Part shown: in pieces, positions 1-24,000 of the stretch | How the letters are laid out: each line of letters begins with the position of its first letter | Numbering within the stretch: position 1 is the stretch's first letter | Source of the DNA: Candidatus Moraniibacteriota bacterium | GTDB taxonomy: Bacteria; Patescibacteriota; Minisyncoccia; Moranbacterales; UBA2206 | Direction: 5' to 3' | NCBI GenBank assembly: GCA_037137555.1 | Contig: JBAXKA010000010.1 | Location: 1,051 to 25,050 of the forward strand | DNA length: 24,000 bases | Notes under the pieces: generated by a model | The model's input: only the letters and a program-made list of their open reading frames with translations | Databases searched by the model: none | Told to the model about the DNA's origin: nothing | Program-made: the position numbers and the translations under genes

Positions 1-484
1 AAATAAAATCGGCTGAGTACATCAACGGCGAAGGTTTGGTTCCATTGAAAATATCAGAGATAATCACATCGAATTTTCTTTTTTGAGAAACAAGCGCTTC
101 TAGGGCAATTTTAGCATCAGTCATAATCAGTTCAGGAAAATATTTCAATTTATCCGCCATAATTCGCTTTGCAATATTTGCCATAATCGGATCATGTTCA
201 ATCGCAATGATATGTGCGAGAGGAAATTTTTTTCGCACTTCAGCAATGCCTCCACCACCACCCAAACCAAGCATTAAAACTGTTTTTATTTTATGCTCTG
301 GATGAATTCGCTTGAGCATTTTTCGCCACAATGCTGTTACATACCAACCAGATTGAAAACAACCACCAGCAATAACTTCGTAAGCCCCAAAAAATTTTCT
401 CACTTTAATAAGACCATTCTGAGGAGAAAAAATATGTTCTGTGAAAAAGTAGGTTTGCCAAATTTTTTTGAGCTGATTAAGCAT
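1..484 (-). CDS. Class I SAM-methyltransferase-fold protein, spermidine-synthase-like (N-terminal part; gene runs off the window)
   Basis: Absent from the ORF track because no stop lies inside the window. Reverse-strand ATG at 484..482 reads MLNQLKKIWQTYFF...IKTVLMLGLGGGGGIAEVRKKFP...IIAIEHDP...FDVIISD. This shows a Gly-rich SAM loop followed by acidic beta-strand ends. It starts 15 nt after the stop of the upstream GT4 gene on the same strand. Confidence 0.55.
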   Translation of the reverse strand, partial: MLNQLKKIWQTYFFTEHIFSPQNGLIKVRKFFGAYEVIAGGCFQSGWYVTALWRKMLKRIHPEHKIKTVLMLGLGGGGGIAEVRKKFPLAHIIAIEHDPIMANIAKRIMADKLKYFPELIMTDAKIALEALVSQKRKFDVIISDIFNGTKPSPLMYSADFI

Positions 485-499
485 AATTTATTTTTGTTA

Positions 500-1660
500 T
501 TAAAACATTTCGCTAAGTGTTTTTTCTGCTGTTTTTTCCCACGAAAAATCCATGGCTCTTTCTAGACCAAATTTAATTAATTTTTCTCGCAATAATTTAT
601 CTGCCAGTATTTGTTGCATAGCTTCCAGAATTTCCCCTGGTCGATGCGGATCAATAAGTATGGCGCAATCGGCGCAAATTTCCGGTAGAGAAGAATTATT
701 TGATGCAATTACTGGCACGCCACAACGCATAGCTTCAAGTGGTGGAAAACCAAAACCTTCAAAAAATGATGGGTATACAAAAAGGGCTGAAAGATTATAG
801 ACATAAACTTTATCTTCATCAGCAATAAAACCCGGTAAAATTATTTTTTCCTTGAATTTTGAATTTTTTATTGCCGTTAAAATATCCAGACTTAGCCAAC
901 CAGAAGATCCCGCAATGACTAATTTATATTTTAAAAGTTCTTCATTTTTTTGAGCAAGCGCTGTTTCTTGTAATGCATTATAGGCTTTAATTATGCCTAA
1001 GATATTTTTTCTTGGTTCGATTGTGCCGAGAAAAAGAATAAACTTAAACGGCAAATGATATTTTTCTTTTACTTCGATCAATTTTCTATCGTTACGATCA
1101 AGTACTTGAAAATTTTCAGAAATTGCACTTGGAATAACTGTTATTTTCTCCGTATTTATTTTATACAAGCTAGCGACATCATTTGCTGTAGATTGTGAAA
1201 CGGCCACAATGCAATCAGCTCTTTGGCAAATTTTTTTAGCATTAACGAAAATATGCCAAAACCGTCTTTTCCAGGAAAAATATTCCGGGTATCTTTCAAA
1301 TGATAAGTCATGTATTGTTGTGATTACTTTGACATCACTACCCACTGCACCAAAAATAATATTCGGAAAAAAAACAATCTCCGCTCCTCCGACTAATTTG
1401 TCAATTTTAGGCCAACCAAAATACCAAAAAGAAAAATTTAAAAGTTTATTTGGTATGCGAATTTTTTTTAATTTAACATTAGGATATTTGGCAAATAACG
1501 CAAAATCAAAACTCGACTCACGCCAAGCACTGAAAAACAAAATATATTCATTTTTTTTGTCGAACGCAAACAGATTTAATAAAAGTCCCAGAGTATATTC
1601 TTCCACGCCAGTTCTTCTTCCTTCTGAAAGACATCGCACATCCACACAGATTTTTGCCAT
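500..1660 (-). CDS. Glycosyltransferase, family 4 (GT-B, group 1)
   Basis: 386-aa ORF. The C-terminal EGFGFPPLEAMRCGVPVIASNNSSLPEI is the typical GT1/GT4 nucleotide-sugar binding motif. Confidence 0.85.
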   Translation of the reverse strand: MAKICVDVRCLSEGRRTGVEEYTLGLLLNLFAFDKKNEYILFFSAWRESSFDFALFAKYPNVKLKKIRIPNKLLNFSFWYFGWPKIDKLVGGAEIVFFPNIIFGAVGSDVKVITTIHDLSFERYPEYFSWKRRFWHIFVNAKKICQRADCIVAVSQSTANDVASLYKINTEKITVIPSAISENFQVLDRNDRKLIEVKEKYHLPFKFILFLGTIEPRKNILGIIKAYNALQETALAQKNEELLKYKLVIAGSSGWLSLDILTAIKNSKFKEKIILPGFIADEDKVYVYNLSALFVYPSFFEGFGFPPLEAMRCGVPVIASNNSSLPEICADCAILIDPHRPGEILEAMQQILADKLLREKLIKFGLERAMDFSWEKTAEKTLSEMF

Positions 1661-1669
1661 TGTATTTTC

Positions 1670-2278
1670 TTATTGCCAATAATGCCGAAATAATACTACC
1701 CAGAATCCCAAAAATAAACCCAGTGTCAGTGAAACAAGAAAGATAATTCCCATATCTGGATTATTTTTCATAATCACTGGATCATCTGTTTTAATTTCAA
1801 ACCAAGTGTTTTCTTTTTGATCTTCATTTAATTGATTAATATTTTTTTTCAAAACCACGGGAATAGCCAAGGCTAATTTTTCGGCTGTTTTTTTATCTGG
1901 TGCAGAAAATTTTACGGAAACAATTTGTGCTGACAATTTGTCCGCTTGAAAAACTTTTGTTAGTTGTTTTAAATTTAAATTTTCTATATTAGTTATTTCG
2001 GCTTCTTTATTTATATCAAAAACAACGCGTGGACTTTTCAACCATTGCGTGATTGTCTCAGCAAATTTTTCATCTGCTTGCAGGCGATAAAAATTATCGT
2101 ACTTATATCCTTCAGAAATTTGATTACCGGCACGAGTAATATTCAAAAAAAGTGAGGTATCAAAAAAAACCGGACGAAAAATAAAATAAATAAAAATACT
2201 AGCAACGACCGCAATAATCACTGACAAAAAAAGCTTAAATTGTTTTTTGATTATTAAAAAATATTCTTTTAGTTCCAT
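1670..2278 (-). CDS. Wzz/CpsC-like polysaccharide chain-length determinant-like membrane protein
   Basis: 202 aa with one hydrophobic helix near each end (SVIIAVVASIFIYFIF and IIFLVSLTLGLFLGFWVVLF) around a soluble domain. This is PCP-like topology, and the gene sits between glycosyltransferase genes. No cognate tyrosine kinase was seen. Confidence 0.5.
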   Translation of the reverse strand: MELKEYFLIIKKQFKLFLSVIIAVVASIFIYFIFRPVFFDTSLFLNITRAGNQISEGYKYDNFYRLQADEKFAETITQWLKSPRVVFDINKEAEITNIENLNLKQLTKVFQADKLSAQIVSVKFSAPDKKTAEKLALAIPVVLKKNINQLNEDQKENTWFEIKTDDPVIMKNNPDMGIIFLVSLTLGLFLGFWVVLFRHYWQ

Positions 2279-2291
2279 ATTATTTTAGATT

Positions 2292-3398
2292 TTAAAAATT
2301 TTTAGTTAAATGTTTAGCTAGCTCTTCATCGATGTAATTTTTAATTTTTTCTTTAAAGATTTGTTTATCAAACTTTATGGCTTTTGCTCTGATATAATTT
2401 GAATCATAATCTTCGTCTTTAAATTTTTTAACCGCTTCAGCAATATCTTCCGCTGTTTGATTTTCAAAAAATATGCCAGTTTTTCCCTCCTCAATATGTT
2501 CCGGAATATCTCCACCACGATAAGCAATCACGGGACGGCCAGAAGCCATTGCTTCAATCGCCACAATACCAAAATCATCTTCTTGGGGGAATATAAAAGC
2601 CCGACAATGCGAAAAATGCTCAAACAATTCCTCGTCTGAAACTCTGCCAAGAAATTCGATATTTGGTCCAGCTATTTTTTTCAATCGTTTTAATTCTGGT
2701 CCACGACCTAATATTTTTAAGGGTAATTTTAATTTGTTAAAAGCTTGGATAGCAATATCGAAGCGTTTATAGGCCATGAATCTCCCAACCATTAAAAAAT
2801 AATCGCCCACTTTTCGACTGATGTGAAAATTAGCTAGCGTAATCGGCGGATTAATAACTAAGGCGTCTCTTTTATAATACTTTTTTATTCTTTTGGCAAT
2901 AAAATTAGAATTGGCAATAATTTTATCTGGGCGATCGGCGCTAAGTCTGTCCCAAACGCGAATATAATTCATGAAAAATGGCACCATTTTTTTGATAAAT
3001 ACTGGAAAATAAAAATCGGTTGTATATTTATGACAATCATCCCAAGCATAACGCATTGGAGTGTGCATATAACAAATATGCAATGTCTCTGGTCCAGTAA
3101 TAATTCCTTTGGCATAAGCGGAAGAATCTGAAAGCACAATATCATATTGCGAAAAATCAAACTGTTCAATCGCCATTGGCATAAGCGGCGGGAAAATACG
3201 ATGTCGTGTTGGTGCAAAAGGAATTTTTTGCAAAGAAGAAGTTATAATTTTTTTATCTTCAAAAGTGCCATGCATTAAAGCTTTATCATAAACAATTGTA
3301 TAGATTGGCGCATAAGGAAAAAGCTCGCAAAAACATTCCAACACTTTTTCTGCGCCTCCACATTGAACCAAATAATCATGAGCCAGAGCAATCCGCAT
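2292..3398 (-). CDS. Glycosyltransferase, family 4 (GT-B, group 1)
   Basis: 368 aa. N-terminus MRIALAHDYLVQCGGAEKV and C-terminal DDFGIVAIEAMASGRPVIAYRGGDIPE motif are typical of GT4 enzymes. Confidence 0.85.
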   Translation of the reverse strand: MRIALAHDYLVQCGGAEKVLECFCELFPYAPIYTIVYDKALMHGTFEDKKIITSSLQKIPFAPTRHRIFPPLMPMAIEQFDFSQYDIVLSDSSAYAKGIITGPETLHICYMHTPMRYAWDDCHKYTTDFYFPVFIKKMVPFFMNYIRVWDRLSADRPDKIIANSNFIAKRIKKYYKRDALVINPPITLANFHISRKVGDYFLMVGRFMAYKRFDIAIQAFNKLKLPLKILGRGPELKRLKKIAGPNIEFLGRVSDEELFEHFSHCRAFIFPQEDDFGIVAIEAMASGRPVIAYRGGDIPEHIEEGKTGIFFENQTAEDIAEAVKKFKDEDYDSNYIRAKAIKFDKQIFKEKIKNYIDEELAKHLTKNF

Positions 3399-3407
3399 TT
3401 TTTTTCT

Positions 3408-4823
3408 TTAAAGATTTCTTCGTTTAGAAAATAGCACACCAATAGTTTTCAAGCAAATAATAATATCCAGAAGCATTGACCAATTTTCGATATAATATAA
3501 ATCTAATTTATATTCATCTTCAAAATCCAAATCCGATCGACCAGATATTTGGGCCATACCGGAAACACCAGGCTTGATTGTTAATAAACGACGATGATAT
3601 TCCATGTATTTTTCAATTTCTCTTTCTTGATGCGGACGCGGACCGACCAAACTCATCGAACCAAATAAAACATTAAAAAATTGGGGCAATTCATCCAGCG
3701 AATATCTTTCAATAAAATTTCCCACTCGAGTTTTTCTTGGATCAGCTTTAATTTTATAGAGCGGACCGCGTCTGACACTTTGCGTTTCAATTAGTTTTTT
3801 TTCATACACAAGGGCATCTTGCAACTTGGGATTATTTTTAGAAATACAAAATTCATTTTTGAAATAACGAAATTTATAGACAAAAAATTTCTCTCCGTTA
3901 CTGCCGATTCTTTCGTTTTTATAAATTATTGATCCTCGACTGTCAATTTTAATTGCCAAGGCAGTTAGAAGCATTATAGGCGAAGTTATAATGATTCCCA
4001 CGAGCGATGCAATAATATCGAAAATTCGCTTTGTAATTTGACCCCAACCGTCCAAGGGAGTATTTTTCACTTCGATTAGTGGTTCGCCATTCAACATTCC
4101 AATTTCAAACTTAAAAGTTTGCAATCCAGTTGGAATATATTTATACACCACATTATGAATCGTACAATAATCAATCAATTTTTCCTGATCGTCATCAGTA
4201 ATAGAAGATTCACAAAGAATAATTTCATCAATGCCTCGTTGTTCCTTGATCGATTTAATCACTTTGAGATGTGCAGTGTCAATTTGATCAATTACTTTAT
4301 AGCCAAGATTTTTATTTTCCTTGATCGTTCGTGAAATTATATTCATCTTGGAATTTTTGCCAATCAAAAGAACACGATGCACGCCAATTTCTCGATTTCG
4401 CAATAGCCATTTTTGCACTAATTGCAAAAGATATCTTGCCAAGACAACATAAGTTGTAGCCAAAAGCCAAGCGGCTAAAATAATAAAACGAGAAGAGAAC
4501 CATTCTCGTTTTAAAAATATAGCGACAATAATAATAACCAGCCCGATAGAAGTTGCTCCAAAAATTTTTAAGGCTTCTTTCCAAAATTTTCTGGTTGAGC
4601 GAATTGAATAAAGATTTTCAAAAGCATAAATTAAAATAAACAACGGAGCAACCATGAAAACTATTTTCAAATAAGCATCAAAGGCAAAAGAATATAGTAA
4701 CGGTTTGAGCTGAATAATACTAGGAACATTACGCACAGAAAAAGCGGTCAAAGCCGCTAAAACTATCATAGCAAAATCAACCGGAACTTGAATCGCACTA
4801 AAAAATAATTCGGATTTTTTCAT
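3408..4823 (-). CDS. Polyprenyl-phosphate sugar-1-phosphate transferase (WbaP/PglB-type bacterial sugar transferase), initiating enzyme
   Basis: 471 aa with an N-terminal multi-TM region. The C-terminal catalytic domain carries RIGSNGEKFFVYKFR, DELPQFFNVLFGSMSLVGPRP and KPGVSGMAQISGR motifs. Confidence 0.9.
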   Translation of the reverse strand: MKKSELFFSAIQVPVDFAMIVLAALTAFSVRNVPSIIQLKPLLYSFAFDAYLKIVFMVAPLFILIYAFENLYSIRSTRKFWKEALKIFGATSIGLVIIIVAIFLKREWFSSRFIILAAWLLATTYVVLARYLLQLVQKWLLRNREIGVHRVLLIGKNSKMNIISRTIKENKNLGYKVIDQIDTAHLKVIKSIKEQRGIDEIILCESSITDDDQEKLIDYCTIHNVVYKYIPTGLQTFKFEIGMLNGEPLIEVKNTPLDGWGQITKRIFDIIASLVGIIITSPIMLLTALAIKIDSRGSIIYKNERIGSNGEKFFVYKFRYFKNEFCISKNNPKLQDALVYEKKLIETQSVRRGPLYKIKADPRKTRVGNFIERYSLDELPQFFNVLFGSMSLVGPRPHQEREIEKYMEYHRRLLTIKPGVSGMAQISGRSDLDFEDEYKLDLYYIENWSMLLDIIICLKTIGVLFSKRRNL

Positions 4824-4847
4824 AGTTTATTTTTATCAATCAATCAT

Positions 4848-5253
4848 TTATCAAAGCAAATCTATAAGCCGGATTCTGTATTATGTAATAATTTATCTAG
4901 CCTTAGCATTACTGCTACGGTCAAGCGGCACTTCCCAATTTACATCAGGACACGGCCTTGCATTTAGATAAGGATTTAGCCGTTTCACCCTTCGACTTCG
5001 CTCAGGGCGAGCCCTGTCTCCATGGCGAACCATGTCTTCAGTGCAAGCCTTGTCTTATGTCGAAGATTTATCCCAAATACTTATTTGGGATACTTTTATT
5101 ATTGCTAATAAAAGCGTCTCTGCTCGCACCTCGCGGATTACTCCGTATGGGTGTTACCCATTACCTTTTCTCGATTGCTCGAGATAAATGTCCGGACTTT
5201 CCTCTCTCGCTCATTAAAATAAACAAGAGTAATTACTCAATTTGCTTTGATAA
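4848..5253 (-). ncRNA. rnpB: RNase P RNA, bacterial type A
   Basis: The reverse strand contains GAGGAAAGUCCGGAC (CR-I), AAGGGUGAAACGGC, CUAGAUAAAU and ACAGAAUCCGGCUUAUAG (CR-V). The P1 pairing is UUAUCAAAGCAAAU (5' end) with AUUUGCUUUGAUAA (3' end). It is a GC-rich island in AT-rich DNA. Ends are approximate, within about 5 nt. Confidence 0.9.
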
Positions 5254-5275
5254 ATAACTATTTTCTTACATCATC

Positions 5276-5304
5276 ATATTAACATTATCTAGTGGACTTG
5301 TAAA
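5276..5304 (-). promoter_or_regulatory. Candidate sigma70-type promoter for rnpB
   Basis: Reverse strand TTTACA, 17 nt spacer, TAATAT. The predicted start is about 15 nt upstream of the P1 helix. Confidence 0.4.
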
Positions 5305-5323
5305 GATTGCTAGTTTAAAAAAA

Positions 5324-5352
5324 TTGACGCCACCACCTAAACTAACTATACT
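5324..5352 (+). promoter_or_regulatory. Candidate sigma70-type promoter for thrS
   Basis: TTGACG (5324-5329), 17-nt spacer, TATACT (5347-5352), 27 nt before the thrS ATG. It is divergent from the rnpB promoter. Confidence 0.5.
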
Positions 5353-5379
5353 ATAAATAGTTAATTAAACTTCAAATTT

Positions 5380-7194
5380 ATGTCAATTGAAAAACAAGGT
5401 GAAAACTTAGAAATTATCCGCCATTCAACTTCGCATGTTTTGGCGACAGCCATTTTGGAAATGTTTCCCGAGGCAAAGTTTGCCATCGGTCCAGCCATTG
5501 AAAATGGTTTTTACTATGACTTTGATTTGCCAAGAACTTTAATTCCAGAAGATCTCTTGATTTTGGAAGAAAAAATGCGAGCAATCATCAAAGCTAATCA
5601 TCAATTTGAAAAAGCGGAAATTTCCATCGCCGAAGCGAGAACGGATTTTTCGAAACTCGGACAATACTACAAACTTGAATTAATTAATGATCTAGCTGAA
5701 GCTGGCAACACAAAAGTTTCTATTTACAAATCAGGCGCATTTGTTGATTTATGTTCTGGACCACATCTAGATTCGACTGGCGAAATTCCATTTGATGGAT
5801 TTAAGCTGACGAAAATTTCTGGTGCTTATTGGCGTGGAGATGAAAAAAATAAACAACTACAAAGAATTTATGGCGTCGCCTTTGCAAATAAAGCTGACTT
5901 AAAAAATTATCTATTCATGCTCGAAGAAGCCGAAAAAAGAGACCACAGAAAAATTGGGAAAGAATTAGATCTATTTCATATTGATGAAAAGGTTGGTATT
6001 GGTTTGCCCTTGTGGCATCCCAAGGGAGCTTTGCTTTGGAGAATAGTTGAAGATTATTGGTATAGCGAACATCTCAAAAATGGCTACGATCTTGTTCGCT
6101 CGCCCCATATTGGAAACCGAACTCTTTGGGAAACTTCTGGTCACTGGGGATTTTATAACGCCAGCATGTATCCCTCAATGGAAATTGGTCAAACATTGGA
6201 AGATAAACAAAATAATATTAAACCAAAAGAACCTGAAGAATTTTTATTAAAACCCATGAACTGTCCCTTTCATGTTCAAATTTATAAAAATAATCTAAAA
6301 TCTTATCGCGAACTTCCGCTCAGATGGGCTGAATGTGGAACAGTTTATCGCTATGAAAAGAAAGGTGAACTTTCCGGCTTAACTCGTGTTCGTGGTTTCA
6401 CACAAGATGATGCTCATATTTTTTGTCGTAGCGATCAAGTTGAAGATGAATTAAAAAAAGTTGTTGATTTTATTTTATTTATCTTTAAATCTTTTGGATT
6501 TGATACTAATTTAATCAATGTATATCTCTCACTTCGTGATCCGAAAAATAAAGAAAAATATGCAGGCAACGATCAAGGCTGGGAATTTACACAAAACATA
6601 TTGCGAAAAGTTGCCATTGAAAAGAAATTAAACTTCACAGAAGAAGAAGGCGAGGCTGCTTTTTATGGACCAAAATTAGATTTTAAATTAAAAGATGTTT
6701 TAGGTAGAGAATGGCAATGCTCGACATTGCAGTTTGATTTTAATCTTCCTGAAAGATTCGATATGACTTTCATAAATAACACAGGCGCAGAAGAAAGACC
6801 GTATGTTTTGCATCGAGCATTATTTGGATCGTTTGAAAGATTTTTAGCACTTCTCATTGAACACTACGCTGGGGCATTTCCCACTTGGCTCTCCCCTGTT
6901 CAAATAATGATCATTCCTATTGGTGAAAAATTTAATGCTTATGCTGAATTGATAAAAACACAATTTATTGCCTCTGCTATTCGCATCTCAATTGATGATT
7001 CCAACGAATCACTTGGCAAAAGAATTCGCAACGCCGAAAAACAAAAAATTCCCTATATTTTAGTTGTCGGAGAGAAAGAAGAAACTGATCGCACAGTTGC
7101 TGTTCGCAAAAGAGGCGAAGAAAAAAAGCAAGAGATCCTAGAAGTAGAAAAATTTCTAGAAAAAATCAAAAAAGAAATCAACGAAAAAGCCTAA
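5380..7194 (+). CDS. thrS: Threonyl-tRNA synthetase (no N-terminal TGS domain)
   Basis: 604 aa. It has IIRHSTSHVLA (editing-domain HxxxH), KRDHRKIGKELDLF, RVRGFTQDDAHIFC and the FYGPKLDF class II motifs, plus a C-terminal anticodon-binding domain. Confidence 0.97.
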   Translation: MSIEKQGENLEIIRHSTSHVLATAILEMFPEAKFAIGPAIENGFYYDFDLPRTLIPEDLLILEEKMRAIIKANHQFEKAEISIAEARTDFSKLGQYYKLELINDLAEAGNTKVSIYKSGAFVDLCSGPHLDSTGEIPFDGFKLTKISGAYWRGDEKNKQLQRIYGVAFANKADLKNYLFMLEEAEKRDHRKIGKELDLFHIDEKVGIGLPLWHPKGALLWRIVEDYWYSEHLKNGYDLVRSPHIGNRTLWETSGHWGFYNASMYPSMEIGQTLEDKQNNIKPKEPEEFLLKPMNCPFHVQIYKNNLKSYRELPLRWAECGTVYRYEKKGELSGLTRVRGFTQDDAHIFCRSDQVEDELKKVVDFILFIFKSFGFDTNLINVYLSLRDPKNKEKYAGNDQGWEFTQNILRKVAIEKKLNFTEEEGEAAFYGPKLDFKLKDVLGREWQCSTLQFDFNLPERFDMTFINNTGAEERPYVLHRALFGSFERFLALLIEHYAGAFPTWLSPVQIMIIPIGEKFNAYAELIKTQFIASAIRISIDDSNESLGKRIRNAEKQKIPYILVVGEKEETDRTVAVRKRGEEKKQEILEVEKFLEKIKKEINEKA

Positions 7195-7273
7195 CCCAAT
7201 CATCTGCGTCAATTTGACACTATACGCTAATCCGTGCTAGCTTTATCTAGTTACTAATATATTATTCAACCCT

Positions 7274-7561
7274 ATGAAAAAAGACATTCATCCTAAATAT
7301 TTCTCAGATGCAAAAATCCTTTGTGCTTGTGGCAATATAGTTAAAGCAGGATCGACCATCCAGGAAATGAAAGTGGAAATTTGTTCTGCTTGCCACCCAT
7401 TTTATACTGGAAAAAAGAAATCTATGGACACAGCTGGTCGCGTTGATCGTTTCAAGAAAATAACGGAAAAGAAAATTGTTGCCAAGCCAAAAAAAGAACG
7501 CATCAGAACGCCAAAAGCGGAAACGAAAAAAGTTATTTCTAAGAAGAAATTAAAGAAATAA
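7274..7561 (+). CDS. rpmE: 50S ribosomal protein L31 with Lys-rich C-terminal tail
   Basis: MKKDIHPKY...CACG...[11 protein letters not shown]...GRVDRFKK is canonical L31 with the Zn-ribbon cysteines. About 25 extra K-rich residues follow at the C-terminus. Confidence 0.95.
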
Positions 7562-7575
7562 TCCAACTTGAATAT

Positions 7576-7602
7576 AAAAAAACTCCCGGGTGGGAGTTTT
7601 TT
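7576..7602. terminator. Bidirectional intrinsic terminator between convergent rpmE and lipoprotein genes
   Basis: AAAAAACUCCC-GGGU-GGGAGUUUUUU. The ACTCCC/GGGAGT stem (7582-7587/7592-7597) has a 4-nt loop, an A-tract upstream and a T-tract downstream. Confidence 0.7.
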
Positions 7603-7642
7603 GTTTGCCAGAAATTTATTCTTTATTATTTTTTTAGCAAAT

Positions 7643-8242
7643 TTATTCTCGATAAAAACTGACTTCATCGAGTTTTATACTATTAAGTATATCCCCATCT
7701 ATTTGACAATCAAACAGGCATGCAGGCTGAAGACTAAAGGAAAATAAGATTCCTAGATTTTGTGAGAATGCTGCGAAGGTGCGAAAATTTTTAAGCTCGG
7801 CGATTTTAACATCTGGATTCACCTTATCAGTTGTCCATAAAATGCGACCAGTTAATTTATATTTGTTTTTTAAATATTTTTCTGCACCTTCCTGACCAAC
7901 TCCGTCTAAATAGCTAATCGAAAACATTGGCTCGATATATTCCTCCTTAGTGCCTTGATTTTGAGCTTGGCTAATAGAAATATCATCACCATTTCTTGTC
8001 ACATACAAGTTGCGACAATCTTTATTATCAAAACACCATTGGGTTGGATACTTAAAAGATAGGGCATCCCCGTTGAATGAAAAATTTTTCCATTCAGTAG
8101 TTTTATTATCTGATTTATTTAAACCTTGTTGCACCACAGGAGCTGGCGTTGTTACTCGCGTTTGACTCACTGACTGTTGACCACACCCAGCCAAAAAAAC
8201 TACTGCAAACAATACTAAACTCATTGCTAATATTTTTTTCAT
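7643..8242 (-). CDS. Hypothetical lipoprotein
   Basis: 199 aa. The signal peptide ends in the lipobox LAGC (MKKILAMSLVLFAVVFLAGCGQQ). I recognise no other domain. Confidence 0.7.
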   Translation of the reverse strand: MKKILAMSLVLFAVVFLAGCGQQSVSQTRVTTPAPVVQQGLNKSDNKTTEWKNFSFNGDALSFKYPTQWCFDNKDCRNLYVTRNGDDISISQAQNQGTKEEYIEPMFSISYLDGVGQEGAEKYLKNKYKLTGRILWTTDKVNPDVKIAELKNFRTFAAFSQNLGILFSFSLQPACLFDCQIDGDILNSIKLDEVSFYRE

Positions 8243-8244
8243 AA

Positions 8245-8595
8245 TTATTTTTTAGATTTTATCTTTTTAATTATCCAACCGATTGTTGCACCATATATAA
8301 CACAGCTTATAATTGTTGACATTGCTAAAACTAATACAACGATTCCAAATAAAGTTTCGTTATCTCCGCTTATACTAATAAATTTCTTCTCGAAAAGCCA
8401 TCCTATCGGAAAATAAATAGGCCAATTTAATATCTGTGAAAAACTATCAATTTTAAATGGCAAATCATAAGGATCATATGGAAAAGCATTAGCTAAAATA
8501 CCTGGGATAATAGCTAACAATATTCCAAATAATCCTCCAATTATACTTCCTTTTATCCAATAAGGTTTTAAATTCCACCAATCTTTAAATATCAT
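8245..8595 (-). CDS. Hypothetical small integral membrane protein
   Basis: 116 aa with about three hydrophobic helices and a basic C-terminal tail (KKIKSKK). Its stop lies 2 nt before the lipoprotein start, which suggests translational coupling. Confidence 0.6.
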   Translation of the reverse strand: MIFKDWWNLKPYWIKGSIIGGLFGILLAIIPGILANAFPYDPYDLPFKIDSFSQILNWPIYFPIGWLFEKKFISISGDNETLFGIVVLVLAMSTIISCVIYGATIGWIIKKIKSKK

Positions 8596-8661
8596 AATTA
8601 TAAATTAATAAATAAACTATACAACAAATATAGCACATGTTTTATGAACCTACAAATAGAC

Positions 8662-8790
8662 TCAGAGAATTTTAATTATTTTTAAGATTTGCTTTTTAAG
8701 TTTTGGGATGTCTTTTTTAACAATTATCCAGACAAGTTCCATATCCACACCAAAATATTCATGAATTAAAACATCTCGCAATCCTGCCAT
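8662..8790 (-). pseudogene. Truncated HepT (DUF86/HEPN) toxin remnant; only the C-terminal ~40 aa are retained
   Basis: Not in the ORF track. The reverse strand reads (NWKK)MAGLRDVLIHEYFGVDMELVWIIVKKDIPKLKKQILKIIKIL*. This contains the HEPN R-x4-H-x-Y motif (RDVLIHEY). In-frame TGA and TAA stops lie immediately upstream, and the usual N-terminal ~70 aa are missing. Confidence 0.6.
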
Positions 8791-9095
8791 TTTCTTCCAA
8801 TTTTACTTTCATATATTATTTTTTGTTCTCTTAAGATTGTATCTTTCAAAAGTGGATGAATTCCTCCATAAGAAACAACGTCAACATTCCTGCCAAGCTC
8901 ATCCTCTAGTTCAATTTTAAGCCCAACAAGATCAAGTAAGCTCTTGTTTCTAGCCAGTTTCACGAGAATATCAATATCGCTTGCTTTTGTTTCCTCACCT
9001 CTTGCGAACGAACCAAAAAGAGCCGCCTTAAGAACTCCTTGGCGCTTTAGAATAGGAACTATTTTATTTTCGATAGTTAATGTTGTCATAATCAT
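8766..9095 (-). CDS. MntA-type minimal nucleotidyltransferase (antitoxin partner of HepT)
   Basis: LFGSFARGEETKASDIDILV is the G-S-x10-D-x-D Pol-beta-type NTase motif. The size is about 100 aa. The tail SKIGRKWQDCEMF reads into the HepT remnant in another frame. Confidence 0.85.
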   Translation of the reverse strand: MIMTTLTIENKIVPILKRQGVLKAALFGSFARGEETKASDIDILVKLARNKSLLDLVGLKIELEDELGRNVDVVSYGGIHPLLKDTILREQKIIYESKIGRKWQDCEMF

Positions 9096-9131
9096 ATTTT
9101 AGCAAAAGATTTGAAAATGAGCAACACAAAT

Positions 9132-9584
9132 TCATTTCCCCAACTCCTCCTCCGCTAATCGCTTAACTAAATTTCCGTCAGCCTGACCTTTCAGTTTTCC
9201 CATCGCTTGTCCCATTACTTTTCCAATATCCGCAAGACTAGTAGCACCAACTTGTGCGATTATTGTTCGCACTGTTTCACGCACAACTTCATCAGCTAAT
9301 TGTGCTGGCAAATAAACTGAAAGGATTTCAATTTCTTGATTTTCTTTTTCCACAAGATCCGCTCGTCCTCCGGAAAGATATTGCGTCGAAGCATCTCTTC
9401 TTTGCTTAACTGCTTTTGCAATCACATCAAGCACTTCTTCATCCGAAAGACCAGCTTCTCTTTTTTGCTTTTCAATTTCAACATTTTTCACCATCGAATC
9501 AAGCATTCTAAGTGTATCTCGCTTAGTTGTATCACCAGCCTTCATGGCCGTTTTTAGATCATCAAGAATTTTTTGTTTTAACAT
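9132..9584 (-). CDS. yqeY: GatB/YqeY domain protein
   Basis: 150 aa, MLKQKILDDLKTAMKAGD...RDTLRML...EIEILSVYLP. It lies directly downstream of rpsU, as in many Gram-positive-type genomes. Confidence 0.9.
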   Translation of the reverse strand: MLKQKILDDLKTAMKAGDTTKRDTLRMLDSMVKNVEIEKQKREAGLSDEEVLDVIAKAVKQRRDASTQYLSGGRADLVEKENQEIEILSVYLPAQLADEVVRETVRTIIAQVGATSLADIGKVMGQAMGKLKGQADGNLVKRLAEEELGK

Positions 9585-9602
9585 AAAATTTGAAAAAAAT
9601 AA

Positions 9603-9857
9603 TTATTTGATTAATTTCTTTTTAACATTCTTGAAATTTTGATCATCAAACTTGCCCATTTTCTTAAGCTTGTTAACAACTTTTCGCACCTTAACTTTAT
9701 ACATCGCACCAGCACGCATTTCACTTTTGCTTTTTTCATCAACACGAAAACGCACTTTTCTAGCACGCATTAAAACTCCACTTTGTTGAATACGACGACT
9801 AAATCGTCTAATCAGACTTTCTGGTGATTCGCGTTCTTTTCTTTTTACTTCAATCAT
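9603..9857 (-). CDS. rpsU: 30S ribosomal protein S21
   Basis: MIEVKRKERESPESLIRRFSRRIQQSGVLMRARKVRF is canonical bS21. Confidence 0.95.
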   Translation of the reverse strand: MIEVKRKERESPESLIRRFSRRIQQSGVLMRARKVRFRVDEKSKSEMRAGAMYKVKVRKVVNKLKKMGKFDDQNFKNVKKKLIK

Positions 9858-9862
9858 AAAAA

Positions 9863-9869
9863 CCTCCTT
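9863..9869 (-). promoter_or_regulatory. Strong Shine-Dalgarno of rpsU (AAGGAGG, 5-nt spacer)
   Basis: The reverse strand reads GAAAGGAGGUUUUUAUG. It is the only GGAGG-type ribosome-binding site I found in front of any called gene in the window. Confidence 0.7.
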
Positions 9870-9885
9870 TCTAAATTTACAAAAA

Positions 9886-10242
9886 TTACGAAACGGCTAG
9901 GGGGTGAATATTCTCGAAAAGCTGTGTTCCACCAATTAAATGCATATGCAAGTGTGAAACCTCTTGCCCGCCCCATTCCCCGACCCGAGTTAATAGTTTA
10001 TACCCTTTTGGCGAAATGTCAAAATCCACTGCAATTTTCTTTGCCACCATAATCATTCTACCCATGAGTTCCACATCCTCATCCGTAATATCATTTAGAC
10101 TTTCAATATGCTTTTTGGGAATAATTAGCACATGCACAGGAGCAAGTGGCCGAGCATCATTAAATGCCAAAATATCTTCGTCTTCATAAACAACCACGGC
10201 TGGAATTTCTTTTTTAATAATTTTGCAAAATATACATTCCAT
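9886..10242 (-). CDS. HIT-family (histidine triad) nucleotide hydrolase
   Basis: MECIFCKII...PKKHI...HLHMHLIGG (HxHxHxx triad). I place the start at the ATG at 10242, 13 nt after the hisS stop, rather than the track start at 10296, which overlaps hisS. Confidence 0.9.
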   Translation of the reverse strand: MECIFCKIIKKEIPAVVVYEDEDILAFNDARPLAPVHVLIIPKKHIESLNDITDEDVELMGRMIMVAKKIAVDFDISPKGYKLLTRVGEWGGQEVSHLHMHLIGGTQLFENIHPLAVS

Positions 10243-10255
10243 ATATTTATTTTTT

Positions 10256-11659
10256 TTAATTAATAATCTCGTCATGATTATGATACACAACGACATTATC
10301 TGTTTTTAATTTTTTCTTAATATTATCGATCAATTTTTCCATACTAACTGTTTCTTGCACGCCAGTCGTCATGTTTTTAATGATCACTGTTCCATCGAGC
10401 GTTTCTTTTTGACCAAGAATTAATGTCAATTCAACTCCCAAACGATTAGCAATTTTTAATTGTGATTTGAGACTTCCACGACCAAAACTTTCTGCGGTAA
10501 GAATGCCATTTTTTTCTAATTCCGAAAACAACCGCAAACTTTTTTTCTTAGCCAAGCCACCAAGTTGTGCCAAAAATACGCGTGGCTTCATTGGCTTATA
10601 TGCCTTTGCTTGCACTCTTTTCATTTCAGAAATTATGCGCTCAAGTCCCACAGCAAAACCAATAGCTGGCGTGTCCTCACCGCCCATTATTTTTATTAGT
10701 TTATCATACCGACCACCACCACCCAGAGAATATTTCTTGCCTTCTTCTGAGCCAGACCAAATTTCAAAAACCGTTTTTGTATAATAATCCAAACCACGCA
10801 CTAAGCGCGGATTGATTGTGTATGGCAAATCAAGTTCGTCTAAATATTCCAGAAGCGTTTTGAAGTGCGTATGGCAATCTGCACAGAGATGATCAATCGC
10901 TTGTGGTGCAATGGCAGAAACTTGAGAACATTTATCTTCTTTGCAGTCCAATATTCGCAATGGATTTACACTCAATCTTCTTTTGCAATCTTGACATAAT
11001 TTAGTTTTTTTTGATTCCAAATAATTAACCAAAAGATTGTTATAACTTTTTTTGCAAACACCGCAACCAATTGAATTGACCTGAATCTGAATTGATTTCA
11101 AGCCAAGACAGTGTGTTAGACGATAAGCCATCTGAATCATTTGTGCATCCAAAATTGGATCATCCTCACCAAAAGCATCAAAATTAGCTTGATGATGTTC
11201 TCGATAGCGACCTTCTTGTGGCCGATCATAGCGATAAACTGGTCCTATTGAAAAAAGTTTAACCGGTCTTGAAAGCGTGTGCATACCATGTTGAATAAAA
11301 CTCCGACAAATTCCTGCTGTCATTTCTGGACGAAGAGCAACCTTGTCACCACCACGAGTAGTAAAATTATACATTTCTTTTTCCACAATATCCGTGCTAG
11401 TTCCAATATTTCGTGTAAACAAATTGGCAAATTCCAAAATAGGAATATCAATTCTGGAAAATCCATAATCTCGTGCCAATTTTTCAGATACGCGTCTTGC
11501 TTGCTCCCAATAGGCCTGATCATTTGGCAGAACATCTTTCATTCCACGCAAGTTTTGCAAAACCAAAGCCTCTTCTTTTTGTTTTTCTTTCGTTATTTTT
11601 TTAGTCGTTTTTTTAGGAATATTTTTTTTCTTATCAATAACTTTCTTAACTTTAGGCAT
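10256..11659 (-). CDS. hisS: Histidyl-tRNA synthetase (possible ~30-aa Lys-rich N-terminal extension)
   Basis: LRGMKDVLP, ALRPEMTAGICR, GPVYRYDRPQEGRYREHHQ, NPLRILDCK and GGGGRYD motifs are present. The ATG at 11659 is the only ATG upstream of the RGM motif. In-frame TTG codons closer to RGM are alternative starts. Confidence 0.95.
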   Translation of the reverse strand: MPKVKKVIDKKKNIPKKTTKKITKEKQKEEALVLQNLRGMKDVLPNDQAYWEQARRVSEKLARDYGFSRIDIPILEFANLFTRNIGTSTDIVEKEMYNFTTRGGDKVALRPEMTAGICRSFIQHGMHTLSRPVKLFSIGPVYRYDRPQEGRYREHHQANFDAFGEDDPILDAQMIQMAYRLTHCLGLKSIQIQVNSIGCGVCKKSYNNLLVNYLESKKTKLCQDCKRRLSVNPLRILDCKEDKCSQVSAIAPQAIDHLCADCHTHFKTLLEYLDELDLPYTINPRLVRGLDYYTKTVFEIWSGSEEGKKYSLGGGGRYDKLIKIMGGEDTPAIGFAVGLERIISEMKRVQAKAYKPMKPRVFLAQLGGLAKKKSLRLFSELEKNGILTAESFGRGSLKSQLKIANRLGVELTLILGQKETLDGTVIIKNMTTGVQETVSMEKLIDNIKKKLKTDNVVVYHNHDEIIN

Positions 11660-11705
11660 ATCGGTTTGAAATAAAAAATTAAATTAAATAACAAAATAAA
11701 TTATT

Positions 11706-12323
11706 TTAAAATACTGCCATCTCATTTAAAGGCCAAGCTCGCAAAAGCACTTCACCAATTATATTATCATCCGTAACTGGCCCCCAAGCACGCGAATCAG
11801 AACTAAATGCTCGATTATCCCCCATCACAAAATATTCATTATCTTTTAACATTATCACCATGTCGCCTGTAGTTTTTGTGTTTTTGTCCAGATAAGCACT
11901 TTCGTCGGGAGAAAAACCGTCTGGATTTTCTTTGTTGAAAATTTTATAACTACCATTTTTCACTTCAATTTTTTCTCCAGGAAGACCAATGATGCGTTTA
12001 ATAAAAAAAGTGCCAGGATTTTTAGGGTAACGAAAAACGACTACCGTTTGCCTAGCAATATCACGAAAAGCTCCCACTGAAAAAAGTTTCAGATCGCTCA
12101 CTGCCACTGTTGTTTTTTTAAAACCAAATTCATTAACAATTAAATATTGTCCGTTTTGAAAATTTGGTTCCATCGAAGCACCTTGCACAAAGAAAGGTTG
12201 AAATAAAAAAACCCGAATTGGCACAATAATTATAAATGCCAAAAAGATGATTTTGATTATTTCCAAAACAAAACCACCCACGCCAACATATTCTTCTTGT
12301 CTTTTTTGCTCGTTATTATTCAT
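11706..12323 (-). CDS. lepB: Signal peptidase I
   Basis: N-terminal TM helix, GASMEPNF (catalytic Ser), KRIIGLPGEKIE (catalytic Lys box) and GDNRAFSSDSR. Confidence 0.92.
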   Translation of the reverse strand: MNNNEQKRQEEYVGVGGFVLEIIKIIFLAFIIIVPIRVFLFQPFFVQGASMEPNFQNGQYLIVNEFGFKKTTVAVSDLKLFSVGAFRDIARQTVVVFRYPKNPGTFFIKRIIGLPGEKIEVKNGSYKIFNKENPDGFSPDESAYLDKNTKTTGDMVIMLKDNEYFVMGDNRAFSSDSRAWGPVTDDNIIGEVLLRAWPLNEMAVF

Positions 12324-12347
12324 AAAACATCTACTTTACTACTTTTA

Positions 12348-12376
12348 AGCATAGCAGGAAAATATGCATTTGGCAA
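12348..12376 (-). promoter_or_regulatory. Candidate promoter for the lepB-hisS-HIT-rpsU-yqeY run
   Basis: Reverse strand TTGCCA, 17 nt spacer, TATGCT, about 25 nt upstream of the lepB ATG. Confidence 0.35.
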
Positions 12377-12406
12377 GGCCTAGATTTCCCCATATAAAGC
12401 CTTAAT

Positions 12407-12435
12407 TTGACGACGAGGCAAGATCAGGCTATAAT
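12407..12435 (+). promoter_or_regulatory. Candidate promoter of the LCP-pth unit; predicts a leaderless mRNA
   Basis: TTGACG (12407-12412), 17-nt spacer, TATAAT (12430-12435). The ATG at 12442 begins 7 nt after the -10 hexamer. Confidence 0.55.
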
Positions 12436-12441
12436 TAAACT

Positions 12442-13920
12442 ATGCAAACAAAACAACTATTTTTAAGAGTATTTCTCTTGTCTATCATCCTCTTCCTGCT
12501 TGGTGCGATTGCGTATGGTGCTTTTTTTCTCTATAAATTAAATACGCTTAATAACAAAGTCAATATTTATCAAAAATCCGAAAATTTACTAGAAACATTT
12601 ACGGCTATCACGCAAATCACCAAAAAAAATAATTTTTCAGAACTCAAGCAGACTAATGCTGAAATAATCAATATTCTACTTTTAGGCGTGGCCGGAAAGG
12701 GCAAGCCAGGGCAAAATCTGACAGACACAATCATGCTTGCCACGATCAATCTCAAAACAAATCAAGTTGCGCTGATTTCGCTTCCTCGTGATTTATATGT
12801 CAATGTTGCTAATTCTGGTTGGCAAACAAAAATCAATGCCGTTTATCAATCCGGCTTAAATAATGCTAAAAGTGAAAGCGAATCTATCGAACCACTTTTA
12901 GCGACAATAAAAAACACCACTTCGCTGGATATTCATTACTATGCCGTGCTTAATTTTGATAGCTTCAAACAAATAATTGATGCCCTTGGTGGAATAAATA
13001 TCACCAACGAAAGAGATATTTATGACGCTCGTTATCCTGGTGCAAATTATAGCTATGAAACTTTTGATCTCAAAAAAGGCTTTCAACATTTGGATGGCGA
13101 GCTAGCTTTAAAGTATGCCCGAGAAAGACATGATGATCCTGAGGGAGATTTTGGTAGAGCCAAGAGACAGCAACAAATATTGCAAGCAACAAAAAACAAA
13201 ATATTCTCGACAAAAATTTTATTTGATCTTTTTTCAATCAATAATCTTTTTAATGCTCTTGGGGAAAATATCAAAACCAATATTTCTTCCAGTGAGCTAG
13301 AAAACTTTTTTGAATTAAGCAAAAAGCTTGATACTAATAATATTGTCAATGCCAATGTTGACGCCTGGAATAAAGATAGCTTACTTAAAGTTTCACATGT
13401 TTTTTATGGCGACACACCGGCCTTTATTCTTATTCCTCGTGTAGGCAATTTCAGCGAAATTCATGAACTCGCTCAAAATATTTTTGACTTAAATAAATTA
13501 AAAAGACGCCGAGAAGAAATTACCAAAGAAAATGCGCTTGTTGCACTTATCAATAAAAGCGGTGATAATGATATTGTAATTAAAATAAAAAAACTGCTCA
13601 ATGAAAATCTCGTCTACAAAAATGTTATCATTCTTAATGATCCCAATAAAAATCTAGAAGATGCCACTAATGTTTATGATGCGACATCTGGCATAAAACC
13701 ATTCACACTTGATGAAATTGCCACGCGCCTTCCAGCTAAAGTTTTTTATGCCTTGCCAGAAAAATATAAAAAAATAATTGATAAAAAAACACCAGATATT
13801 ATTCTAGTTATTGGCAAAGATATGATTGATAAATATAATATGCCAGAAGATTCAATTGAAGATTTCAAAAAAGCCCAAGATGATCAAGATTATTTAAATA
13901 TGCAAAATAAATCTAATTAA
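12442..13920 (+). CDS. LytR-CpsA-Psr (LCP) family glycopolymer-peptidoglycan ligase with long C-terminal extension
   Basis: N-terminal TM anchor, ILLLGVAG...TDTIMLATINLKTNQVALISLPRDLYV, ALKYARERHDDPEGDFGRAKRQQQIL. About 150 further residues have no domain I recognise. Confidence 0.9.
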   Translation: MQTKQLFLRVFLLSIILFLLGAIAYGAFFLYKLNTLNNKVNIYQKSENLLETFTAITQITKKNNFSELKQTNAEIINILLLGVAGKGKPGQNLTDTIMLATINLKTNQVALISLPRDLYVNVANSGWQTKINAVYQSGLNNAKSESESIEPLLATIKNTTSLDIHYYAVLNFDSFKQIIDALGGINITNERDIYDARYPGANYSYETFDLKKGFQHLDGELALKYARERHDDPEGDFGRAKRQQQILQATKNKIFSTKILFDLFSINNLFNALGENIKTNISSSELENFFELSKKLDTNNIVNANVDAWNKDSLLKVSHVFYGDTPAFILIPRVGNFSEIHELAQNIFDLNKLKRRREEITKENALVALINKSGDNDIVIKIKKLLNENLVYKNVIILNDPNKNLEDATNVYDATSGIKPFTLDEIATRLPAKVFYALPEKYKKIIDKKTPDIILVIGKDMIDKYNMPEDSIEDFKKAQDDQDYLNMQNKSN

Positions 13921-13931
13921 TAAAAAAATTT

Positions 13932-14480
13932 ATGAAATTAATTATCGGACTAGGCAATCCTGGTCAAAAATATCAAAATACTCGCCACAATCTTGGCTTT
14001 ATCTTTCTCGAAAAATTACAAGAAAAATGGTTATTTCCTGATTTTAAATTAGCCCAGAAATTCAATGCCGAGTTATCCAGCGGTGAAATAAATAATCAAA
14101 AAATTATGCTTGTCAAACCACAAAGTTTCATGAATTTATCAGGAGAAGTAGTGAATAAAATTTTAACATTCTATAAACTCACGCCCGAAAATTTATTAGT
14201 TTTGCATGATGACAAGGATTTGTTTTGTGGAAAATATAAATTAACCCTTGATTCTTCATCGGCCGGCCATAATGGCGTACAAAATATTATCGATCAGTTG
14301 GACACAAAAAAATTCGCTCGCTTGCGAGTTGGCATTAAAACAGAACCGATTGATCGTGCCATGACGCAACCAGAAGTCAGTGATTTTGTTTTGGGAAAAT
14401 TAACGCCAGAAGAATTAGAAAAAATCGGACAAATAACACCAGAAGTTTTAGCAGAAATTGAAAAAAATATTGTTACCTAG
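13932..14480 (+). CDS. pth: Peptidyl-tRNA hydrolase
   Basis: MKLIIGLGNPGQKYQNTRHNLGF, FMNLSGE, VLHDD and GHNGVQNI motifs. Confidence 0.97.
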   Translation: MKLIIGLGNPGQKYQNTRHNLGFIFLEKLQEKWLFPDFKLAQKFNAELSSGEINNQKIMLVKPQSFMNLSGEVVNKILTFYKLTPENLLVLHDDKDLFCGKYKLTLDSSSAGHNGVQNIIDQLDTKKFARLRVGIKTEPIDRAMTQPEVSDFVLGKLTPEELEKIGQITPEVLAEIEKNIVT

Positions 14481-14500
14481 TTTTTTCAAAAAAATGACCC

Positions 14501-14529
14501 TTGACAATTATTATTATTATAAATACAAT
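14501..14529 (+). promoter_or_regulatory. Near-consensus sigma70-type promoter driving the candidate sRNA
   Basis: TTGACA (14501-14506), 17-nt spacer, TACAAT (14524-14529). Two overlapping TATAAT hexamers follow (14530-14535 and 14535-14540). Confidence 0.5.
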
Positions 14530-14535
14530 TATAAT

Positions 14536-14673
14536 ATAATCTATACTGTCTCGTGGGACTGAAATGCAGGAAATCGGCTCTACTGCGGAGCGTTAGTAGA
14601 CTCCTCTGGAGTATCCAACGCGCTACGATGGGGGTTGCCGTTCCCCCAGTCCCATAAGAGAGTATAGTTTTTT
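14536..14673 (+). ncRNA. Candidate structured small RNA of unknown class (four-helix junction, long closing stem, U-tract)
   Basis: GC-rich island in AT-rich DNA. The closing helix 14541-14560/14648-14667 spans 20 positions: 17 Watson-Crick pairs, 1 G-U pair, 2 mismatches. T6 follows at 14668-14673. Internal hairpins are 14565-14569/14583-14587, 14590-14594/14617-14621 enclosing 14600-14604/14608-14612, and GGGGG/CCCCC at 14630-14634/14643-14647. The strand is chosen from promoter and U-tract. The ends are predictions. Confidence 0.5.
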
Positions 14674-15134
14674 ATTATATATTTTTCATCTCTTATTCGA
14701 AAAGCGGTAGAAACTTGAATTTCTCTTACTGTTAAATCTGCACTAGCTTTATTACTTCCAGCTAGTTCATTGCACTCGCGAACAACTGAAGAAATTTCTA
14801 AAATTTCAACGGCACAAAGATATTCCTCGTTACTAATTCTCTTAGTAAGACAAAAATCGCCCCTTTTTCCTTCCGCATTTCCATATATCCTATCAGGACA
14901 TTTTACTATTTCATGCAAATGATCAATGATAAATAAAAATTCTTCCGCCGGTCTTTTATCAAATAAATGTTTTACGCAACGAGATGTTATATAAACATTT
15001 TTTGCTGAATTTTTAATTTCGATACCTTCGATAACAGCTTCAGTGAGCCGACACAAAAGTACTTTGCGATTAGCAACTATTGCTTTTTGCGGAGTGCCTT
15101 TTATATAATTTTCAAAAAATTTACTCAAATACAT
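14580..15134 (-). CDS. Hypothetical protein, putative BECR-fold (PBECR-like) RNase
   Basis: 184 aa. The pattern NVYITSRCVKHLFDKRPAEEF...IIDHLHEIVKCPDRIY...EYLCAVEILE...IQVSTAFRIRDEKYIIKNYTLLWD matches, from memory, small phage/plasmid PBECR nuclease-fold proteins (xHxxxKHPxD, IxxNPDxI, VAVx, TxF). The last ~28 aa are read through the GC-rich RNA candidate and may not be native. Function is not verified. Confidence 0.45.
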   Translation of the reverse strand: MYLSKFFENYIKGTPQKAIVANRKVLLCRLTEAVIEGIEIKNSAKNVYITSRCVKHLFDKRPAEEFLFIIDHLHEIVKCPDRIYGNAEGKRGDFCLTKRISNEEYLCAVEILEISSVVRECNELAGSNKASADLTVREIQVSTAFRIRDEKYIIKNYTLLWDWGNGNPHRSALDTPEESTNAPQ

Positions 15135-15178
15135 AGCTTTTGTCGAGTGTAATTTTTGTTATTCTACAAGAATAATTT

Positions 15179-15742
15179 CTACTTTAAGATTTTTTCCATC
15201 ATTTCATCTGTCTGTCTTTTTAATTCATCGGCCGTTCCATTATTGTTCAATTTAAATTCAGCATGTCTGCCAATTTCATGAATAGATAATTCTGTTAGCC
15301 GTCCTTCTTCTTCCATAAATTGTTCTAGCGTTGCTTCGTCTTCACCTTCTTTTTCTTTACGCATTTTCGTGCGTTCATAACGCAATCGCAAATCAGCTGT
15401 CACATAGACAAGATAAAAATTTTCTCGATATTTTTTTTGAAATGGCTCGACATCTCCATGCATCCTGATACCATCAGCCATTACTAAGTCCGCATCATTT
15501 TTTTCAATATCCCAAATCAATGAATCAATAATCACCGAAGGGCCATAACCTTCCTTAAGCACTAAGGCTAATTTAATTAAATTATCCCGTGTTACTGGTA
15601 AATGCAAATCTTCCAATGTTCGACGAAGAATTTTTGAAGTGCCAAAATGCACCGCTCCATATTTTTCCAATAAATAATCAGAGACCGTGCCTTTTCCCGC
15701 TCCTTTTTCGCCAATGAGTCCAATGACAATTTTTCTTTTCAT
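15179..15742 (-). CDS. P-loop nucleotide/nucleoside kinase-fold protein (dNMP kinase / CoaE-like)
   Basis: 187 aa. It has a Walker A (IGLIGEKGAGKGTV), then ADGIRMHGDVE (a DxR-type motif as in the adenylate-kinase-like clade) and a Glu/Lys-rich lid region. It starts 18 nt after the rplA stop. Confidence 0.7.
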   Translation of the reverse strand: MKRKIVIGLIGEKGAGKGTVSDYLLEKYGAVHFGTSKILRRTLEDLHLPVTRDNLIKLALVLKEGYGPSVIIDSLIWDIEKNDADLVMADGIRMHGDVEPFQKKYRENFYLVYVTADLRLRYERTKMRKEKEGEDEATLEQFMEEEGRLTELSIHEIGRHAEFKLNNNGTADELKRQTDEMMEKILK

Positions 15743-15760
15743 GTTTTTTTTAAAAATAAA

Positions 15761-16450
15761 CTAGATTGTAATTTTGAAACCAACGCCCATTGTTGAACAA
15801 AGAGCAATATTTCTGACTAGTTTTCCTTTGAGGCTGGCTGGTTTCATTTTTTCTACGCTATCCAAGAAAGCTTTAATATTTTCCAAAAGTTTTTCATCTG
15901 CAAAAGAAAGTTTTCCTACGACTTGATGAATATTGCCAGAGTTATCAGTTTTATAAGTAGCACGACCTTTTTTCAATGCATCAATAGTTTCTTTGACTTT
16001 CGTTGTGACTGTTTCTGTTTTTGGGTTTGGCATCAAGCCTTTTGGTCCCAAAATTTTTGCTACAACAGCAAGTTTTGGCATCATTTCCGGTGTCGCAACA
16101 AGCACATCAAAACCACCATCTTCTGAAAATATTTTTCCATTTTTAATTTTTTCAATCAATTCTTCTCCGCCAACAATTTCTGCACCAGCTTTTTTGGCAT
16201 CATCCGCGCTAGTTGAAGTTATAACAGCAATGCGTTTATTTTTTCCTGTACCATGTGGCAAAGAAACAGCGCTACGAATTTGTTGATCAGTTTTTTTCGG
16301 ATCAATTCCTGTTTTAATATGCACTTCAACAGATTCATCAAATTTAGCAATTTTATTATCTCGCACAAGTTGCAAAGCTTCTTCTAGTGAATAGCTTTTT
16401 TCTCTGTCCAATTTCTCCGTTACTGCTCGATATTTTTTTCCATGTGCCAT
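15761..16450 (-). CDS. rplA: 50S ribosomal protein L1
   Basis: 229 aa, MAHGKKYR...FDESVEVHIKTGIDPKKTDQQIR...LPHGTGK...KILGPKGLMPNPK. Confidence 0.97.
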   Translation of the reverse strand: MAHGKKYRAVTEKLDREKSYSLEEALQLVRDNKIAKFDESVEVHIKTGIDPKKTDQQIRSAVSLPHGTGKNKRIAVITSTSADDAKKAGAEIVGGEELIEKIKNGKIFSEDGGFDVLVATPEMMPKLAVVAKILGPKGLMPNPKTETVTTKVKETIDALKKGRATYKTDNSGNIHQVVGKLSFADEKLLENIKAFLDSVEKMKPASLKGKLVRNIALCSTMGVGFKITI

Positions 16451-16520
16451 ATGATTTTTTGTGGTATTTGCGATTTTTTAAATCTCCCACTAAATTAAAT
16501 ATTAAATAAACAAAAATTTA

Positions 16521-16946
16521 TTAACCTTCAATCTTAACTCCCATTGATCTTGCGGTTCCAGCAATAATTTTTTCCGCTGCTTCCACATCATTAGCATTTA
16601 AATCTGACATTTTCTTTTCTGCAATTTCTCGTAATTTTGCAGCTGTTATTTTTCCCACTTTATCTTTCAATGGATTGCCTGCCCCTTTCTCCACGCCGGC
16701 CGCTTTTCGCAAAAGATCGGATGCTGGAGGAGTTTTCAAAATAAAATCAAAACTACGATCTTCATAAATCGTAATCTCAGCTGGGATAATGTCGCCCATT
16801 TTATCTTTTGTCGCATCATTAAACTTAGCACAAAAATCACCAATATTAATTCCGTGTTGTCCAAGTGCTGGTCCAACTGGAGGAGCTGGATTGGCTTTTC
16901 CTGCTTGAACTTGTAACTTAACAACTGTTTTAATTTTCTTTGCCAT
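16521..16946 (-). CDS. rplK: 50S ribosomal protein L11
   Basis: 141 aa, [26 protein letters not shown]...FILKTPPAS. Confidence 0.97.
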
Positions 16947-16964
16947 ATTTGTAATACTATAAAA

Positions 16965-17510
16965 TTATAATTTATGAATTTGCAAGAAGTCCAACTCAAC
17001 TGGTGTCTCTCTACCAAAAATAGAAACCAAAACTTTCACGCGACCTTTTTCTTCATCTACCTCATTCACCTTTCCATCAAATTCCTTGAATGGTCCATCA
17101 GTAATCTTAACAATATCACCAACCATCACATCAATTTTGTATTTAGGCTCATCAACACCCATGCGTTTTTTGAGTATTTCAATTTCCTTTGGATCAACTG
17201 GCGTTGGTGTTGTGCCAAGACCAATAAAACCTGTTACATTTGGAGTATTTCTCACAACATACCAAGAAGCATCCGTTACAATCATATCAACAAGCACATA
17301 GCCCGGATAAATTCGTTCTTCAATGACCGTTCTCTTGCCAGCTTTGATCTTAATCTTCTTTTCAATCGGAACCATTACATCAAAAATAAATTCCTGCATG
17401 TCCATTGATTCGATTCTTTGTTTTAGATTACGCGATACATTGTCCTCATATCCAGAATAAGTATGTAGTACATACCAAGACCTTCCATGATGTTGTGATT
17501 GTTTTGCCAT
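16965..17510 (-). CDS. nusG: Transcription termination/antitermination factor NusG
   Basis: 181 aa. It has WYVLHTYSGYE (NGN domain) and a C-terminal KOW (GDIVKITDGPFKEFDGKVNEVD). Confidence 0.97.
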   Translation of the reverse strand: MAKQSQHHGRSWYVLHTYSGYEDNVSRNLKQRIESMDMQEFIFDVMVPIEKKIKIKAGKRTVIEERIYPGYVLVDMIVTDASWYVVRNTPNVTGFIGLGTTPTPVDPKEIEILKKRMGVDEPKYKIDVMVGDIVKITDGPFKEFDGKVNEVDEEKGRVKVLVSIFGRETPVELDFLQIHKL

Positions 17511-17546
17511 TGTTTTTAAAAATTAAAGCTACTAATTAAATATTAC

Positions 17547-17732
17547 TTATTTCAAAATAAATGTTTTTAAAAGATATTCAAAAATAAAATCCAAACCACC
17601 CAAGAAAAATGATAGCACCAAACTAATTGCAATTACTGTTGCCGTATAATTAACAGTTTGTTTTTTAGTTGGCCAATTAACTTTTTGTAGTTCTGATTTG
17701 GCTTCTTTCAAAAATTGGATGATTTTTTGCAT
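17547..17732 (-). CDS. secE: Preprotein translocase subunit SecE
   Basis: 61 aa, FLKEAKSELQKVNWPTKKQ followed by a single TM helix. It sits in the conserved position upstream of nusG. Confidence 0.85.
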   Translation of the reverse strand: MQKIIQFLKEAKSELQKVNWPTKKQTVNYTATVIAISLVLSFFLGGLDFIFEYLLKTFILK

Positions 17733-17753
17733 AACGATTTTTTAAGCTTTTTT

Positions 17754-17775
17754 AAAAGCCCTTCGGGGCTTTTTT
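17754..17775. terminator. Strong terminator-like hairpin just upstream of secE
   Basis: AAAAGCCC-UUCG-GGGCUUUUUU, flanked by an A-tract and a T-tract, so it could act on either strand. No annotated gene ends here. Confidence 0.5.
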
Positions 17776-18130
17776 ATAATGTGTATAGGATATATTATTT
17801 TTAATTTTTTGTCAATAGCGAGTCTTGTCCAATACAAGATAAAACTAAACGAACCACCCATTCCAATACAAAATGAGCCCGAAAGCCCATTTTGTAATAA
17901 AGCTAAGTGTCATTCATAATGGATTTATGAAGATCAATATGAATCACTGCTTGTTTGCGGAAGATAAAATTGATAAACTAAAATTAATCATAAATTAATC
18001 AATTAACTTAGTGAGTCTATTTTTGAAAACGACATTCCTTTAGTCTTATCTTAGATGATGTGATGCGACGGCTTGCACCGCTTCCCATAATTCGCTAGAC
18101 TAAAAATATTATTCATAAAAAAATAATTTT

Positions 18131-19183
18131 ATGTCATTAAAAATCGGGATTGTTGGTTTGCCTAATGTGGGAAAATCTACACTTTTTAAGGCACTTACAA
18201 AAAGTGCGGTTGATATCAATAATTATCCCTTTTGTACTGTTGAACCAAATATTGGTATTGTTAAAGTGCCAGATGAACGATTGGAAAAATTGGCTCACAT
18301 GTCTCATTCCAAAAAAATTGTTCCAGCTATTATTGAATTTGTTGATATTGCGGGACTTGTCAAGGGGGCTTCTGCTGGCGAAGGTTTGGGCAATAAGTTT
18401 CTAGCCAATATTCGTGAAGTAGATGCGATCATCCATGTTGTTCGTGTTTTTGAAAATGCTAATATTATCCATGTTCACGAAAAAGTTAATCCACTGAGCG
18501 ATATTGAAACAATTCACACGGAATTAATTTTAGCCGACATGACCACTGTCGACAAAACAGAATTTCGATTAAACAAAGAAGCGCGTGGAAATAATAAAGA
18601 TTCCGCCCTGAAATTAGAAACGGTTAGAAAAATAAAAGAAACACTAGAGGCTGGCTATCTTGCCAATACTTTAAAATTAGATTTAACGGATGATCTCACG
18701 AAAGAAATTATTCGCGAAATGTCACTGCTTACAATGAAGCCCTTTCTTTTTGTTTATAATGTAACCAATCCTGATGATGCACTTTCTCTAGAACTAGAAA
18801 AAAATCCGCATGTAAAATTAGACATTAAAATTGAAGAAGAATTATCAGAAATGGAATCAGCCGATATTTCCGCTCTTGAACTCAAAAAAAGAATTGATGA
18901 TTTAATTGTTGCATCATATAAGTTACTCAATTTAATTACTTTTCTCACCACAGGAGAAGATGAATCGCGTGCTTGGACAATTCAAAAAGGTTGGACGGCG
19001 CCACTGGCTGGAACCGCTATTCACACAGATTTTAAAGAAAAATTTATCCGCGCTGAAATTATTAATTGGCAAAAACTTTTGGATGCAGGATCTTGGTCAA
19101 AAGCTAAGGAACTTGGCACGCTACGACTCGAAGGCAAAGAATATATTGTCGCCGATGGTGATGTAATTGAATTTAAGATATAA
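18131..19183 (+). CDS. ychF: Ribosome-binding ATPase YchF
   Basis: 350 aa, [38 protein letters not shown], and a C-terminal TGS-like domain ([18 protein letters not shown]). Confidence 0.95.
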
Positions 19184-19199
19184 TCAAAAAATAAATTCT

Positions 19200-20006
19200 A
19201 TGACAATTATCCACGCAATAATTTTTGGCATCATTCAAGGCCTAGGAGAATTTCTACCGATTTCTTCTTCGGCTCATTTAGTTATTTTTCCTTGGCTTTT
19301 TAATTTTCCCGATCCAGGATTAGCTTTTGATGTAGCGTTGCATTTTGGCACACTAATTGCTGTTGTGTTATTTTTTTGGCGTGATTGGATTAGGATTATT
19401 GCGTTAGCTTTTGGATTTTCTGAAAATATAAAAATAGCCACTGCCATAAGTTATCCCAAAAATACACTCTGGCTTTTAATCCTGGCGACAATTCCAGGAG
19501 CACTGGCTGGATTTCTCCTGGAAAAACAAGCAGAAACAATTTTCCGCTCGCCATGGCTTATTGCTGGCGCACTATTTTTTGCTGGTTTGGTTTTATATTT
19601 AGTGGATAAATTTGGCCAGAAAAATAAAAACTTTGAAAAAATTTCTTCCAAAAATGCTTTTTTAATTGGTATTTCTCAGGCCGTTGCAATCATTCCTGGC
19701 ATTTCTCGTTCTGGTGCAACTATTTCCACCGCACTTGCGCTTGGCTTTAATCGCATCAGTGCCGCTCGTTTTTCTTTTTTAATATCTGCGCCAATTATTT
19801 TTGGTGCAACGATCTTGAAATTTCCAGCGTTAATAAATAATTTCAACTTGATTGAATTTATTGCCATTTTTTCATCGGCTATTTCTGGTTTTCTGGCTAT
19901 TGCGGGACTTTTAAAATTCATTGAACGAGCTAGTTATGAAATCTTTTTTTGGTATCGCCTAATTTTTGCATTGATTATTATTGTGGTTTTTATTGCCAAG
20001 ATTTGA
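19200..20006 (+). CDS. uppP: Undecaprenyl-diphosphate phosphatase
   Basis: GIIQGLGEFLPISSSAHL and PGISRSGATIS motifs in a polytopic membrane protein. I prefer the ATG at 19200 (no overlap with ychF) to the track start at 19167. Confidence 0.9.
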   Translation: MTIIHAIIFGIIQGLGEFLPISSSAHLVIFPWLFNFPDPGLAFDVALHFGTLIAVVLFFWRDWIRIIALAFGFSENIKIATAISYPKNTLWLLILATIPGALAGFLLEKQAETIFRSPWLIAGALFFAGLVLYLVDKFGQKNKNFEKISSKNAFLIGISQAVAIIPGISRSGATISTALALGFNRISAARFSFLISAPIIFGATILKFPALINNFNLIEFIAIFSSAISGFLAIAGLLKFIERASYEIFFWYRLIFALIIIVVFIAKI

Positions 20007-20100
20007 CTAATCCCCGATTATCCTCTATGCTATAAAAACAATCTAGAAAGCCCCGAGTTCTCTCGCCTTATTGCAAATCACATAAGGATAAGAGGATACC

Positions 20101-20141
20101 AAACCGCACAGGGGCAATTCTTAGGCGGTTTTTGTTTTTTT
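20101..20141 (+). terminator. Terminator-like hairpin with long U-tract upstream of rpsF
   Basis: AAACCGC (20101-20107) pairs with GCGGUUU (20125-20131), followed by UUUUUGUUUUUUU. The unusually large 17-nt loop contains GGGGC. Confidence 0.5.
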
Positions 20142-20168
20142 AATTAATTTATTAGCACGAAAAAAATT

Positions 20169-20648
20169 ATGCGTTACGAACTATTTTATCTCGTAGGAGT
20201 TTCCAAGGAACTTGATCTCGAGAAAATCAAATCCGATGTGGACGAAATTGTTACTGTCCACTCTGGAGTTTTTGAAGAAAAAGCCACTCAAGAGAAAAGA
20301 AAAATGGCCTATAAAATCAAGAAGGATACTCATGGTATCTATATTGCTAAAAGATTTTCAACGGAAATGCCAGAAAATGTTCCGGAAATTATCAATAAGC
20401 TCAATTTGCATCCTGGAGTTTTACGCTTTATTATCAGCGATGCCACAGAATTACCAGAATTAAAAACAAAGGAGGAGCGACTTGAACAAGAAGAAAAACG
20501 CGGTGCCGTAGAAAAAATGCGCCAAGAAAAAAAAGAAGCGGAGGATCTTGAAAAAAACCCACCAAAAAAAGAAGCTACTAAAATTATTCCAAAAACTGAA
20601 GATGCCGTAGCTCTTAATAAAAAATTAGAAGAAATTTTAAATATCTAG
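20169..20648 (+). CDS. rpsF: 30S ribosomal protein S6 with Glu/Lys-rich C-terminal extension
   Basis: MRYELFYLV...EKRKMAYKIKKDTHGIYI is canonical bS6. About 55 additional charged residues follow. Confidence 0.93.
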   Translation: MRYELFYLVGVSKELDLEKIKSDVDEIVTVHSGVFEEKATQEKRKMAYKIKKDTHGIYIAKRFSTEMPENVPEIINKLNLHPGVLRFIISDATELPELKTKEERLEQEEKRGAVEKMRQEKKEAEDLEKNPPKKEATKIIPKTEDAVALNKKLEEILNI

Positions 20649-20718
20649 TTTTTCAATAAATTAACTGCCTTGCTATGTCTGCTAATTTAATTAGCAAGCA
20701 AGCGGTAAAAATAAAATT

Positions 20719-21198
20719 ATGAATATTAACAAAGCTATTCTCGTCGGAAGATTAACGCGAGATCCTGAAGTGAGAACAACAGCAACCGGACAAACTGTTG
20801 CCTCTATCTCACTTGCTACTAATCGATTTTGGAAAGATAAGAATGGACAAAAGCAAGATCAGACAGAATTTCATAATGTTGTGCTTTGGGGAAAACTCGG
20901 AGAAATCGCTGGACAATATCTAACAAAAGGACAAGAAGCTTATATTGAAGGTCGCCTAACTACTCGCAAATATACTGGAAAAGACGGAATTGAAAAACGC
21001 ACAACAGAAATTGTAGCAGAAAATATGCAATTAGGCTCAAGAGCTGGCCAAGGTGGAACGCCAACCGCATCATCAAGCTATAACAAACCAGCCCCTGCTC
21101 AATCACAAGATTCACAAACACAATCAGCCGAAGAAATTCCGACAATCAATCTTGACGAAGAAGAAGATGAAGTGCGAATTGAAGATGTGCCATTTTAG
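20719..21198 (+). CDS. ssb: Single-stranded DNA-binding protein
   Basis: MNINKAILVGRLTRDPEVR...TEFHNVVLWGKLGE (OB fold), a Gly/Gln/Ser-rich linker and the acidic tip EDVPF. Confidence 0.95.
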   Translation: MNINKAILVGRLTRDPEVRTTATGQTVASISLATNRFWKDKNGQKQDQTEFHNVVLWGKLGEIAGQYLTKGQEAYIEGRLTTRKYTGKDGIEKRTTEIVAENMQLGSRAGQGGTPTASSSYNKPAPAQSQDSQTQSAEEIPTINLDEEEDEVRIEDVPF

Positions 21199-21229
21199 TT
21201 TTAATCCCTAAATAATTTTAAATTAACCT

Positions 21230-21472
21230 ATGTATACTAATCGCAACGGCAATGAACCAAATCTGCCAGAAAAAAAACTTTGTCATTTTTGCCAAAACAG
21301 AATTGAAAAAATTGACTTTAAAGATGCCTATTTTGTTCGTCGTTTTATGAACTCTCAAGGAAAAATTTATCCACCAAAACGACATGGCACTTGTGCTAAG
21401 CATCAAAGAATGCTTACGAATGCCATTAAAAAATCTCGCGTTATGGCACTTGTGCCTTTTGTGGCAAGATAG
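21230..21472 (+). CDS. rpsR: 30S ribosomal protein S18
   Basis: IDFKDAYFVRRFMNSQGKIYPPKRHGTCAKHQRMLTNAIKKSRVMALVPF. Confidence 0.95.
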   Translation: MYTNRNGNEPNLPEKKLCHFCQNRIEKIDFKDAYFVRRFMNSQGKIYPPKRHGTCAKHQRMLTNAIKKSRVMALVPFVAR

Positions 21473-21497
21473 TTTTATTAAAAAATAAAAAATATTT

Positions 21498-22055
21498 ATG
21501 ATTGGAATTTCAGATATCAAGGTCGGAAAAAATATTATTCTCAATGGCCTGCCTTTTGTTGTGTTGTATCACGAACACTCAAAAACTGGTCGAGCAGGAT
21601 CGGTTCTGCGCACTCGCTTAAAAAATTTAACCACCGGAGCGGTTTTAGAAAAAACCTTTCAAGGAGCAGAGCATGTTGAAGAAGCTCAAATCACCAAATC
21701 AAAAGCCCAATTTCTCTATAAAGAAAATACTGATTATTGTTTTATGGACAATGAGTCTTATGAACAATTTTCACTCTCCACTGAAACACTAGGAGACAAT
21801 GTGAATTATTTAACTGAAGGTACGGAAGTTTTATTTCTTAATTTCGATGGCAATGCCATAAACATTGAATTGCCAATCAAAATGAAATTAAAAGTAACTG
21901 AAGCACCGCCAGGAATCAAGGGCAATACAGTTTCAACTGGAGGAAAAATGGTCACATTAGAAACTGGCAAAAAAATTTCCACTCCCCTTTTTGTGGAAGC
22001 TGGTGATGAAATTATTGTCAATACAGAAAAAGGTGAATATGTTAGTCGTGCTTAA
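21498..22055 (+). CDS. efp: Elongation factor P (Arg32-type loop)
   Basis: 185 aa with three-domain EF-P architecture. The loop reads HSKTGRAGSVLRTRLKNL, with Arg at the tip position (codon 21591-21593). Confidence 0.96.
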   Translation: MIGISDIKVGKNIILNGLPFVVLYHEHSKTGRAGSVLRTRLKNLTTGAVLEKTFQGAEHVEEAQITKSKAQFLYKENTDYCFMDNESYEQFSLSTETLGDNVNYLTEGTEVLFLNFDGNAINIELPIKMKLKVTEAPPGIKGNTVSTGGKMVTLETGKKISTPLFVEAGDEIIVNTEKGEYVSRA

Positions 22056-22093
22056 TTTCTTGCTATCATCTGAAAAAATGCTAGACTAGATTT

Positions 22094-22537
22094 ATGAGCA
22101 CACTAGCAATCAATAAAAAAGCTAATTTTGACTATTTCCTGGTTGATACATACGAGGCTGGTTTAGTTTTAAGTGGACAAGAAGTAAAATCAGCGCGCTC
22201 AGGACAAGTTAGTCTCAAGGAAAGTTTCGTAACCCTAAAAGGCAACGAACTCTATCTCACCAATGCCTATATCGCACCCTACAAACAAGCGGGCTTGAAA
22301 CAAATCAATGATCCGACTCGATCACGCAAGCTGTTGTTGCGAAAAGCTGAAATCCGTCAGTTGATTGGCAAAGTTCGCACAGAAGGCTTGACATTAGTGC
22401 CCATTAAGTTGTATACTAAAAAGCGATTATTGAAACTTTCTTTTGCTGTTGGAAAGGGAAAGAAAAAATTTGATAAACGAGAAGATATCGCCAAAAAAGA
22501 AGCTAACAGAAGCATCGAACGAGCCTTAAAAAAATAA
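22094..22537 (+). CDS. smpB: SsrA-binding protein SmpB
   Basis: NKKANFDYFL...YEAGLVLSGQEVKS...DPTRSRKLLLRKAEI. It lies immediately upstream of tmRNA. Confidence 0.96.
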   Translation: MSTLAINKKANFDYFLVDTYEAGLVLSGQEVKSARSGQVSLKESFVTLKGNELYLTNAYIAPYKQAGLKQINDPTRSRKLLLRKAEIRQLIGKVRTEGLTLVPIKLYTKKRLLKLSFAVGKGKKKFDKREDIAKKEANRSIERALKK

Positions 22538-22590
22538 TTAAAGTATCCATGTGCAACCACTTTTGCCACTAATATTTTAGTAGCATAATT

Positions 22591-23019
22591 GGGGATGCCT
22601 GGTTTCGACAAGTTGTACGTTTAAAATATGCAAGCCGAGTTTTTATAGTTACTCGTAAAACTACTATTAAAGTTATAAGTGCAAACTTACTAACAAAAGC
22701 AAGAACTGCAATTGCTAACGCTTTTACAGTCAACTTCGCTACCGCTCTTGCCTAATACCGGTCTTTATCGGTTAGGGCATTAGCCATCGAATTTACTTTC
22801 GCCTAAGAGGTAATATTCGGTGTCATATTTTTGGGCTAGCTTTCAATAATCTTTCTGGTTATTTTAAGTAAAAATATAATTCCAGAAATAAATTGAAAAG
22901 GTTTTGTTTGCTTTCCACTTTTCAATTGATCTGCCTTCGGCGGAAATTAAAGCAAAATACGCTTGTAGTATATTTTAGATGAATAATTTTGGACATGGGT
23001 TCAACTCCCATCATCTCCA
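22591..23019 (+). ncRNA. ssrA: tmRNA (SsrA), one-piece
   Basis: The 5' end GGGGAUGCCUGGUUUCGACA pairs with the 3' end CAUCUCC-A, giving a G3-U acceptor pair. The T-arm is AUGGG-UUCAACU-CCCAU. The candidate tag frame 22681-22755 reads ANLLTKARTAIANAFTVNFATALA*. CCA is not encoded. Confidence 0.92.
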
Positions 23020-23039
23020 CAAATGAATTAATAATTTAA

Positions 23040-23603
23040 ATTAAAACTATAAGAAGAACACCCTACAAAAAACCCGTCGTCCGAAAAGGTCCAATCACCA
23101 GAATCAACGATCAAATCAAGGTGCCGGAAGTGCGCGTTATTCGTGATTCAGATGGAGCACAGCTTGGTATTTTGCCAACCGCCACTGCCTTGGAATTAGC
23201 TCGCGAAGATGGCATAGATTTAGTGGAAATTGCACCACATGCCAAACCACCAGTTTGCAAGATAATGGATTTTGGGAAATTTCAATATCAAAAATCTCGC
23301 TTGGATCGTGTTAATAAATCTAGACAGAAAAAATCCGAAACAAAAGGCATTCGTCTCGGAGTTCGCACTGACACACATGACCTAGAATTTAAAAAGGCTC
23401 AGGCAGAGAAATTTTTGAAAAAAGGTGCTAAAGTAAAAGTAGAATTGACAATGCGTGGAAGAGAAAAAGCTCATCAAGATTTGGCTCGGGCTAATTTGAA
23501 AAATTTTCTCCATGAAATTGCTATCCCCTATAAAATCGAGCAAGAAATTAGACGCTACCCAGGAGGATTCAATGCTATTATCGCACCCGATGAAGAAGAA
23601 TAA
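23040..23603 (+). CDS. infC: Translation initiation factor IF-3 (AUU start)
   Basis: The frame is open from ATT at 23040, directly after an in-frame TAA. It reads (M)KTIRRTPYKKPVVRKGPITRINDQIKVPEVRVI..., restoring the conserved RIN-x-I-x-x-EVR N-terminus that the GTG at 23121 would cut off. ATA at 23049 is an alternative start. Confidence 0.88.
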   Translation: MKTIRRTPYKKPVVRKGPITRINDQIKVPEVRVIRDSDGAQLGILPTATALELAREDGIDLVEIAPHAKPPVCKIMDFGKFQYQKSRLDRVNKSRQKKSETKGIRLGVRTDTHDLEFKKAQAEKFLKKGAKVKVELTMRGREKAHQDLARANLKNFLHEIAIPYKIEQEIRRYPGGFNAIIAPDEEE

Positions 23604-23645
23604 TTATAAATAAATTAAGTAATCATAAAAAAATAATTTAAATTT

Positions 23646-23840
23646 ATGCCAAAGCTAAAAACGAAAAAATCTCTATCCAAAAAAATCAAGATCACGAAAA
23701 ATAAGAAAGTGCTTCGCCGATCAACTGGACAAAATCATTACAACTCCAAAGAAAACGGAAAAGTTGGCCGAGAAAAAAAGGGCGACAAACGACTTTTCAA
23801 AGCTGATGAAAAAAATGTTTTGAAAAGAATGCAAGTGTAA
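23646..23840 (+). CDS. rpmI: 50S ribosomal protein L35
   Basis: MPKLKTKKSLSKKIKITKNKKVLRR...HYNSK. It sits between infC and rplT. Confidence 0.95.
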   Translation: MPKLKTKKSLSKKIKITKNKKVLRRSTGQNHYNSKENGKVGREKKGDKRLFKADEKNVLKRMQV

Positions 23841-23871
23841 TTTAAGTTTAATTTTATAATTTTTTAAGTGT

Positions 23872-24000
23872 ATGACCAGAATAAAACGCGGAATGGCCGC
23901 CTCAAAAAGAAGAAAGAATTTACTCGAAGATGCTAAAGGCTTTAAATGGAGAAGAAGTTCCAACTATCGTGCTGCCAAAGAAGCTGTCATTAAAGCTGGC
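23872..24000 (+). CDS. rplT: 50S ribosomal protein L20 (N-terminal part; runs off the window)
   Basis: Not in the ORF track because no stop lies in the window. ATG at 23872 reads MTRIKRGMAASKRRKNLLEDAKGFKWRRSSNYRAAKEAVIKAG, a canonical L20 N-terminus. Confidence 0.93.
   Translation, partial: MTRIKRGMAASKRRKNLLEDAKGFKWRRSSNYRAAKEAVIKAG

Follow-up and report, generated by a model that had tools for sequence, protein, structure and literature searches.

The analysed DNA, a stretch of 24,000 nucleotides that we refer to as the window, carries at positions 14501-15134 a module of two convergent genes, a structured small RNA on the plus strand and a PBECR3-like ORF of 184 amino acids on the minus strand (Table 1). 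The module is neighboured by pth and a P-loop kinase-like gene, and its copies in the CPR are found among housekeeping genes, outside defence islands. The ORF spans 14580-15134, and its last 94 nt are covered by the RNA gene; the measured overlap of RNA and ORF (94-96 nt) agrees with the antisense stretch of about 95 nt put forward in the first-pass annotation of this DNA. That annotation had also described the 5' arm of the RNA as an inverted near-copy of the coding tail, and we found the repeat with arms of 24 nt each at 14538-14561 and 14647-14670, 83% Watson-Crick complementary and with 85 nt between them. The YTLLWD codons, which it had placed in the 3' arm, lie at 14649-14666 on the minus strand, and residues 163-184 (WGNGNPHRSALDTPEESTNAPQ) extend to 14583, followed by the stop codon at 14580-14582; its coordinates and codon assignments were thus right within 1 nt.

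Table 1. Coordinates of the parts of the RNA-protein module in the window.
Feature	Position	Strand	Remarks
Promoter of the RNA gene	14501-14529	+	-35 TTGACA 14501-14506, 17-nt spacer, -10 TACAAT 14524-14529; sigma-70 match 11/12
Structured small RNA gene, ~135 nt, four-way junction (cloverleaf-like)	14537-14675	+	covariance-model match 14541-14673
P1 5' arm of closing stem	14538-14561	+	downstream of the ORF stop; inverted near-copy of the ...NYTLLWDW codons
J1/2 (AAA) and P2 hairpin (UGCAG...CUGCG)	14562-14588	+	loop carries the invariant block GGCUCUACUGCGG, 14576-14588
P3, internal loop and P3b hairpin	14589-14624	+	P3, 14589-14593 with 14620-14624; P3b, 14600-14612
J3/4 (ACGAU) and P4 hairpin (GGGGG-UUGCCGUU-CCCCC)	14625-14647	+	J3/4 belongs to the near-invariant CUACGAUG; minus-strand reading G-N-G-N-P-H-R
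P1 3' arm	14647-14667	+	minus strand is the last beta-strand of the protein, Y157-W163
U-run after P1, terminator-like RNA 3' end	14668-14673	+	Lys/Asn codons of the ORF
Passenger tail, residues 164-184 and stop codon	14580-14645	-	translation of the P4-P3-P2 region of the RNA gene
Folded core, residues 1-163, PBECR3-like predicted RNase	14646-15134	-	AlphaFold2 mean pLDDT 81.7

The plus-strand RNA, claimed earlier as convergent and overlapping with a nuclease-like gene, proved to be real on the grounds of its promoter, its fold and its covariation. The RNA region forms an island of 58% GC in a genome with a background of ~30% GC, and its minimum free energy of -53.7 kcal/mol (z = -4.3) was equalled by 0 of 200 shuffled sequences. 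The predicted transcription start lies at about 14536-14537. Upstream promoter matches of at least 10/12 in the RNA sense were present in 55 of 122 distinct loci compared to 1 of 122 in the reverse-complement control, and a T-run of at least 5 at the position where P1 ends was seen in 55 of 137 loci. A covariance model, R1, matched the window at 125.9 bits on the plus strand, as the sole copy, and with scores of 50-142 bits it also matched every evaluable protein-derived locus (55/55) and every metagenome locus (80/80), while opposite-strand matches at other loci reached 21-37 bits only. Covariation was evaluated in 78 RNAs held out of model building, with slid pairing partners as the control. 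In this set, 96.7% of the pair cells were paired (41-50% in the controls), compensatory changes occurred at 26 of the 31 pairs, and the covariation score was 0.644 compared to 0.18 or less in the controls. Compensatory changes were found in all 16 pairs of P1, where 95.1% of the cells were paired, in 3 of 5 pairs of P3 and in 4 of 4 pairs of P3b, and the P4 pair 127/150 alternates between AU (41 sequences) and GC (33). The 3' strand of P2 is invariant; covariation is consequently absent from this helix and neither supports nor refutes it. Across the family G-U pairs outnumber A-C pairs by 290 to 20, which identifies the plus strand as the RNA strand.

The RNA is built of a closing stem P1 of 21-24 bp and three inner hairpins, and its most conserved positions are the unpaired nucleotides of junctions and loops. 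The columns of the GGCUCUACUGCGG block were invariant in 50/50 sequences of one alignment and in 74/74 of another; within it, the CUA at 14580-14582 is the stop codon of the ORF. The block formed by J3/4 and P4 is kept also in RNA-only phage copies that lack the ORF, indicating that the constraint acts on the RNA. The P2 loop bears hairpin insertions in two variants (L047 and L070), and the P3 arm is variable, being cut down to a simple hairpin at other loci (short-P3 and mini forms). The mini form, of 67-71 nt, consists of P1, a junction of 3-4 nt, P2 (4 bp) with a loop of 10 nt that includes an invariant GG, a junction of 1-2 nt, P3, a 5-nt junction, and a P4 of 4-5 bp with an 8-nt loop, the helix of which is stacked directly on P1. 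In the cellular forms, P1 is lengthened to ~20 bp and the 3' part of the RNA overlies the end of the protein gene. These comparisons show a four-way junction with tRNA-like proportions, the likeness to tRNA being topological only.

We located ~150 homologous RNA loci, none of which has a match in Rfam 15. Searches of its 4227 models with the window RNA and a phage mini form, at gathering as well as permissive thresholds, returned chance-level matches only (best E = 0.69), the Rfam tRNA model matched neither of the two even at E up to 10, and ARAGORN called no tRNA at the RNA element. With regard to YrlA and the Ro RNP, there was no TROVE domain in the window or in the contexts of the other loci, and no Rfam match. 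A hammerhead or a C/D k-turn, considered from the UGAAA and CGAUGA blocks, was rejected by inspection on account of strand order and opposing nucleotides; a sarcin-ricin/loop-E motif in the P3 internal loop was likewise a misfit by inspection, and the loop is missing in many members. Eight of the first 12 viral pattern matches (L062, L064, L066-L069, L071, L073) were set aside as chance, as they scored zero with the model; by inspection they resemble protein-coding sequence. In sequence comparison, the RNA forms a new, strongly conserved family without a counterpart among those described.

The end of the protein was then considered in relation to the RNA gene that underlies it. Related proteins had been claimed to end at YTLLWD, which holds for a few distant homologues that stop straight after the last beta-strand; most homologues continue for nine codons (W-K-G-G-x-P-S-S*) because the RNA sequence offers no in-frame stop before its invariant CUACGAUG. 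The 22-amino-acid tail of the window protein is missing in most homologues and is confined to lineages with a 1-nt deletion in the 5' arm of P4, located at two different alignment positions. This deletion shifts the frame, so that the usual stop (UAG in CUACGAUG) is missed and translation reaches the next invariant CUA. The tail sequence tracks the covariation of the RNA (TPKEST vs SGLTQPN), and residues 170-184 are predicted by AlphaFold2 to be disordered (pLDDT <50). Although the ORF ends vary among homologues, the underlying DNA is conserved past the stop codon and whatever the frame, and we consequently rejected the tail as a conserved protein feature. The varying length of the overlap among loci leads to the same conclusion, namely that the tail is a frameshift read-through of the RNA gene, and the earlier view of the 22 codons as extra read-on through that gene was borne out. 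The same data bear on the proposal that there is no RNA gene, and that the conservation would reflect a protein C-terminus and/or a bidirectional terminator hairpin. It is true that the tail is highly conserved in a protein alignment of close homologues and that P1 with its U-run resembles a terminator, but with frame-independent conservation beyond the stop codon, four covarying helices, a promoter of its own, a core kept at loci without any ORF and a tail predicted to be disordered, we consider this proposal extremely improbable.

Profile and structure comparisons describe the protein as PBECR3-like, in line with the nuclease-like nature claimed for it. The window protein scored 29.7 bits against PBECR3 (Pfam PF18812), just below the Pfam cut-off of 30; PF18812 is precomputed for many of its homologues, and the AlphaFold2 model matched C-terminal domains of phage MuF/polyvalent proteins in BFVD (E = 8.5e-6 to 9.3e-4, TM ~0.5, best 0.53). 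Members of the family are predicted soluble alpha/beta nuclease-like domains of 140-190 amino acids that share invariant polar residues (K55, H56, D59, K60, R91, T143, R148, Y152), and in the model the last strand is E157-162. The model had no significant match among solved structures (RelE probability 0.28), no family for the protein was found in PADLOC, PHROGs or NCBIfam, it did not match the ToxN/AbiQ family, and the cultured phages of INPHARED gave no DNA or protein match. From the fold class of the protein, we assume that it would act as a tRNase. At 50% identity, the family forms only 222 clusters in a set of 1.84 billion representatives.

To describe how the two genes are associated, we used 60 evaluable protein loci, consisting of the 55 mentioned above and five more that carry two of the most divergent proteins. 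The RNA was convergent and on the opposite strand in all 60, with no protein-only locus among them; in the five added loci the proteins end right behind the last strand, and the RNA is still present. The RNA keeps its position and strand even where the proteins share as little as ~35% identity and the genomic surroundings change. The hosts are mainly Patescibacteria (CPR) and some Bacteroidota, where the module is on mobile elements and adjoins large serine recombinases, XRE regulators and a Roc-COR NTPase; a complete module of RNA and protein was also found on a viral contig (L065). The genomic context varies between loci, and this distribution argues for a module that is probably accessory and mobile in character.

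The overlap of RNA and ORF measures ~52 nt in 68 of 109 loci, 94-100 nt in 30 of 109, the window among them, and 12-28 nt in 3 loci. These values are relevant to a type I-like antisense control, in which pairing of the RNA with the nuclease mRNA at its complementary 3' end would cause degradation of the mRNA or block its expression. The convergent, overlapping geometry that suggested such control to the first-pass annotation is present in every protein locus, the RNA has a strong promoter of its own, and a long perfect duplex together with the ~20-bp P1 would suit RNase III. As the main mechanism, antisense pairing was not supported. The overlap is only 12-28 nt in some lineages, P1 covaries for an intramolecular helix with many G-U pairs that antisense pairing would not need, the invariant positions of the RNA are unpaired, phage and orphan copies exist without a complementary mRNA, and the protein, at 140-190 amino acids, is a soluble domain instead of a small membrane peptide; we therefore regard this control as unlikely. 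An overlap ranging from 12 to 100 nt, unpaired invariant nucleotides and phage copies lacking the ORF argue against complementarity being essential and suggest that it is the fold that matters. The new evidence is more readily reconciled with the other hypothesis of the first-pass annotation, a cloverleaf-like decoy or a type III-like antitoxin, than with pure antisense control.

The RNA was found alone, or with a mere remnant of the protein, in at least 15 loci. These include intact RNAs beside a protein-gene remnant or no protein gene (L114, L128, L135, L090, L105, L145, L106, L102), an RNA-only copy with its own promoter and terminator (L132), and ten RNA-only loci of phages or phage type (L072, L201, L111, L205, L070, L200, L203, L204, L085, L202). 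No homologous ORF was present in the flanks of these ten loci; for the RNA-only loci the flanks covered a few kb, and the protein could be encoded elsewhere in those genomes. Most of the ten RNAs adjoin tRNA genes or lie among them, in the same orientation; inside the arrays, which comprise 20 tRNAs in L072 and 26 in L201, the spacers are a few nt long. Some of the RNA-only phage copies are cloverleaves of 67-71 nt, for example L205 at 8101-8169. Phage hallmark genes were confirmed in L070, L072 and L063. In phage L063/L126, the RNA and a truncated protein gene lie directly next to an integrase gene, an arrangement that suggests a use of the RNA as attachment site. The integrase, the self-sufficient copy in L132 and the copies within tRNA arrays would all be expected of an independent RNA, for example a tRNA-like molecule used by phages and cells or an integration target, that adjoins the nuclease through shared mobility. 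However, all 60 protein genes keep the RNA in the same relative position and strand, which would be difficult to account for if the two were not functionally linked, and an independent RNA consequently appears quite improbable.

The RNA could also be the working partner of the enzyme, as scaffold or guide, or a dedicated processing substrate, rather than its inhibitor. Such a pair would have a non-toxic role, for instance in tRNA-related RNA metabolism, and the overlap would merely keep the genes together. The strict co-occurrence of RNA and protein, the deep conservation of loop nucleotides, which is typical of protein-bound RNAs, and the housekeeping surroundings in the CPR are consistent with this model, and the phage copies embedded in tRNA arrays would be released by tRNA-processing enzymes. 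We judge it rather unlikely nevertheless, since the RNA is kept without a nearby protein in cells and phages and the reverse is never seen, the distribution is sporadic and linked to mobile elements in contrast to that of a core function, and no complementarity to a candidate target was identified. RNA without protein but never protein without RNA is the pattern of decay expected of an RNA antidote, and the presence in phages of the RNA alone among tRNA genes makes it most likely that the RNA is the RNA antidote of the enzyme.

Together, these results favour a module resembling a toxin and its RNA antitoxin, in which the RNA would act through its conserved tRNA-like fold and the antisense overlap would be secondary; we assign to this reading, which derives from comparative sequence analysis, a probability of about one half. 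The RNA would be the cognate neutraliser of the predicted RNase, mainly by virtue of its fold, which would let it bind the enzyme directly or serve as a tRNA-like decoy that the enzyme does not cleave. Complementarity to the 3' end of the mRNA would follow from the close packing of the genes, or would at most add another level of regulation, and in phages that carry the RNA alone within tRNA arrays, the RNA would disarm the enzyme of the host. Several observations weigh against the antidote reading. The PBECR3 score of the protein is just under the cut-off, solved structures give no significant match, and the module is absent from PADLOC and PHROGs. The CPR copies lie among housekeeping genes and not in defence islands, the RNA resembles tRNA in topology only, the convergent layout and a long P1 under selection could still serve an antisense or RNase III-type control, and the RNA-only phage copies would fit an independently functioning RNA as well. 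A bolder version, which we put forward tentatively and consider somewhat doubtful, is that of a new toxin-antitoxin or defence module, in which a BECR-fold tRNase would be bound and kept in check by a tRNA-shaped RNA present in a single copy, and which phages would counter with copies of that RNA of 67-100 nt. The antidote would then be an uncleavable substrate mimic whose gene is interleaved with the toxin gene, and the tRNA-processing enzymes of the host would mature the phage copies from the tRNA arrays.

Whatever its function, the RNA adds a well-supported structured family to those of bacteria and phages. Its ~150 loci covary strongly and lack a counterpart in Rfam, and most of its members belong to CPR lineages, whose non-coding RNAs are largely uncharted. 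The RNA gene dictates the C-terminal sequence of the protein that overlaps it, as stop codons lie within invariant RNA motifs and a frameshift creates a passenger tail of 22 amino acids; tails of this kind will be mistaken for conserved parts of the protein by gene callers and in alignments of protein families. Should the RNA neutralise a BECR RNase as its antidote, it would represent an RNA antitoxin that is single-copy and works through a tRNA-like fold, bridging the geometry of type I and the logic of type III systems. In that case, some unexplained non-tRNA genes of phage tRNA arrays would obtain a function in counter-defence, by antitoxin or substrate mimicry.

Compared to known systems, the protein resembles, by HMM match and predicted structure, the PBECR3 (PF18812) domain of phage polyvalent/MuF proteins. 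Unlike that domain, which is part of large virion-associated proteins, it is a stand-alone cellular protein, and it is always paired with an RNA gene. In the literature, with incomplete coverage of the newest preprints, neither a pairing of PBECR3 with an RNA nor the invariant RNA motif was reported. A canonical tRNA has a 7-nt anticodon loop, a T-loop, a 7-bp acceptor stem and a CCA end, and the bacterial Y RNA YrlA has a tRNA-like domain with a T-loop and lies next to an rsr (TROVE) gene. The RNA resembles these in its cloverleaf layout of four helices, with junctions as long as those of tRNA, in the size of 67-71 nt of the mini form and in its place within phage tRNA arrays. It differs from tRNA in having a tetraloop or a variable extended P3 arm instead of an anticodon loop, a P4 loop that is no T-loop sequence, an inconsistent CCA end and, in the cellular forms, a closing stem of ~20 bp; unlike YrlA, it has no Ro/TROVE gene nearby.

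Type I antitoxins are cis-encoded RNAs of the opposite strand that overlap the toxin transcript and act by base-pairing with the mRNA, and most families have as their toxin a small membrane-active peptide that is usually hydrophobic. Convergent 3' overlaps occur in the Bacillus pairs txpA/RatA and bsrG/SR4, and nuclease-like toxins in SymE/SymR and RalR/RalA. The module shares with these a cis RNA, here on the plus strand, that has its own promoter, is transcribed towards the protein gene and is complementary to the mRNA of that gene at its 3' end, in a compact two-gene unit found in variable contexts. In contrast to type I antitoxins, the RNA folds into a four-way junction that is deeply conserved across phyla and in phages and has unpaired nucleotides that never change, the overlap varies from 12 to 100 nt, homologues of the RNA occur without a complementary gene, and the protein, with 140-190 amino acids, is a predicted RNase of BECR type and no small membrane peptide.

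In type III systems such as ToxIN, CptIN and TenpIN, the antitoxin consists of tandem short RNA repeats upstream of the toxin gene and co-directional with it, and binds the endoRNase directly; phage phiTE escapes by means of a pseudo-ToxI. Here, a single copy of the RNA follows downstream of the putative toxin gene and is encoded on the other strand, there is no sign of its processing by the protein, and the region 14000-15600 holds no tandem repeats other than an unrelated 8-nt unit at 15515. The likeness to type III systems would lie in the proposed logic, by which a structured RNA neutralises an endoRNase directly and phages carry a copy of the antitoxin to escape.

The window belongs to a Candidatus Moraniibacteriota contig (CPR/Patescibacteria). 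The element proposed by the first-pass annotation was present as described, with its inverted repeat, inner hairpins, promoter, T-run and a 3′ arm lying within the ORF. It forms an island of 58% GC in surrounding DNA of ~30% GC, and its fold is stable at −53.7 kcal/mol (z = −4.3). Past the 3′ arm, the ORF of the predicted RNase crosses the GC-rich core for 21 further codons before its stop (14580-14582), and an NCBI MAG protein matches its 184-aa product at 100% identity. The pth gene (13932-14480) adjoins the module of RNA and convergent protein gene; it also lies ~2 kb from the module in a distantly related locus (L194:1-1084), with a PemK/MazF-like gene in between, and this proximity may reflect CPR synteny or a tRNA-related link. 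A gap of 44 nt separates the P-loop kinase-like gene from the nuclease gene, and the two may be co-transcribed; the kinase-like protein is weakly similar to the kinase-like portion of the NCBIfam anti-phage dCTP deaminase model (30.8 bits; cut-off 400). Both the RNase P RNA and the tmRNA of the window carry CPR-typical divergent features.

Coordinates of features in the window and, where a locus is named, in related contigs
Feature	Position	Strand	Remarks
Sigma-70 promoter	14501-14529	+	11/12 match
Inverted repeat arms	14538-14561 and 14647-14670		Close the fold with three inner hairpins
3′ arm of the repeat			Read on the minus strand, Y157-W163 of ORF 14580-15134
T-run	14668-14673		After the closing stem
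P-loop kinase-like protein (AAA_17/AAA_33), upstream neighbour	15179-15742	-	
Window neighbours of the module			pth, P-loop kinase-like gene, rplA, rplK, nusG, secE (core genes)
RNase P RNA	4849-5248	-	109.7 bits, just over the gathering score of 100; large insertions
tmRNA	22591-23022	+	Tag peptide ANLLTKARTAIANAFTVNFATALA
Bacteroidota module neighbourhoods	L028:221-5393 and L025:53-6017		
Mini form with tRNA-Gly(UCC)	L200:5329-5475, L204:5770-5916, L203:4212-4761, L085:3899-4448		

The consensus of 50 aligned RNAs comprised four helices (the closing stem P1, P3, the distal hairpin P3b and P4) and a short invariant P2, with compensatory changes at 20 of 31 pairs. A covariance model built from this alignment found exactly one copy in the window (125.9 bits). 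Using a DNA pattern from the 5′ half of the RNA, we retrieved at least 80 metagenome loci, and the model matched 80/80 among those listed. In a test set of 78 RNAs, all except the window's own from loci outside model building, standard pairs filled 96.7% of pair cells compared to 41-50% when partners were slid by 1-3 columns; because this alignment was fitted to the model, it is somewhat biased towards the structure, and the slid control is the fairer comparison. Compensatory changes in this set occurred at 26/31 pairs, and the covariation score was 0.644 versus at most 0.18 in the control. The excess of G-U over A-C pairs (290 vs 20) and the low scores of the opposite RNA strand (21-37 bits only) indicate that the transcribed strand is the plus strand of the window, antisense to the ORF. 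An upstream sigma-70 consensus match of at least 10/12 in the RNA sense was seen in 55/122 distinct loci, against 1/122 in the reverse-complement control. Conservation was highest at unpaired positions, namely UGAAA, GAAA...GGCUCUACUGCGG and CUACGAUGA. Two variants (L047:3393-3564 and L070:5763-5900, the latter also with an enlarged P3) have additional hairpins in the P2 loop, placed between GAAA and GGCUCUAC; insertions 5′ of the invariant block are thus tolerated there. No Rfam 15 family matched, and our literature search found no paper describing the motif. These results demonstrate a bona fide structured RNA on the plus strand that is new, conserved and independently transcribed.

The window protein scored 29.7 bits against Pfam PBECR3 (cut-off 30). 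In BFVD, its predicted model best matched the C-terminal domains found in phage MuF/polyvalent proteins (E = 8.5e-6 to 9.3e-4, TM ~0.5); there was no significant match among solved structures. An alignment of 36 homologues revealed eight invariant residues (K55, H56, D59, K60, R91, T143, R148 and Y152) that, given the known features of BECR enzymes, would suit a metal-independent RNase site. Residues ~116-137 (14700-14790) form a low-confidence insert of variable length (pLDDT ~52), carried or missing in close homologues, with a PPAVCGxAEFGxSE-like sequence common to many versions.

An exhaustive profile search of 1.84 billion representatives placed the protein family in only 222 clusters at 50% identity, and an opposite-strand RNA was found at the 3′ end of the gene in 55/55 evaluable protein loci. 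A few of the most divergent proteins stop directly after the last strand (...LLWS and ...KILWKL); their loci keep the RNA, with ORF overlaps of 28 and 12 nt and a P1 still of ~20 bp, so that conservation resides in the convergent pair and the fold of the RNA rather than in coding overlap. Many RNA loci lacked an intact protein gene: eight (L114, L128, L135, L090, L105, L145, L106 and L102) have an intact RNA beside a remnant or no protein gene, and L132, flanked by unrelated genes, is a solitary RNA gene equipped with a promoter and a terminator of its own. The RNA-only copy at L114:1766-2561 (141.6 bits), where just 12 codons of the usual ORF remain, is directly downstream of a co-directional NYN-domain (PIN-like RNase) gene, which may represent a partner swap or a coincidence. 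The RNA and the PBECR3-like gene thus form an obligate convergent pair whose dependence is asymmetric, RNA-only loci being observed and protein-only loci never.

The best-conserved part of the protein in the 36-homologue alignment was the C-terminal YTLLWDWGNGNPHRSALDTPKESTNAPQ, which by itself would have refuted the proposal of the first-pass annotation that the ORF reads on past the point where related proteins end. However, comparison of 56 genomic loci recovered via the protein showed the same DNA block in every locus reaching that far, with the ORF stop at differing positions. Most proteins end in ...LLW(E/S)WKGGxPSS, the stop being a TAG within the RNA motif CUACGAUG, which is near-invariant. 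Loss of a single nucleotide from the P4 5′ arm, found at two separate alignment columns and therefore of at least two origins, puts the ORF in another frame. In the shifted frame, which is that of the window, CAT CGT AGC is read H-R-S and translation runs to the next invariant CUA, in GGCUCUACUGCGG. Other lineages stop within the variable hairpin (DAP, xGVY), and in extended tails the segment opposite this hairpin varies freely (TPKEST vs SGLTQPN), tracking RNA covariation. In the AlphaFold2 model (mean pLDDT 81.7) the last strand spans residues 157-162, and pLDDT falls below 50 for residues 170-184. Among 109 loci, the ORF overlapped the RNA-model match by 52 nt in 68, by 94-100 nt in 30 (94 nt in the window) and by 12-28 nt in 3. 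Although the tail looks conserved, what is conserved at the ORF end is DNA read in differing frames, and the window's tail is passenger read-through.

The genomic contexts of the module vary in CPR, including uvrA/groEL, yceG, an MFS transporter gene/sensor kinase and pth/kinase. In contrast to these housekeeping contexts, the Bacteroidota module, in one case on a 3.97 Mb Ferruginibacter contig, sits in a mobile-element or conflict-system neighbourhood, adjoining large serine recombinases, XRE-type HTH regulators, a RuvC-like gene and a Roc-COR NTPase (GTPase). One viral contig (L065) carries the complete module. On a phage contig with a portal gene (L063:9499-10400; L126 is identical), a tyrosine-integrase ORF abuts a C-terminal nuclease-gene fragment of ~70 aa and a complete RNA. 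This looks like an attP carrying a replacement 3′ part of the module, in which case the module would serve for integration in the way that tRNA genes do. The distribution of the module is accessory and partly mobile.

In two IMG/VR contigs, L072 (102 kb) and L201 (99 kb), the RNA lies inside arrays of 20 and 26 tRNAs, respectively, on the tRNA strand and with spacers of a few nt; tRNA association was also seen in L111, L205 and L070. Hallmark genes confirmed L070, L072 and L063 as phage. A mini form of 67-71 nt lies directly upstream of tRNA-Gly(UCC) on the same strand in four separate contigs, suggesting that the two are conserved as a co-transcribed pair; L103 and L109 have the same mini form, but a tRNA was not detected on either contig. 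The protein gene was not found in the readable flanks of these phage RNA loci. The minimum free energy fold of the mini form is a cloverleaf with a 5-bp P1, a 4-bp P2 (10-nt loop), a 5-bp P3 (tetraloop) and a 4-bp P4 (8-nt loop); going round from P1 back to P1, the junctions measure 4, 2, 5 and 0 nt. Its proportions resemble those of a tRNA, but it lacks an anticodon loop and a T-loop sequence and tRNA detectors made no call on it; the RNA has the shape of a tRNA without being one. ORF-free phage copies keep every invariant block, even the ones shared with the ORF in cellular copies, so the conservation of these blocks reflects RNA constraint. RNA-only copies thus occur in decaying loci and in phages, where most are within tRNA arrays or adjacent to a tRNA gene.

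The asymmetry of the pair, its mobile contexts and its phage-borne copies fit a toxin-antitoxin or defence logic, in which the protein would be a toxic RNase and the RNA its antidote; we give this reading a probability of roughly one half. Participation of the RNA in an RNP or as a substrate, and a function of the RNA independent of the protein, are real alternatives. Under the antidote reading, the RNA would probably neutralise the protein through its own fold, by direct binding or as a tRNA-like decoy; the phage copies, which are free of complementarity, and the invariant loops favour this. The same evidence weighs against type I-like antisense control as the main mechanism, one of two ideas of the first-pass annotation, while the universal convergent layout allows it as an extra layer; the other idea, a type III-like decoy, agrees better with the evidence. 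In geometry the module resembles type I pairs with 3′-end overlap, but its putative toxin is not a small peptide and it probably does not rely on complementarity. It shares its proposed logic with type III systems and phage pseudo-antitoxins, but is devoid of the repeat array that defines type III architecture. We accordingly class it as a proposed RNA-antitoxin module of a new type that rests on a new RNA family, outside every named family.

Follow-up and report, generated by a model that had tools for sequence, protein, structure and literature searches.

The locus raises the question of what two small genes are doing at the end of a secE-nusG-rplK-rplA run. In the window, i.e., the whole stretch of 24,000 nucleotides analyzed here, the rplA gene for ribosomal protein L1 (15761–16450, minus strand), which was assigned from the ORF list and tblastn synteny across relatives and serves as context only, is followed after 18 nt (15743–15760) by an ORF of 187 aa (15179–15742, minus strand). 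After a further 44 nt (15135–15178), this is followed by an ORF of 184 aa (14580–15134, minus strand). A sequence-only reading of this DNA, whose ORF positions and gaps agree with the ORF list, had taken the two ORFs for a cassette of a P-loop kinase and a BECR-fold RNase, accompanied by a convergent RNA. The locus is instead two unrelated things: the kinase, and an RNase–RNA module of ~0.65 kb located between the kinase gene and pth.

The kinase gene downstream of rplA

The 187-aa product is a P-loop protein, as had been proposed; it contains the motif GEKGAGKG and matches AAA_17, AAA_18, and AAA_33 above their cut-offs. Its best structural relatives are the AdkA-like/UPF0200 proteins of Sulfolobus (PDB 3lw7 and 3h0k), matched over the full length with an E value of 6e-14. 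The protein has the same size and P-loop NMP-kinase fold as these archaeal kinases. However, it is bacterial (Patescibacteria) and fixed downstream of rplA, and its match to NCBIfam PRK08356 (60 bits) is far below the equivalog cut-off of 189. The name dephospho-CoA kinase (CoaE), given by some sources, was rejected, as PF01121 scored 12.2 bits against 27 and TIGR00152 scored 20.8 against 65.6 bits, with a match to the P-loop only. Adenylate kinase (ADK) was rejected in the same way (PF00406, 22.2 bits against 26.8, P-loop only), and the true adk lies elsewhere in the genome, on contig C20 (119 bits). Besides adk, the source genome has gmk and tmk, and a profile search found no CoaE or Cytidylate_kin match anywhere in it. 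Since a canonical cmk is missing from the genome, the protein may be a (d)CMP/dNMP kinase. Kinase orthologs are found in ~39 same-family genomes and lie directly 3′ of rplA in 27 of 29 related loci, with identities of 73–90% (tblastn synteny). The protein appears to be a conserved, lineage-specific nucleotide kinase of the housekeeping type, kept by this family at the end of the ribosomal-protein operon nusG-rplK-rplA.

At this locus, the kinase and nuclease genes are adjacent and co-oriented, with no terminator in the 44 nt between them, and the AAA_33 profile passed by the kinase represents a broad P-loop kinase family. These features would suit a functional pair, either of damage and repair (an RNase with a polynucleotide 5′-kinase) or of toxin and immunity. 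However, 13/13 same-genus genomes that lack the nuclease gene have a kinase ortholog in synteny with rplA, and the two genes lie on different contigs in genomes G122, G190, and G217. A gene-neighborhood survey, which the sequence-only reading had suggested, found no kinase among the recurrent neighbors of the nuclease at 57 loci; at all other nuclease loci, the kinase does not adjoin. Their conservation is also unequal (75–95% for the kinase across >120 clusters vs. 40–79% for the nuclease). Absence of co-occurrence elsewhere had been named by the sequence-only reading as one refuting condition; because the two genes do not co-occur elsewhere, the cassette reading fails, and so does the proposal of a polynucleotide 5′-kinase partner, which called for conserved co-occurrence with the RNase gene. 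A kinase–nuclease pair is extremely improbable, and the attractive "kinase plus nuclease" reading is hereby corrected.

The 184-aa protein and its distribution

The second ORF had been likened to PBECR nuclease-fold domains on the basis of three motifs, VKHLFDKRP, DHLHEIVKCPDRIY, and STAFR, all of which are found in its translation. This assignment is supported by profile searches. Pfam PBECR3 (PF18812) matches the protein with an E value of 6.4e-7 and a score of 29.7 bits, just under the gathering score of 30. The same profile is matched by 22 of 26 homologues (E ≤ 0.01; best value, 2.9e-10), six of the 26 also match PBECR2, and precomputed PF18812 matches exist for many cluster representatives of the homologues. 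Across homologues, K55, H56, D59, K60, R91, G92, T143, and R148 are invariant. The AF2 model (pLDDT 81; <50 in the tail) contains helices 51–60 and 63–78 and strands 82–86, 94–100, 103–115, and 135–146, with K55–H56 in helix 51–60 and T143 in strand 135–146. PBECR active sites have a His in a helix and a C-terminal Thr (PMC5512222), and the same layout is seen here. The BECR fold is recognized by a helix followed by four to five strands together with likeness to known members, and both were found.

The structural comparison proposed by the sequence-only reading was successful in part. Foldseek searches of BFVD identified the phage MuF C-terminal domain, minor capsid proteins, and polyvalent proteins, with E values of 1.5e-5 to 2.5e-3, a probability of 1.0, and TMq values of 0.44–0.52. 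Against the PDB, Foldseek gave nothing significant, RelE entries having E values of 0.4–1.7. A profile search of PDB sequences yielded no match, and PADLOC, PHROGs, and NCBIfam gave nothing useful for this protein. Judged by its profile match and modeled fold, the 184-aa protein is a PBECR3-type member of the BECR fold, a predicted endoribonuclease, and a putative toxin. The toxicity of PBECR3 proteins is itself a prediction only (PMC5512222).

The ORF is a sporadic accessory gene, carried by 9/301 genomes of the order and 8/401 of the phylum, i.e., ~2–3% of sampled Patescibacteria genomes, in another genus each time. Among the sampled genus-mates, the module is present only in the source genome and in G122, where it occupies a different site. 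The flanks of same-genus genomes are homologous only as far as the pth and kinase genes, and homology among the modules spans only from the ATG of the ORF to the 5′ end of the RNA. On these comparisons of sequence, the module is best described as a gain of the source genome between kinase and pth. A search for insertion scars found no target-site duplication, terminal repeats, or transposon-like ends at the module, and comparison with the "empty" pth/kinase intergenic regions of genus-mates revealed only unrelated sequence. No conserved protein neighbor of the ORF was found, the commonest occurring in 5 of 57 loci; a subset of the ORF copies is flanked by the hsdM and hsdS genes of type I R-M systems.

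The convergent RNA and its linkage to the ORF

The convergent RNA was rightly counted by the sequence-only reading as a member of the module. A structured sRNA of ~135 nt, a putative RNA antitoxin, is encoded on the plus strand at 14536–14673, as indicated by a covariance model (CM) match, covariation, a strand test, and a fold z-score. The CM, R1, matches contig positions 15588–15722 (window 14538–14672) with 122.7 bits, the sole copy in the genome, and the z-score of this element is −4.65. The RNA has its own promoter at 14501–14529 (plus strand), with a −35 box TTGACA (14501–14506), a 17-nt spacer, and a −10 box TACAAT (14524–14529), i.e., 11 of 12 matches. At least 10 of 12 positions match at this site in 48% of 62 loci, compared with 1.6% of controls; the promoter of the ORF itself is, in contrast, weak and differs between loci. 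The RNA runs antisense to the final 94 nt of the ORF and includes the ORF's stop codon (14580–14582). In most relatives, the ORF stops just 5′ of the ACGAU(G) junction, at the 3′ end of P2 (CUA in CUACGAUG, window 14623–14625). Residues 170–184 of the protein form a disordered read-through tail encoded within the RNA gene. An ORF arising as an artefact of the RNA gene was nevertheless rejected, given that the protein is conserved, matches Pfam, and has a confident fold, and that its stop codon varies across relatives among UAG, UAA, and UGA.

All elements of the RNA lie on the plus strand. The 5′ strand of P1 (14541–14560) pairs with its 3′ strand (14648–14667) in a closing helix of ~20 bp, which is seen in the MFE fold and supported by covariation, with compensatory changes in 16 of 20 pairs. 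P1 encloses a conserved junction, UGAAAUGCAGGAAAUCGGCUCUACUGCGG (14561–14588), which holds the invariant 13-mer GGCUCUACUGCGG (14576–14588) and a possible D-arm-like GCAG/CUGC hairpin. It is followed by P2 (14587–14624), a long hairpin interrupted by an internal loop and hypervariable at its tip, in which seven of nine modeled pairs are compensatory and helices 3 and 4 have 96–99% of cells paired. The junction ACGAU(G) and P3 (5 bp with an 8-nt loop) occupy 14625–14647, and P3 stacks directly on the 3′ strand of P1. A U6 tract directly after P1 (14668–14673) forms a terminator-like 3′ end, and at most of the aligned loci, P1 runs into a T-rich tail. In MFE folds, the helices meet at a four-way junction resembling a cloverleaf, with GCAG paired to CUGC; as the D-arm-like helix is invariant, it is beyond the reach of covariation.

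In the alignment, 95.4% of the cells at paired positions are base-paired, compared with 44–48% when the partners are slid, and 26 of 36 pairs are compensatory; the observed values were reached by 0/500 shuffles. Of 71 loci, 70 carry the 13-mer GGCUCUACUGCGG without a change of position or orientation, and over 35 unpaired nucleotides stay invariant even at phylum-level divergence. The DNA identity of the RNA region (90–93%) exceeds that of the whole module (72–78%). The RNA is assigned to the plus strand because G·U cells outnumber A·C cells (262 vs. 30), it has its own promoter, and it is co-oriented with phage tRNAs; on the same grounds, a 3′ UTR or terminator on the sense strand of the ORF was ruled out. 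A mutual-information scan for a pseudoknot or tertiary pair returned the nested helices and one extra P2 pair only. A peptide encoded by the sRNA from the AUG of ACGAUG was discarded, as its frame is not kept among relatives owing to indels in the P3 loop. The RNA is not recognized as a tRNA: ARAGORN and Rfam RF00005 were negative in the window and at phage loci, there is no 7-nt anticodon loop, and its likeness to tRNA is limited to helix order. Rfam 15 gave no match to the window RNA (E ≤ 10), to 20 related loci (gathering score), or to two phage loci. With its 26 compensatory pairs, the RNA is a new, previously undescribed, strongly covarying structured RNA family.

The RNA is present at every evaluable ORF locus. 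The 62-locus set was fetched with two peptide patterns and is biased, since one of them falls in the overlap region. Free of this bias are 13 genomes found by protein search alone (HMMER), and 13/13 carry the RNA. In 10/10 further ORF-positive genomes, there is one RNA match, on the opposite strand at the 3′ end of the ORF, and CM matches among 151 genomes of the order were confined to ORF-bearing genomes. Conversely, the ORF is missing at 19 of 77 evaluable RNA loci (~25%). At least ten ORF-less RNA loci (~6 independent) lie beside co-oriented tRNA genes on phage contigs with 14–26 tRNAs, and many ORF-less copies are compact versions co-oriented inside the phage tRNA arrays. A 14-mer scan of viral contigs gave mostly chance matches, of which the CM confirmed 5 of 80. 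This asymmetry, the ORF never being seen without the RNA and the reverse being common, is what a toxin–antidote pair should show. On the other hand, the phage copies without the ORF could reflect a function of the RNA itself that is unrelated to neutralizing the protein.

Possible mode of action and relation to known systems

Taken together, the module is somewhat more probably than otherwise toxin–antitoxin (TA)-like, composed of a BECR RNase toxin and a cloverleaf-shaped antisense RNA antidote. The data show the linkage of gene and RNA, the structure, strand, and promoter of the RNA, the one-sided occurrence, and the PBECR membership of the protein; we infer the toxicity, its neutralization, and the target of the RNase. 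Most likely, the folded RNA would present its invariant junction nucleotides in a tRNA-like four-way layout and bind the RNase with them, acting as a decoy or pseudo-substrate, so that the RNase would be held by the RNA in the manner of type III systems. Such inhibition by binding is suggested by the invariance of the unpaired blocks and by the phage copies that lack the ORF. In addition, the RNA is perfectly complementary to the 3′ end of the mRNA, including the stop codon, which would bring in type I-like antisense control as well, e.g., through RNase III, which is encoded in the source genome. The compact ORF-less RNAs in phage tRNA arrays might then be phage antidote mimics against such RNases. 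The full version of this scheme, in which the sRNA is a tRNA-mimicking decoy of a BECR-fold tRNase, the module represents a new, hybrid type I/III class of TA systems spread through Patescibacteria, and large phages have captured compact copies of the RNA into their tRNA arrays for counter-defense, is tentative and more doubtful than the TA-like reading in general.

Two other explanations of the ORF–RNA pair were weighed. In one, the sRNA acts purely as a cis-antisense RNA of the type I kind: it only pairs with the 3′ end of the mRNA, which is then cleaved by RNase III or loses its stop codon, and the structure of the RNA serves stability only. Indeed, every ORF-linked locus retains the convergent overlap that places the stop codon within the RNA gene, the sRNA promoter is strong where that of the ORF is weak, RNase III is available, and 3′-overlapping antitoxin RNAs have type I precedents in Bacillus. 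However, the invariant unpaired nucleotides and covarying helices point to selection on a three-dimensional shape that a cis-antisense RNA does not need. Compact copies also persist in phage tRNA arrays without a cis target, and the putative toxin is an enzyme of 150–190 aa, not a membrane peptide. This explanation is unlikely. In the other, the tRNA-like RNA is a partner or substrate of the PBECR3-like protein (processing, modification, or scaffold) in a non-toxic RNP, with no addiction or defense module involved; in phages, the RNA would work by itself or together with other proteins. The absence of the ORF from a quarter of the RNA loci would agree with this, as would the phage tRNA arrays, in which the RNA is presumably processed like the tRNAs, and the extreme conservation of the RNA, as RNP RNAs typically show. 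Within the PBECR group, some domains (MuF) are, moreover, probably catalytically inactive RNA binders (PMC5512222). Yet, the catalytic His/Thr pair is invariant, the sporadic occurrence in varied contexts, including R-M islands, is typical of selfish or defense modules and not of housekeeping RNPs, and the one-sided dependence of the ORF on the RNA is what a toxin and an antidote would lead one to expect. A non-toxic RNP is therefore rather unlikely as well, and the TA-like reading is preferred.

If the TA-like reading is true, the consequences would be considerable. BECR/RelE-superfamily RNases are among the commonest toxins of bacterial conflict systems, and to our knowledge, all known toxins of this superfamily are neutralized by proteins. 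An RNA antidote would widen the TA repertoire, a tRNA-like antidote encoded antisense to the stop codon of its toxin being especially notable. Under the full scheme, it would be the first for the superfamily, and the phage copies would be non-tRNA cargo of a new kind in the tRNA clusters of phages. These copies could account for one class of non-tRNA inserts in phage tRNA arrays that has so far lacked an explanation. For solo PBECR3 proteins, the module provides a first testable functional context.

Among known systems, the protein is closest to the PBECR3/MuF-C clade (PF18812; Iyer et al. 2017, PMC5512222), with which it shares a profile match close to the gathering score, the core of a helix and four to five strands in the AF2 model, and Foldseek likeness to phage MuF-C, minor capsid, N4-type vRNAP, and polyvalent proteins. 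However, it is encoded here by a solo chromosomal gene of Patescibacteria (150–190 aa) instead of being one domain of a virion or polyvalent protein, and its constant coupling to an antisense structured RNA is undescribed for any PBECR family. With type II RelE/ParE systems (PMC11980606), the module has in common the BECR toxin fold and a small solo gene, along with weak Foldseek likeness to RelE. In contrast to these, the module lacks a protein antitoxin gene: the maximum for any protein neighbor is 5 of 57 loci, and the flanking gaps of 44 and 100 nt leave no room for an adjacent one.

The ORF-less compact RNAs resemble phage anti-defense tRNAs, such as the tRNA-Lys of phage T5 that neutralizes PARIS (PMC11464382), in being co-oriented in phage tRNA arrays and in having four helices in tRNA order. 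They differ in going unrecognized by tRNA detectors; a decoding role is not expected, and a decoy role is what we infer. Type III systems (ToxIN, CptIN, TenpIN; PMC5086642) likewise combine an endoribonuclease toxin with an RNA antitoxin, although binding of the protein is only proposed here, and are sporadic, mobile modules; a phage mimic of the antitoxin RNA, pseudo-ToxI, has been reported (PMC3475682). The toxin fold is nevertheless BECR and not ToxN/AbiQ-like, with no ToxN, CptN, or TenpN family match for the 184-aa protein in Pfam, PADLOC, or PHROGs. Furthermore, one cloverleaf-like RNA of ~135 nt, encoded downstream in convergent orientation and overlapping the 3′ end of the toxin gene, takes the place of an upstream tandem-repeat array; between 14300 and 15900, no tandem repeats were found except for a trivial 8-nt array within the kinase gene.

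The architecture of the module fits neither canonical type I nor canonical type III. Type I systems with 3′-overlapping antisense RNAs include txpA/RatA and bsrG/SR4 of Bacillus subtilis, and SymE/SymR is a type I system with an RNase-like toxin. The module shares with this type a convergent, overlapping cis-antisense sRNA, which covers codons and the stop of the ORF at 14580–14673, a strong antitoxin and a weak toxin promoter, and a possible dependence on RNase III. The toxin of a type I system is a hydrophobic peptide of less than ~60 aa, whereas the 184-aa protein is soluble and has an enzyme fold. Unlike type I antitoxins, the RNA described here combines unpaired blocks that are invariant across the phylum with covarying helices and occurs as free-standing copies in phage tRNA arrays.

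Gene order and the kinase downstream of rplA

The secE, nusG, rplK and rplA genes lie on the − strand of the window. The ORF list confirmed the gene order of the sequence-only reading: a 187-aa ORF (15179–15742, −) starts 18 nt after rplA and is followed after 44 nt by a 184-aa ORF (14580–15134, −), which converges on pth (13932–14480, +). The only RNAs in the window recognized by Rfam are the tmRNA (22591–23022, +; tag ANLLTKARTAIANAFTVNFATALA) and RNase P RNA class A (4849–5248, −).

The 187-aa protein has a P-loop NMP-kinase fold and matches Pfam AAA_17/18/33. Among solved structures, 3lw7 and 3h0k, both AdkA-like/UPF0200 proteins of Sulfolobus, come nearest to it (E 6e-14, full length). 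It also matches NCBIfam PRK08356 (60 bits), as well as kinase domains found in phage dNMP kinases and in anti-phage dCTP deaminases. Conservation is high, at 75–95% identity across more than 120 clusters of sequences, most of them from Moranbacteria/Moraniibacteriota. Among 301 sampled genomes of the order, orthologs with 73–90% identity are found in 13 of 13 same-genus genomes and in about 39 of the family. Of 29 fetched loci, 27 have the gene immediately after rplA; in genus-mates its next neighbor is pth, in convergent orientation. The kinase gene appears to be of housekeeping type and specific to this lineage, in which it is fixed at the ribosomal operon's end. Since adk, gmk and tmk were found in the source genome (G000; 1.09 Mb, 99% complete) but Pfam Cytidylate_kin and CoaE had no match anywhere in it, a (d)CMP/dNMP kinase role is plausible. 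The name "dephospho-CoA kinase", given by one source, is unsupported. In many same-family genomes, a second, divergent paralog (23–33% identity) follows the rplA-linked kinase on the same strand, 0.2–1 kb past it at loci L026, L027, L030, L031, L033, L034, L036, L037, L039 and L041; the G000 copy is located elsewhere (contig C17:422–961), approximately 2.7 kb from tmk. The two AdkA-like paralogs of G000 are candidates for the absent (d)CMP kinase.

The PBECR3-like protein and its genomic contexts

All motifs quoted in the sequence-only reading are present in the 184-aa protein, and its guess of a BECR fold proved right. The protein scores 29.7 bits against Pfam PBECR3 (cut-off 30, E 6.4e-7); 22 of 26 homologues match this profile (best 2.9e-10), and six match PBECR2 as well. 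Residues K55-H56, D59-K60, P62-F66, R91-G92, T143 and R148 are invariant in the alignment. In the AF2 model (pLDDT 81), His56 lies within a helix and Thr143 within a late strand, the same layout of helix His and C-terminal Thr/Ser by which PBECR families were defined (PMC5512222); residues 170–184 form a tail predicted to be disordered. Foldseek gave no significant match in the PDB (RelE at E 0.4–1.7). Predicted phage proteins were matched at E 1.5e-5 to 2.5e-3 (prob 1.0), and these are of PBECR-bearing kinds, namely minor capsid proteins, MuF C-terminal domains, N4-type virion RNAPs and polyvalent proteins.

The earlier proposal that kinase and nuclease form a cassette does not hold. The PBECR3-like gene is sporadic, occurring in 9 of 301 genomes of the order (in one alone among 13 genus-mates) and in 8 of 401 genomes of the phylum, each from a different genus. 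In three other genomes of the sample (G122, G190 and G217), it and the kinase are on different contigs. When every ORF up to 2.6 kb away from the PBECR3-like gene was clustered over 57 loci, no protein neighbor recurred; the maximum was 5 of 57, and no kinase was among them. Moreover, genus-mates carry an unrelated spacer of ~310 bp and a kinase terminator in place of G000 14486–15175. The PBECR3-like gene is thus an insertion beside the kinase rather than its partner. In that genus-mate pth/kinase spacer (L015:1160–1500, L017, L019), a conserved block containing AAGGAGGGTGTTTTCACTTTCAAACTTACGCACGAAAC precedes the GC-rich terminator of the kinase operon; the spacer could itself be a distinct, small non-coding element.

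The contexts of the PBECR3-like gene range from uvrA/groEL to MFS transporters, and in a subset of loci it is flanked by the hsdM and hsdS genes of a type I R-M system. In several Patescibacteria (L048:4027–7983, and also L053, L055 and L057), the gene and its RNA are placed exactly between hsdM (N6_Mtase) and hsdS (Methylase_S), often with a LexA-like gene upstream; the module is thus nested within a defence island.

A structured RNA convergent with the ORF

The actual partner of the ORF is an RNA. The 3′-terminal codons of the ORF fall in a GC-rich element whose folding greatly surpasses that of shuffles, with z-scores of −5.7 and −4.4 on the two strands. DNA identity of this element is 90–93% across homologous loci, in comparison to 72–78% for the whole module of ORF and RNA. 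A 13-mer (CCGCAGTAGAGCC, ORF strand) keeps its place and orientation in 70 of 71 loci, down to 28–40% protein identity, and the sole locus without it is truncated by a contig end. A 58-copy alignment resolves P1, a long helix that closes the structure; P2, a long hairpin that has an internal loop and whose tip is hypervariable; and P3, a 5-bp hairpin stacked on P1. The junctions UGAAAnnCAGAAAGGCUCUACUGCGG and ACGAUG are invariant. On this structure 95.4% of cells are paired versus 44–48% with slid partners, and compensatory changes occur at 26 of 36 pairs; the observed values were reached by 0 of 500 shuffles, and a mutual-information scan returned identical helices. In MFE folds, GCAG pairs with CUGC inside the first junction, creating a four-way layout with the helix order of tRNA (acceptor, D, anticodon, variable, T); this helix is beyond covariation testing because it is invariant. 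Insertions of 15–70 nt are present at L097 and L109 (3′ of the 13-mer, ORF strand) and at L228 and L244 (P2). The RNA accommodates expansions at specific positions, beside the invariant core or inside P2.

Read as the + strand (antisense to the ORF), the structure has 262 G·U cells in its helices versus 30 A·C cells; canonical pairing reaches 95.7%, versus 83.5% for the ORF strand. Just upstream of P1 is a promoter close to consensus (TTGACA at 14501, 17 nt, TACAAT at 14524, +), and a U6 tract (14668–14673, +) directly follows P1. The RNA therefore extends over about 14536–14673 (+). Promoter matches of at least 10/12 are found at the equivalent position in 48% of 62 loci, compared with 1.6% of control windows, at a constant distance of 45–50 nt or so from the −10 element to the invariant block. 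Upstream of the ORF, promoter matches are weak and variable, and no terminator separates it from the kinase in G000. The RNA is complementary to the ORF over 94 nt, stop codon included. Most relatives end the ORF at the conserved CAUCGUAG, where UAG, UAA and UGA all occur. A P3 that differs by 1 nt puts the G000 subfamily in another frame, and the ORF there reads through to the next in-frame stop, which is inside the 13-mer; residues 170–184 are the resulting tail.

Linkage of RNA and ORF, and comparison with antitoxin systems

The covariance model of the RNA (R1) finds one copy in G000, and its matches over 151 genomes of the order are confined to the four that bear the ORF. Ten more ORF-positive genomes, found by protein search alone, have one match each, on the opposite strand at the ORF 3′ end, for a combined tally of 13/13. 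The converse fails: the exact 19-mer core was present at 77 evaluable loci from metagenomes and viruses, and 19 of them carry no PBECR3-like ORF. Five of these (L242, L250, L262, L285 and L309) are long-P1, bacterial-type copies with no detectable antisense ORF, apparently orphan RNAs remaining after loss of the protein gene. At least ten others (~6 independent) are compact RNAs of 67–95 nt in which every invariant block is retained; these are ≤400 nt from tRNA genes and always co-oriented with them. Examples inside phage tRNA arrays are located between tRNA-Val and tRNA-Thr in the 26-tRNA array of a 99-kb viral contig (L135:9954–10041, −), with a tRNA-Leu gene on either side in an array of 20 tRNAs (L229, about 6105–6206, −) and 6 nt upstream of tRNA-Gly (L131:5329–5397, +). 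Neither ARAGORN nor Rfam calls the compact tRNA-array RNAs.

This pattern is the signature of a putative toxin with an RNA antidote, because the predicted RNase never occurs without the RNA, yet the RNA can be alone; because there is no protein partner; because the distribution is patchy and horizontally scattered, with some R-M island contexts; and because the RNA promoter is strong and the protein promoter weak. Every functional step is inferred, from toxicity and binding to the target and what the phage copies do. The invariant unpaired nucleotides, covarying helices and free-standing phage copies suggest that the folded RNA would be recognized in trans. The RNase would be the likeliest recognizer, given that there are tRNases among BECR toxins, for example colicins D and E5. 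Overlap with the stop codon is universal and hints at an additional antisense layer; RNase III is encoded in G000.

Among the papers searched, those mentioning PBECR describe no associated RNA, and no system combining BECR with an antisense RNA and antitoxin was found. The phage copies may be mimics of the antidote, comparable to pseudo-ToxI (PMC3475682) and to the PARIS-neutralizing tRNA of T5 (PMC11464382). The module differs from type I TA systems in having no peptide toxin and from type III systems in having no repeat array; as it fully fits neither definition, it is filed as a new RNA-antitoxin variant.
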